Below are positions 1 to 64,000 of a stretch of DNA of 64,000 bases, in pieces. The DNA comes from Oopsacas minuta (taxonomy: Eukaryota > Animalia > Porifera). The notes under the pieces were generated by a model. It was given only the letters and a program-made list of their open reading frames with translations. It was not told where the DNA came from and did no database searches. The stretch is from assembly GCA_024704765.1 (NCBI GenBank), contig JAKMXF010000011.1, positions 913,557 to 977,556 of the forward strand, written 5' to 3'. The stretch's first letter is position 1. Every line of letters starts with the position of its first letter. Made by a program: the position numbers and the translations under genes.

Positions 1-1
1 T

Positions 2-2068
2 GATATTCCAGGAAATATCCAAATTCCCTGTACAGCTGAGTATCTCGGAAGGTTCACTAGAGGAGGCGCTAGCACTCTTCATTCTTTATCTGGACATGTG
101 TTTTTCGATTCTTCGAATAGACGACTGTTCGTAGCTGGACTAAATCTTGACGGAAGTGCTCCTGCAGCCTACATGTGGCTAAGTACTAGTACAACACCGA
201 GCGGTGGCGGAAGGAGAACAGGATACAATGGTAGATATGGGAAAGTAGATGACGTCAATAACCAGGATGCTAACGTTACATATCCGGTACCGTTAAGTGA
301 CGTACAGGTTGTTTACAGATCTCTCTCGGTTTGGTGTGTAGACTTTAGTGTATCATTCGGACATGTAGTTATACCTGAAGTAACTGATTCATTCGGATGC
401 AGTACATCCTACGGATCTGTAAAATTAGGCGATACTCCAGCTAAACATGGTGTTTCTGCTAATGTTTACGTGTTAGGCCCAAATACGATTGGGTTACAAA
501 ACATGAATTATGGTGGGGATGCGCCCGGTACATGGTATTGGGCTGGAACAACAAGTGATGTGCATACCGGCTTCATAGTTGCTGATGAGACTGGTAGCTT
601 AGGAACACTAAGTGAAATCAGTAATGCCAACGTTGTGTTAACGCTTCCAACTGACTATGATGTGTGCAATACAAATTTCTTTAGTGTGTACTGCGTTATA
701 GCATCAGTTTCATTTGGTGAAGTATTTTTTGATAGTTCTTATGGATGCACAAACTGTCCTCAAATCTGTAAGACTGTAGGTGAACCAGGTCCTGTTTTCC
801 AATGTAAGGACCTTAGTAGCACTGAGCAAATTGAATACCGGTATGATTCCAATAATAGCCTGGTTACATTTAGATTCCATACTTGCAATCTAGAAGCGAA
901 TGAGTACTTTGCATTTGGAATAAGTGCCAGTAACTCTGGAGTAGCAATGTCACCAAACGGTGACGTTGCAGTGTGTCAATACTCTACAACTGGTGTTGTA
1001 GATTGTTCAGATTATGATCTGACCATAAGATCACAGTGTGCATTATCTGGTGGGAGTTATAATGGAGCTTGTCCTGATACAGTTCTCACTGGAGGTGTGA
1101 ATAATTATATCAACACACAAGTTGAAACTATCAACGCCTTGACAACCTTTACTACAACTCGTGCTGTCAACACGACAGATAGTCATGACAAGGTATATAC
1201 ACCTGGTACACCTCAGTATATTATTTGGGCACGTGGAGGAACATTTTCTTCTCCTACCAGCGAGAGATGGGTACTACGTCATGCTTCCGATAACCGTATA
1301 TCTAGTTCTGCACCTATTCAAATAGATTTCGCAGCTAATCAATCATGTACCAGATCACTACTATGTCCTACAACCACACCAGCACCAAAGGCACCTTGGA
1401 AAGTTCCTCCAATTTGCATCGAACCTGATAATAATCAGATCAATGCAGCCATTGGTAACACAGGTGGAGTACAGGGGTATAAGGGAATCACTGGTAAAGA
1501 TGGATGGGGTATAGCTTGGTATCTGAATGGCTATCTTATCCCTGAGGTATATGTATTGCGTGGCACAACAGTTAGGTTCTATGTTAATGGGGGAAACGAT
1601 CCTGACGACTCAGCTTCTTACCATCCACTTTATATAACCAGCTCTAACGAAGGAGGCATTAACGTTCTCCAAGAAGCTGGAGAATCCATTACAGAGACTG
1701 TGTATGCTGGTTTGGATTACAATCAAGCCGCACAAACTGTTACAGATTTGACTGTAGGTCCCTATTGCGAATGGGAAGAAACAGAGGGTGGTGGAGACAA
1801 CTTCAACTCGTTTTCTCGATACGAAGAAACGCTAGAATACTCATGTAGCAGCACTGTTCTTTCAGGAATTTTTGAATGGACAGCTAATACAGAATCTAAC
1901 GGTCCTTTCTACTACCAATGTGCTACACATCGACTACTGGGATGGAAGATATATGTTGTGGACGATTTGGAAGAATGCTTTGCACTTCAATCAGCTGCGT
2001 ACCAAACTCTATCTTATGCTCTCCTCTTATTTATAGGCGTGGTATTGACTATATTCTATGCCCTTTAG
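2..2068 (+). CDS. DM13 (x2) + DOMON domain protein, Skeletor/Knickkopf-like, probably GPI-anchored; 5' end lies outside the window
   Basis: Frame is open from base 2 (…STLHSLSGHVFF…). DM13-type motifs (YDGSAP-like 'LDGSAPAAYMW', 'SVWC..FSVSFG', 'HGVSANVYV', 'FSVYC..ASVSFG'), DOMON ('YFAFGIS…M…DVAVC', 'IIWARG…H'), Skeletor-like 'YLNGYLIPEVYVLRG…GGND…YHPLYIT' and 'YYQCATHRLLGWKI'; hydrophobic C-terminal tail. Confidence 0.8.
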   Translation, partial: DIPGNIQIPCTAEYLGRFTRGGASTLHSLSGHVFFDSSNRRLFVAGLNLDGSAPAAYMWLSTSTTPSGGGRRTGYNGRYGKVDDVNNQDANVTYPVPLSDVQVVYRSLSVWCVDFSVSFGHVVIPEVTDSFGCSTSYGSVKLGDTPAKHGVSANVYVLGPNTIGLQNMNYGGDAPGTWYWAGTTSDVHTGFIVADETGSLGTLSEISNANVVLTLPTDYDVCNTNFFSVYCVIASVSFGEVFFDSSYGCTNCPQICKTVGEPGPVFQCKDLSSTEQIEYRYDSNNSLVTFRFHTCNLEANEYFAFGISASNSGVAMSPNGDVAVCQYSTTGVVDCSDYDLTIRSQCALSGGSYNGACPDTVLTGGVNNYINTQVETINALTTFTTTRAVNTTDSHDKVYTPGTPQYIIWARGGTFSSPTSERWVLRHASDNRISSSAPIQIDFAANQSCTRSLLCPTTTPAPKAPWKVPPICIEPDNNQINAAIGNTGGVQGYKGITGKDGWGIAWYLNGYLIPEVYVLRGTTVRFYVNGGNDPDDSASYHPLYITSSNEGGINVLQEAGESITETVYAGLDYNQAAQTVTDLTVGPYCEWEETEGGGDNFNSFSRYEETLEYSCSSTVLSGIFEWTANTESNGPFYYQCATHRLLGWKIYVVDDLEECFALQSAAYQTLSYALLLFIGVVLTIFYAL

Positions 2069-2225
2069 TTTACTTATGCTTTTAGTTTTCTAGTAACTAG
2101 TGTGTGTAGTGTGTGTGTGTATTCATATTTAGTAACCTTAGCAGTTAAATTAGCTCATTCGTTTGTGTGTGTTGAATATTTAATCAATATCAAGTAAACA
2201 TTCAATAAATATATAAACAATTGAG

Positions 2226-3855
2226 TTAATTGGGTTCTTGTGGGAGAGGGATATCTCTGTGTTGCATCCAATGTGAATAACAGTCCGGATTGTCATGGAG
2301 AATAGATTTTAAAATAAATTTAAACGCTTCCATAATTGGTGTCATTGTAACCTCTGTTGAAGCCATTGAAAAGAATAAGAGACATAGCTTCTCCTTAGCG
2401 TGTGGAACACTTTTCACATCTTCCTTACCGTAAATAGTCTTCATCTTACCCAATACAATACTCACTTTACAAGACACACCTGATTGCTTAGCCTCAGTTT
2501 CTAGGTTCTGCAACCAGACGAGATAACCTTTTTCTTTCTTTAACGCATCTTCTTTGAGTGCATAAACAGTCGCAACTCTCATCTTCATAATGCTCTTCAT
2601 AAAAGTTTGGTCTGAGTTTAAATACTTTAGTTTGTAATTGATCCGAAGTTTCGTTTCTTTGCGCCATTCAGTCAAATCCGCCTGTACATCTTTCGCGTTC
2701 AGGTAATTTATGTGACCAAATTTTCCACACCATTCCTGTTTTATATGACCTACGTCATCAATATCCCAAATATTCTTCTTCCGTATATGGTTCTCTCGTT
2801 CGATATAAGGATTTTGTAGCATTTTTTGCCATAGAGGAGTGCCATTGGCTAACTCTTCAATTTCATGTGAGGCAAGAGAGCACATTGGGTAGATGGATAA
2901 ACGTCTTCGTGTGATATTGTGATGAAAGCACATGTTCTGTCTGCTCGATCAAGAGAGGATTGATGTGTATTTTCTGTTGTGTGTTAGGTTTTGACGTATA
3001 ATGATGGTGATAATGGTTAGATGAACTGTGGATATTATGGTGGGAGTAATGTCGATGAACTGTATGTAAATCTTTAAATATTTCTTTTAACTTATCCTTG
3101 CTTAATGGGAATTTACTTTTCAAGTCTTTAACACCTATGTTATATATTCCATTCAACAACAGATACACTGTATATATTTTGCTAACGCATTTCTCCTGGG
3201 TACAGTTGGTAGGCGTGGAATTACCTTTCATATTAGCTATTCTCCTGCAGAGTAGTAACATTGGACGAAAACGCTGTGAAATCACGAGTTTACGGTTAAC
3301 CTGCTTGATCGGTTGTTTTGGGGTTGTACTTCGTGAGTGATCGCTGGATGATTTGAATTTTTTCAGATAAGTGTTGATGTTTTGGTAGGAAATTGACTTG
3401 GGTAAAGCCAACAATTTCTCGAATTCATCTTCTTCAATAAATATTTCATCGTATGATTTTCCTATGCGAGAAAATTTCAATCTTTCTCCACCAATTTTCA
3501 GCTCCATTAAAATATTTGAAAATCCACCTGAATATGATCTCCGTTGACCCTTGCCTCTTCCATTATTCCCTGGATGGATTGGACGTTTATTGTGTCTACT
3601 GAATGGGTTGGTGTGCGAATTCACACCTCCATATGCTCCATCTTTCCTCACTTTCAAATGTGAATCCCAGAAATGAGCCACTTCAGGGAGATTATACTTA
3701 GAATGGTGTATGTCCAAATCTGACAAACTTCCAACTGGATTATAAGGCAGATAGTTCAGCGAAAAGTGACCGCGCTTTTTCTCAACTTCCAGTTCATATC
3801 GGACTTTATCAATAAAAGGCAATTGATATGATTGTTCCATAGAATTTATGTACAA
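2226..3855 (-). CDS. Uncharacterised protein(s): two overlapping ORFs (2863-3855, 2226-2933), possibly one frameshifted gene
   Basis: Two long same-strand ORFs overlap by about 70 nt in different frames. No usable GT-AG intron is visible at the junction and no family motif was recognised. Confidence 0.45.
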
Positions 3856-4368
3856 AAATAAAATAATTCAAATATTTTTTAGTCACAAATATACACGAAT
3901 ATGCACGTATGTATATTTCGTGTGCCCAATCAGAATGCACGCAGTTTTATTCGATTGTCTTACAAAATTGGGCAAATTTAGCTACAGTTAAGCCCTGTTA
4001 ATATGAATTCTTAACTACAGATTAGGAATACGAATTTCGGGCCCTTCAATGCAATTTCAAAGCCGACAGCCCCTAGCTGCCCATACTAACTAGAGCCAAC
4101 TTAATTCTCCTCTAACATGTAAATAACTAAATCACCTACATTTAAATAATTGGGAAAATTAAACAAACAAGTAATATAGAGTTAAGATAGTGATACCAAC
4201 AACCTAATAGTAAGCAATAGGTAGTTATTTGTAATTCTCACTACAAGCACGTACAATTGACAAGATTAAGTTAGAAAAGTATATTAGATAAAGGAATGGT
4301 TATCACAAATACATTTCACACAGTTTATTAGTTCAGTCTATCTGTTGCATAGGACGGGAAGAGACAAA

Positions 4369-4824
<456 letters not shown>

Positions 4825-6097
4825 TTAACCTGAGTATTTAGCTATGTAGAGGTGAAAATAAGTAAACTTATAGGCTTCAGTTATACAATTAGATTGGTTG
4901 CCTATTTTATACTAGAAACGATAATGAAAGCATTTCTATAAATAGAACAGCATTTAATTGATTGCACGATATTAATTAAGTTCGTGATAATGCCAGAATT
5001 GAAAATTGTACAATCTAAGTAAGGTAACATAATATTAGGTGGATAATTCGCATATCACAATAGGATATGATGTAAGAAAAGTGGTAATGACGTAACACTA
5101 ATTCTGTTGAGTAGTAAACTGGAAGGGAAGTTCACAAGTAAATGAATTTGGTAGAAAACTAATATAGGATGATATTTGTGTGACGTCAACCAAATATGTG
5201 ATCCCAAAAAATACAGGCCACTTGAAATGGGAGTGAGAGGAAATCAGTGATTCCCAGAAACGAAACCAGAATACTTTTTGAATTACATAACTGTCATAAA
5301 GCGTAAAATCGGGATGTGAGGGGGTCATAATTTTGCGTTGCATAACGTTTGACAGCCCCTTAGACATGCCAATTTAAAAATAGGCATCATATGATAGCCA
5401 TTATGGATTCCTTAACAAAGGCAAATTATAACTTGACATAATTGTGAGATAAACATATGTTAGGTTGGTATTAGACCGGCTGCTTAGTAACAATGTACGG
5501 AGGGAGGTGGAGTGGCTGAACGAAAACACCGCAGGAAATGTATTTTGTGAGGGATGGTGGTTTGGGGATTTGAAATAACTCTTGTATTCCAAATCCACAA
5601 ACCACCCTCTCTCATAAATTAAAATTTCTTCCATTCATAAAATAATGAGAAAGTTTCACCTGCAGTCGATTGTGCTTAGAGTGAACTCGTGAATAATTAT
5701 GGGTTCATTACGCCTTAGTGAGTTCACTATAAACACTCAACTTTATAATATTTCCTCTGTTGTCCAATTATTTCTAAACCAAATTGTCTGAAAGTGTTCA
5801 ACCGGGCTGGGAAAAATTGAGTTACCCTAGTGATTATGAGTAAATACTCAAATTACTATGAGAAGAAATTTTGTAAAAATTTTTGTTATATCTGCTGTTC
5901 TTCAAGTTTTATAACGAATAGATGAATATATTTATATATTATCACCACGGATACAAAGAATGAATTTATACTATCTGAATTTCAGGTTGCAGTTTGTTTG
6001 CTATTTTACATACAAGTAGTTACCTGTCTCAGTCTTTGCCATTAGCGCACAAAGTAAGTTGTCTCAAATACTTCATATAGATTAATCCTTATTTATA

Positions 6098-6169
6098 GCC
6101 GTGATCGTCTAGTGGTTAGGACATTGCGTTGTGGCCGCAATAACCCAGGTTCGAATCCTGGTCACGGCA
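6098..6169 (+). tRNA. tRNA-His (GTG)
   Basis: GCCGTGATCGTCTAGTGGTTAGGACATTGCGTTGTGGCCGCAATAACCCAGGTTCGAATCCTGGTCACGGCA: acceptor stem GCCGTGA/TCACGGC, anticodon arm TTGCG-TTGTGGC-CGCAA, T-loop GTTCGAATC, followed by a T6 Pol III terminator at 6172-6177. Confidence 0.97.
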
Positions 6170-6458
6170 AATTTTTTGCTCCTTCTCATATTTTGCCCAT
6201 ACTTTGCAACCAGAAAAGTATATTTTGGTTGGATAACATAGAATAGACAGCGCACTAATTCAAGAGGATTTGTGGTAACTGAAGAATTCCTTTAATTTCG
6301 CAGGTTTTGTAGTTATTCCATTGTCATTCAAACTCACATTGCTTCTTCTCTACTATCACTATGTATATTCAGTTATTGTTTTGCATCCCAAGTTTGTATG
6401 TATTACATCCATCTAATTTACGTTCTTTTACATATTTTTTTTTCTTGAATTTTTCAGA

Positions 6459-7481
6459 ATGCCCACAACTAGAACAGGCAAGAAAACAACCAAAGATTCA
6501 CCAGACAAGCTCAAAAACAGTCCCAAACGTTATGAGATTCCTCTTCATGGAAAGCATATAGAAGAAACAGAACAAAATTTCTCAAATATATCCAACTTGA
6601 CTCGTCCTCCTTTGAATTCTGATCAAGACTTGCCTAAAAATACTGCTGATGACATCTTAGATATACCCAACTTAACTCATCGTCTTATGAATTCTGATCA
6701 GGACTTGCCCAAATATCCTGCTGATACTCACAAGGACCATACAGAGTCAGGACCTGAATGGATAACCTTTCAACGTATTGTAATCATTTTGGTCCTTATC
6801 CTGCTGTTTATTGTTATTCTCGCTATACGAATTGTTTATGTCCCGTTGGCCAATTTTGAAGGTGAATTATTTCCCCGTCCAATTGATCCCAAGTTTGGAG
6901 AATGTGTGGACAAGCTGGCGCATAATTTCAATCAACAAGATTCGAATTTATGGAAACAAATTATAAAGAATTATAACTACAATCGATCTATGAAAAGAAC
7001 TGTTCTATGCCAAACTCTCATTACCACTCGTACCAATAAAGCTGCAGTAGATTGTTTGATTAAACAGCTGTCAAAATGTATTGGAGAAGACGAGCCCTTT
7101 ACTTTTATACCTTCCAACGATTCGATAAAATCTGCTTCACTACTAGAACGTGCTCTCAACTATACAAGGAAAGATGTTGGATATTTCAAAGAGATAACTG
7201 ATCTTACTCATCCTATCCCTACTGTATTTCACGCGATTTGTGATTCTGATCATTCACCCTATAAGGGAAAAGTCTTTTTCTTCTCAATACTAACTGATAG
7301 TTTGACTAAAGGAACTGGGAACTATTCTCGTCGCGAGATTTCTAAGATCATAACTAACACCCTGAATCAGTATTGGGTAGACAGAGATGGCTTTTTTCCT
7401 AAAGAACAGATAGCAGCTGTAATATCTCGTATTGCTGACATAGCATATTACATACATACAGATAGCGTTACTATCTGCTAG
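6459..7481 (+). CDS. TOR1AIP-like: Torsin-1A-interacting protein-like (LAP1/LULL1 family), single-pass membrane protein
   Basis: Low-complexity N-terminus, one TM (RIVIILVLILLFIVILAIRIV), then a luminal AAA-like domain with 'F.QQ…LW', 'FHAICDSDHSPYK' (cf. LAP1 YKYCDHENAAFK) and C-terminal 'VISRIA' (cf. LWSRIS, arginine finger). Confidence 0.7.
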   Translation: MPTTRTGKKTTKDSPDKLKNSPKRYEIPLHGKHIEETEQNFSNISNLTRPPLNSDQDLPKNTADDILDIPNLTHRLMNSDQDLPKYPADTHKDHTESGPEWITFQRIVIILVLILLFIVILAIRIVYVPLANFEGELFPRPIDPKFGECVDKLAHNFNQQDSNLWKQIIKNYNYNRSMKRTVLCQTLITTRTNKAAVDCLIKQLSKCIGEDEPFTFIPSNDSIKSASLLERALNYTRKDVGYFKEITDLTHPIPTVFHAICDSDHSPYKGKVFFFSILTDSLTKGTGNYSRREISKIITNTLNQYWVDRDGFFPKEQIAAVISRIADIAYYIHTDSVTIC

Positions 7482-7643
7482 CTATAACCTTCAGAACTGT
7501 ATTTTGAATGAACGTATTATGCTTGTACAGTACTATCACTAATTATTAGGTAATATGTAAATATACATCAATTATGTATGAATATATGTATTTCACTACA
7601 AAGTCACTATTGTACACATATTTTCATTGATTAGTGAGGATTT

Positions 7644-10090
7644 ATGAGTTTTTCTGACAGTCAAACTCTCACTGCCTCTAAATTGGCAATATCCCTGGTT
7701 ACTGGTAATAACTTGGCTAACTCTGTCCTATGGTCACATGATGATACCAAAATATTCACATCAAATGGTCCCCATATTCTTGTATTCGACACAGAATCTG
7801 GTGCTATTATACACAGATTTACACGGCATAATGATGACGTAATCGCGCTTATTGTGAACCCCAGCAATAGTCAACAGCTTTTGTCCACCTCAATTGATGG
7901 AATTACCCACGTATGGGACATCAATGATTTTTCATACCTCTTATCAATCGATTTTACGCGGAAAATTCATGCATTTACTTCTAACAAAGATTCCACATAC
8001 ATTCTATTCGGGAATGGTGACGTAATGAAATTCCCGACGAAAATATTCTCCAACCATGGACAAGAGAAACTTCGTAAATACCTCGACTCAAAGCCGCCTA
8101 CATTTACTAGTAGAAACTCTCAAATACTATTGCTATACACGAACCAGGGACGAGACTATCTCATCACTTACGATCAGAAGAACTTAGTTATATTCACTAC
8201 ACACTTACAAGAACTACACTGCTATGAGAAATCACACCCTATAACGTGTATAACTGTATCTGTTAATACTCCAACTCTAGCATATGGAAGTGTATCCGGT
8301 CGTATTTATATATGGCATAACTTCATATCAGGTGATGAAAATATTACTAGATTGCATTGGCATTCACACTCTGTGCTATCTCTTGCTTTCAATTGTGATG
8401 GAACTTACCTTATGTCTGGTGGAGAGGAATCTGTATTAGTTGTATGGCAGGTTGATACACTAAAACGACAGTTTAGACCAAGGATAGGCGGGGAAATCCG
8501 AGGAATTGTACCTTCTAATACAGACCAATATATTTCTGTAGTTACAAGTGATAATGTAATGAAAGTATTCAACAGTAGTAATCTGGAATTAGCTTTTATT
8601 TCAAAGAATTTGAAATATACTCCATGGCCGTTTGGAATGACACCTTGTCAAAATCTTGACAGTCTCGTGCTACACTCATCTCCTCCTGGTTGGATACAAG
8701 TTTATCATCCAGTCTATCAAACACGTCAGTTCGATATTGACGTGACCACACTTAATGTCGTATCTAGACCTCAACAGGTACAGCTTAACTATATGCTGGT
8801 TACTCATGTAGCTATTTCTAATGATGGACTATGGATGATAACTTGTGAATCTCGGTATGATAAGCGTGAAGCTTTTCGCGAATTGCGACTACGTTTTTGG
8901 TACTATAATACAACTGATAAATCCTATGAACAGATAATGTGTGTGGATAGACCGCATAGAGCTGTTTGTATGATATCATTCTCTCCAGTTGTTAGTGACC
9001 CTATTTGTGCTAGTTGTGGGGAAGAGGGAGATTTCAGGATATGGACACTAGCAGAGGGAAAGTGAGTTATGTTTATTATTCATATCCATGGTACACTTTA
9101 CTTACTTGGCCAATCCTCCCAGAAAATAAGTATGACTTAATTTATTATTATTCATTGTGTAGGATTGCTGATTTTTCTTCTCGCTTATGGCAATGCTATG
9201 CTACAAATAGCTTATTCAATTCAAAAGCTAGTCACTGTGTATTCTCTCCTGATGCTGCCCTATTAGCTGTTGCCTATAAAAACTGTATAAGTATATGGAA
9301 TACAGAGACAGTTGAACATAAACATAATCTAGAAGCAGAACAACTCAGAGACGATATACGCAGTTTAGTATTCAGTTATTCAGGGAAGGATAGCTATGTA
9401 CTAGCGTCTACCATGGATAGTATTATTGTATGGGATGTGTTTACTTGTGTTGTTAAATGGACATGTACAATTGGTAATGCATTTATATGCACATCTCTTC
9501 ATACACAGTTTGCAGTTGCTATTTCTAATGATGATATCCTCGTGTTTGATCCAGAAGTAGAAAAGCCGATTATTGAGCTAAATACTGGAGTAAAATCAAA
9601 AGTTATTGATGCTTGCTTCTTAGGACAGGGCAGTACTCTAGCTGTTTACTTCTTGACTGAAAAACAACAAATATTCTGTCTACATGATGTCAATGAGTTG
9701 GATTTTAAAACGAAGAACAATAATCTCCCTCTGAAGCCAGATGGCCTATTCAGTGATCTCCTTATTGGACCTACTTATACTCCTTATGTAGTAGAAGATA
9801 CACGATTGTTTAAAAAAGCAGATCTGTCAATATTCACCACTCCCTGTCATGTACTACCAGCAACCAAATCATACGCTTGGAATGTTATTAGTGCGTTTCT
9901 ACAGCAAAGAGATTCTATAGAAGATATTGGACCAAAGACTGAAGAAATACAGGTAGACTCCATGGATACCGATCAGGTAGATAGGTATGTAGAGCATAAA
10001 ATGAGTGGAGATAGTGAAGAGGATGGGATTATAGATTTCAGTTGGTTAGATAGTTTTTTCAGATCTTCAGAATTTGTTCTTAAAACTTGA
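7644..10090 (+). CDS. WDR75: WD repeat protein 75 (Nan1/Utp17), two exons; intron 9062-9162
   Basis: 'RLHWHSHSVLSLAF…LMSGGEESVLVVWQ…QFRPRIGG' is typical of WDR75/Utp17. GTGAGT donor at 9062 and TGTAG acceptor ending 9162 join the two ORFs. Confidence 0.85.
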
Positions 10091-10167
10091 TTATATTTCA
10101 GGTAAATATATTATATAATTATATTTAGTGAATAAATAATGCATAATATACTTGTATGATATTTAAG

Positions 10168-10773
10168 TTAGATTCTTTGAATCGCTTCTTTTTCCAAGAG
10201 ATTATTGAAGATTGTAATGTCAATTGGCCTGCCTTTACCCATTTCCTGTAGCATAAGGTACATACCGTGTATCAGTTGTAAGTTATTCTCTCCTGTCAAG
10301 ATAGAAACGTTTTTAAGGTCATTTAATGTTATAATTCCGTCTTTATCATTGTCTAGCAGCCAGAATAGAATCTTAGAGAAATCACCGTATCTGTCTTGTT
10401 TGTGTAGGAAGTATTTGTAAGCGAATACGTCGCTTATCGTTATTTTCCCATTCATTGTACCATCATCACTTATATCTAGTAGTTCAGCTTCACTCGGCTG
10501 CAGCCCAAGACCTGACAGCATGTTTGCGAGGGATTTGAGGGATAATCCAGGAACAGAATCGTAGAGTATATCCGTCAATTCACTTACAGTTTTCTCTATT
10601 GCTGGTTCATAGATACATATTTTGTCTGAGGGCATTACCTTAACAGAGATTGGTCGGTTCTTTGATTTCTCCCTGCTTTCCTTGCTAATCATAGGCAGTA
10701 CTAGATGGGAATCTGCGGATATACTCTGTTGTAATTTCGGTTGTCTAACAATTCTGGGGGTTCCTGAAGACAT
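10168..10773 (-). CDS. EF-hand protein, centrin/calmodulin-like
   Basis: Centrin-like helix-loop-helix motifs 'LSGLGLQPSEAEL..ISDDGTMNGKI' and 'LLDNDKDGIITLNDLKNV…GEN'. Confidence 0.7.
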   Translation of the reverse strand: MSSGTPRIVRQPKLQQSISADSHLVLPMISKESREKSKNRPISVKVMPSDKICIYEPAIEKTVSELTDILYDSVPGLSLKSLANMLSGLGLQPSEAELLDISDDGTMNGKITISDVFAYKYFLHKQDRYGDFSKILFWLLDNDKDGIITLNDLKNVSILTGENNLQLIHGMYLMLQEMGKGRPIDITIFNNLLEKEAIQRI

Positions 10774-10962
10774 TTTTAGTTTGATAAAATACGTATAGAG
10801 ACAGTCAAATTATTTTATAGGAATTATTTCATTATTATTTAATTGTTATTATTAATCGCTTGGTTGTTATTTGTATTAGAATTGCGTCCATTGTTTTAGC
10901 GAATATTTTATTCAATTATTTGTAGTTGTGCTTTATTATAATCCTGCTAGCTTATACGATAG

Positions 10963-13006
10963 ATGGCATCTCCAGAAGGAGAGTTGTTCGCGAAATTCCT
11001 GAAATGCGAGCTTTGTAATACCGATTTTAAAGATCCGAAATTGTTAGACTGCCTCCATACTTTCTGTGAGAAGTGTATTGCGAAATCTAACACTGAATCA
11101 GCTGGACAACATGTGGTATGTCCTAAATGTCAGCTGTCTACTGATACACGTCACGGCTTGACAGACAATCATTTCCTATCTGCTTTATCCACATTGAGTG
11201 GTATCAAGAATTTAGCTAAGAAATCTCCACAAGCTGTCAAATGTCATGACTGTATATTAGGTGATGACAAGCAGTCAGCTGTTTGCATTTGTGTTGTTTG
11301 TTTGCAACCAATGTGTAATGTGGATAAGAATGCTCATGTGAAACATTTCGCGGATCACTCCTATATTTCTATACAAGATTTATCTGCTAAGAATCTATTG
11401 GAGATTATTTCTAAAAATATATTCTGTAGTCGACACCCGCATCAAGTTGGTGCTGCTATTTGTACAGATTGTAATCAGATACTGTGTCAACAGGAGTGTA
11501 TTGTATCTCATCAAGAGTGTAAAGTTTCGCGCGAATTTCAGACTATTTTAGCTGAAAATAAACAGAATTTGAATAGTTTGATGTTTAAATCTGTTGATAT
11601 TATTGCAGAGATAAAATCAACAATACAACTCCATGGAAAGAGGAAGAGAGACGCAGAGAGATCTCTACAGCTGTTAGAGGCGACTATTGACATGGAATTC
11701 TCTTATATTTTTAAAGTTCTACAAGATCGAAAGCTTGAAATGCTTTCTAAAGCCAAGCAAGAATATCAGCCAACTATTGGTTAGTTGCAAATATTTATAA
11801 TTCTAAATTCTGGGATAAGATTTTTTGTATAAAAAATTTCATTTAAGTATTCTATACCCAAATATGCACATTATTAACAGGACTATTATAAGTGTATGCT
11901 ACATATGTATTCTTGTAGATGAGATAGTAGAAGAAAGCAAGGTACTATTTCGTAAAATGAAGGCTTTATCAGATGCAAATCAATTCTGTCAACTTGTAAT
12001 AGACTCCAACTATTCTCCTTCTCTTCCTTATGTTTCAAAATGCTACACTGAGCTAGCTAACTTTTCAAATATTCCAGATTATGGGTTTATCCCAGAGTAC
12101 AAGTTTTGTGTTGATAGGACGCTTAGGACAACTGTCAGTTGTCTCGGGAAGTTGACACATGTCAGAGGTGTTTCTCCTTCTGTTAGCTCTAAAATCCTGC
12201 CTCTAGTTGATAATCCAATGAAGCCCTTAGCTATTGCTTTTGATGGAATTGATAAACTATACGTATTCGATAAACAGGAAGATATGATTAAAGTTTTGAC
12301 TGAAAAGCTAGAAATATTAACTGAGTATAATGTTCAATTTGGAGTTGGTCAGGTTAGCTTATCTGCTAGTAAGAATTATTTGTTTGTTTGTTTACACGAA
12401 GAGAATATTGTTAAAGTGTTTACAACAGAAGGTGTGTTGTTCTGTGACTTGGAAGGTGGGACAGCTGGTGAGAAACACCTTTTCGATTTCACGGATAATT
12501 TTGCGGGTATGGTATGTGGCAAAGATGGTCACGTTCTTATAGCTGATTCTGGTAATAATCGTGTGCAAGTTTTCACTCCTGAATTAAAATTCTCACATTT
12601 CATAGGAGAGTTGTTTGAAGCAGGGGCACTGAGACGTCCAGTTGATGTTAGTGTTAATTCACAATCTCAAGTAGCAGTGTTGCATTGGGCGAATCCATGT
12701 ATTAACCTCTATACATTGAAAGGTGTTATTCTATCACAATTCGGTACACTTCTTGGCTCAATAGAACTGTCATTACCTGTCAAATTGTCATTTCTGACAA
12801 GTGACAAGCTTATAGTGTTAGACTACAAATCACAGAATCTATCTATGTATTCAGCTGACCGACAGTTCTTAACACGTTACGAGAATATTCTCCCTCTTTC
12901 TGTTAATAACATTCCATCCCTTGCTCCTGGTAACCAAGGTAATCTCTACTTCTGTGAACCTTCAAGTGGTCAGATTATGCTTTACAACAAATTTGTATTT
13001 CTATAA
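10963..13006 (+). CDS. TRIM-NHL E3 ligase (RING, two B-boxes, coiled coil, NHL repeats); intron 11780-11918
   Basis: RING 'CELC…CLHTFCEKC…CPKC', B-boxes, NHL 'IADSGNNRVQVF' and 'RPVDVSVNS'. Phase-1 GTTAGT…TTGTAG intron joins the two ORFs in frame (G|AT = Asp). Confidence 0.9.
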
Positions 13007-13812
13007 TTATTCCTACAACCACATCACTACAACTTTCTATCCTTTGAACTTTAGGTAAGCTTTTATACTTCTAATTATTTTCTAATTACATTTTAGAATA
13101 CATACAATAATTAATATATTTATTCGTGACAAGACCTTTTGTGATATTACAAGTGCATTTGATTGAAAATTGCAACATTTTGACAGGATATTTATATGAT
13201 GCGTTACGTAGCATTTGTATAGCTTGGCTATATACATTTTCCAGAGCATCCTATTTGTATTTCATCCTATTAACTAAATTTGTAGCTTACTAGCTTATCA
13301 CTTAGCTTCATCATAGACCTCTATTGTCTTTATATTATCTCATAATTTTGTTAAGAATTTTTCTGCCTTAAATAGTATTATGACTTTATTAGCTTGTGGT
13401 TCATTGAATTCTTGTCTGCCTTCTGGCATTTGACAATCTACAGATTCAATTCAACAAGTAATTCAACCACGATCACGTTGTTACTATGACTATGTATCTC
13501 TATAAATATTCTTCAACAAATTACAAACTAATTTCCATTATTAGCCCTATTAGCAACTGTATGTCGTAGTATGTACAGGAGGGATTTGTATTAATAATTG
13601 GGTTTATAGTTCAAAGCACCTCAATTAATTCTGTTTATTACATGCTAAAGTTGAAACGTTTTAGGTTTCCATATACAAGCTACTAGTTAATCGTTCCACC
13701 CACCCTATTGTCAGCTATAATAATCACTACACTGTTAGTACGCAGTTGTATTTGAATAGAGAATTCAGTTTAGTAATTAAAGCTATGTGCAAATTCATTT
13801 AAGATTACGGTT

Positions 13813-16800
13813 AATGGCAAAGAAAAGTGACAGTAATCAAAATTTAGAAGAAAGCATCGAGACATCGGTTTTCGTACGTTCCTTCACTCGTCCCAGTTCT
13901 TCACAGAGCAAGCATGCTGTTAATAGCGATACAATTCAGCCAGTACAAGACTGCAAAACTCTCTTCTTAACAAATGTAGCATACCTAACTGGGGGCCGTG
14001 ATACGCGAGGTGGAGCTATTATACAGATAAACACACCTACAATAGAACGATCTCCTGATGAACTCGCTAACCTTCTTAATTTCATTGCTTCTATTCCTGA
14101 TGATACAATCAAAATGAAAGGGTTTTCAATCTTGATCGACTGCCAGTCTTGTCCCACACATGTTGCTAAATTCACAGTTAAAGTTCTGCAACAACTCTTC
14201 AATGAGAAAATCTCAACCGTATTCCTTTTGAAACCGAATAACTTTTGGGAACGGAGGAGATCCGGGATGAGTTTCCGTAGCAAATCTAAGTACTCATTTC
14301 CTGTAGAGCTATTGAACTCCATAAAAGACATACAACACTTCTTCCCTGATTCCACACAGTATCTCCCTCAACACGGTGGTTCATTAGTATACGATCATAA
14401 GGCATTCACATGCTCGTATTTAGAATTCTTAAGTTTGATACAAGATTGTCAGAAATCTCTATCAGAGTATTCAGATATATACAATATAGTACAGCAACAG
14501 CATTTAGCTGCCAATATGGCTGGTGCTAAGAAAATGCTTGCAGAAGTAGAGGAATGTGAGAATATTCTGAAACTTGAGACACCCAAGCGATTGGAAGCGG
14601 AAGCTACCCCTCTGATACATAAAATACGCGCACAGGCCTCTGTTTCTACCGGTAAGGGTAAAAATGACAGGTTGCATCCAGACCTCCTTACTACTGTCTC
14701 ACGATTGGAAGATTTAGTTGCTAGGCTTGTCACACAACAATGGCATCTTAAGCAACATTCTCAGAAGCGTAGAGCTGTCCTACAAGATTGCTTCTCTCAT
14801 AGAAACTTTGAAAACGAAGTACAACAGGTGTTGTCTTGGATTCATGGTGAGGGACACTCTCATATCCTTAAGAGCAATAGAATAGGTAGTAATCACAGGA
14901 ATAGTGTTCAGCTGTTGGAGGAAAATGCAAAGTTCGAGGCTAGAGTTAAGAATTGGAAACAAACTGTCTCAGAAACTTGTGTGTTAGGAGATATGTTGGT
15001 TAGAGAAGCTCATTACGCTTCTATAGCTATCAATGAGAAAGTACAGCAGGTGAATAGTCATTGGAGATCATTTGAAGATGTTGTTAACGAGCGGACTGGT
15101 ATTCTTAAGCTAGCGATGTATTTTGGGCAGAAATCGGATCAGTTTTTTGAAAGGTGTGAAAAATGGCAGCATGCTTGTGAGTCAGAAAATATCCCATTGG
15201 ATATAAAATCTGGTCAGGAATTGTGTCGTGTGCATGAAGATATTAAAAATATTTATGAAAACCAATTCGAACAAATTGAGAAAGACGGCAACACTCTGAT
15301 AGAGATAATGCGAAAACCGAAAGAAATGATTAGTTCATCCTCGATTCCAGATTACATTATTGATATTAAGCGGATTCGCGAAATTCTGTTCAATCTACAT
15401 GATGACAAACAACACCTTGATGATCTGTGGAAACAGAGAAGACAAGAATTGACTCATACTCTGCAAGCGCGAATATTTCAAAATGATTGTGATAGAATCA
15501 CTGCATGGATCACTGCGAAAGGTTACAACTATCTGATTAAGAACTCTGAGATTGGTAATTCATATCGCGAAACTTCACATTTCTTATCCCTACATCAAAA
15601 TTTCGATCGTGAGGCTAAGAACCAACTCACTGAGGGATCTGCTCTATCGCGAAAATCGCAAGATCTGATCAGTTTTCATCTGCCACGTGATAAAGGTGTA
15701 ACTCCACACGAAATTCGCAAATGCATTGTAACACTTGAAGGTCGGATCCAGGCGTTTCAAGAGTCCCTGCTTGAACGCGAGGGAATTCTGCGAAATACAC
15801 AGAAGTTTCATGAAACAGTTGACTACACATTACAAACCTATCACAAGCAGATAGCTAATAGTAAGAATGATAGCTATCCTGATTCAGCACAAGATACAGA
15901 GAACCTTATTAAATCTGTTAAACAACTACACACGTTTAATATTGAAGAGCTCAATAGGATTAGCCATTCTTGTTCTAAGATACAACAAAGCTTAGAGAAC
16001 TCATCATCTCGTATATTAGAAGCTACGTCACAAAAACTATCCCCTGACCATCAAATTGTTACCTCTCCTCTCGCTAACCAGGTTGATCGTGTACACAAAG
16101 AGCTAAGAATCGTGGAAGAATACTTTGAGAAGAGATTACAATTATTAGATGTATGTCTTAACATGAGGATATTTGAGTGTGATGCACGTACACATTTAAC
16201 AAGACTCACTACATGGCATAAAGAGCTAATTGACCAGGATATTTTTCCTTCTACACTACAGGAAGCCAAATTACTTGTACAGAAGTATCAGAAACGCCTC
16301 AATTTCCTGCATCAAGCTTTTGAGATTATCCATGAGAATGCTGATGGACTTAAAATCCAGGTTAATATGCAACAGCTCTATCTTGTTTCTTCAACTCCAG
16401 AAAGAGTAGAAGCTGTACAACATGTTACAAACCTCACTGAAGATTTAGAAAGGAAACAGGGTGAGGTGTTGAAAATCGCAGCTGATCGAGTCAGTCAATA
16501 TCAAGAGTATGTTATTTTACTGGAGTTTGAGCTTCAATACAGAGAGCTATTAGATCATATTACAATGATAGAACGTACGACACCGATAGAAGTAGGACAA
16601 TCATTGGAGCAGTCAAATAATATCCTCAAACAGATCGAACAGGTTGATACAGAATTACAAAACATTTGCCAGCAAGTGAGACAACTACAATTACGGGCTA
16701 ATCAGATGTCTCAAGAGAAACATCCTAGTGGTGGGAATATACAATATTTCGCGGAAGATCTCACGAATAATTGGAACAAGGTTAGCGCTTCTCTTGACAA

Positions 16801-19399
16801 ACGACGTCACCTTGTTAATGTCACCTGTAATTTCCATGAACTTAGTAATGATTTGATGCGGAAATTTGACGAACTTTCGCGTGATTTTAACACTATAAAT
16901 TTCTCTGACGTATCGCCAGACGACAGACACCTCCTAAAACAGAACCAAGAGAACTGGAAGGTTATTAAGGAGGGTGTTGTCCTACTGAATAAAGACGGTC
17001 AAATGCTGTTACAGTCTCTTGACCAAGAATGTAAGTCTCAAAAGTTCAAAGTTAACAAATCCCACCTCAAGAAACCATTATCTCATGAAGATCAAGATGC
17101 TGTAACTACTCTCCAGCTGTTGAAACAACGTCTCAATTACATATTAGAGATGGTTAATCTAAAGTTAAGTCAAGCTGATACAGATCTATGGACACAATTT
17201 GAACAGAAGCTTAGTATTATTAGCCAAATAGCTGAGTTCCAATACGAATCTGAGGAAATTACGAAATTCCTCGAATATTCTGGTTTAGCACGCTTGAAAA
17301 TGCACGATAATCTGAAGTATAACGTTAAGGACTGTAACACACAGCTGATGAAGTTCAAAGAGGATTACACTAAGATAAAGCGTGAGACATCGAATCGTGT
17401 ATTTAAGTGTCAGGACAAAGGGAAAAGAGTACAAGTTTATGTAGCTGATCAATTTCTAATAATACAAAAGATACAAGTTATTCTGAATACGCTTAAAAAC
17501 AAGTGGATACAATTCCAGGAGAGATGTGAGGCTAGAGAAAAGCTTTTGGAAAAGGCTCTCCTCTTCCAGATTGATCTCAGTAAAGTACGAGACTGGAGAA
17601 GCAAAACTTCAAGCTTTTTCACTAAAATAGAAGGAGACCTGAATGCTTCAAGTACTTCAGATGAAGTTGATGGGGTGATTAGTAATCTTAAAGAGTGTAT
17701 GCAGAATAGCGAGACGATGGTAGAAGAGCTTTTGCAACAGATTAAATTCTTAAGCAGTGAATTGGGCGGGGAACAGATTGAAACACAGAAACATATGGTG
17801 TCTTTCAATTACAAAATGACTAAGGAAGAGCTTGAGAGACATCTAGCTAATGCTGAAAACCGCAAATACCTCTTATGGCAAATTGAACGCGAAAAAAACA
17901 CAGAATTACAACTCAGAAAATTGAGAGATATGATGATAGCCGAGCTAATGAGTACTGAGAGATTGTATATCAATGATTTAGCAGTAATAATTAACAAATA
18001 TGTAGAACAATTTCCCTGTGAAAGCACCCCAGAATCAATTCATCATCTCAAACGTGAGATTTTCTCTAACATAACAGACATACATCTTTTCCATAAGAAC
18101 CTATTCCTACCTACTCTATTAGATGCTAATAATAATGTTAATGAAATAGCTGATGCTTTCGCACGGTTTAAACATCGTATAGAGGAGCTGTACACAGTAT
18201 TCTGTAGAGATAGGAGAGAGTCAGAACGGATATTAGTAGCACATACTGAGTTTTTCGAGCAATGGCAACAAGTTGTAGATGAACCTCTTGCTCTACTACA
18301 TCAGCTGCTTAAACCAATACAACGCATCACTAAGTACAAACTGCTTCTTGATAAAATGTTTAACGTCACACAAGATCTCTCTGAACCTCGCCTCTCGTTA
18401 AAGAATGCTTGTAAAGCTATCCTACACATCCTTAACATTACTAATCATCAAGTCGATCTACTGTATTTAGAGAACTTCGAGGGTAACGTGAACGATCTGG
18501 GTAAACTACTTCATAAAGGTATACTGTATTCTTCTGGGAAAAGTTGGAAGAATAATAGTGATAAACCCAGGCACACTTTCCTATTCACGCTAGCACTCGT
18601 ACTGACAAAACGACAAGATGACCTCTCTAAGGAAGCTAATAGCTCACTGAAATATATCTGTAAGGAAGTTATATTCCTTGACGACTTAAAACTGAGTATG
18701 AACTCAACAGAGTGTGAGGGTTTAAAGTTCATTCTATCATCAAAAGATGAAAAGTACTACTTCCGTACAAACACCATGGAAGCTAAGGAAGAATGGTACC
18801 ATCACCTGTCTTGTGTTCTAGACTGTAAATCCTCTCTGGGGGTTAATAAAAAACCTTTCTTCAAACCGAAATCTGGATTTTCTAAGATAATAAATCGTTC
18901 TACTTCTACCATGCCATTTGGCTCAGATAGTCCACATACTTCTACTCCAAAGACCCTTCTATTACCTGCCTTCTCTCATAGTGCTAGTATTTCTAGCCTC
19001 ACTGTTGCAAATTCTTCTGCTAGTTTTGATGGAATTCCCCCACCTCCAATGCTAGACCCTACTCTACATGAAATAAAGATTGATTTAGCAGGGAATTCTG
19101 ACTTTGAGAATTCTGACTCACTTAATATGAATTCTTTATCAAAATGTATTGCTGACTACGAGCCAGATTCTAGCAACCCTAGAGGGATACGTCTGTTATG
19201 CGGTGATGAAGTTGAGATTCTAAAACGTTCTATTAACTGGTCCTGGGTTAGGATTAGTCACAAAACAAATGGAAGTACAGGTTGGGTACCCACAACACAT
19301 CTCTCTTTGTCTAACGGATTAACTCCAGAATCCTTACCGACCAGTAGATCGCAAGATATTCACAAAAAAGCCCTCGATTCTAGTTTTGAGTTAGTTTAA
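13813..19399 (+). CDS. Large Rho GEF: SEC14 - spectrin repeats - DH - PH - SH3 (Trio/Kalirin/Dbs-like), intronless
   Basis: SEC14 'AYLTGGRDTRGGAII…GFSILIDC', multiple spectrin repeats, DH 'ELMSTERLYINDL…LLKPIQRITKYKLLL', PH, SH3 'CIADY…GDEVEIL…WSWVR…GWVPTTHL'. First ATG (MAKK) taken as start. Confidence 0.9.
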
Positions 19400-20055
19400 C
19401 GTTATTTACTCGCAGATTCCTATTTTATTTTAATCATACACTTGCTATATTGTTTGCCTTCCCTCATTAACTTATTTTAAATGTATTTAATAAATTTATC
19501 ACAATTAAATCTCTATAAAGCGAATGTGAGCAAGTTTGATGAACAATCCCTATTTCTTCTGAAAATATTGAATTTTATTTCATTGTAATATAATCCAGTG
19601 TTTTCATTCGTGCGATATTAGTAAATATAAACTAACGAACTTATATTATCTTATTAACAAACAACAAAAAGATAACACTTCATGGTATATAAATAACTTA
19701 TTTTTATGTGTTCTTTCTCCCTCTGAACTCATTATCTGACTTGTAGGATTATACGAATAGATATAACTGTAAGAACAATAGGGGCTGCTATATTGACGAA
19801 AGGAAACTAAACTTTTTCCTTCCATACTCACTAACACACGTATGAATAGATGAATATAGGTAGTAACTAAGACAAGGAAAACTGGAGAGTATTTGTATAG
19901 ATGAATACGATACTATTGTATATTTCTTCCTTCCACCAACTCAACACACATTTTAACAGACAGATAGATGTAGCTGTAAGACAACGAGAACAGGACTATA
20001 CGTAAATTATGACGATACGAAACAATTATTATATACTTTCCTTCCACCAACTAAC

Positions 20056-23000
20056 TTATGGAGAAACAACAGTTCCCAACGTATCGATACTCAATGCCTT
20101 GACTTCAGTTATACCTGCATTGATAGCAATCTCAATGACTGAACGAGCATCTCCTTCATTCAGATCAGTCTGTATCTGCAATATATCATCTGCAATGAAA
20201 CTCACAGAGTTCTTCACTCCTGACAAGCAATTGATCAACAATTGAAAATCTGTTGTCAATTGTCCAGTAGCTGCAATCATGCTATTCAAGGAAGCGATTT
20301 GGGTATTTAATGAACTGATTTGTCCCTCGTATCCAGACACTTGTTTCTTGATAGCCTCGTAAGCAGCCAATGCTGCAGCAAGTCCAGCCAACCCAAAAGG
20401 ACCAAGTGCTAGTAAGTAATAATACTTTTTCGAAGCCTTATTTTCCTGATTTTGTGCATAAACCAAGTTGCTTTGCAGTGTTATCAACTGTGCATTCATA
20501 TCATTTTGTATGGAAGCCAATTCATTGAAATAGCCATTTGTAGTTGTAATTATCCCTTGGATAGTTGTTAATTCTTGAGTTACCTGGCTGTTTAATTCAT
20601 TTGCTTCTTCATCAAGGCGATTTACCATATCTGAAATTTCATTCAAAGAATCATTATGTTCCAATTTCATTAGAATATCTTCCATTTGAGGAAGCGCGCT
20701 CATTACGAAAGACCTAATCACCTCTTGTAGCGTTTGAATATGTGCAATTAGCTCATTAATGTTATCTAACGATTCTATCTGGAAACCAACAGCTTCTCCA
20801 GGTAGATTACTTATCCCTTGTATCTGTTGTTCAGCCTTATTTAGACTTGCTATTGCTTGTGCTAAATTACCAACAGGTACAGGTTCCACACCCCATTCTG
20901 GTATTTTTACTCCGCGATTAACGCGATACTTTTTTACTATTACACGTCTCCTTCCCACTACTTTGGGTGTACGTCTTTTTACTGCCAGACTTTTTTTAGC
21001 CTCCACTTCTGAGTAACTTTTCGTTGCTTCTACAATTGCATCACCAACAGTTTGTCCATCTTCTGCTACGACGTTACCAACACCTGCCATTTGTAGTTTG
21101 ATTGTATCAGTATCTTTAATAACTTTATCTATGGTCGAGTCGGCAGCTACTAAGAACATGGTACGTACTTCATCAGCTGATTTAATACCTTTACTTAAAT
21201 CTGAAATCAATGCATCGAGATCAGCTGATAGAGATTCCCAGGCATTTTGCATACTAGTAGCTGCTTGTACAGCATTAGCTACCTGATTACTGAGAGACTG
21301 ATAACCTCCTGATATACCACTAGCTACTTTGACTTCTGCTGTAAGATTAGATTCTTGAGCTAGCAGAGTAGCTTTTTCATCGTTGAGCTCTTTTATGACA
21401 ACTGCAGTGCCTACTTCACCTCCGACCCCTACTAGCACTATTGCCACACCTCCAGCCACTACCACATTGGAAGTACCTGCAGTTACGAAATCAGCTACGA
21501 GACCTACAGCAGCTACGAAAACTCCTGCTACAATAGCCAATCCACTTAGAACGGACCCTGCAATTTCTCCATCGAGCTGTTTTTGTATCTGATCGAGCTG
21601 GCCATTGATGGAATCTAGGACACCCTTGTCTCCTTCGACTGCTGCATTTAGCTCGGTAACTACGGTCGCAAAGGCAGCAGAATCTGTTGTCAGGTTCTCG
21701 TGTAGACTTTGTATCTGTTGCACTACATAATCAGCTGCTCTTTGATATTCTTTAGCTTGCATTCCAAGTGCAGTCAATACATTAATCCATTGTATTTCAG
21801 TCGATCCCTTAGGCAATACTTCTGGAACAGCATTATGTAGCGCATAGTAATTGCTAATATTTGTGACGTTCTTTATGATTGCAGGCTGTACATAATTCAA
21901 ATATAAATTTGCATGTGTTTGAGCAGTTTTAACTCCACTATTGATATCCTCCTGGTACATTGCGAGCCCTTTTATTCCTGAAAAATCCACCGACGGTTGT
22001 TCATTCACACTGTTGCAATAATTCTGGATAACTAATGCTTGAGAGCATTGTCCTCTGTTTGCCCTGTCCATATCTTTTGCCACATTTTCTGTGTCGGAAG
22101 GTGGTGGAGGCGCAGGGGGATCCTCCAATCGGCCCCCATTCGCGGTCTCCATAATGACGTCACTAACAGTCTCATCTCCCTCTGCAACATTCGTGGCTAT
22201 GCCTGCCATTTGTAGTTGAATGACGTTAATATCTTCAATAACTACCTGCACACAACCATCTGCATCTCTTAAGAATATTTCGCGAATTTGCCCTGTACTC
22301 ATAATACCACTGTTTAAGTAGTCAAACATCGAGTGAAGATCTGTAGATAAAGAAGCCCATGCCCTCTCCATGATGAGTGAAGCTTCCGAAGCAGATTTAA
22401 CTTGGTTCAATAGAGCTGCATATCCACTTTGTATCCCTGTAGCTATCTTAACTTCTACCTTGAGTTCTGCCTTTTCAGTTAGTAATTCAGCTTTAGCTTG
22501 ATTGAGTTTTGCTAGCTCAATCGATGTTCCAATCTCAGCGCCAATGCCTTCTACAACCACACCGACACCACCTATCACCATTTCTGTTGAGGCACCTTCA
22601 GTGACGAAATCAGCAATAGCACCAACACAAATCACGAATACGCCACCAATAATTGCCAGTGTACTCATCGTTACACCCGTAATAAGTCCACCAATCTGCC
22701 CTTGAAGGTCCGCTAAGTCACCATTTATGGATTCTAGAATTCCATTGTCACCCAAGACTGCATTATTGAGATCAGTGACAGTTGTTGAAAACGCATCCAC
22801 ATCAGTGCTTAGATTTGCGTGAAAATTGTCCAACATTATCTTAGTGTTGTTTGCTGCCGTTTGGTATGACCAAGCTTCATTCTGAAGTACGTTTAACGCT
22901 TCGTTCCATTGTCCAAAAGTCGCTCCCTCAGGCAATGTTATCGGGACTGAGTTCTGGAGAGCGTAGTAATTGGCGATATTTGACATATTTTTGATAATCT

Positions 23001-23558
23001 CAGGCTGGATAACGTCCAAATAATACCTTCCATGGGCCTTAGCCGCGGTCAATCCATCGTTAATGCTTTGTTGGTAAGTTTCCAGAGTTCCGTCAAATGT
23101 CACCATTGGCTGTTCTGCACACTGTTACAATACGATTGGATAATCAGTGCTTGGGAGTTTTGAGTTGTGTTTCCACTATTCATAGAATTTGCTGTTGTTT
23201 CAGTGTCTAATTCAGGAAGTACTGGTTCCGGTACCGGTTCTGGTTCTGGTTCTTCTCCTTTCATTTTCATTTTTCGATCAGCAATCTTTTTCATATCGAT
23301 AGTTCCCTTTGTTACCACTTTTGAATCAGCAATTTGTTTTATTGCCTTTTTGGGATCGGTAGTTCCCTTTGTTACCACTTTTTGAACAGCTGGTATTTTT
23401 ACTGCCTTTTTGGGATAGGTGGTTCCCTTTGTTACCACTTTTGAATCAGCGATTTGTTTTATTGCCTTTTTGGGATCGGTAATTCCCTTTGTTACCACGT
23501 TTGAATCGGCAATTTGTTTTACTGTCTTTTTCGAACCTGCAGTTCCCATTGTTGCCAT
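20056..23558 (-). CDS. Polyprotein of three tripartite alpha-pore-forming toxin subunits (AhlB-like, AhlB-like, AhlC-like; ClyA/Hbl/Nhe superfamily), interrupted by a 1-nt frameshift at about 23118-23120
   Basis: Domains 1 (about 23200-22140) and 2 (about 22080-21020) carry AhlB/SmhB hallmarks (SQA..IQ.YCNSV..Q..VDF, 'AK.HA..YL..IQP.II.N..NI.NY.AL.N', 'GDNG.L', 'ADFVTAGTS…GGV', 'NAW.SL..DL'). Domain 3 (about 20870-20056) matches AhlC ('Q.I..L..AE..IQ..S.LP..AV', 'KKYYYLLALGPFGLAGL', 'TEVK.L.ID'). Comparison is with sequences recalled from memory. Confidence 0.85.
23281..23558 (-). repeat. 60-bp coding tandem repeat (about 4.5 copies) encoding the 20-aa unit KQIADSKVVTKGTTDPKKA(I/V)
   Basis: Lines 23281-23540 align in 60-nt register (AGTTCCCTTTGTTACCACTTTTGAATCAGC…GCCTTTTTGGGAT). 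Confidence 0.95.
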
Positions 23559-24825
23559 TTCACTGATGTTCTCCTACGTATTTAAGTGTTGTCCCGAATA
23601 CGCACTTCAATTGGTATTCTATCTTGAATTAACATAAACATTAGCAAATTTAAAACAGTCAATGCTTGTGTTTAAATTTCAGCCGACTCCAGTTATAGCG
23701 AATCCCAAGGCACCGCGATAACTAGTTAGATGTAACGGGAGTTGTCTCTAGTTTTCAATTTGATGATATCCAAATTATATTTCTATTTAATTTCACATAT
23801 GGAGTGAAAAATGTTTTTATTTCAAGTCGTTGACACAATATTTTGGTGATTATAAAATTTTTCAAAATAATAATATATATATTTGAGAGTTTTTCCGAAA
23901 AACTTTGTAGAAAGAAATTGAAATTTCTGTATGTTTAGTGCCTTAAATAGCTCATTTTTCTACATCTAATTGCTTAGAGAGTTGTATATTCCTTTATTAC
24001 TTAAATCTATATTTACTGATCACATCATACTATCTAATGCATTTATAATATCAACAGGATTAAGTCACTAACTCATTACCCATCAAAAATATATACAAAT
24101 ATAAGTCACTGGGATAGTAAACGTCCCAAATATTCCATGTTTTTCTCTGTATCTGTCAATATGAAGTGTGTATTATAATGCGTTTTCTATATATCTTTCA
24201 GGAAATCCTGAAAGATGATTGATTAGCAAAGAATTCATTTATACATGACCTTTGATTTATAACTTTTGCTTGCTTCACCTATTGTCATATCCGTTATTAG
24301 CATAATATTCGCTAACAATCATGGCTCACAGCATATTATCATATAATAGTCATCTGGGCAGGGTCTCATCTAGCTCTCCCTCAGGTGTTGATGAAAGCCC
24401 CTCTCTCCCCCCTGAATCCCGAAACGAGATACAACACTGCATCTTATAGTGTTGATATTATAGATTAATTCATCATCTAATACGATATATATTATTGCTG
24501 TGAGAGTTTCGCGTTTATTAATTAAGCTATCCTATTTAGTTAACTGATATTTTCACCTAGAAATGCATTTTTACTCTCCTGAATTAATAACTTAACTTCA
24601 TTTATGACTTGTTGTTTGTCGTAACCAGAGTATTATATTTACCATCAACTCTTCTCATGTATTTGGATTTCATATAACTTTAACAAATTTATCACGAATT
24701 AATCTCTATAAAATATAAATTCCAATATTTCTAAACTCAAACTTAGGGACTAATATACCGATAATAAATATTTACATTATACGAATGGACGAGGAATGGG
24801 AGAGTATATATGGCGATTCTTGTGA

Positions 24826-27216
24826 TTATTTCTCTTCTGGAGTTTCGCTCAAGGGGATATCATGACTATAACTTGCTGGTTTGTAGACACCTGAAACTTC
24901 TCCTGACATCATACTTCGCAGTTCTGAATTCTGACCTTCTAGGGTGCGAATCTTTTCTTTGAGTTGGTCTGGATTTTCTGGAAAATTTTCTGTTGATTGG
25001 ATAGGTTTAAATGTCTTTCCATGTGGATCCTTGAATAGATAATATATGATAGGACCAGCAACGATGGAGCTAATTACGAACCCTTCCACAATTGTTGACA
25101 GACCTACGAGACCATATTTAACATCTACGTTAGTTAAGGTTAGGACAAGCACAATTTGTACGATAGAGAATATACCTACATTGTACATTGTCCATGTAAT
25201 AGTGGAAGAGTATTTGTTTGCTTTATTGACAACTTTCCTAAGATGATATGCTAGAAACAAACCAACTACGACTAGTATAGATTTGTAGATGAGGAATATA
25301 GTGAGTAGGATTACAAATTTGGTCTGGTTTCCAGCTCTACACTCAGATACCATGTACAACGGAGGATTCTCTAATCCTGAGTCAATAATGATAGTATTAT
25401 ATGTTATGGGAGATGACAGACTCCACATTAACACATAGATTGTGTCTATTACGACTAGAATTACTGGTATTAGGAGAATTTGATAGAAATTGAGATACGT
25501 GGAGTATTTGAACTTGTGTTTGATAGCAATGACGTAGTACTTAATTGCTTTCCCTAGCATCCCACCAAAGATGATACTTATGGACACAGCGAACAGCCAC
25601 ACACGTAAATGACACACGAAAGTACACACTGGTTGGTTATCAGATACATCTATGTATCTTCCGTCTATAGACCACAGTAGTGCTAGAACAAAAATGAAAT
25701 AGTTCCCCGATATAATGACTATGTTAACTGAAGGTTCTGATTTAGTGACTGCTGCATACTTCTTTATCCAACCAACAGAGATTATGACTATAAGAACTGT
25801 GACGTATGTTGTACCCAGCAGGGAGAATATTACAGTTAGCGCGAATATGGACGTATGTATGTGATACGGTTCAATTCCATCACTGACAAGATCAGGATTG
25901 AAAATAGTGAATGAATCCTCTGACAAATAAGTGATGTTTTCATTTCCAACTAAGTTATCCAAGTTTGCTGGAACGTTCACGTATAAACCACGAAATTCGT
26001 ATGAAGCGTTGATAATCTCTGAGATCTGTACACGACTCCCCGGCCGTACTCTATCCACATACATCACATCACCCGTCCATCCGTGGAACTTAACACTTTC
26101 CATTGCTTCGAATAGTTCAACACTTTTCACGCCAGTTATATTGATATAGTTGTTTACTGCCATGTTGTTAAGAGCTAATGCAATAGTCCATACACAATCA
26201 TAAGCATATGCATCGTACAATATATTTTCTCTTTCAAAGAACTCCATACCTTCTTTACTGACAACCAGTGCTTCATATTGTTCATAAAGTGCCCGTGGAG
26301 TATAGCCAGATATCGTAGTCTGGTTAGACATATCAAATTCTTTGAAACCAACTGTTGGATTTACAGCTAGGGACCCGGTAGATACAGACACGATATCATC
26401 CCTTGTACACTCACCAGTTGTTTCTAATCCTACGTTATCAGACCAATCTGTATACCAACCTAGCACAATCCAAGTTGTAACGGGAGCATAAAGAGATGGG
26501 AACCTGCGCAATCGACACATAATTTGTACGTACCTCAATTCACGTGCATTAAGCACTACCACTCTGTAACCCTCACTGTCTATGCGAGTTAGAATTAAGT
26601 CAATCGTTTCCAGATAATTCTCGTTTTTTGGGTTGTAGATTTCAGTTATGTAGCTGACACCAAGTTCATTAAGGAACACTTGCAATCTAGTGCTAATCGA
26701 AATGAAGAGATCTTCTTGCTCGTTAATAATCGCTACTCTTCTGATATTATATTGTTGTATCAATAGCAATTGTCCAGACACAGTATTTGTATCAGATGGT
26801 GTTCCCAATAGTAGCTCAGGGTATCTAGCATCATTGGTTAAGGAAGGCGAAGTTGAGGCCCAGCTGATTACAGGCAAGTTGTAAGCTATAGCTAATTCTG
26901 CTACAACATCTGTAGCTACAGAGCACCATGCTCCTAGCACTACTAGATAGCTTTGATCTGGCTCTCGAATGAATTCGAATAAGCTCCTGACTGCTACGAT
27001 ATTGGAGCAGCCGGAATCTCGGAACTTAACTGTCAGGTTGTAGTTCGTCAGGATTGATAAGTTAGAGTTTATGTGATCCAGTGCTAGTTGTGCTGCAGCA
27101 GGAGCTGCTCCAGACAACATTCTAGTAGGGTAGGGGTATAGTGCGGCGATGTTTAAGTTTTCTTGATTGGTGTAACGTACACTTACCAACAATACGACGA
27201 GTAAAATCTTCAACAT
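24826..27216 (-). CDS. Class C GPCR, GABA-B receptor-like (signal peptide, Venus flytrap domain, 7TM), copy 1
   Basis: Signal peptide; VFT motifs 'LAL.HINS…L..Y.L…DSGC', 'GAWCS.AT', 'ISWASTSP.L', 'YAYD.VW.IALAL'; 7TM directly after the VFT with no Cys-rich domain; C-terminal coiled coil. Confidence 0.92.
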   Translation of the reverse strand: MLKILLVVLLVSVRYTNQENLNIAALYPYPTRMLSGAAPAAAQLALDHINSNLSILTNYNLTVKFRDSGCSNIVAVRSLFEFIREPDQSYLVVLGAWCSVATDVVAELAIAYNLPVISWASTSPSLTNDARYPELLLGTPSDTNTVSGQLLLIQQYNIRRVAIINEQEDLFISISTRLQVFLNELGVSYITEIYNPKNENYLETIDLILTRIDSEGYRVVVLNARELRYVQIMCRLRRFPSLYAPVTTWIVLGWYTDWSDNVGLETTGECTRDDIVSVSTGSLAVNPTVGFKEFDMSNQTTISGYTPRALYEQYEALVVSKEGMEFFERENILYDAYAYDCVWTIALALNNMAVNNYINITGVKSVELFEAMESVKFHGWTGDVMYVDRVRPGSRVQISEIINASYEFRGLYVNVPANLDNLVGNENITYLSEDSFTIFNPDLVSDGIEPYHIHTSIFALTVIFSLLGTTYVTVLIVIISVGWIKKYAAVTKSEPSVNIVIISGNYFIFVLALLWSIDGRYIDVSDNQPVCTFVCHLRVWLFAVSISIIFGGMLGKAIKYYVIAIKHKFKYSTYLNFYQILLIPVILVVIDTIYVLMWSLSSPITYNTIIIDSGLENPPLYMVSECRAGNQTKFVILLTIFLIYKSILVVVGLFLAYHLRKVVNKANKYSSTITWTMYNVGIFSIVQIVLVLTLTNVDVKYGLVGLSTIVEGFVISSIVAGPIIYYLFKDPHGKTFKPIQSTENFPENPDQLKEKIRTLEGQNSELRSMMSGEVSGVYKPASYSHDIPLSETPEEK
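25025..25911. repeat. Near-identical 887-bp direct repeat, copy A (partner 27888-28774)
   Basis: Offset 2863 nt; by eye only one synonymous mismatch (25540 C vs 28403 T). Confidence 0.9.
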
Positions 27217-27706
27217 TATCTTACCCTTTAGAACTAGTTCGTAATAATTGTACCACTCTCCTTTTATACATTACTATACTTGATAGCTGTTCTTATATTT
27301 CATTAGAAATGAACTTTATGTAATTGGCCTGGACTATCCTTATCACTTGAGTTGATAGTAGATTCAATTCCTTTTATGGAATTGCTTTATAATGCAATTG
27401 AATCTTGGGGATTGGCTTAATGATTCTCTTGTAATAAGGGCGGACACAGTATTTGTTAAACTTGCTATGCCATCTTCCTTGGTTGTTTTTACGAATAATT
27501 TAACTATTTAGGAGCTGATTTGCTTATTCTGCTACTAATCCCTATCTCCATATGCTACTAAATACATCCTCCCTAATATAGCTTTATATTTAGATTAATT
27601 AATGACTCAAAAGGATTTTATTTCTTCATTTCACAGATTTTTTTATATAACATATAATGGGATCACACACGTAATATATACAATCAATTTTATGAATCAA
27701 TTTTCT

Positions 27707-30091
27707 TCAATCATGGGCAGCAGAATTTTCAAGGCTTACCCCCTTGGTAACTACTGAATTCTCTTTTGACATCTTTTCTCGTAAGATTGAGTTTTGGCCT
27801 TCTAGGGTGCGAATCTTTTCTTTGAGTTGGTCTGGATTCTCTGGAAAGGTAGCTCTTCCTGGTAAAGGTCTGAACGTTTTTCCATATGGATCCTTGAATA
27901 GATAATATATGATAGGACCAGCAACGATGGAGCTAATTACGAACCCTTCCACAATTGTTGACAGACCTACGAGACCATATTTAACATCTACGTTAGTTAA
28001 GGTTAGGACAAGCACAATTTGTACGATAGAGAATATACCTACATTGTACATTGTCCATGTAATAGTGGAAGAGTATTTGTTTGCTTTATTGACAACTTTC
28101 CTAAGATGATATGCTAGAAACAAACCAACTACGACTAGTATAGATTTGTAGATGAGGAATATAGTGAGTAGGATTACAAATTTGGTCTGGTTTCCAGCTC
28201 TACACTCAGATACCATGTACAACGGAGGATTCTCTAATCCTGAGTCAATAATGATAGTATTATATGTTATGGGAGATGACAGACTCCACATTAACACATA
28301 GATTGTGTCTATTACGACTAGAATTACTGGTATTAGGAGAATTTGATAGAAATTGAGATACGTGGAGTATTTGAACTTGTGTTTGATAGCAATGACGTAG
28401 TATTTAATTGCTTTCCCTAGCATCCCACCAAAGATGATACTTATGGACACAGCGAACAGCCACACACGTAAATGACACACGAAAGTACACACTGGTTGGT
28501 TATCAGATACATCTATGTATCTTCCGTCTATAGACCACAGTAGTGCTAGAACAAAAATGAAATAGTTCCCCGATATAATGACTATGTTAACTGAAGGTTC
28601 TGATTTAGTGACTGCTGCATACTTCTTTATCCAACCAACAGAGATTATGACTATAAGAACTGTGACGTATGTTGTACCCAGCAGGGAGAATATTACAGTT
28701 AGCGCGAATATGGACGTATGTATGTGATACGGTTCAATTCCATCACTGACAAGATCAGGATTGAAAATAGTGAAAGGAGCCCTCTCTATGTAGTTTATGT
28801 TTCCATTTCCAACTAATTCGCTATGATTAAACGGGACATTCTCATACAATCCACGGATTTGAAACGATGCATTTATAACTTCATATATTTGTATACGACT
28901 CTCTTGTCTAATTCTCTCCAGATACATTACGTCACCACCCCAGCCATGGAAGGTAACACGCTGCATTGAATCGAATAACTCTTCACTCTCCAAAGGCTCT
29001 CTATTGAGGTCGTACTTAGCTGACAACTCATTTAGGGCTAAAGCTATGGTCCAAGTGCAATCGTATGCGTACACATCGTAGAAATTCCTTTGATTTTCAA
29101 AGAAATCCGCGTCGTTTTCCTGTGTGACCAATGACTCGTACATTTGGTTAAGTTCTTTTGGAGTATAACCAGATATAGTTTTCTGCTTATCCAAATCAAA
29201 TTCCTCAAAACCAACTGTCGGATTAACAGCTATAGACCCGCTGGTTACAGCTACTATATCATCAAAGTTACAATCTCCATTCGTATAACCTTCTACGTCA
29301 TCTGACCAGTTCACATACCAGCCTAATATTATCCAGGTTGTTGCTGGGGGATGTAGAGATGGGAAGTTCTTGAGCCGGCACATGATTTGTACATACTCCT
29401 CTTCTCTGCCGTTTAGCACGATTACGTTATACCCATCGTTATGTATACGAGTTAGGATTAGGTCAATTGTCTGGAGGTAGTTCTGTGATTCTGGGTTGTA
29501 TATCTCTGTAAGGTATTCGACACCGAGTTCATTGAGAAACACATGTAATCTGGCGCTAATTGTAACGAATAGATCTTCTTGCTCGTTTATTATCGCCACT
29601 CTACGTATTTTCAATTCCTGTATCAATACTAATTGTCCAGAAACAGTATTGATGTCAGATGGCGTACCTAGCAGTAGTTCAGGGTATAGCTCGCTGTTGG
29701 TGAAGGAAGGTGAGGTTGATGCCCAGCTAATTACAGGTTTATCGTATGCTAGTGCTAGCTCTGCTACAACATCTGTGGCCTTGGAACACCATGCCCCTAG
29801 TACTACTAAGTAGTTTTCATTTGGTTCGCTTATGAATTTAAACAAACTCCTTACTGCTATTTTCTCCTTGCAGCCTGAGTCTCTGAATTTGACTGTAAGG
29901 CTGTAGTTAGGTAGGATTGTTGGGTTGGAATTGATGTGATTAAGTGCGAGTTTTACTGCTGCTGGTGTAGCTCCTGAAAATCCTGTAGATGGATACGGGT
30001 AGACTGCTGCAATGTTCAGGACCTGTTGATCAGTGCGTTCAGTGCTAACGAGTAGAGCGATTAGTACGAAAGCGAATTTTATGTTCCCCAT
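27707..30091 (-). CDS. Class C GPCR, GABA-B receptor-like, tandem paralogue copy 2
   Basis: Same architecture as copy 1, with diverged VFT and essentially identical 7TM. Confidence 0.92.
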   Translation of the reverse strand: MGNIKFAFVLIALLVSTERTDQQVLNIAAVYPYPSTGFSGATPAAVKLALNHINSNPTILPNYSLTVKFRDSGCKEKIAVRSLFKFISEPNENYLVVLGAWCSKATDVVAELALAYDKPVISWASTSPSFTNSELYPELLLGTPSDINTVSGQLVLIQELKIRRVAIINEQEDLFVTISARLHVFLNELGVEYLTEIYNPESQNYLQTIDLILTRIHNDGYNVIVLNGREEEYVQIMCRLKNFPSLHPPATTWIILGWYVNWSDDVEGYTNGDCNFDDIVAVTSGSIAVNPTVGFEEFDLDKQKTISGYTPKELNQMYESLVTQENDADFFENQRNFYDVYAYDCTWTIALALNELSAKYDLNREPLESEELFDSMQRVTFHGWGGDVMYLERIRQESRIQIYEVINASFQIRGLYENVPFNHSELVGNGNINYIERAPFTIFNPDLVSDGIEPYHIHTSIFALTVIFSLLGTTYVTVLIVIISVGWIKKYAAVTKSEPSVNIVIISGNYFIFVLALLWSIDGRYIDVSDNQPVCTFVCHLRVWLFAVSISIIFGGMLGKAIKYYVIAIKHKFKYSTYLNFYQILLIPVILVVIDTIYVLMWSLSSPITYNTIIIDSGLENPPLYMVSECRAGNQTKFVILLTIFLIYKSILVVVGLFLAYHLRKVVNKANKYSSTITWTMYNVGIFSIVQIVLVLTLTNVDVKYGLVGLSTIVEGFVISSIVAGPIIYYLFKDPYGKTFRPLPGRATFPENPDQLKEKIRTLEGQNSILREKMSKENSVVTKGVSLENSAAHD
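27888..28774. repeat. Near-identical 887-bp direct repeat, copy B (partner 25025-25911)
   Basis: Covers the 7TM-coding part of GPCR copy 2. Confidence 0.9.
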
Positions 30092-30366
30092 CTTATCAGT
30101 TTATTATTTTTATTCCCATTTAACAGGGTTCTTTTATATGAATAATTATATTAAGCATTGTCTTAAATTTGCTGATACTCTACTTTGAGGATTGTGTTCT
30201 TTTTTTTTCTTACAAAACTTTATCATGTTTTATGAATCGATAACCAATCTTTTAACTTTCATTTCTTACAGTCAGCAATACTTGACTAATCTTTCTATTC
30301 AATTCCTTTAATATTTAATTCTTCCGTTATCATGAAGTTATTTCTTACACACACTAGCCACAAAGT

Positions 30367-32727
30367 ATGTTCTCTTTTGCTGATAAGCTAAAACCATTCT
30401 TCTCTATTACTCCTCCATGGGATGGGTCACGTTCTCCTGACCCTTCAACTCCAATACATCATAAGAAATATTCTGAATCTGATTTAGCCTCCAATAAACC
30501 TCCTTCTGCTCCATCTATTCATCACTCATTTTCTAACACTGATTTTACTTGCAATTCATCAGCTAATGAACTCCTTTCAGATTCCTATGATTCCACTGCT
30601 AATACATTAGCTATTCGTTCCTTGCTGTCTTCTTTCCAAATATCACTACGCATATTAGTTATGCAGCAAAGGAAAACTTACACACAGAAGCCACCTGTTA
30701 TCCTATATGACGTAAGCGATATGACGTCAGCATGTGATGATTGTATGCGAGTGTTCTACCCAGAGCAAATGTCAGAGCTAATATTTGGTAACTGCTACAT
30801 TTCTACTCCATCTTCTGGACTTAAACTACAAACTCTTCATACAGATAGTGTAATGCTCAGTCGTGTGATATGTCATAATGCTCCTCATCTGATCAGGTCT
30901 AACCAATCTTCTACACAATTTATATCTGTAAAGTCTAACAGCTTAACTCCCAATCAGAATACAGAACGTGCTCGTAGCTCAGTAGTTAGATGTAGGACAG
31001 CTACATCTAGATCTAACTTTGATAGAGATACACATTTATTTAACAAGCCATTATCATCCTCACTGGATAGTAAACGAACTAATCCTATATATTCAAGTCC
31101 TGCTAACTCTAACTACAACCTCGATTTATGGTGTTCTGACGATTCTGCGTCTTCTCCAGGTAGACAAGCATTCGTAGAATCTCTTACCTCTCCTCATAAG
31201 CTTGTTTCCAAGACCCGGCGATTAGCTATCGTACTTATCTTTCACAATAAGGAGGGTTTTTCAACTCGTATTGACGATATATTGCAATCAAACTTCCTAT
31301 TCCTTGAGAATTCTATCAACACACTAGCAGATAATATATATGACGTCATATACTCCACTACTGAAGCTTCATTCAGTCCTAGCTTAGTTGTTGCTTTGGA
31401 AGATTTCTTGTGTGACGTCAGCACTCAGCTGTCTCCTATAAATCACTTATCATATACTCCCTTACAGTTGTATAACTTCTCAGATTGTCCTGTTAAACGG
31501 ATTCCGCGAATTATCTCAAATTTACATACAAATCTAAATAGTGTTTCATATATGGAGAATTTCTTCTCGCGTCTTCTGACGGCATTTTTAACATACCATC
31601 ACTCCTGGTTGGTATCCATGATACCCCAAGGGAATACCCAAGGTAAATTATCTTCTCATATTGAAGGGCTAGCATCTCGTTATGGATATTCATCATCCAG
31701 TCCATTTGTATGTAAAGTACTGCTATTTGATCATTATTACCAGTTCAGTCAGGAGCTACTCTCACAACTCGTGATCTTATTCAGCTATTTATTCCGACAG
31801 CAGATCGATACCTTGTGTAGCTGTACCAGTCCAACTCATGACGTCACGCCATCTAATGAAGACTTCCTAATCATTTCAATGGATAAAGATGTATTCAATT
31901 CTTCAACACTTATAAAACCAGAAACGAATGCGAATAATTCTAACATACAATTTTATACGTATAATCCTTCTGATGAGCAAAATACTTCCTCTAAGGATTA
32001 TGCACAAGTTCTACTTACAAATGACACAATATTCACAGATATAATGGGAGATAGTCAGATATCTCAGAATGTATCAATCTTAAACTATGCTTCTAGCGAT
32101 AGAAACGAGGCCGTACTACAGAGTTTATCAGAGTTAAGACATTTGTGTACACATTTAGAGCTTGGCTATACACAAGATGAACTATTCCCTGCAGATGATA
32201 GTCTCTATGAACTAGGTGATGTAGCTAATATCCCACCTCCAACTCTTATAATAGCTGATCTTAACGAGTTTACTGTAGAGGTAATTCATAATGATTCTAT
32301 TCTTATTAATAATTGGAAGTATAAGGAGACTGTGTTATCGAACTCTCGTACTCAGAAATACTCGAGATTGGTACATAGACTGGTAGAGATGATAAGTAAT
32401 ATTATGGAACCTGTTAATATCGGGGAAGATGATGATTTGAAAGAGGCTGAGCATCTAAACTGCGAAATAGCACTTGTGTGTTTAGAGAATGCGTTAGCAG
32501 ACATATACACTAAAGCTCAGCTGATTGTTAAGCATTTAAAGAACTGGTTAGATACGCCAGGATGTGTAGAAGATCGTACTAGAACACACGAATTATTCTC
32601 TGAACTAATTGCATTATTAAGAGTTGATGTTAGTGATCTGGAATTACTTATGAGAATAGCTTATGTTATAGCCCCAGAGGATAGAAATACACTGGAGAGA
32701 TTAATCACATTTGTATATGCTTATTGA
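30367..32727 (+). CDS. FNIP: Folliculin-interacting protein (FNIP/Lst4 family)
   Basis: 'LRILVMQ…ILYD', 'MSELIFG…LKLQTL…VMLSRV' (cf. LGEMMFG…LKIH…LMLSKVF), 'RRLAIVLIF', 'FSRLLTAFLTYHHSW', C-terminal 'LLRVDVSDLELLMRIA'. Confidence 0.8.
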   Translation: MFSFADKLKPFFSITPPWDGSRSPDPSTPIHHKKYSESDLASNKPPSAPSIHHSFSNTDFTCNSSANELLSDSYDSTANTLAIRSLLSSFQISLRILVMQQRKTYTQKPPVILYDVSDMTSACDDCMRVFYPEQMSELIFGNCYISTPSSGLKLQTLHTDSVMLSRVICHNAPHLIRSNQSSTQFISVKSNSLTPNQNTERARSSVVRCRTATSRSNFDRDTHLFNKPLSSSLDSKRTNPIYSSPANSNYNLDLWCSDDSASSPGRQAFVESLTSPHKLVSKTRRLAIVLIFHNKEGFSTRIDDILQSNFLFLENSINTLADNIYDVIYSTTEASFSPSLVVALEDFLCDVSTQLSPINHLSYTPLQLYNFSDCPVKRIPRIISNLHTNLNSVSYMENFFSRLLTAFLTYHHSWLVSMIPQGNTQGKLSSHIEGLASRYGYSSSSPFVCKVLLFDHYYQFSQELLSQLVILFSYLFRQQIDTLCSCTSPTHDVTPSNEDFLIISMDKDVFNSSTLIKPETNANNSNIQFYTYNPSDEQNTSSKDYAQVLLTNDTIFTDIMGDSQISQNVSILNYASSDRNEAVLQSLSELRHLCTHLELGYTQDELFPADDSLYELGDVANIPPPTLIIADLNEFTVEVIHNDSILINNWKYKETVLSNSRTQKYSRLVHRLVEMISNIMEPVNIGEDDDLKEAEHLNCEIALVCLENALADIYTKAQLIVKHLKNWLDTPGCVEDRTRTHELFSELIALLRVDVSDLELLMRIAYVIAPEDRNTLERLITFVYAY

Positions 32728-32937
32728 TGTTTGTTTTATACTTTAAGGGAATTCTTATCTTATTTTTATCTGTAATTAATGCAAATTTCTTCAAATTATT
32801 TCTATTTTCTGCTATCTATTACATTACCTCTTATGGTAAAGCCATTTGCTTTATTTAATTTTAAGAATCTCTACAATTAGTGTTAGATGGTCATATGCTT
32901 GTCTATTGCTCGTATTTAATAGGGAATTATCCCTAAT

Positions 32938-33444
32938 TTGATGCGATTTATAATGGCAAGCCAACTCTCTGCAGAACAGAAAACAACTATTCTAGAAATA
33001 TTCTCTCTGTTTGATCATAGTGAGGATCATACTATTCTATTGAAGGATGTTCCTGTGGTGTTACGATCACTAGGAATACATTTAGAGGCTGAAGAGTTGG
33101 AGGAGGTTATGCAGGATCTGGAGAAGCGGGTTATGCCGGTCAAACCGGAGAAGGATAAAGGGCAGATACCGGTTGTGACATTCACTCACTTCTCTACTGT
33201 AGTAGAGAGTCTTGTAAAAGAGATAGATAACGAGAAGGAAATAAGAGAAGCTTTTCAAGCATTTGACAAGGAAGGAGACGGCCTCCTTTTAGCTGTAGAG
33301 CTCAGACAAATATTGACAAATATGGGAGATAAGATGACAGAAGATGAGGTAGAAGAGATGTTAGATGAAGTTGATATTGATGCTAATGGGAAAGTTGATT
33401 ATGCTAAACTTGCGAAAATTATCACTTCTAAAACTGTGCTGTAA
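32938..33444 (+). CDS. Calmodulin-like / myosin light chain-like EF-hand protein
   Basis: 'EIREAFQAFDKEGDG…ELRQILTNMGDKMTEDEVEEMLDEVDIDANGKVDY'; N-terminal EF hands are degenerate. Confidence 0.9.
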   Translation: MMRFIMASQLSAEQKTTILEIFSLFDHSEDHTILLKDVPVVLRSLGIHLEAEELEEVMQDLEKRVMPVKPEKDKGQIPVVTFTHFSTVVESLVKEIDNEKEIREAFQAFDKEGDGLLLAVELRQILTNMGDKMTEDEVEEMLDEVDIDANGKVDYAKLAKIITSKTVL

Positions 33445-33675
33445 TATAACGAGAAATGTGTTTCTACTAATATTATGAGTGTCGTGTGTATCAATGAAAT
33501 ATGTGTTTATTGAATTCTTACATAATTAGAATAATTGCAGTCAATACACAAATCAAATCCTCTAATATACGCACGTGAGTATAGCGTATATTCATTCACT
33601 AATAAATAGAACTATGTATTATATTTATGTTAGTTTTTATACAAATAAATCTGTAGTGACAATATTGGAGTAGAC

Positions 33676-36027
33676 ATGGGTTTGAATGAAGACAAGTATG
33701 GATCTGGGACCCGTATCAGGAAGAGAGATATCAGAAACTTAGGCAGAACTCTACAAGAATTCATTTCTAAACTTCCTTACACACCGCTAGCCTCTAGCTT
33801 ACGAGATGCTCTACTCTACTCTGCCCTTCAATTATCTCGATATAACAAATCTCAATGCTGCAAGGCTAGTCTATCAGAAACACAGGTTATATTCCCTCTG
33901 CATATCATGAAGCTATTGAATGAGTCTTATCCAGAGATAGACCTGGATCAGTTTAGAATGAAGTGGGAGAGGGAGAGAGACAATTTGACAGTGAGACGCT
34001 CTCTCTCAGGACAGCCTGATATCTGTGTGTATGCTGATAACGGAGATTTTACTGGTATAGAGGAAGTACTGCAATATGACCTCAATTTGGTAGATAATGT
34101 TGATAACCATGGACGTTCTGCTTTGGCTTATTGCTGTAGACACTCTTCACCTGATCATATGACGTGTCTAGAGATCCTACTACAGCATAATGCATCTATG
34201 GATCAACGTGATAACGATGGTATTACTGCATTACACTGGGCTGCATATACTGGTAATGCTGATGCTGTACTGTCTTTACTGAAACATGGCGCTTCTATTT
34301 CTATCACTGATAAAACTGGTCGTTCGCCTCTACACATGGCTACACAGTCTGATAATCCTCGTGTATTACAGCTACTTCTACAACAGGAAGATGTTGATAC
34401 GAAGGTCAAAGATTGTAGAGGTTTAACACCCTTATCCTGGGCTGCTGCTAGAGATAATCTAGACGCGGTTAATAAGCTGAAAAACGCGGAATCTAACAGC
34501 TTTGTGAGTCGAGATACATACATCACAGATTCACAAGGTAGATCCTTTATACACTGGGCAGCTATCTCTCCTCACGGTACCGTATGTCTTGAATCTCTGA
34601 TACAATCAGATATCTCATCACTCCAGGATACACTAGGATGGACTCCGTTACACTACACTGCTCTAACTGGTTCACAGAAATCCTGTGAAGTTATTCTAAA
34701 TGTTCTACCACGAGATAAGATAGATACACCCACTAAACGTGGCTTTTCTGCTCTACATATCGCATGTTACCATGGTAACGGTGATGTACTTGATTCTCTG
34801 TTATCTAACGGGAGTGACTATCTCTCCCCTACTCCCGAGGGCTCTTCCCCTTTAGAAGCTGTAGCTAAACTAAAGCTACACTATTCTCAGTTAGTACTAG
34901 AAACACACATCAGTCAGTTGAGACGTAGTGCTACTCCAAATAACAGGGAGAAGCCTGTATGTAACACTATAACTAGTATACCTAATTATTTGCAGAGATC
35001 TCTTACTCCTACTCCTCCACGCTCTCCCAAGCCTCCTTTATCTCCAAAGAAGCCTAGTACTCCATTACGTCATCATCTTAAAGCTAATACGATAGACTCC
35101 AAATCCTTAACCCGATCACTTCCTGTAGAGAGTACTCCTTTACCTGAACCAACTAATGTCTTATCAGGTCTAGAGTCTAGTGTATCTTCTCAGAAGCTGT
35201 CAGGTAGGTCTCGGCCTGTTAGTGCTAAGGGTCGCATCCGTCCTGTCCAGTCTAGCAAGCGTCCTTCCTCTAATACGCCCCCTAACGGTACTATACCCCC
35301 AGAATCAAGCAGTCGTCGCTCTTCCACCGCTACCCCTCCATCTCCACTACAGAAAGACGTCAATGGAATGCGTCGTACTCTCTCATACGATCTTAATCTA
35401 GACATGTCAGACCAATTCTCTGCCATGACTCTCCCTCCTCGTCCTACAGCACCTACACCCCCTGTAGATTCAGATCCTGACTCAGTAGTAATCAGTGAGG
35501 CATCTAGTTCACCCCCTCTAGCTCCACAAGATATAGAGAGTGCTACATCTATGTTAGGACTACCTGCACAGAAGAGACCGAGTATACAGTCTATTTCTGA
35601 TGTTTGGAATATGAATGATTCAGGATTCATCAGCCCCATCACTTCAATACCGAAATCCCCCTCCGCTATAAACATGCGAAAACATCGTCCGTCATTAACT
35701 TCCCCTCATACTATGCAATATGAGTCATACAACAGATCACCTCAATCTCTTGTTGTTAACACACAGAGTTCATCTCCATACACACAAGCAATGACTCTAC
35801 CAAATGCTCCACACGCTAAACGCTCTATCACCAAGAATCCTTACGATAGCATAGCTAATCCAACTCAATTCCCTTCCTCCCAGCCGTTGTTAGCAGCACG
35901 TAACAGTAATATACCCCGGTATAACAGGGCCTGGAAACCAACTAAGGAATCTCTCCCCTCTCAAAGATCTGCAATTCGAATTAACCGTACAGACGTTAGG
36001 ATGTCTACTTCGCACTATAACCATTAG
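33676..36027 (+). CDS. Ankyrin-repeat protein with Ser/Pro-rich disordered C-terminus (inversin/ANKRD55-like)
   Basis: About 8 ankyrin repeats (GITALHWAA, GRSPLHMA, GLTPLSWAA, GWTPLHY, GFSALHIAC). Confidence 0.85.
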   Translation: MGLNEDKYGSGTRIRKRDIRNLGRTLQEFISKLPYTPLASSLRDALLYSALQLSRYNKSQCCKASLSETQVIFPLHIMKLLNESYPEIDLDQFRMKWERERDNLTVRRSLSGQPDICVYADNGDFTGIEEVLQYDLNLVDNVDNHGRSALAYCCRHSSPDHMTCLEILLQHNASMDQRDNDGITALHWAAYTGNADAVLSLLKHGASISITDKTGRSPLHMATQSDNPRVLQLLLQQEDVDTKVKDCRGLTPLSWAAARDNLDAVNKLKNAESNSFVSRDTYITDSQGRSFIHWAAISPHGTVCLESLIQSDISSLQDTLGWTPLHYTALTGSQKSCEVILNVLPRDKIDTPTKRGFSALHIACYHGNGDVLDSLLSNGSDYLSPTPEGSSPLEAVAKLKLHYSQLVLETHISQLRRSATPNNREKPVCNTITSIPNYLQRSLTPTPPRSPKPPLSPKKPSTPLRHHLKANTIDSKSLTRSLPVESTPLPEPTNVLSGLESSVSSQKLSGRSRPVSAKGRIRPVQSSKRPSSNTPPNGTIPPESSSRRSSTATPPSPLQKDVNGMRRTLSYDLNLDMSDQFSAMTLPPRPTAPTPPVDSDPDSVVISEASSSPPLAPQDIESATSMLGLPAQKRPSIQSISDVWNMNDSGFISPITSIPKSPSAINMRKHRPSLTSPHTMQYESYNRSPQSLVVNTQSSSPYTQAMTLPNAPHAKRSITKNPYDSIANPTQFPSSQPLLAARNSNIPRYNRAWKPTKESLPSQRSAIRINRTDVRMSTSHYNH

Positions 36028-36281
36028 TATCCCCACCAACAAGGAATGTTACGGTATTTTTCTATATAATTATTCGCCTCCTCTCCCATGTGTTATTCAA
36101 GTAACTATCCCACCTCTGAAATATTACCTCATGTTACTTTGCATCTGTAATTGCCAGATATTATTCATTAATTACATTTGTGTTTCTGACTTGTATAACT
36201 CATAATTGACCTAAGGCCATCTCTTATAACCACTGATATATTTACTGTTTTTAAATATTGTAATATATTTTAGTTACTCTT

Positions 36282-37685
36282 ATGGAGTTCCACCCTGTGA
36301 TCCTGTGTGGAGGACAGGGTACCAAACTGTACCCATTAGCAGAACAGATGCCAAAAGCTCTCCTTGCTATCGCTAATAAACCAGTAATTTGGTATGTAAT
36401 AGAGTTCTTACACAAATACGGATTTGAAGAAGCTATTATTGTATCACAACCTACTTTCTTTGACAAGATAAAATCGTCTGTAGACACATTTATATCTGTT
36501 TATAATATTCCGATCAAACTTGAGTGTTTAAGACTTCCTTGTGATAAACTTACAGAAATGGGAACAGCTGATGCATTACGGTATATACAGCCGCATATTA
36601 AGAGTGATCTATTAATTCTACCCTGTGATATTCTAATCGATATTCCCCTGCAACAATTCGCGAATATTCATCGTTGTTATAACTCTGCCCTTACAATACT
36701 ACTAACTCCACAAATACAAAATACGCCAGCTGATCAATCAGCTGGTGCTATGAAAACCTATAAAGCAGGTCGTGACGTAATTGCTTTAGCTGAGAAGTCT
36801 GATCGTATCTTGTTGCTACAGAATGAGAGTGATATTGATGAGAAATTATCCCTGACTAGATCTATGTTACTGAAGTATCCTTGCTTGGAGCTGAGAACAG
36901 ATTTGAGAGATACACACGTTTATCTAATGAGTAAAAGTGTATTAGATGTGCTTAATGATTCTAAAGGCAAGAAAATATCTTCTATAAAAGAAGAGTTGAT
37001 TCCTTTAATCTTGCAGAAACAGCTGACTGATTATAAACTTGTGTCTACTAATCCATTAGCTACTGATTCAGCATCTGCATATAATCCTCTTAATGACCTG
37101 GAGCTACTAGCTTACCAGCTGTCAGAAACTAATAGATCAGGACGATTGGATAGAATAATGGTTAATGGAGCTATTCAGGAGATATATTATACGTATGCTT
37201 GTTATCAAATGATACTTAATAGTCCTCAGATTGCTCTACGTATTTCTACTGTACAGGACTTTATAGAGGGAAATAAGTTAATGCAGAAAGAGGCTAATAG
37301 AATGAACTTATGGCCTATTGAAAGGGACCATGGATTGGTTCATGAGTCTGTTGAAATTACAGGGGCTGTTGAGAGGGTTGTAGGAAAGGAAACATACATT
37401 GGAGAATGTTCTAGAATAGATGAAGGTTGTTCTCTTAAGAAGTCCATTATAGGTGTACATGTTATCCTTGGAAAAAATGTTAAAGTATCTAACTCAATTA
37501 TACTAGAGAGAGTTGTCATAGAAGACAATTGTCAGATAATTAACTCTATTGTATGTAGTAGTGCTAGGATAGAGCATGGAACTGTATTGAAGGATTGTAT
37601 TGTAGCAAAATCAGCTGTTATCGCTAGAGAATCAGATTTTAAAGGGGAAACACTGCTTAGAGATGAGATGGTATTTCAATTTTAG
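36282..37685 (+). CDS. EIF2B3: Translation initiation factor eIF2B gamma subunit
   Basis: 'EFHPVILCGGQG..LYPL…PKALL.IANKP', 'MGTADALR', 'L.L.CD', 'D.HVY', C-terminal left-handed beta-helix hexapeptide repeats. Confidence 0.92.
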   Translation: MEFHPVILCGGQGTKLYPLAEQMPKALLAIANKPVIWYVIEFLHKYGFEEAIIVSQPTFFDKIKSSVDTFISVYNIPIKLECLRLPCDKLTEMGTADALRYIQPHIKSDLLILPCDILIDIPLQQFANIHRCYNSALTILLTPQIQNTPADQSAGAMKTYKAGRDVIALAEKSDRILLLQNESDIDEKLSLTRSMLLKYPCLELRTDLRDTHVYLMSKSVLDVLNDSKGKKISSIKEELIPLILQKQLTDYKLVSTNPLATDSASAYNPLNDLELLAYQLSETNRSGRLDRIMVNGAIQEIYYTYACYQMILNSPQIALRISTVQDFIEGNKLMQKEANRMNLWPIERDHGLVHESVEITGAVERVVGKETYIGECSRIDEGCSLKKSIIGVHVILGKNVKVSNSIILERVVIEDNCQIINSIVCSSARIEHGTVLKDCIVAKSAVIARESDFKGETLLRDEMVFQF

Positions 37686-37847
37686 AGTTATCTGGCGTCA
37701 TGAGGTAGGTTTGAAGTTCATATTTGTATTTACATTGAAATTACTTAGTTTATCAATTTGAATGCAGTTATATATTTGTTTATTATTTATATATTTGTCT
37801 TATATATTTGACATTTAATTGCTTGTTTTGATCGTTAGCATTGCCTC

Positions 37848-38351
37848 ATGGCTAGTAAACATCGGAATAGTCCATCGCTTGAAATGCAGCTGAAAAACGG
37901 ACAAGTTAAAATGTTTAAGAAAGGTATTCTCCATTCCTCTTGGAAAAATAGACATCTTAAACTAAATAGGAATTATTTGCTAGTATTCGAGACACAACAC
38001 ACTTACCAACCTCTGGAGAGTATCATCAGAGACGAAATAAGATCAGTGAGGAAGCTAGCTGATGTAGATAACGGATTTGAAATTAAAGTTAAAGAATTCG
38101 AGTGTTACACCTTTCAATGTATAAATCCAGATGATCTGGAGGAATGGGTAGCAGCTCTTGAGAACAGAGTTCCTATATCATCTGCTAGGTTAGACTCACA
38201 AGCTCAAGTTGCTCAAGCTGTCAGGCAAGCTGGTAAGTCAGATTTTCCCGCCCAATTTGAAGCACAACCAGCTGTGTTATACCCAGGGCTACCAGCTAGT
38301 GAAAAGCCAAATGATCAGACACAACCTCCTCCCTACAATACAATGTACTAG
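37848..38351 (+). CDS. Small PH-domain protein with C-terminal PPPY motif (PLEKHB-like)
   Basis: 'KKGILHSSWKNRHLKL…YTFQC…DLEEWVAAL'; tail QPPPY. Confidence 0.75.
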   Translation: MASKHRNSPSLEMQLKNGQVKMFKKGILHSSWKNRHLKLNRNYLLVFETQHTYQPLESIIRDEIRSVRKLADVDNGFEIKVKEFECYTFQCINPDDLEEWVAALENRVPISSARLDSQAQVAQAVRQAGKSDFPAQFEAQPAVLYPGLPASEKPNDQTQPPPYNTMY

Positions 38352-38555
38352 TATTAGAGATATAATCAATTGTTGTTTTGAATTGTTTGCTTCTGTAACT
38401 TTATGAGAAATATATTTTAATCAGATCTATGACATTGTCTACGTGCCTGCTCTATCATCCATGGTTTATCTCTGTAACAAACACCCAAATACATTTGTTA
38501 GTTCAACTTTATACCAATACAGCATATACATGCACAATATACAAACTTAAAATAT

Positions 38556-41500
38556 TCACTTATTGTTTGATACTCCAGTAAGCATAGTCTTTCGATTATA
38601 ATCTTTATACTTGTTTCTGCATACACTACACGTCAGTATATTTATCCACACTTCCCTGGCCTCTCTAACCCATACGATAGATAATGCTACTATTCCCCAA
38701 CAGCAGAAGGTAGCCTCATTTAGTAAGGTCAGGAATGGAGCGTAGTAAGCTTCATAGGACGGGAAACAGCAATTAGGATTCTCATAGAAAGCTGTTATAC
38801 ACCAGTTATATGCAGCCTGGTATGCTTCAGTTATCTTGTAGTTAATAGAGCTGTATGTGAATTGTACTAGTATTATGAATATTAGTACTGATAGAGCTAT
38901 AGAGTATATTGTCATTTGTTTGAGGAGAGATTGATACACATTTGTAGTAGATGTACTGTTAGCCATCTTCTTCTGTCTCTTGTATAGTGTCAGGCCGAGT
39001 AATATAAGCCCTGTCCCAGTGGTGAGTGAGTATACAACTCCAGGTATGTAGAATGTGAAAGCTAGACCATATTCATTCGGGAAACAGAGTATAGGGAAGG
39101 ATAAGTGCGTATATCTTCTGGTAGCGGCTAATACTATTGCTATTATTAGCGCAGGTAGACCCCAGCATATTATAGACTGTAATATGTGTATCTTGACACT
39201 GTTAGCGAAGAACTTTACTGATTTCATTGGGTATAGCAATACGAATATTATATTGAAGATATCACACATGTACCAACCCAGAAATGACAATATAAAGTAA
39301 TGGTAGATTGGACCTAGAAAATTGAATGTGTTAAATTCCGGTGAATATTGGATTTTATGTTATCACTAACCTTGTATTTGACATTGTATAGTAGGATTAT
39401 CTTGAGAAGTTAGGAGATTATCATTCGAACAGAAAAATTTTCTGCGATCTACAGAGCCTATAAATATCATCAAATCTATAGGAATTCAATAATTTTATTA
39501 TTTATTTTAAAAATTAGCAATCCGGTAATGGCAGCAGCCATGCACTTAGAAGGTTTACGTCGCCAGTACGCGGTAGATCGGCAAAGATGGAAATTTCTTA
39601 ACGAAGAAACGAAATTCTCCAAATACGATGCTACTAAAATCGCTGAGCCACCGAAAGCTCCTCGCCGTGTCAAGACCTTCTCAGCTAACCTAAACCGGAA
39701 TGTACAGGAAGTCTGGTGGCCGTTCCGTACAGAAAGACCTTACACCGGTTGTTTGAAGAAACGCCTCTCAGAAGTTGACTATTTTACTCAATGGTAACTA
39801 TTCTGTATTGACAATTCGTTGTCTATCTATTTTCCTTGTATTCTATAACACCTCTATGATCTCCTTATTCTATAAATAGCCACAAATATCCTTATATTTC
39901 ACGTTATTATTTCTTAATTAGATTTTATATAATTATGAATGCTAAAACGAGAAGAAATGTTATCTTATTCAATCTCTCCACATTTGGTGTTGGTATCTGT
40001 AATGCTGTATTCAACATATACTACGTTAAATTCTATATGGACCAGTACAAGGTTAATGCTACATACTTCTATTGGGCTCAGATTATATTCATGATATGGA
40101 ATGCCCTAAATGATCCTCTACTTGCTTACCTACAAGATGTATCTAAAATTAAACTATTCCGCAGTAGAAAACTGTCTTTGTACCATGGATCATTTTGGTT
40201 GGTGGTCACGTTCTTGTTGCCATGGTACGAATGGTATGTGTTTTTACCCTTTAGTGATGAGTTGAATATTGGCATTCATTTGTGTTTCACTCTCTGCGCT
40301 TATGACACTATGTTCACGTATATAGGATTAGCTCAATCTGCGGCATTCGCGGAATTATCACAAGTACAAGAAGTGAGTTTATTTCTTTTTTTATAACTAT
40401 GGATATTACATGTTTATTCTCTGAAGGTACGTAGAACAACAACTCTATCTCATGAGCTAACATCTCTTATTACTGCTACTTTTCTAATCGGTGTACAATA
40501 CACTACAAGTCATGGGCAATCTATTCGCGGTATGCAATACACAGCTATAGCTATAGCTATAATAGGATTTATTTGTCAGCGTTATGCTAGTAATTATCTG
40601 GAACTAGATAGTGATATGAGTCTTGAAGGAGAGAGACAGCTAGAGAGTGAGGATTGGAAAATTATTAGTATTCAAGTACTAAAGAATAAGAATTTTCTAG
40701 CATTCGTTTTCATGAATTTTGGGCAGATTTTCCATAAGACTTTTAGCTCTAGTTTTTTCAATATATTCTCTCGTGACGTCATACCAGAAACAGCTCTTAA
40801 AAGCCACTTCATCTTGTTCTCTTCAGGAATAATGTTCTTTCTACCTCAACTAATCGTGCTGGGAGTATTCGCACCTGCTCTACCCAAAGTTGGGGCTTTC
40901 CGTATTGTTATGACGTCTCATATAATTACTATGTTTTCCCCTATTATAATATATATCCTAGGTATGCAGCATCCTTATCTTATCATCCTATACATGACTA
41001 TAGATTCAGGCCTCGCTTCTGCTACGTTTTCACTATTCAATATGTTGGTAGCTGACGTCATAGACTCTGATACTGCTATGTATAACAGGAAAAAGCCAAT
41101 TTCTTCCATTATATTCGGTTTGAATGCTCTGTTCACGAAACCTGCTCATTCTCTATGTCCCATGCTTGTGGTGAATATTTTAACAAGATATGGTTACCAG
41201 GAAACGGACGAAACTAAATCTTTATCTGTACAAAACGCGGAATTTCACATGCTTTGTTTGTTACCAGTTTGTATTGGGCTCTATCAGATATTGATTTGGA
41301 GTAATTATTCTCTTCGCTCTACTCACGAGAAAACTGAAGCTGACAAGACAACCATTATTTAGCTTATCCATGGTCCAGTCTTAATATCGCAATTTTCGTA
41401 TTAGTAATGCTTTTGATTATAAATACTTACCTTCCATAATCACACACACGATCAGGTATAAGGATATAATGTGAGGGAACTTCCATCTGAATATAAATTG

Positions 41501-43332
41501 GTAAATTGTACAGACATTTTGAGCTAAATTTAATAATAATTAACAACTTACAAACTCTTACGAAATAACCATGTAGATGCCCCTATACTAGCTGCTATTA
41601 GAGTTATAAATGAGAGTATAGGAACTATTATTATGAGTATGTTGTAGTACGTCTGTCCTCCTGGGAACCACACGAGACACTCCGGTACACACTGAGTACC
41701 ATTACTCACGAATGTAGACACACAAGTGAAATTTGTTGTGTTGAAACCACCTAGTAACAGTGATAGAGAAAGAATCCATCTAAATAATCTTTAAGTTAGG
41801 ATTAGTATTTGTAAGCAGATTTCAATTGTATTTTAAACAATAATGATGCCATTTATTCTAGCACTCTTTCAATAGTCCTTTCTTAGATAAATTGGCTTGC
41901 TTTCTTATTGCATTATATTATCGTGTTTATTGAATGAAGGCATTTCGATAACAGTCAACTCTCGTAATATCGAACTCAGATATCCGCTTATATGGAAGTC
42001 TGAAATAGTACACATATGGTCCAAAAGTAATATAATTTTCATCAGTTTTATGGAAGTTATTGTCACTGTCCATTGAGCTTCGATATAACTGTGGTTAACT
42101 GTACATACGTTTAATCATAAACTTACCTGTTGCTACTCTCCGTAATTCATCTATTGCAGTTTGTATTGTAATATTTCTTGTACAGCTCTCTGGCCTCAAT
42201 ATATTTGATACTGTTTCTTCACTCTAAAATACAATTATTAGCTTAAAAAGTTGAAATGTTTGCACTCGCTCGAATGAAGAAAGAAGAAGCTACAGGTGTT
42301 AAAAGCGCACGAGTAGGGGACACAATCGTAATGACACTCTTAACGAAAGAAATTGCTGCTCTTGAGCAAGCACTACCCAAGACTTGCAAACTTAATTTTG
42401 TTAACAGAGACGACCTAAGACATTTCCATATCAACGTGGTACCCAAGGATGGAATGTGGAATAAAGGGAAATTCGTATTTGAAGTTGAGATACCTGTGGA
42501 TTACAACATGAGTCCTCCGAAAGTGAAATGTCATACTAAAATATGGCATCCTAACATAACGGAGCAAGGAGATGTGTGTTTGAGTTTGCTCAGACAAGCT
42601 AGCTTAGACGGAACTGGATGGTCACCGGTTAGAACTCTCACGGACGTTGTTATCGGTATTGACGCACTTTTCGCAGATCTCTGCAATTTTGAGGATCCAT
42701 TAAACGAAGATGCAGCTAAACAGTTCAATAACGATAAAGCAGGTTTTCAGCGTAAAGTGAACCAGTACATACAAAGATACGCTAGCTATTAAGAGCTGTA
42801 CTGTCTGTGTTTTGTTTGTATTAACTTATTGATTGACTTGCTAACTTTTGTTTTATATTGCATTTAAGTCACTGATTCATGCTTTGTTTGTGTTAGGCTA
42901 ATTATCAGTAATAATAGTCTGCAATAATTATTGTTTGAGTTATTCATACAAATAAGGTAAGGTACTTACCAGTGGGTCGAGTCTGTCTAGGAAATAGTCA
43001 GCAAATGCCCAAATAAGCCATACAGAAGGTACTATGAAGACTAACCATAGAGATATAATCATTAGTGAGGATACTAGACTAGCTATTATGTTCTTCTGCT
43101 TCTTAGGGACTGTATTTTCATATCTTTGGTATACTGACTTTACTCTTTGTCGATCGAGCGGTTCATCAGATCTGTTTATTGATTCTACTTCTATAGTTGA
43201 TCCATTTGTTGTAGCCCAGTTATCATATTGATAAGATACTTTATTATTGGTAACTTCTTGACTATCTCCATGTTCTTTCTCTGGATCTGTATTTGGATTA
43301 ATTTCTGTCATTTCTATCCAATATCTCCACAA
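38556..43332 (-). CDS. Frizzled/Smoothened-like multi-pass receptor, predicted six exons: 43332-42970, 42223-42127, 41750-41552, 41486-41431, 39475-39371, 39313-38556 (525 aa)
   Basis: All five introns are GT-AG (donors GTAAGT x4, GTTAGT) and exon phases chain into one ORF. The product has 'CVPEC..W' before TM1, 'WKFPH', 'C..QG..YHYF.L..LGW', 'CWGLP', 'LCF' and a Cys-rich ECL3, as in Fz/Smo-class 7TM. The last four exons are well supported; linkage of the first two is less certain. Confidence 0.72.
39528..39797 (+). CDS. Small 89-aa basic protein of unknown function, inside the receptor intron
   Basis: Good start context (GTAATGGCA), more GC-rich than its flanks, compact ORF; no family recognised. 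Confidence 0.5.
   Translation: MAAAMHLEGLRRQYAVDRQRWKFLNEETKFSKYDATKIAEPPKAPRRVKTFSANLNRNVQEVWWPFRTERPYTGCLKKRLSEVDYFTQW
39935..41362 (+). CDS. MFSD13A: MFS transporter MFSD13A/TMEM180-like; intron 40373-40426
   Basis: 'YYVKFYMDQY…AQIIFMIWNALNDPL', 'DVIDSD…R…S.IFG.NALFTKPA.SL.P'. Phase-0 54-nt intron GTGAGT…GAAG joins the two ORFs in frame. Confidence 0.88.
41951..42102. mobile_element. Degenerate MITE-like element (Tc1/pogo-type CAGT ends) in a receptor intron
   Basis: Left end ACAGTCAACTCTCGTAATATCGAACTC; reverse complement of the right end TACAGTTAACCACAGTTATATCGAAGCTC; imperfect TIR. Confidence 0.4.
42256..42792 (+). CDS. UBE2F: NEDD8-conjugating enzyme UBE2F
   Basis: 'LP.TCK..F', 'YNMSPPKVKCHTKIWHPNITEQGDVCLSLLRQASLDGTGWSPVRTL.DVV', 'NFEDPLN'. 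Confidence 0.93.
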   Translation: MFALARMKKEEATGVKSARVGDTIVMTLLTKEIAALEQALPKTCKLNFVNRDDLRHFHINVVPKDGMWNKGKFVFEVEIPVDYNMSPPKVKCHTKIWHPNITEQGDVCLSLLRQASLDGTGWSPVRTLTDVVIGIDALFADLCNFEDPLNEDAAKQFNNDKAGFQRKVNQYIQRYASY

Positions 43333-43650
43333 ACCTATTTATTACCAAATCATATAGTCTCTCAATGGCATTTAATTATCGTATTATATTTCTGTGTAAG
43401 TACAGATAAGCTATAGCATCGTATAACTGGCCTATAGAAGCAATGTGAGCAGCTATTTCCTGTATTAATAATCCTTTCGTTCGACAGCACTCCTAACTTG
43501 TGGTCAATGACCCCCCTTAGTGATCCACATGCGATAGCAGGGCATCCACAGGATATAAAATTTGGGAGCTACTGGTTAAAAGGGGTTTGGAAACGATACG
43601 ATATAATACTATCGATTTATTCATAAGCTATTTATCTATCTATCTATCTG

Positions 43651-44763
43651 ATGTATACACACGTCTGGAGCTTACTCACACTATTCAGCTACATGCTATA
43701 CACCATGGATCCTGTAACCAGCTCTCTTGTACAAATCCCCACTCATAGCTGCTTTCAGGAAGACCTTACATTTGTGTGTAGTACCAATAAGCCTGACAAT
43801 ACCGAGTACTTAGTTAATCTGGTAATATCAGTTCTTCACTATCCTCCTATAGATACATCTCGTATAATACATTCAAACGCGTACACTGACTCATCAGCTG
43901 TTTATCAGAACTTAACAATACAATCCGTATCACTATCAGAGGCTCCAGCTAGTGTAGTATGTATATCTATTGAATGGTCTAACATGACTAATACAGTTAT
44001 ATCAACAAGTATAGAATCTAATGCTTCTATACTGGTAGCTCCTTATCCTGCTGATGTCACTATTCTATCCCTTAAAGTTGTGACTGAGAGTGGATTCAAA
44101 CTTGCTATACAGCATAATGGTGTAGTTCATAGAGAGGATTTACTCTCTTACGTCATTGGTATATCTGATCCCATGTCTAAGTTAAATTATTCAGTTTCTT
44201 ATAACGATCTTCCTGATGAGATATTCTCTGTTAATAACCTGTTTGACACTTGTTATAATATAGAGATTAACACTACTAATTGTATAGGTGCTACCATATA
44301 CTATTCCACCAGTTTATATCTCCCTAAATTGAGGAATGAAACTTTGACTCGTTTGTCACTAACTGAGTTTTGCTGGTACAATGAAGATGCTAGTACTATT
44401 TGCCCTGGACCTTATGACGTAGATTTTACACAGCAAAATATGTTCACTTTCTCTCTAATAAGGAATAACAATATTGTAGCAAACATTACAGGATTCAGTA
44501 CAATGTTACCGACAGAATTCTGCTTCTTTGTACCAGAAGAATATCTCGTATTTAATCCTATATATCTCAGAATACATATAGAAGGAGTACGGTTAACTAT
44601 TGATGATATAGCTATACCTGTTGATGACGTAATACCTACATTAGCTGCTAACACAATTGTTATTATCTCAGCTAGTGTAGCTTCTGCAATTGTTATCATT
44701 TTGCTGGTGTTACTCCTGGTTGTTGTTGTGTGTGTTTTCTCTGTGATAAAGACAAGAAGATAG
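43651..44763 (+). CDS. Type I membrane glycoprotein with Ig/FN3-like beta-sandwich ectodomain and almost no cytoplasmic tail
   Basis: Signal-like N-terminus, beta-rich segments with N-glycosylation sequons, 'Y.I.I…NC.G' FN3-like end, long C-terminal TM. Confidence 0.55.
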   Translation: MYTHVWSLLTLFSYMLYTMDPVTSSLVQIPTHSCFQEDLTFVCSTNKPDNTEYLVNLVISVLHYPPIDTSRIIHSNAYTDSSAVYQNLTIQSVSLSEAPASVVCISIEWSNMTNTVISTSIESNASILVAPYPADVTILSLKVVTESGFKLAIQHNGVVHREDLLSYVIGISDPMSKLNYSVSYNDLPDEIFSVNNLFDTCYNIEINTTNCIGATIYYSTSLYLPKLRNETLTRLSLTEFCWYNEDASTICPGPYDVDFTQQNMFTFSLIRNNNIVANITGFSTMLPTEFCFFVPEEYLVFNPIYLRIHIEGVRLTIDDIAIPVDDVIPTLAANTIVIISASVASAIVIILLVLLLVVVVCVFSVIKTRR

Positions 44764-44900
44764 TAGATCTCATCAACTATACTACGGCTACTCGATTACT
44801 TTTATTTTTGTTTTTTCCCTTGAGTTTTGACTTTTTACTTATTAGTTAGGCTAACAATACATATTTCTATATTTTCATATGTATTATCTATTCTTAATGT

Positions 44901-46130
44901 TTGTATTTTGTTTGTAGGATAAATTATATGGCTGATAGGGCTCTCGATTCTGCTATAGAAGATATCAGAGGTAAATTCACTGGGTTACATAAGATCCTTA
45001 CTCAGAGAGAAGATAAGCTAATCGAGATTATTAAGAGTGCACAAGCTAGTAACCTATCACATATCCGGGATCTGTTGGATATGAAGGAGTTCATATGTCA
45101 GAACATAAAGAATAATGCTCTTATGAACAAGAAATTATATGAGAATGACCTAGAGATTGCAGAGTTAAAGTCTCAGCATGCGGAATCGATCAAACAGCTG
45201 ACAGAGATATCATGGGGTGGTGTGTGTTATGACGAGCTATCTCATATTCTAGATAAAATAGATTTTAATAATAATAATGAGCTAAGTAACACCTTGAGTC
45301 ATCAGTCCGATTACTCTAAGAAAATAGCTCCAATTTATCATGGAGGTGTTTGTTGTGAATCTCCTGCCCCTGATCAGCTGTCTCATCCTAATCACATAGC
45401 TATAGATGAGAAAACTCAGAATATTTACGTTTCTGATTTCAAACAGAATTGTATTGTAATATTCGATAAGAAAGCAAATATAATTTCCAAGTATAATTCT
45501 GGTATAAGATTCCCTCGTGCTATTACATGTAGAAATGATAAACTGTATTTGATCGAGAACTTACATTCTATGAGACATATACAATTCAAATCTTTTCAAT
45601 TAAATCCCAGAATATCTCCAATCCCTGTTAAGAAGTTGAAATACCCCACTGATACATCTCATGTTGCAGCTTTTGATGTCTCAAAGGAAGAAGTTTGGTA
45701 TATTTGCAATCAACAATCAAACAAAGTATTTTTTCTAGAAAATTCTATTTTCTATCTTCTCTCTCCAAGCATACCATTTGAATCCCCTACCGCTCTCAAG
45801 GTATACGGTCTCATATACTTGCTAGAGTCTCAGAGCAAAGAGACTGCTCGTATAAGACTAATGAGTTTACAAGGAGATACCATAAGGACCATACCTCTCA
45901 ATGGTGTTGTAGCATCTTTATACTTTGATGTTGATTTGGATGGTAATTTCATTATCAGCAACAGCTATCTAGATTCTATTGTTATTTTCTCTAAAGATGG
46001 CAGCATGGATCACATCATACATTCTACTAAATCTTATTGCATTGCTTATCCTAAAGGTATAGCTGTAAGCAATGAAGGTAATATTGCTGTTATTACCAGC
46101 AATTCTAAAGGATGTCTATTGATTTTCTAG
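44901..46130 (+). CDS. Coiled-coil + NHL/6-bladed beta-propeller protein
   Basis: 'QLSHPNHIAID…IYVSD…CIVIFD', 'FPRAITC', 'YPKGIAVSNEGNIAV'. True start is probably the ATG of MADRA. Confidence 0.8.
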   Translation: MYFVCRINYMADRALDSAIEDIRGKFTGLHKILTQREDKLIEIIKSAQASNLSHIRDLLDMKEFICQNIKNNALMNKKLYENDLEIAELKSQHAESIKQLTEISWGGVCYDELSHILDKIDFNNNNELSNTLSHQSDYSKKIAPIYHGGVCCESPAPDQLSHPNHIAIDEKTQNIYVSDFKQNCIVIFDKKANIISKYNSGIRFPRAITCRNDKLYLIENLHSMRHIQFKSFQLNPRISPIPVKKLKYPTDTSHVAAFDVSKEEVWYICNQQSNKVFFLENSIFYLLSPSIPFESPTALKVYGLIYLLESQSKETARIRLMSLQGDTIRTIPLNGVVASLYFDVDLDGNFIISNSYLDSIVIFSKDGSMDHIIHSTKSYCIAYPKGIAVSNEGNIAVITSNSKGCLLIF

Positions 46131-46251
46131 GATTATATATATTGATTGATATGTATCTAGTATTCTATTTTATTGGTTACAGGTATACTATTATTCTCAT
46201 GCAAATATTCGTACTCATTTCATTTAGAACTTAGAAGTTAGTATAATTGTA

Positions 46252-47358
46252 ATGTCAGGGAAATCTCAGCCCTCAGAAACAGCTAAGCAGGACTGGATGA
46301 AGGCTAACAAGATACAAACTACATCTACAGTTGATGAATTATTCAGATATCATGCTAAGGAACAGCAGGATCTGCTCAAGAAGAAGGAATGGCAGAGTGA
46401 CGTACATTACTTCCAAGAGCTAAAGATATCAGCACTAGCTCTCCTTAAGATGGTAATGCATGCACGTTCAGGAGGAAGACTAGAAGTAATGGGTATGCTA
46501 CAAGGCAAGCTACTGGGTAGCACCATGGTGTGTATGGATGTATTTGCACTCCCTGTAGAAGGTACAGAGACTCGAGTTAATGCACTGGACTCAGCTTATG
46601 AATATATGTCTCAGTATTTTACTTTCAGTAAAGAAGTGAGTTAATATACATGCCATATAATTATGTGTTGTTGTTATTAATGTGTGTGTAGGTGAGTAGA
46701 CCTGAGAATTGTATTGGATGGTATCACAGCCATCCAGGATATGGCTGCTGGCTATCCGGTATTGACGTAAGTACCCAATTTACTAATCAGATGTATCAAG
46801 AACCATTTGTAGCAATAGTTATAGATCCTACTCGTACTGCTGCTTCTGGTAAAGTACATCTAGGGGCGTTTAGGACATATCCAGAAGGTAAACACCTAAT
46901 GATTCATCTCGTACACATATTTACACAAATACTATATAGATTATTCACCCAAAGAAGATGCGCAATCAGAATATCAAAGTATTCCTTTCGAGAAGATCGA
47001 AGATTTTGGTATTCACTGTAAAAGATATTATCCTCTTAATGTTAGCTACTTTAAGAGCAGTCTAGATAGCAAACTACTGGATCAGCTATGGAATAAATAC
47101 TGGGTTAGTACACTAACTACAAATCCTCTAGTAGCTAATGAAGAGTATAGCTCTATACAAATATCTGATATGTCTGAGAAACTCGAGCAGATAGAACAGG
47201 TAGAACGTTCTTATATGCATGGAGGAGTTAGAAGTAAGGAGGGAGCTGGTAAGCTAGAGAAGGCTACTAAGGACAGTAGTAAGTTGTCTATAGAGGCTAT
47301 ACAAGGATTGATGAGTCAGGTTCTTAAGAACCAGATATTCAGTGGTATTCCTATATAG
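46252..47358 (+). CDS. COPS5: COP9 signalosome subunit 5; introns 46636-46691 and 46888-46939
   Basis: '[23 protein letters not shown]', JAMM motif '[18 protein letters not shown]', third exon '[21 protein letters not shown]'; splice phases checked. Confidence 0.97.
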
Positions 47359-47504
47359 ATGTTGTTTGACTGGTAACTTCATTTTAGTTATATCTTATAT
47401 GTACATAAATGTTCTAATTCTTAGACTTGTAGAGTGGGCTATAGTGAGATAAAACTATAGAAGATCTAGCTTACATATAAATAGAATATACACTCAACTA
47501 TCGT

Positions 47505-47577
47505 TACAGTGCGACTTCAATTATCTTGACACTTTTGACAGGTCCCAACGTGTCCGTATAATCGAGTTTGCACTGTA
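47505..47577. mobile_element. 73-bp MITE-like element with about 28-bp imperfect TIRs and TA flanks
   Basis: TACAGTGCGACTTCAATTATCTTGACAC … GTGTCCGTATAATCGAGTTTGCACTGTA (reverse complement TACAGTGCAAACTCGATTATACGGACAC); 21/28 match by eye. Confidence 0.6.
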
Positions 47578-47661
47578 TATCGGAGTTCAAGGGAGCTAGA
47601 TAATTAGTTTGATATATAGCGGGTATTTCGATACATCCGTGTTGTATATAACCGTAATTGA

Positions 47662-48771
47662 TTGTTGTATAGCATTTATATGGCAGAGAATGACATACAA
47701 CGCACAGTACTTAAAGAGTACACAGATAATCCAGAATATTATACCAGAAAAATGACAAAGTTAATATCTCTAATGAAGGAATCTAAGTTCATTACAATAT
47801 ACACAGGAGCTGGTATAAGCACAGCAGCTAGCATACCTGATATCAGGGGAGAACACGGGTTGGAGACTAAACAGACCCCTCTGGTAGTGCTAGGACTCAA
47901 GGAACAAGATCTAGACTGTATTTACCCTACATACACTCACTGTGCTATAACAGAGCTGGTTGATAGAGGGGTAGTTAAGTTTGTAGCTACTTCTAATCAT
48001 GATGGTTTACATCAGAAGAGTGGATTGAGTGATGAATATATTGCTGATGTGTTTGGGAATGTTTTTGTTGAGAAATGTTTGAAATGTAAAATGCTTTGGA
48101 AACGTTCTGTTGTTGTTCCTTCTCTCGGAAGGAAATGTGATGATACCAATTGTAGAGGGAGATTACAGAAAACTGGGACTAGAATGGGAGAAACTACACC
48201 TGAAGAACCTCTGAATCGCGCTTGGGAAATCGCGAAAAAGTCTGATTTAGCTATTGTGATAGGCTCCTCTCTAACTGTGTCTCCTTTCTGTCAGTTACCA
48301 TTTCTAGCTAAACAGACAGTAATACTTAATCTACAAGACACTTCGTATGATAATAATTCTGTACTTAACATACACTGTTATTGTGACACAGCTATGAGAG
48401 ATATCTGTAAGGCTTATTCTATAGAGATTAGTCAGTTCAAAATGATTAGGAAATTCTGTCTGTATACAGACGTGACTAATGACAGATATAGTATACTAGT
48501 GACAGGAGATGCTAGTAATGAGCCGAGTGGAGTTGTGTCTGCAGTTGAAATAGAGTATGAAACAGCTGGTGGTAAGATATTGAAGGAAATGGATTCTAAT
48601 CTAAAGGGAGATTTTGTTATGGAGCTTGATAATATTGCTTGTGGTATGTCTATTGTTTTTGTGTTTGTATTTAGAGAACATTTTGATTCTAAGCCTTTGA
48701 AAGAATCAGTTATTCTTCAGGAAGGTAATGTTAGGAGAGAGTTTGAGTTTGTTAAGAATATTATTTATTAA
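47662..48771 (+). CDS. Class IV sirtuin-like protein (SIRT6/7 group) with a degenerate active site and C-terminal extension
   Basis: 'YTGAGISTAASIPDIRG', 'PTYTH', 'DGLH.KSGL', Zn-binding 'CLKC…CDDTNC', 'IGSSL', 'ILNLQ.T..D'. Confidence 0.85.
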   Translation: MLYSIYMAENDIQRTVLKEYTDNPEYYTRKMTKLISLMKESKFITIYTGAGISTAASIPDIRGEHGLETKQTPLVVLGLKEQDLDCIYPTYTHCAITELVDRGVVKFVATSNHDGLHQKSGLSDEYIADVFGNVFVEKCLKCKMLWKRSVVVPSLGRKCDDTNCRGRLQKTGTRMGETTPEEPLNRAWEIAKKSDLAIVIGSSLTVSPFCQLPFLAKQTVILNLQDTSYDNNSVLNIHCYCDTAMRDICKAYSIEISQFKMIRKFCLYTDVTNDRYSILVTGDASNEPSGVVSAVEIEYETAGGKILKEMDSNLKGDFVMELDNIACGMSIVFVFVFREHFDSKPLKESVILQEGNVRREFEFVKNIIY

Positions 48772-48954
48772 TCTAAGATATATATTTGTATATTTTGTAT
48801 TCTCTCTCAGGTGTTGTAAGAACTAAGTTTTCATTTGCATGTCTCTCAATGTATTTCATCAAGTTTTATTAATGTAGAGCATTGATTACTATGTTGCATT
48901 ACTTAATTTTGTTCCTGTGTTTTCATAAACTACCTTACTCTTAGAAATTAGTAA

Positions 48955-49590
48955 ATGGATCCATTGTTACAGAAATACGCTAAAACTGTTCATGAAAGCT
49001 TAGAAGATGTACCAAATGAGTTACAAGAACTAATTTCCCGTATTCGGGAGTATGACGTACAAATAACTAATATATTGACTGAAATAGAGGGTGAGGATAT
49101 GAGTGGAGATAGAGCTCTCCTTTTGAATCAGGCTTATAAATATAAATCCGATTTTATGAGTGACGTAGTCAAATTGCTTGATGATAAGTTGTATAATCTT
49201 GATAGCTGTTACACAGAGGTTAAGACTGCTCCTAAACTTGTAGTTCATCATAAGGCACCGGGTGAGATTATTAACTCTGTCCCACGGGGAGATTTGCCTA
49301 TAAACAAACCTGTATCTAAACACAGGAGGAAACAACCTCACAATGAGATTGTCAGAATACCTACACACAGACGAGTTAGTTCTCCCGCTATGCCATCTCC
49401 CTCTAAAGAATATCCTAATACAAATAGAGATAGCATCTGTATATGTAAAGGCAAACAATCTGATCATACTATTATATGTCATAATGATCAATGTAAAGTA
49501 GGTACTTACCATATGGCATGTGTGGGGGTTAAGAGCAGAACTGAGGGGGTGTGGTTCTGTAATTGGTGCATTCATAAAATTGATTTATAA
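48955..49590 (+). CDS. Inhibitor of growth (ING)-like protein with PHD finger
   Basis: N-terminal ING helical domain 'ESLEDVPNELQELISRIREYD'; C-terminal C4HC3 'CIC…ICHNDQC…YHMACVG…WFC..C'. Confidence 0.8.
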   Translation: MDPLLQKYAKTVHESLEDVPNELQELISRIREYDVQITNILTEIEGEDMSGDRALLLNQAYKYKSDFMSDVVKLLDDKLYNLDSCYTEVKTAPKLVVHHKAPGEIINSVPRGDLPINKPVSKHRRKQPHNEIVRIPTHRRVSSPAMPSPSKEYPNTNRDSICICKGKQSDHTIICHNDQCKVGTYHMACVGVKSRTEGVWFCNWCIHKIDL

Positions 49591-49718
49591 TATCTGTATC
49601 GCAATATGTTCTAAGATAGTTTATAGTTTCCATTTAATTACTAAACAATATAGAATCTATTCCCTCAGTAGTCTAATTTTTGTTATAACATATATAGAAT
49701 AGGAGAGTGCTAATAGTA

Positions 49719-51272
49719 ATGTTTCTCCAATATTATATTGTTGTTTATATGCTCTGCATATTCTCAACCTTTGTAACATCTAAAGACACTACACTAACAT
49801 ACATATATCAACAAACTTATTATCTATCTTGTGAGAGTGCTAACTCTGATTCCACATCTGTTTGGATGAAAGATAACTCTGTTCTGGAAATCATTAATGA
49901 TCCTAATCTGAGTATTACTGATACTGGTACTCTAGTATTTGATAGGTTTCAGTTCCCAGATACAGGAACTTATAACTGCCAGGATTCTGATACAACTTAT
50001 ATTCTTACAATTCAGTGTCCTGCTAACTCAGATCCTAATGTCCTATCAAATCAGTGTATTTGTTCTATTGGAGCTACTAGTGTTATCGATAGTGATAGTT
50101 TTAAATGTAATCTATGTCCTTACGGTGCTTACAAGTCACAACCTGGTAACCACCAATGTTTCTCATGTCCCACATCCTTAGTAACAGAGAGGGAGGGTTC
50201 CATCTCTGAGACCAGCTGTGTTTGTCCACCAGGTCATGGTATCAGTAGTTCCATGTGTGTGCCTTGTCTCGCTGATTCCTATCAGGATAAATACGAAGAA
50301 GTTCCGTGTATAGATTGTCCTGAGTATTCTGCTACTCCTCAATCTCTAGGAGAATCTGATGCCGAAGCTTTCACTAGCAGGGGTGATTGTGTGTGTTTGT
50401 ATTCTCCTTATAATGCTGGTAATAATACTTGCTGGCCATTCTTTACAACCCCTACCGTAACCTTGGTAGAGACTGATACTACAGCTGTTACAATCAGCTG
50501 GAATACAGAATCATATACTCGAGCTGATGACGGTGCTTACAGAGGTATAATAGCAGGATACCATTTAGAAGTTTTAGAGGATAATGAACTAATGTATAAC
50601 GTATTTACTCACAAATATACACCCATTGACTACACGCCTGGAGAAGAATACATTCTAGTAATTAATAGTCTGAGTCCTGATACAACCTATATTATTGCTG
50701 TTAATGCCTACACCAAGAGCACTGAGTTTGTAGACGGACCTCCTGGTTACCTTTCTATCACTACTGATTCTCTACCTCTAACTACCACGACCCCTCCAGT
50801 AACTACTACTACTAAATCTCCTGGAATAATTGGGCCTACAGCTACTACAGAACCTACTACTACTACTACAGCTACAACTATATCTCACACTACTAACACA
50901 CATACGGATACTACTCCTGAAACTACAGTAACTACTCCTAAACCTGCAGAAACGCCTATACTCCCTACAGCTACATATACCATTACTAAAGTACAACATA
51001 CTATGATACAAGCTACCCCTAAAGTTATAGTTAGATCAGACAGTACAGCTAGCTCCTTCCTAGCTGTTGTAGTTGTTCTATTAGCTCTGTTTATTGTAGT
51101 ACTGGTAGTCCTCGTAGTAATCCGCTATTGGTACGGACGCAATAGGCGTTCCAGGAAACTGAGATACGCTAAGACTTCTGGTACGATGAAGCGTGTAGGA
51201 CCTCAGCCTCGCTTTCCCGTCTACAGCAATGCTGTGTATCAAAATGGTGATACTAGTGATACTCTCATTTGA
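49719..51272 (+). CDS. Single-pass receptor-like protein: Ig - Cys-rich Eph-like (GCC2/GCC3) repeats - FN3 - mucin stalk - TM - short tail
   Basis: Ig 'C…W.KD…DTGTYNC', 'CP.G.YKSQPGN..C..CP', FN3 'W…Y…L.P.T.Y.I.V.A', Thr/Pro-rich stalk, TM, tail ending DTLI. Start coordinate is approximate. Confidence 0.8.
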   Translation: MFLQYYIVVYMLCIFSTFVTSKDTTLTYIYQQTYYLSCESANSDSTSVWMKDNSVLEIINDPNLSITDTGTLVFDRFQFPDTGTYNCQDSDTTYILTIQCPANSDPNVLSNQCICSIGATSVIDSDSFKCNLCPYGAYKSQPGNHQCFSCPTSLVTEREGSISETSCVCPPGHGISSSMCVPCLADSYQDKYEEVPCIDCPEYSATPQSLGESDAEAFTSRGDCVCLYSPYNAGNNTCWPFFTTPTVTLVETDTTAVTISWNTESYTRADDGAYRGIIAGYHLEVLEDNELMYNVFTHKYTPIDYTPGEEYILVINSLSPDTTYIIAVNAYTKSTEFVDGPPGYLSITTDSLPLTTTTPPVTTTTKSPGIIGPTATTEPTTTTTATTISHTTNTHTDTTPETTVTTPKPAETPILPTATYTITKVQHTMIQATPKVIVRSDSTASSFLAVVVVLLALFIVVLVVLVVIRYWYGRNRRSRKLRYAKTSGTMKRVGPQPRFPVYSNAVYQNGDTSDTLI

Positions 51273-51478
51273 CCCGATCTCTTATTCAATAGTTTTCCTA
51301 CCCAAACTTTGTAGACTTTTCTACTAAATTTATTATTACTTTCCATTCTTTGTTATGCAATTGAATTAGGTTACTATAGCTAATTATTGACTATGTTAAT
51401 TGTGGTAAATTTATTTGCATAATATCAACCAAATTTATACTTTATATTGTAATAGAATCTGCTGGATAGATATTCGCT

Positions 51479-52345
51479 ATGTCTATAGATATTCTCAGTC
51501 AAGAACGATTTGTTCTTAGAGAAAAACAATCTAGATCTACATTACAGAACGTTAAAATTGAGACTATTGCAGAAGATTGCAGTCTTGTGAATATGGTTAA
51601 TAACTTTCCAATGGAAAATGGCTACTCTACCATCAAAATAGAAAATGAAGATAGTGCCTTCTCCAATTTGGCCGGAAAATGCTCTTCATTCAATGATTCG
51701 TTTTCTTTGAAAATCGATTCTTTCTCGTCTCATTTTATGGACGATTCTAGACCTGAAAATTCTACTTTTAAATCTGAAAGCTCACAAATAGTATGTGAAA
51801 ACCCAATCAGACATTTACCTTATTCTCAGTATTTAAACAATTTCACTCAAGTGATTAATATAAAACACTTAGATCATTTTGACATTTGTCTTAAAGGCAT
51901 ACACAGTACAGAGTTTGAATTAAATTCTAATTTATCTAAATATAATGATATTTCTAATGCAAATACATCGAGAATTGTCCCAACTTTCCAACGTTTCAAA
52001 GACTTAGAGATCTCACAACTAAAAGTAGATAAATTCGCTGCACAAGTAACTGATACAACAACTAAAGTCGCTAAGAAGGATAAATTGTTAGTCAAAAAAT
52101 CTAAAATAATTCAACAAAAAATTAAATTACAGAAGAAGCAGAAAAGACAGTTTATCTGCGAAACTTGTTCCGCGAAGTATTTTTACGAGCTACCTTTCAT
52201 CAATCATATTTCTAAACACATACCTACTTATGAATGTAAACATTGCAAACATTCCTATCCCACACAACGGTCTCTATCGTCACATATGCGAGTACACAAT
52301 ACAACGCACTATTCTAAACGCCCAACTTTAAAACGGATGAAATAA
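51479..52345 (+). CDS. C2H2 zinc-finger protein (two fingers)
   Basis: 'CETC…F..H…H' and 'YECKHCKHSYPTQRSLSSHMRVH'. Confidence 0.85.
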   Translation: MSIDILSQERFVLREKQSRSTLQNVKIETIAEDCSLVNMVNNFPMENGYSTIKIENEDSAFSNLAGKCSSFNDSFSLKIDSFSSHFMDDSRPENSTFKSESSQIVCENPIRHLPYSQYLNNFTQVINIKHLDHFDICLKGIHSTEFELNSNLSKYNDISNANTSRIVPTFQRFKDLEISQLKVDKFAAQVTDTTTKVAKKDKLLVKKSKIIQQKIKLQKKQKRQFICETCSAKYFYELPFINHISKHIPTYECKHCKHSYPTQRSLSSHMRVHNTTHYSKRPTLKRMK

Positions 52346-52570
52346 CCCCAAAGCCTCACTTCTGAATCAGAATTGTACTTTATTATTTCTGTAAATTTGA
52401 TATCTCAGCCCTTAATCCACTTTAATTAATATATATTGCTATTTTAAATTTATTATTAATGTAATTAATCCCATAACAACTTCATTGTTAGTCTTCCTAC
52501 ACATCTACTTAAGTACTCTACTGCTAATGGATGAATAACTGGGTAACTCTAATTCCAATACTTTAAGAGT

Positions 52571-55500
52571 ATGGCAGCAAGAGAATATACAACTAACTCT
52601 ACCAACACTACAACAAGCAAATCTGAAGATTCACGGGGTGAAGTTGAGATTAGAATTCTAATCTGGTATAAGGTTAACCAATGGCTTGTTGTTCTATTCT
52701 ATTTGCTCGGTTTTCTAAGTCTAGGAATCCTCCTGCTGTTCTCGTACTGGTTTCCTAGAATTAAAAGTTATTTTATCGGACATCGTTGTTTTGTGAAGGA
52801 CGCTACCCATGTTCTTATCCGTGACGTAGACAATGATTGGAATATAGTTAAAATTTGCTCTGTCGATCTTGAGAACAGTGATTCACTGGTTATAAATAAT
52901 TCCCAGGAAGAACATGAACACGCTAGACTCGTAGTAGAACAAACCTATCAATTCCGATATTTCATATTCCGTCAGTCTAGGTATATAGTGGATGAATTAG
53001 AAGGAGAGGCTCGTAAACAAACAGCTTACGACGTAGGCTATACATGTGAACAAATATATGAATTAGCTGGGCAAGACACTAGCCAGTATTCAAAAGATAG
53101 AGCTAAAGTATACGGCCCTAATCTGATTGATGTGCCTGTTAAATCGTATCTCCAGTTATTTGTAGAAGAGATACTCAATCCTTTCTACATATTCCAAGTA
53201 TTCAGCATTATCATATGGGTCTTAGTTAATTACTACTATTACGCGGGAGCTGTGTTCTTAATCTCAAGCATTTCTATAGTACTCAGTCTATATCAGACGC
53301 GTAAGAATATGATACAGCTTAAGAACATGATTGCATTCTCCTGTAAAGTAACTGTACACCGTGGTAAATCTGTATACCATAATACACCCAGTAATGCCTT
53401 GTATCCTGGTGACGTCATCGAGATACCTCGTACTGGTCTTAGGGTTCCGTGTGATTGCGTGTTAATATCCGGTAATGCTATAGTGAATGAGAGTATGTTA
53501 ACGGGAGAGAGTGTCCCTGTGTTTAAGACCCCTCTCTTACATGAAGCAGAGCTATACTCTGTAACAGCTAACAAACGTCAAAATCTATTCAATGGTACTG
53601 ATGTAATACAAACTAGAAATCTACCAAACTCTAAAGTACTAGCTTTTGTAATAAGAACAGGCTATAGTACTTCTAAGGGAGAACTAGTTCGATCTATTTT
53701 ATACCCGAAGCCAACTAGACTACGATTCTACAAACAATCTTTAAAATTCCTAATATTCCTGATCCTATTGGGGGTAATAGGAATGTTGTATACACTAGTA
53801 TACCAGGCTATTAGAGGGCAGGAACCCTTTGAAATATTCCTATTAATGTCAGACCTATTCACCACTGCTGTACCTCCATCTCTACCAGCTGCTATGACTG
53901 TTGGGATGATATATGCTCTGGCTCGGCTTAAGAAACATAGAATATATTGTATTAGTCCTCAGAGGATTAATGTGTGTGGTAAGATTAAGTGTGTGTGTTT
54001 CGATAAGACAGGTACTCTTACAGAGGATGGGTTAGATTTCTGGGGTGTGGTACCGGTAGGTAAGACCTTTGAACAGCCAGTACATAATCCCCGTAAGCTA
54101 GGTATTACACCGTTAATCACTGCTATGTCAAGTTGTCATTCATTGACACTGATAAATAACCAGTTGGTCGGTGACTCTGTTGATATTAATATGTTTAAAG
54201 CTACAGGATGGGAGCTAGAAGAACCGCAAGATGAGACTAATAGGTTTGATTTATTGGTACCTGTTCTAGTTAGAGCTCCTTATACAGACTGTAGTTATGA
54301 AGCTGGTATATTACATCAATATCCATTCTCTTCAGAACTACAGAGAATGAGTGTTGTAGTGAAATGCCTGAGAGATGAACAACCTGAAAACCTTATGTTA
54401 TACTCTAAAGGTTCTCCTGAAATGATAGCTAGCTTATCTACACCAGATTCTATACCTAAAGATTTTAATGAAGTTCTAGCTCTATACACTAATATGGGGT
54501 TACGTGTACTAGCAATTGGCTGTAAGGAGCTGACTATTCCCTGGCATAAAGTCAGTAGAATTCCTAGAAATGACATGGAGACAGATCTCAAGTTCTTAGG
54601 CTTATTCCTCATGCAAAATAAGCTTAAACCTATTACTACCAGTGTAATACGTGAGCTGAATACAGCTGATATACGAGTCGTCATGATAACAGGTGATAAC
54701 ATGTTGACAGCTGTCAATGTAGCTCTAGAGTGTGAAGTGATACAACCACGGTCAGAAGTGTTCATAATCTCACTGAATGATACCTCCCTTAACCAAGGTA
54801 TAGACAGTGATATCATATTTACTCCACATAATCCTGAGCTACAGCAAGCTCCTATGCTAGAAGGAAATCCTCTAACACAGCTACCTAGCACTAACTACTG
54901 TCTGGCTATTAGCGGTACTACATTTGAGCTAATACATAGACATGCCAGTAGATACTTACTAATAGCTATACTGTTGAAGTGTGTAGTGTTTGCTAGAATG
55001 TCTCCTAAGCTTAAATCCATTATTGTAGAAGAATTACAGAAATTAGGATATGTTGTAGCGATGTGTGGAGATGGTGCGAATGATTGCGGGGCGTTAAAAA
55101 CTGCAGATGTTGGAGTAAGTCTGTCAGATTCTGAGGCTTCGGTAGCTTCACACTTCACTTCTAAGATACAAGATGTTAGCTGTATCCCTGTTGTTATTAA
55201 GGAAGGTAGAACTGCACTAGTAACAGCATTCAGTATATTCAAATTTATGGCTTTATACTGTGTCATAGAGTTTACATCTGTAGTTATAATGTACTGGTGG
55301 TTATCAAATTTAGGAGACTGGCAATACCTCTACATCGATCTTATTCAGGTATTCGCACTAGCTCTCGTTATGGGTTACACTAAACCTTATTCACGTCTAG
55401 CTTACAGACGACCATCTGCTAATCTTGTTAACTCAATTAACCTAATATCCTGTGGTGTACATATTCTTCTGGCTATTGGATTCCAGATATCTAGCTATAT

Positions 55501-56023
55501 TCTTTTGAGAACTACTAAATGGTATGTACCAGCTAATCTCGTAGTGCTAGTGAATCCCTTTGCTGAACCTGACACAGCTAACTTCGAGAATTCTGTCGTA
55601 TTCCCATTCTCTACTTTTCAGTACTTAATCATTGCATTTGTATTTTCAGTAGGTCCCCCTTATCGTAAGCCTTTCTACACGAATTTATATTTTGTCATCT
55701 GCTTCATATTCCTAACTCTAATATCCCTGGTGTTCGCCTTCCTTCCTGGACATGACCTGAATATCCTACACCAGATATACACGTTCATACAGATAAAGTA
55801 CATATACTCATGGACGTTCAAATTAGGCGTGATTCTATTCGCAGGGGTGCATCTATGTGTATCTCTCATTGTAGAGGATTTTATTATTCAGACTGAATGG
55901 TTCCGTGTTTTCGTTCATTTCTTTCTTTGCAAAAGACGACAGAAGAACTTGTACAAACGTCTGCTGGTAGACTTGAAGAAAGGAACTGATGTGTTCAGAG
56001 ATGCGGTACTAAATATAGGATAA
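52571..56023 (+). CDS. ATP13A-like: P5B-type ATPase (ATP13A2/3-like polyamine transporter), intronless
   Basis: 'LNPFYIFQ', 'LTGES', P5B 'VPPSLPAA', 'CFDKTGTLT', 'MITGDN', 'MCGDGANDCGAL'. Confidence 0.95.
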   Translation: MAAREYTTNSTNTTTSKSEDSRGEVEIRILIWYKVNQWLVVLFYLLGFLSLGILLLFSYWFPRIKSYFIGHRCFVKDATHVLIRDVDNDWNIVKICSVDLENSDSLVINNSQEEHEHARLVVEQTYQFRYFIFRQSRYIVDELEGEARKQTAYDVGYTCEQIYELAGQDTSQYSKDRAKVYGPNLIDVPVKSYLQLFVEEILNPFYIFQVFSIIIWVLVNYYYYAGAVFLISSISIVLSLYQTRKNMIQLKNMIAFSCKVTVHRGKSVYHNTPSNALYPGDVIEIPRTGLRVPCDCVLISGNAIVNESMLTGESVPVFKTPLLHEAELYSVTANKRQNLFNGTDVIQTRNLPNSKVLAFVIRTGYSTSKGELVRSILYPKPTRLRFYKQSLKFLIFLILLGVIGMLYTLVYQAIRGQEPFEIFLLMSDLFTTAVPPSLPAAMTVGMIYALARLKKHRIYCISPQRINVCGKIKCVCFDKTGTLTEDGLDFWGVVPVGKTFEQPVHNPRKLGITPLITAMSSCHSLTLINNQLVGDSVDINMFKATGWELEEPQDETNRFDLLVPVLVRAPYTDCSYEAGILHQYPFSSELQRMSVVVKCLRDEQPENLMLYSKGSPEMIASLSTPDSIPKDFNEVLALYTNMGLRVLAIGCKELTIPWHKVSRIPRNDMETDLKFLGLFLMQNKLKPITTSVIRELNTADIRVVMITGDNMLTAVNVALECEVIQPRSEVFIISLNDTSLNQGIDSDIIFTPHNPELQQAPMLEGNPLTQLPSTNYCLAISGTTFELIHRHASRYLLIAILLKCVVFARMSPKLKSIIVEELQKLGYVVAMCGDGANDCGALKTADVGVSLSDSEASVASHFTSKIQDVSCIPVVIKEGRTALVTAFSIFKFMALYCVIEFTSVVIMYWWLSNLGDWQYLYIDLIQVFALALVMGYTKPYSRLAYRRPSANLVNSINLISCGVHILLAIGFQISSYILLRTTKWYVPANLVVLVNPFAEPDTANFENSVVFPFSTFQYLIIAFVFSVGPPYRKPFYTNLYFVICFIFLTLISLVFAFLPGHDLNILHQIYTFIQIKYIYSWTFKLGVILFAGVHLCVSLIVEDFIIQTEWFRVFVHFFLCKRRQKNLYKRLLVDLKKGTDVFRDAVLNIG

Positions 56024-56027
56024 TAGA

Positions 56028-56864
56028 GTGTGTAAACTTCTGCTAGCTATAATGTTATTATTTTGCTATATAACTTGTGTATTTTGCTTTATATTTAGAA
56101 AAGTCTTTATCTGGTTTATTAATAGAATAATGCTACACACAGTTACACAAGGTAGAGAGGTTGTAATAGATCCTCTTACTGGGAATTCTTATTACCAGTC
56201 TTCCCACTCATCTACAACACTAAAGTCTAATAAATCCTTATTTGATATCACTCCTATTCAAGAGAGGTCCCTTACAGAGGCTGGTACTACTCGATTAACA
56301 TTAGATAATACTGCTTGTAGCAGAGAACGTAACTCTTCTGTCGTTTTAGAAACAAATAGTTTCCATTCACAACCTCTAATCACTAATTCTAAATGTTGCA
56401 AGTTCTGGTCACAAGAGTGTTTTGCGTTTTCTAAATCAGACATAAAATCAGCTGTTTTTATTAATCAAATAGATAAGAAGTTTCTTTGTTGTATACTGTC
56501 AGTTAATAATAAAGATATATTAGTGTTGTTTGATCAACACGCTGTACACGAGAGAATACGATTAGAGAGTTTGCTATCAGAGGTTAAGACCAATAACCAA
56601 TATTCTATTCCCAATTCTCAGCTCCTAGCACTGCAATCTAAGGCTTGTCATGGAGCAATAAAGTTTGGTGATAAGCTAGATAGAAATTGTTCTATAAAGC
56701 TATTGGATTCACTAACTAAATGCAATTTACCTTTCCAATGTGCTCACGGCCGACCTTCTATTGCTCCTCTTCTTAATATTTCAAACTCTAAACGAGAAGC
56801 AAATCCATACAGATTCGAATGCAATAAATTGAGAAAATTACATGACTTTGAAAGAAATCATTAA
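56028..56864 (+). CDS. MLH3-like: MLH3-type MutL C-terminal endonuclease domain only
   Basis: 'INQIDKKF', 'DQHAVHERIRLE', 'ACHGAIKFGD', 'LPFQCAHGRPS'; no GHKL ATPase domain. Start uncertain (the track uses a GTG start). Confidence 0.8.
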   Translation: MCKLLLAIMLLFCYITCVFCFIFRKVFIWFINRIMLHTVTQGREVVIDPLTGNSYYQSSHSSTTLKSNKSLFDITPIQERSLTEAGTTRLTLDNTACSRERNSSVVLETNSFHSQPLITNSKCCKFWSQECFAFSKSDIKSAVFINQIDKKFLCCILSVNNKDILVLFDQHAVHERIRLESLLSEVKTNNQYSIPNSQLLALQSKACHGAIKFGDKLDRNCSIKLLDSLTKCNLPFQCAHGRPSIAPLLNISNSKREANPYRFECNKLRKLHDFERNH

Positions 56865-57177
56865 TACAGTGTTGCAGTTTGTGCTTATTTACTTGAGATC
56901 TACATATTACGTCATCCACGTGTCTGTACTATTACCAAACAATCTGTTATTAAAACCATTAATAACTAACGTCTACTCCTCCCACTAATTTAATGTTTTG
57001 ACTCCAAACTCATAAGCACCTGCTACGTAGACTGCATGGCTCATATTATAGCAGGCCATTTATTAGATTATGTCGCTATAAGTCATTAACGTTATACTTT
57101 CTATTTCAGGAAAGCTATACCCTTGTGGCATAATATATATAGAGATTGTGCATATTACAAAATAGTTAAGTAAAAAT

Positions 57178-58398
57178 ATGAGTGCTGTAAATATCCCTAT
57201 TAAACTCGACGGTAAAACTAAGTCCCCTGGAGGTTCAAAGGTCATTCCAAAGGACAATACTCCGTCTCCTGGCTCTGAAAAGAAGTTTTCCACCACGACC
57301 TCTCAGGCTAAATCTAATATTCCCAAATCTTCTGTAACCAAATATCAATCCTATTCAAACAGATCTCAATCTTCACATGGCAGCTTCAATAAGGATAAAG
57401 TGAATGGAGGGAAATCTGAGGATTCCCATAATATAACTAGAACACGTGATTGTAATAGTAAGACAGCTCTTGGTCATAACTCAGGATTGACAGAACGTAA
57501 AGTTTATAGTCACTCTAAAGTACCTGATAGGATAAAACATAAGAGCGTAACAAACAATAATTCCATGGAACAAGATTCCCTGACTTATTCCAGTCCTGAA
57601 CCATCTCCTCCAGCTTCTCCCCCGCTTAATGAGACCAGTGATGATTCTGTTGTCGTATCGGATAACCCTGAGGAACACATGAAGGCCCCGTTTATCATAA
57701 AGAAGGCTGAACCAGACGATAACACTCATGTACATAACCAATACGATTCAGCTTCAGATGCTCGTACACTCACACCTATTTGTTGTCACGCTACTCTCCT
57801 CGCTTCTAAGAAACGCCCCGCTAACAAGAGGCCTGGACATCTAAGGCACATGAAAACCCTCAGTGTAAATCGCATCCAAACACTCAAAGATTATTTGAGC
57901 ATTTATGAAGAACGTCTAGGACGTATTAAGGCGGATCAACCTTTACTTTTGGGAGAAGCAAGGCAGGGATTAGAAGAAGTAATTACAAGAGCTACTCAGC
58001 AATGGAATGGATTGCAAACTGAAATTGATCAGCAATACGAAGAGCTAATTAAAGATACAGAATCTCATAAAGCTAGGATTATTAAGGAGCTTAAGGATTT
58101 GGAATCTTTACAGAGTGAATCTTCTACACTATACGATATTTGTGACCTGGAAGAAGATGATAATAACCTAGGAAAATGGGTATACTCTATCAAGGAGAGA
58201 TATAACCAAACTCTATCTCTCTGCGATAATACAGATGCTACAGACTTCCTACCTTCAATCTCTATTGAGAGAATTGATGAAATTAGAGCAAATTACGAAT
58301 CTCAAATACTTAAGCTTACAAACACAAATCTATTGTTGGGTACTCCTGCTGTAGCTAACTCAGTATCGAAAGATATTCCACGTACGTCAACTTTATGA
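57178..58398 (+). CDS. Uncharacterised protein: Ser/Lys-rich disordered N-terminus and C-terminal coiled coil
   Basis: 406-aa ATG ORF; heptad-rich helical C-terminal third. Confidence 0.6.
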   Translation: MSAVNIPIKLDGKTKSPGGSKVIPKDNTPSPGSEKKFSTTTSQAKSNIPKSSVTKYQSYSNRSQSSHGSFNKDKVNGGKSEDSHNITRTRDCNSKTALGHNSGLTERKVYSHSKVPDRIKHKSVTNNNSMEQDSLTYSSPEPSPPASPPLNETSDDSVVVSDNPEEHMKAPFIIKKAEPDDNTHVHNQYDSASDARTLTPICCHATLLASKKRPANKRPGHLRHMKTLSVNRIQTLKDYLSIYEERLGRIKADQPLLLGEARQGLEEVITRATQQWNGLQTEIDQQYEELIKDTESHKARIIKELKDLESLQSESSTLYDICDLEEDDNNLGKWVYSIKERYNQTLSLCDNTDATDFLPSISIERIDEIRANYESQILKLTNTNLLLGTPAVANSVSKDIPRTSTL

Positions 58399-59911
58399 CG
58401 TGATACATCTAATTATAATTCTGCATATACTTTTGTGGTTATTAGTTATATGTATATTTGTTGTTATATTACCCTCTGCTAACTTTAAATTTATATAATA
58501 TTGTATAATTTCTTGTACACTGCGTCAATAGAATCTTATACTGCACTATATATGGACATTCATTGCCATATTTATCTGAAAATTATCCTATAATTATCTG
58601 CCAATTTTCCTTAATACTCGCCGTTACTAGAACAATACTAATCGCTTCTTAGAGATTGATTTGTAATTTGTTAACAAGTGATTACTCCATGGCCTCATTA
58701 CGTGCACAAGTTCATACTCTAATCTCTGGAGTGTCTGGTTATGCACATTTTTGTGTATTCAGTCAACACCAAAATTCTCACCACGATAGCTTTTTATCAC
58801 AGAATACTGTGAAAATCTTTTGAATAAATAAGATAATATATTCTCTATATAGCTATATTAGTAATATTAATAATTTTACGTTTATGATTGTATTCAATTA
58901 ATTTTCTGAGATTACTGTCGCAATGCTAACACTGCAATATACTGCATATAACGTCAATGAGATCTCTTTTATTGCAATTTTAATAAAGTAATGGGTCAGG
59001 ACCCTTGTTCTAATACTTGGTTATTCAATGGATTTTCCTTTTGATTACACATGATTATGCCTCAGTATGATATCATTTAATTTAGAGTAATCTCTTCGCG
59101 ATTTTACCCCTGTGTATGATAATAACCATTACTGCTGTATATACAGCAATAATTCTACCCTTATTCACTGACTTAACGTACATTATGCTTCATAAAGATA
59201 ATGATGTTTGTATCATGTGATTGTAAATATATTTATGATTGTATTTGCTTTTTTTCTAAATTCAAATTTCGGTTATTTATAGTTTGAGCTAATTATTTGT
59301 CCATTTTTGGAAAGTGTAAATTGCTGTATCTTCGGAAATTCTTGTCATCTAAGCGATGTTGCATGAATTTTCCCTAAACTAGTTGACCTACGTTCATAGC
59401 TACCCTATGAGTTTCATGTTACTCACGTGTTTAATATTTTACAGATTTGTATGTACTTTCATTAGTTTCATATTTTAATTAGATAAATCCCCAGTTTTTA
59501 CTGTTAATCATTACTTACACTTGTCTCAATTACATTTATTAATAATATTCAATTCCCTTGATATGTTATCCCACAGAGACAGGCATTATGCAATACCATG
59601 ACAGTACTATCACATATGCTGTGAGGTAATGGGACTTTCCTATCTGTGTTAATCTAAGGCTACTGTGAATCCTATTTGTATTAATGGTGAGTTAATAAGA
59701 TAGAATGTGTCTCATTTTATTTTTGCATAATAATACCGTCTTAAAGCTCTTCTCATTGTGGTGTCCGTCTTAAATCATTAACAAATGAGTTATATGATTC
59801 AACTTATTAGACAAACACTTAAAATAGCTTAAATAAATACTTAAAGCCCATTGCCAGCTTGCTGCTACAGTTTTGCGTTTAATTATGTTTAAAATCACTA
59901 CTAAATCAATT

Positions 59912-60841
59912 CTACTTTAATGCTACTCTTGAAACAGCTACTGGGAAGTTGCCTTTAACTATTCCTCTTAAGTTCGATTTGCATAGAGCTCTAGCAAATG
60001 CCAATAGACTACAGTCCTCACTCAAACTCTTCCATAGTGTTATCATCCGCACTACTTGGTCTTTCAATCTTCTTGAGTCATATTCGATTTCATCAATCTT
60101 TCCTTCTTCCAACTTGAATCCTTTCCTCGCTACTGTTTTCCATTCACGACCTATTTCACTAGCTATAACGTCAATAAATTCCGGACTAATCGGGGAGTTA
60201 ACTTCCTCTGGCTCATCTACAGGAGATTTAGATTCTGGGGTCGTGTTACCTGTGTTTATTACTTGTATTGGTCCGTTGTATGTGAGATTGTTTATTGTCA
60301 TTGCACCGCCGTTAACCTCTGCTCTGTAATTATTCTCATTAGCGAATACTTGTTTCTGGAAATTAAATTCATAAGGAGTAGAGCTGTGGCTAGGTGGGGG
60401 AGGAGGTTGGAAGGTAAATTCAGGATTCAGTGTACTTTGTCTGTAGTAATTGTTGTATTCCGAGAATTGTGCTCGTGCGAAATGAATGTTCTCATTGTTT
60501 GGGCACATTGGGTCAACTGGTGAAGGAAAATCCATTTTCTTTGAATGATTATTTTGCTTATAAGCTAGGAGATGTTCTAGATTGTTCTCTTTAAGAAAAT
60601 CAACTAATATTGGATCTTGCCAAGGGTCGAGTAGATCTTGTTTCTTGAGAATGTCAAATATATTCAGAATTGTGTATTTATCCATTTCTGAAAGTTGGGA
60701 TTCACTGAAATAGATTTCGTAATATAAACTTTTTGCTATTAACCAGTTTTTAAATTGTTTCACTTGCTCGGGACTTAGCTTTCTAGAAATCTTTACTAAA
60801 TAACATGAGTAGATGAAGAAAGTGTCTTGTTTGAATTCCAT
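59912..60841 (-). CDS. Death-fold adaptor: N-terminal DED-like domain and C-terminal death domain (FADD-like)
   Basis: DED-like 'L..IS..LS.EQV.Q.K…L.IF..L.KQ.LL'; death domain 'IASEIGREWKTVAR…LEEGKIDEIEY…LKDQV..M...WK'. Confidence 0.75.
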   Translation of the reverse strand: MEFKQDTFFIYSCYLVKISRKLSPEQVKQFKNWLIAKSLYYEIYFSESQLSEMDKYTILNIFDILKKQDLLDPWQDPILVDFLKENNLEHLLAYKQNNHSKKMDFPSPVDPMCPNNENIHFARAQFSEYNNYYRQSTLNPEFTFQPPPPPSHSSTPYEFNFQKQVFANENNYRAEVNGGAMTINNLTYNGPIQVINTGNTTPESKSPVDEPEEVNSPISPEFIDVIASEIGREWKTVARKGFKLEEGKIDEIEYDSRRLKDQVVRMITLWKSLSEDCSLLAFARALCKSNLRGIVKGNFPVAVSRVALK

Positions 60842-62897
60842 TTGATTTGTTATTTTTCTTGATTCAATACATTGTAATGAAAATCTGAAATATCAAATTC
60901 TTGTATTTATACTCCTCCCCGACCTCCCAAAATCAAAGCGGGTAGTCTCCCTCAGGATTTATAAATAATAATCATAAATATATCCTGCACTTTCAGTATC
61001 TGTATTACATTCCTAGCATTCTCTAATACGTTAGCTATATCTATAGGGAAATATCTAGTCTAACGATCCCTATCGCTCCTATAATACAGCTACAGTTTGT
61101 CAATTAGTTCCTAATCTGTTCTAAATTATTATCTCTATATATTAAGGGAAAGTCATTTCTAATTAATTAAATAACTCAATATTCTCATCAATACGGTTGA
61201 TAATAAGGGTTTAATGATAGACATATGTCTGTGATTGCCTTTCATTTACGTGAAAATTGAATGTTTTACGAAATGATTTGGAGATTTATAAGCCCCGCTT
61301 CTAAACAGGATTTATCATTTTATAATTATGATATTTAGCATTTCTAGAGATTTTGTATTATTGTAAAGCTATTTTATTTATTATACAGAATTATGTAATA
61401 TTTGATATTTATACAACACCTATATCGTTAATCTGTACTATGCAATATCTTTATATTGCTTACATCTTCATAAATATTATCCAACTGTTTGTATACAAAT
61501 TCTTGTTTATTCCTGATATATTCTTATTGAACAACAAACAAACAAATTAGCTATACTTGAGGACAAATTACCTCATTAATAAATGTATATTTACATGTGT
61601 TTATCATTGCAAATGCAATTATACAGAAATGTTGTATTTCTATAGAAATCTGGACATATTATTATAATGGAAATTATTCTAGCTAACCAAGCGTGTTTTA
61701 ATATGTCCTCTCATCTAAATGAGTATTGTGTACTAGCAAATGTGCTGGAGCAAGTATACATAAATTTGATCAGCTGGTATCTATTGATTTGTCTTGTAAC
61801 AGATTGTAGATATTTATATATTATTTGATTTGTTATTCAAATTCTCTTACAAGATAATGTGGATAAAATGTTTGTGTTGGATGACAGCTTGAATGGAATA
61901 TCAGTGAATAGCACCCTTACCGCCTGATACGAATACTGATAATATTCAGTTTTGGTTGCAACCTTGAATAAGAATATAGACAATTATGGTTAGTATCCAT
62001 AGTCTAATTTTGTACTTTAATGTTTATAGAATAATAATAGCAATGTTCTATGCTATCCTATGTATCTACGTAGAGCATACACAATTTTCACATGTGTGTT
62101 AGGTTGAAACATATTAATACATATGAAATCAGCTGTTTGTTAATAATGCGTAGGTATTTACTTTATCAACTGATATGACTATATTATTATATGTGCTATA
62201 TTCGCCTATTTCATGCTACAAATACAGAGCTATTCGTCCTATGATTAAATTTATATCTCTTATATTAACATGATGTGATATTCAACAGTATTCCATAGTA
62301 AACCGCAATTTGGAATTGGAAGATTTGTATTGGAGTTAGAACTTCTTTTTTTGTGTTTGCTGGTTTTTGAACAAGTCTAAGTCAATTTGTTCTAACCTTT
62401 AGAAAGCAGACAATTAATATATTCTATGTCAGTCTGAATGGATACGAAGCTTAGTCGCAATATATTTTATTAACTCTGCTTATTATTTAAAATATTTAAT
62501 ATTATTATAATTATGGATTATCAGGCTTGTTAGCTTATAATAGATTACTATTAGACACAACTTTTTCTTTGTAATCTTTGTTAATTGTGCAATTCTGCTA
62601 AGCAATCTCTTCTGATTAATGATATATCTCTGTTAATATTATATATGATAATGATAATTTTCTATAAATCTTAGGTCAAAAAATTGAATTTACACGCTAA
62701 TGAATAAATTAGAAAGTACATCATCACTCTACAGGATCGCTGAATTATCAAATATTATTGGAATAATACTCTTTGTTTTATTGTTTTTCGTATTCATAAA
62801 CTAAGTCTCAACACGCGTGTGTGAAAATATGATTAACTGATAAACAGTTTAATTATAAATAATGCAAGGTTTTCGTGAGTGAATAAATCTTTCCCGG

Positions 62898-62950
62898 CTT
62901 ACTTACTTACTTACTTACTTAATTAATTACTTACTTACTTACTTAATTAC
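62898..62950. repeat. (TTAC)n/(TTAA) microsatellite
   Basis: TTACTTACTTACTTACTTACTTAATTAATTACTTACTTACTTACTTAATTACTT. Confidence 0.9.
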
Positions 62951-63078
62951 TTCATTAATTATTTTATTATTAATGTTGGAGTATTTAATTAAATATTAAT
63001 GTATTAAAATGTATTTTCTAGAATTAACAAGTAAGGGAGTTGATACATAAATCGGTCGGTATTTTGAGATATTGTCTT

Positions 63079-63384
63079 CTATAAAATACTACATCCTTGT
63101 CCTAAAGTAAACGATTTCCCTGTCAAATTGTCAAAATAATCTTCAGATAATAACGTATTTCCACTGTAACCCCCTCTTGTAAGCAGTCTTGCTTCTAATC
63201 TAGACCCGTTTTTTATTGAATAATCAGAAGTGTATCTGTCCTCACTCAGTAGTCTATCTCTGTGATAAAGTTCAATGAGATGAGGAGCTGTACAAATCTT
63301 GCTTTTCAATTCCTCAATCGTGCAATCTTTTATATAAAACTCAGTTGGAATTCTCATTATCTCGACTAGTATGTAAAATCCCAT
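63079..63384 (-). CDS. Divergent ubiquitin-like protein with internal LTRGG and a C-terminal extension
   Basis: 'TIEELKSKI…L…L.EDR..SDYSIKNGS.LE..L.TRGG' resembles ubiquitin TIENVKAKI…LEDGRTLSDYNI…LRGG. Confidence 0.6.
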   Translation of the reverse strand: MGFYILVEIMRIPTEFYIKDCTIEELKSKICTAPHLIELYHRDRLLSEDRYTSDYSIKNGSRLEARLLTRGGYSGNTLLSEDYFDNLTGKSFTLGQGCSIL

Positions 63385-64000
63385 TTCTCTTATTTGCAGT
63401 AATAGAGCCTGGTTGTGTGTACTTTGTATCTAAGTAGAATATTCTGTTTATTCTACACTCACTGGTATTTATATATACCATTCCACTAGCCATCAAATGC
63501 TGTACGTATATTATACGAGTGCGATAATATTTTATAGACTCTCCTGTCAAGTACAGCAAATTATATTTCAATTAAAACTGGCGGAGTTGAAGCCAATTAC
63601 TAATGAGTAGATTCCGTACATTAGTGATAAATTTGTGATTATAGCCAGGTGGTATTTGTCTTCTTTTGATGGCAGTAATATATGGAATTCTAATCTAAGT
63701 GACGATTGCTAAACGCTCGAATGTAACTGTCAACAAGAAATTTGCCCATTTTTGTCTGCTGTCTTGTTATCTACTTATTAACTAAGTTGATAGAAAGATT
63801 TTATCAGAATACTGGCGAATTCTTTGTAGAAAAATTGTAAAACTTCTGAATTAAGGATTATAATTATCATATCCCTACGCTAATATTTGTGTTTGTTTGA
63901 TCTCGATCGACAAATAATTGAGTTTAATTGCATATGTTTTTCCATATGTTTCTTATCTTTAAGAGGCTTACTTAAAGATATAATTAATATTCTATATAAT

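Follow-up and report, generated by a model that had tools for sequence, protein, structure and literature searches.

Does the minus strand at this locus carry one receptor gene, split by introns that hold other genes, or a series of smaller genes that stand side by side, and if there is a single receptor, to which family does it belong? Within the window, that is, the whole 64,000-nucleotide stretch of Oopsacas minuta DNA that was analysed, the original prediction joined six minus-strand exons into a hidden Frizzled/Smoothened-like gene with three antisense genes in its introns. Taken as a whole, a six-exon, sponge-restricted class F receptor gene with two introns enclosing three conserved antisense genes is, in our judgement, very probably the correct reading.

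Structure and conservation of the host gene

All five junctions of the host gene fall at the predicted positions, and the gene runs on the minus strand from an ATG at 43311 to a stop at 38556 (4.76 kb). Exon 1 (42970..43311, 342 nt) encodes a cytoplasmic N terminus and an extra N-terminal membrane helix (TM0) and stays in frame up to its GTAAGT donor. Intron 1 (42224..42969, 746 nt, GT..AG) leads to exon 2 (42127..42223, 97 nt), which is in phase and encodes a variable extracellular segment, and intron 2 (41751..42126, 376 nt) separates it from exon 3 (41552..41750, 199 nt), which contributes three linker-domain cysteines and TM1. After a 65-nt intron 3, exon 4 (41431..41486, 56 nt) carries the motif WKFPHIISLYL and the start of TM2. 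Intron 4 (39476..41430, 1955 nt, GT..AG) is followed by exon 5 (39371..39475, 105 nt), with the end of TM2, the ECL1 cysteine, and a cysteine at the top of TM3, and intron 5 (39314..39370, 57 nt, GTTAGT..AG) by exon 6 (38556..39313, 758 nt), which supplies TM3 to TM7, helix 8, a cysteine-rich tail, and the stop. The first four donors read GTAAGT and the last GTTAGT, and all five introns end in AG.

Together the exons give 342+97+199+56+105+758 = 1557 nt, which read through 518 codons without interruption to a terminal stop. The open, in-phase chain therefore stands as predicted, but the protein is 518 aa rather than 525 aa, because the longer count takes the TTG at 43332 as its start, as is done for bacterial ORFs. 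The first ATG, at 43311, lines up with that of the orthologues. A chain of this kind is far beyond chance. The expectation that other introns measure only 50 to 140 nt fits the three short ones checked (65, 57, and 54 nt) but not host intron 2.

Comparison with four other glass-sponge-like assemblies (L001, L007, L008, and L009/L010) bears out the six in-phase exons and their GT-AG introns, since each of them keeps every exon, splice site, and phase. Exon 4 is the most conserved (83-89% identity); the figures are 71-78% for exon 3, 71-82% for exon 5, and 64-70% among orthologues for exon 6, for which HMMER found 31 homologues. Exon 1 retains 43-55% identity, and its GT donor is kept whereas the tail beyond it is not. 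Exon 2 is similarly divergent (42-55%, E 1e-6 to 8e-9), and in L001 it is likewise 97 nt long, with identical splice sites. Invariant columns make up a fraction of 0.34-0.70 in host exons (exon 2, 40%; exon 4, 70%) versus 0.18 in non-coding sequence. Set against a profile of the intronless paralogues, the exons map in order and without overlap: exon 1 to positions 24-81 (E = 7e-7), exon 2 to 101-118 (a weak match, E = 0.036), exon 3 to 142-199 (E = 6e-20), exon 4 to 206-222, exon 5 to 226-258, and exon 6 to 261-496 (E = 3e-55).

Part of this gene is already public. GenBank model LOD99_13515 (285 aa) consists of exons 5 and 6 only and starts at the exon 5 methionine. GenBank thus has a truncated version of the host gene, and "hidden" is an apt description of exons 1 to 4, which are missing there, but not of the last two. 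The exon 5/exon 6 junction also occurs in GenBank model P0040 and is the only host junction used by a public model; the other four junctions are backed by conservation alone, and it is this comparative evidence, which is strong, that supports both the gene model and the nesting. One could take the annotation at face value, with exons 5 and 6 as a stand-alone 285-aa gene, exon 1 as a separate gene for a small membrane protein, and no nesting. The exact agreement of LOD99_13515 with these two exons, the conservation of the exon 5 methionine, and the listing of exons 1 and 6 as separate ORFs by ORF callers in other assemblies would all fit. We nevertheless regard this arrangement as highly improbable. 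Exons 5 and 6 alone would yield TM3 to TM7, an incomplete receptor, and exons 3 and 4, the best conserved (71-89%) and with splice sites and phases kept, have no usable start and run exactly into exon 5 on the paralogue profile. Exons 2 to 4 as a group lack a usable start codon and so need exon 1, whose reading frame past the donor is not conserved (in L001 a stop follows two codons downstream). Annotation settings have been given as the probable cause of the low counts of nested genes in some genomes, O. minuta with 83 among them (PMC10282587), and the loss of exons 1 to 4 from LOD99_13515 is likely due to annotation that does not allow nesting.

Three antisense genes within two introns

The introns of the six-exon gene hold the complete coding sequences of three plus-strand genes, as predicted for both introns. 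Intron 1 encloses a single-exon gene of 178 aa (42256..42792) that matches Pfam UQ_con at 1.3e-34. Against PDB sequences it scores 1.7e-56 to UBE2F, 1.7e-30 to UBC12, and 5e-23 to UBE2D, so its UBC core is closer to UBE2F, a NEDD8-conjugating E2, than to UBE2M/UBC12 or the ubiquitin E2s. Intron 4 encloses two genes. The larger (39935..41362) has two exons separated by a 54-nt intron (40373-40426), with Pfam MFS_2 matches in both, and its 473-aa orthologue finds "transmembrane protein 180" or MFSD13A as best named matches (E 1e-89 to 1e-60), with named relatives spanning Cnidaria, Placozoa, echinoderms, and vertebrates. By sequence it is best described as an MFS_2 transporter of the TMEM180/MFSD13A type. 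The smaller (39528..39797) encodes a conserved 89-aa protein for which nothing was found in Pfam or the PDB; a language-model comparison brings up uncharacterised proteins of molluscs and rotifers as look-alikes (score 0.92).

Synteny in relatives agrees with this layout, which is common to five genomes. In all four other assemblies a UQ_con gene lies between exons 1 and 2, and an MFS_2 gene together with an 87-89-aa ORF lies between exons 4 and 5, on the opposite strand. At these nested positions identity is 92-97% for UBE2F, 75-88% for TMEM180/MFSD13A, and 61-70% for the small ORF. Short non-coding blocks are also kept. A 22-nt block in intron 1 (42846-42867), just 3' of the UBE2F stop, is invariant in five species, as are three blocks in intron 2 (41871-41880, 41836-41847, and 41804-41819; five-species alignment A5), which lie upstream of UBE2F in the orientation of that gene.

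The nested coding sequences occupy 72% and 94% of their host introns. Only 32 nt separate the UBE2F ATG from the exon 2 acceptor, 52 nt the ATG of the 89-aa ORF from the exon 5 acceptor, and 68 nt the TMEM180 stop from the exon 4 donor. These gaps suggest that UTRs of the nested genes, probably including the 5' ends of two of them, overlap host exons, and "nested in introns" thus holds for the coding sequences but probably not for those 5' ends. Transcription of the host would run antisense through all three nested genes, and since two of the nested start codons lie so close to exons 2 and 5, transcripts of the two strands are expected to overlap. Such overlap would leave room for interference, or for the genes to be expressed in a mutually exclusive way; transcriptional interference, as predicted from the tight spacing, is plausible.

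The same spacing bears on a different arrangement, in which a full six-exon mRNA coexists with a shorter one that starts at a promoter inside intron 4 and yields the 285-aa product. The public model does begin in exon 5, and the 89-aa ORF diverges from it as would be expected of a shared bidirectional promoter. The product, however, would be a five-helix fragment without obvious function, and a pipeline unable to nest genes explains the short model equally well. We see only a small chance of two such forms, and the host is treated below as a single six-exon gene.

A Smoothened-like receptor without Frizzled hallmarks

The host protein has a cytoplasmic N terminus, a TM0 signal-anchor helix, an extracellular linker of ~100 residues, seven TM helices, helix 8, and a cysteine-rich tail. 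It is a member of a sponge family that has 12 loci in O. minuta and also occurs in Oscarella. Standard models largely miss this family. Taken alone, the host exons have no Pfam match, and none reaches the gathering score of Pfam Frizzled (PF01534); a six-frame genome search with that model recovers none of the 12 family loci, and 2 of 15 homologues match it at E ≤ 1 (best 5.9e-6). The Fz cysteine-rich domain (CRD; PF01392) finds no match in exons 1 to 3; its only genome-wide matches are at C11:834359 and C22:510529. A regular expression for the KTxxxW motif finds none in exon 6, six orthologues, or seven paralogues.

Profile comparisons point to class F all the same. A mixed family profile (A2) matches Smoothened at E = 4.3e-14; adhesion GPCRs score no better than 1e-3, and Frizzled does not match at E ≤ 10. 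A profile of Oscarella-type members only (A4) reaches Smoothened at 2.3e-11 and FZD5 at 1.6e-4, and hhalign joins the glass-sponge (A3) and Oscarella subfamilies with a probability of 100% (E = 3.8e-53). The family also aligns with a class F gene of O. minuta that Pfam does recognise (hhalign probability 94%, E = 1.4e-7). Family-invariant cysteines, present in exons 3, 5, and 6, align with the SMO segments CGIQC, IVCRAD, LSCVI, GICF, and VLCQ; through the family profile the exon 3 CxxxC falls on the linker CGIQC, and exon 4 aligns with the Smoothened segment RYPAVILFY. The cysteines of the linker, ECL1, TM3, ECL2, and ECL3 are conserved, and they would be expected to pair in disulfides.

The fold was modelled on paralogue P0003, which is ~30% identical to the host protein. 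Its AF2 model (pLDDT 75.7) has SMO as best match, followed by FZD (Foldseek 2.7e-8). By VIA, SMO and FZD take the top places (Z 26.6-22.3), the best at Z 26.6 over 327 residues with an rmsd of 3.8, and other GPCRs are close behind (Z ≤ 23.9). The model suggests a class F-type fold for P0003, with SMO and FZD ahead of other GPCRs by a few Z units.

Could the likeness to Smoothened be superficial, and the protein instead a non-class F GPCR, either a short adhesion/secretin-type (family 2) or a cAMP-receptor-like protein? One Oscarella member, named "adhesion GPCR G7-like" at NCBI, does exceed the Pfam 7tm_2 threshold (3.3e-5), and the UniRef label of LOD99_13515 is "G-protein coupled receptors family 2". 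Exon 6 alone weakly matches only the adhesion GPCR ADGRG6 (E = 0.039), the glass-sponge-only profile places Smoothened (E = 0.05) level with ADGRG3, and language-model neighbours are a mix of Dicty_CAR, 7tm_2, and Frizzled. With the mixed family profiles, however, Smoothened scores 8-10 orders of magnitude better than adhesion GPCRs do, the Smoothened match spans the linker domain to TM7 and helix 8 with cysteines in register, and both this hhalign link to a class F gene and the lead of SMO and FZD in both structural rankings speak for class F. We consider a non-class F origin quite unlikely. Homology appears stronger to class F than to other GPCR classes, the link being transitive, and the host protein is best placed within class F, nearest Smoothened, in a divergent branch restricted to sponges. 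"Frizzled/Smoothened-like" is thus borne out at the level of class F, by the Smoothened profile match and the P0003 fold, but not by Pfam Frizzled threshold, CRD, or KTxxxW.

Origin, meaning and comparison with known systems

The introns may have come first, with the genes enclosed later, before the five lineages split. They would be older than the enclosure because two paralogues keep gene-free breaks between exons 3 and 6 at broadly similar places. In C33, the closest paralogue, these breaks measure ~84-244 nt, and the intron homologous to host intron 4 is gene-free at ~244 nt; in C321 they reach ~500 nt. No nested gene was seen in either.

The nesting itself has been published for glass sponges and is no surprise to a specialist. 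What is gained is chiefly a corrected gene model, in which LOD99_13515 is a five-helix fragment of a 518-aa gene, and a poorly described receptor family. Because the O. minuta annotation is truncated in this way, a survey of GPCRs or of the Wnt pathway that relies on it would find too few genes of this kind and assign them wrongly. Class F-type receptors that had gone unnoticed are also relevant to the role of class F receptors without canonical ligands, and the locus offers a compact, conserved test case for sense/antisense coexistence, with three genes in two introns and starts tens of bases from host exons.

Glass sponges reportedly lack Wnt and Dishevelled and keep one Frizzled, and O. minuta is not known to have Wnt, Wntless, Dishevelled, or a Hedgehog ligand. 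Wnt binding by the host receptor is unlikely given this background and its lack of a CRD; it would probably couple to heterotrimeric G proteins, with a small or lipidic ligand in a pocket of the 7TM and linker. On a bolder and rather doubtful view, glass and homoscleromorph sponges share an undescribed, Pfam-invisible expansion of Smoothened-like receptors in which an N-terminal anchor replaced the CRD and signal peptide, giving eight helices; these would be ligand-independent or lipid/sterol-sensing, and G-protein-coupled, and could be part of a replacement of Wnt-type signalling in syncytial sponges. The interleaving of the present member with UBE2F, TMEM180, and the small ORF would, on this view, have been anciently fixed and would couple their expression.

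Among known receptors, Smoothened (4jkv, 6o3c, 6xbj) is the best profile and structural match of the family. They share the linker CxxxC, the ECL1, TM3, ECL2, and ECL3 cysteines, and a long TM6/ECL3 region, and the TM2 motif FPxIIxFY of the family corresponds to YPAVILFY in Smoothened. The host protein differs in lacking a CRD and a long C-terminal tail, in its ~13% identity, in having an extra membrane helix where Smoothened has a cleaved signal peptide, and in belonging to a family of 12 loci whereas Smoothened is single-copy. Contig C302 of O. minuta carries a CRD-less gene much closer to Smoothened. With Frizzled (O. minuta FzdB; FZD1-10) the P0003 model shares the class F 7TM fold (VIA Z 22-25.6), but the family lacks the Fz CRD, the Dishevelled-binding KTxxxW motif, and the A2 match; the canonical O. 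minuta Frizzled lies elsewhere (C11:834359-835714). Dictyostelium has CRD-less Frizzled/Smoothened-like receptors, a multi-gene family with a class F-like 7TM domain in an organism that has neither Wnt nor Hedgehog ligands. In these general features they resemble the host family, but in a different lineage, and they are not known to have an extra N-terminal helix.

For the gene arrangement, the nearest comparison is Aphrocallistes vastus, in which 2432 genes (12.4%) are nested, many of them conserved (PMC10282587). The O. minuta annotation misses nested genes, an example being glassin, which is nested in both species (PMC10282587). The predicted compaction by nesting is therefore not new. As in the A. 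vastus pairs, whole genes sit in a host gene's introns, and the hexactinellid genome around them is very compact. This host differs in that 4.8 kb contain three nested genes, distributed over two introns and all antisense, with introns nearly filled and a layout kept across five genomes.

Exon structure of the host receptor gene

The minus strand of the window (C11:913557-977556 of the Oopsacas minuta assembly, which has 61,460,524 bases in 365 contigs) was read and its phases verified for each exon, with exons kept separate throughout; all searches were likewise run exon by exon. After phase and splice checks, the host receptor gene is modeled as e1 (43311-42970), e2 (42223-42127), e3 (41750-41552), e4 (41486-41431), e5 (39475-39371), and e6 (39313-38556), all on the minus strand. 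The intervening introns measure 746, 376, 65, 1955, and 57 nt, with donors that are all GTAAGT or GTTAGT and acceptors that are all AG, and the five junctions fall at the same positions as in the original prediction. The in-phase chain of six exons also stands, but its predicted length of 525 aa was counted from a TTG at 43332. From the ATG at 43311, which lines up with the ATG of its orthologues, the exons sum to 1557 nt, enough for 518 codons and a stop. Scanning 38000-44000 for Rfam families and tRNAs returned no match, so the long host introns conceal no RNA genes.

Sequence comparisons make a single six-exon gene a well-supported model. When exon 6 was run with HMMER against 1.8 billion representative proteins, it returned 31 homologues, several of about 500 aa with uninterrupted coding, within which the counterparts of e3, e4, e5, and e6 are contiguous. 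When each exon peptide was searched separately against a profile of 12 uninterrupted paralogues, the matches fell in order and without overlap: e1 at profile positions 24-81 (E=7e-7), e2 at 101-118 (weak, E=0.036), e3 at 142-199 (E=6e-20), e4 at 206-222 (E=2e-7), e5 at 226-258 (E=1e-9), and e6 at 261-496 (E=3e-55). The same six exons occur in the same order in 4/4 other glass-sponge-like assemblies (loci L001, L007, L008, and L009/L010, from ENA ERZ25071281, ERZ25069837, ERZ25766962, and ERZ25072730), with GT donors, AG acceptors, and phases at matching places. Identity among these orthologues is 61-83%, so they come from distinct species. In the five-species locus alignment, invariant columns account for a fraction of 0.18 of non-coding sequence and of 0.34, 0.40, 0.55, 0.70, 0.59, and 0.47 of e1 to e6, respectively.

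Exon 1 could instead be an independent small gene. The reading frame past its donor is not conserved, however, with a stop two codons beyond the donor in L001, and exons 2-4 have no usable start codon. Because of this, exon 1 is needed and is predicted to be spliced, and the independent-gene reading was rejected. A pseudogene was likewise rejected, since no exon is interrupted in any of the five genomes.

The public annotation holds only part of this gene. Exon 6 matches 'hypothetical protein LOD99_13515 [Oopsacas minuta]' (285 aa) at 100% identity; that model runs from a Met in exon 5 through exon 6 and is missing TM0 (the extra N-terminal membrane helix), the linker, TM1, and the greater part of TM2. 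Its e5/e6 junction is the sole host junction used by a public model.

Receptor class and paralogues

The gene had been labeled Frizzled/Smoothened-like. A Pfam search of each host exon gave no match, and no host exon or paralogue passed the Pfam Frizzled threshold. Exon 6 searched against the PDB with phmmer had only a weak adhesion-GPCR match (E=0.039). Among Oscarella members, which are the only named members of the family, one passes Pfam 7tm_2, and a second reaches Frizzled at 0.0027. A homologue search with the family alignment returned close paralogues only, all unnamed, and did not widen the taxonomic range.

A profile of 15 full-length homologues reached Smoothened (SMO) at E=4.3e-14, matching thirteen SMO sequences but no Frizzled at E<=10, with adhesion GPCRs at 1e-3 or worse; its SMO alignment takes in the CxxxC of the linker, a motif in TM2, and the cysteines of ECL1, TM3, ECL2, and ECL3. 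The Oscarella-type members contribute most of this signal and alone reach 2.3e-11 for SMO (profile 76-459 against SMO 179-553) and 1.6e-4 for FZD5. Because a profile of the glass-sponge paralogues alone was not significant against the PDB (SMO 0.05, ADGRG3 0.06), the link to class F is routed through the Oscarella-type members, whose subfamily shows full-length homology to that of the glass sponges (hhalign probability 100%, E=3.8e-53). The family profile also matched a class F gene of O. minuta itself that is Pfam-positive and lies on contig C302 (probability 94%, E=1.4e-7).

The fold was modeled on an intronless paralogue, P0003, standing in for the host protein. Its AlphaFold2 model (pLDDT 75.7, pTM 0.73) is nearest SMO and then Frizzleds (Foldseek 2.7e-8). 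By VIA, SMO aligned with a Z of 26.6 over 327 residues (rmsd 3.8), Frizzleds had Z of 22.3-25.6, and other GPCRs were close (Z<=23.9). The N-terminus appears to be a cytoplasmic segment of ~70 residues followed by a membrane helix, which would give eight predicted helices with both ends intracellular. No Fz cysteine-rich domain (CRD) was found in the host or its family by Pfam, and a search found no KTxxxW motif. From the profile, hhalign, and fold results and the absence of both CRD and KTxxxW, we therefore classify the host protein as a divergent class F-type receptor closest to Smoothened, and as neither a Frizzled nor a Smoothened orthologue. The earlier label is right at the superfamily level of class F.

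The receptor family has 12 loci in O. minuta, for which a limited literature search found no description. The 11 further loci lie at C33:733597, C321:134126, C354:745025, C354:753435, C354:21692, C3:41044, C266:268187, C255:441842, C255:444267, C177:554394, and C335:56716, and include two pairs of close neighbors. Most family loci (nine) are single intronless open frames of 484-637 aa; C354:21692, broken by four stop codons, is possibly a pseudogene. The split copies are the host, C33, which is its closest paralogue (40% identity), and C321.

Nested genes and the probable order of events

As originally predicted, three plus-strand genes lie within the host introns, and this layout recurs in the four other assemblies. 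Intron 1 holds a 178-aa ORF (42256-42792) that sequence searches identify as UBE2F (Pfam UQ_con 1.3e-34; PDB UBE2F 1.7e-56 versus UBC12 1.7e-30), 92-97% identical across the other assemblies. Intron 4 holds a two-exon MFS gene (39935-40372 and 40427-41362) that is by the same kind of evidence TMEM180/MFSD13A: the best named relatives of its orthologue, from cnidarians to mammals, bear that name (E about 1e-89), and the gene is 75-88% identical across the other assemblies. Its own intron in O. minuta (40373-40426) is an in-frame GT-AG intron of 54 nt, and the L001 copy is a continuous 473-aa ORF. Intron 4 also contains an 89-aa ORF (39528-39797), 61-70% identical at the equivalent position in four other assemblies. 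Pfam and PDB searches found no relative of it, and by language model it resembles mollusc and rotifer proteins that are themselves uncharacterised; it may thus represent a small animal protein that is widely conserved but has no name. On the opposite strand of every assembly, UQ_con lies between e1 and e2, and MFS_2 with the small ORF between e4 and e5. Gene order past the host locus (36282-38351) is also the same in L001, L007, L008, and L009, running from an eIF2B-gamma-like nucleotidyltransferase through a PH-domain protein, an ankyrin-repeat protein, and an EF-hand protein to FNIP.

The C33 and C321 copies are broken between e3, e4, e5, and e6 at similar, approximate places, with gaps of ~217, 244, and 84 nt in C33 and ~450, 220, and 500 nt in C321. 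The C33 gaps are too short to hold the genes nested in the host, and neither copy showed a nested gene in its gaps. The simplest reading of these sequences is that the introns came first and that the three genes were later enclosed in the host copy, before the five lineages diverged.

Packing within the introns is tight. Only 32 nt separate the e2 acceptor from the UBE2F ATG (25-48 nt in other species), 52 nt the e5 acceptor from the ATG of the 89-aa ORF, and 68 nt the e4 donor from the TMEM180 stop. The nested coding sequences lie within introns, yet their promoters and UTRs would have to overlap host exons. Transcriptional interference, as originally suggested, is a hypothesis. Host intron 2 (376 nt) contains three short blocks that all five species share without change, at 41871-41880, 41836-41847, and 41804-41819, while the surrounding introns have diverged. 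The minus-strand sequences of these blocks comprise AAGGACTATT, ATCATTA.TG, and TCTGCTTACAAATA. A 22-nt invariant block lies in intron 1 just past the UBE2F stop (42846-42867). These blocks are candidate UBE2F promoter, control, or 3'-end elements, or candidate host branch-point signals.

Comparison with known glass-sponge genes and genomes

The C302 gene (C302:327976-328974; L005:1785-3227, minus strand) is a second O. minuta class F gene that lacks a CRD; it carries a signal peptide, scores 122.7 bits on Pfam Frizzled, and, because SMO (5e-25) outscores every Frizzled (FZD3 2.6e-18), is a Smoothened-like receptor, present in an animal reported to be without Hedgehog and Wnt ligands. It is likely the counterpart of the Smoothened-like sequences that PMC9695228 (citing Riesgo 2014) and PMC4302439 report for hexactinellids. 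A canonical Frizzled lies ~78 kb before the window (C11:834359-835714), with a 579-aa open frame containing an Fz CRD (45 bits) and a Frizzled 7TM domain (153 bits). This is presumably the FzdB/Frizzled B of the O. minuta paper, which reports that Frizzled B was kept and that Wnt, Wntless, and Dishevelled are absent (PMC10280926).

Genome compaction by nesting, as originally proposed, is not new and restates a published property: gene nesting is a documented hallmark of glass-sponge genomes (PMC10282587). The same study lists only 83 nested genes in the O. minuta annotation versus 2432 in Aphrocallistes vastus, and blamed gene-prediction settings for low nested-gene counts in some genomes (PMC10282587).
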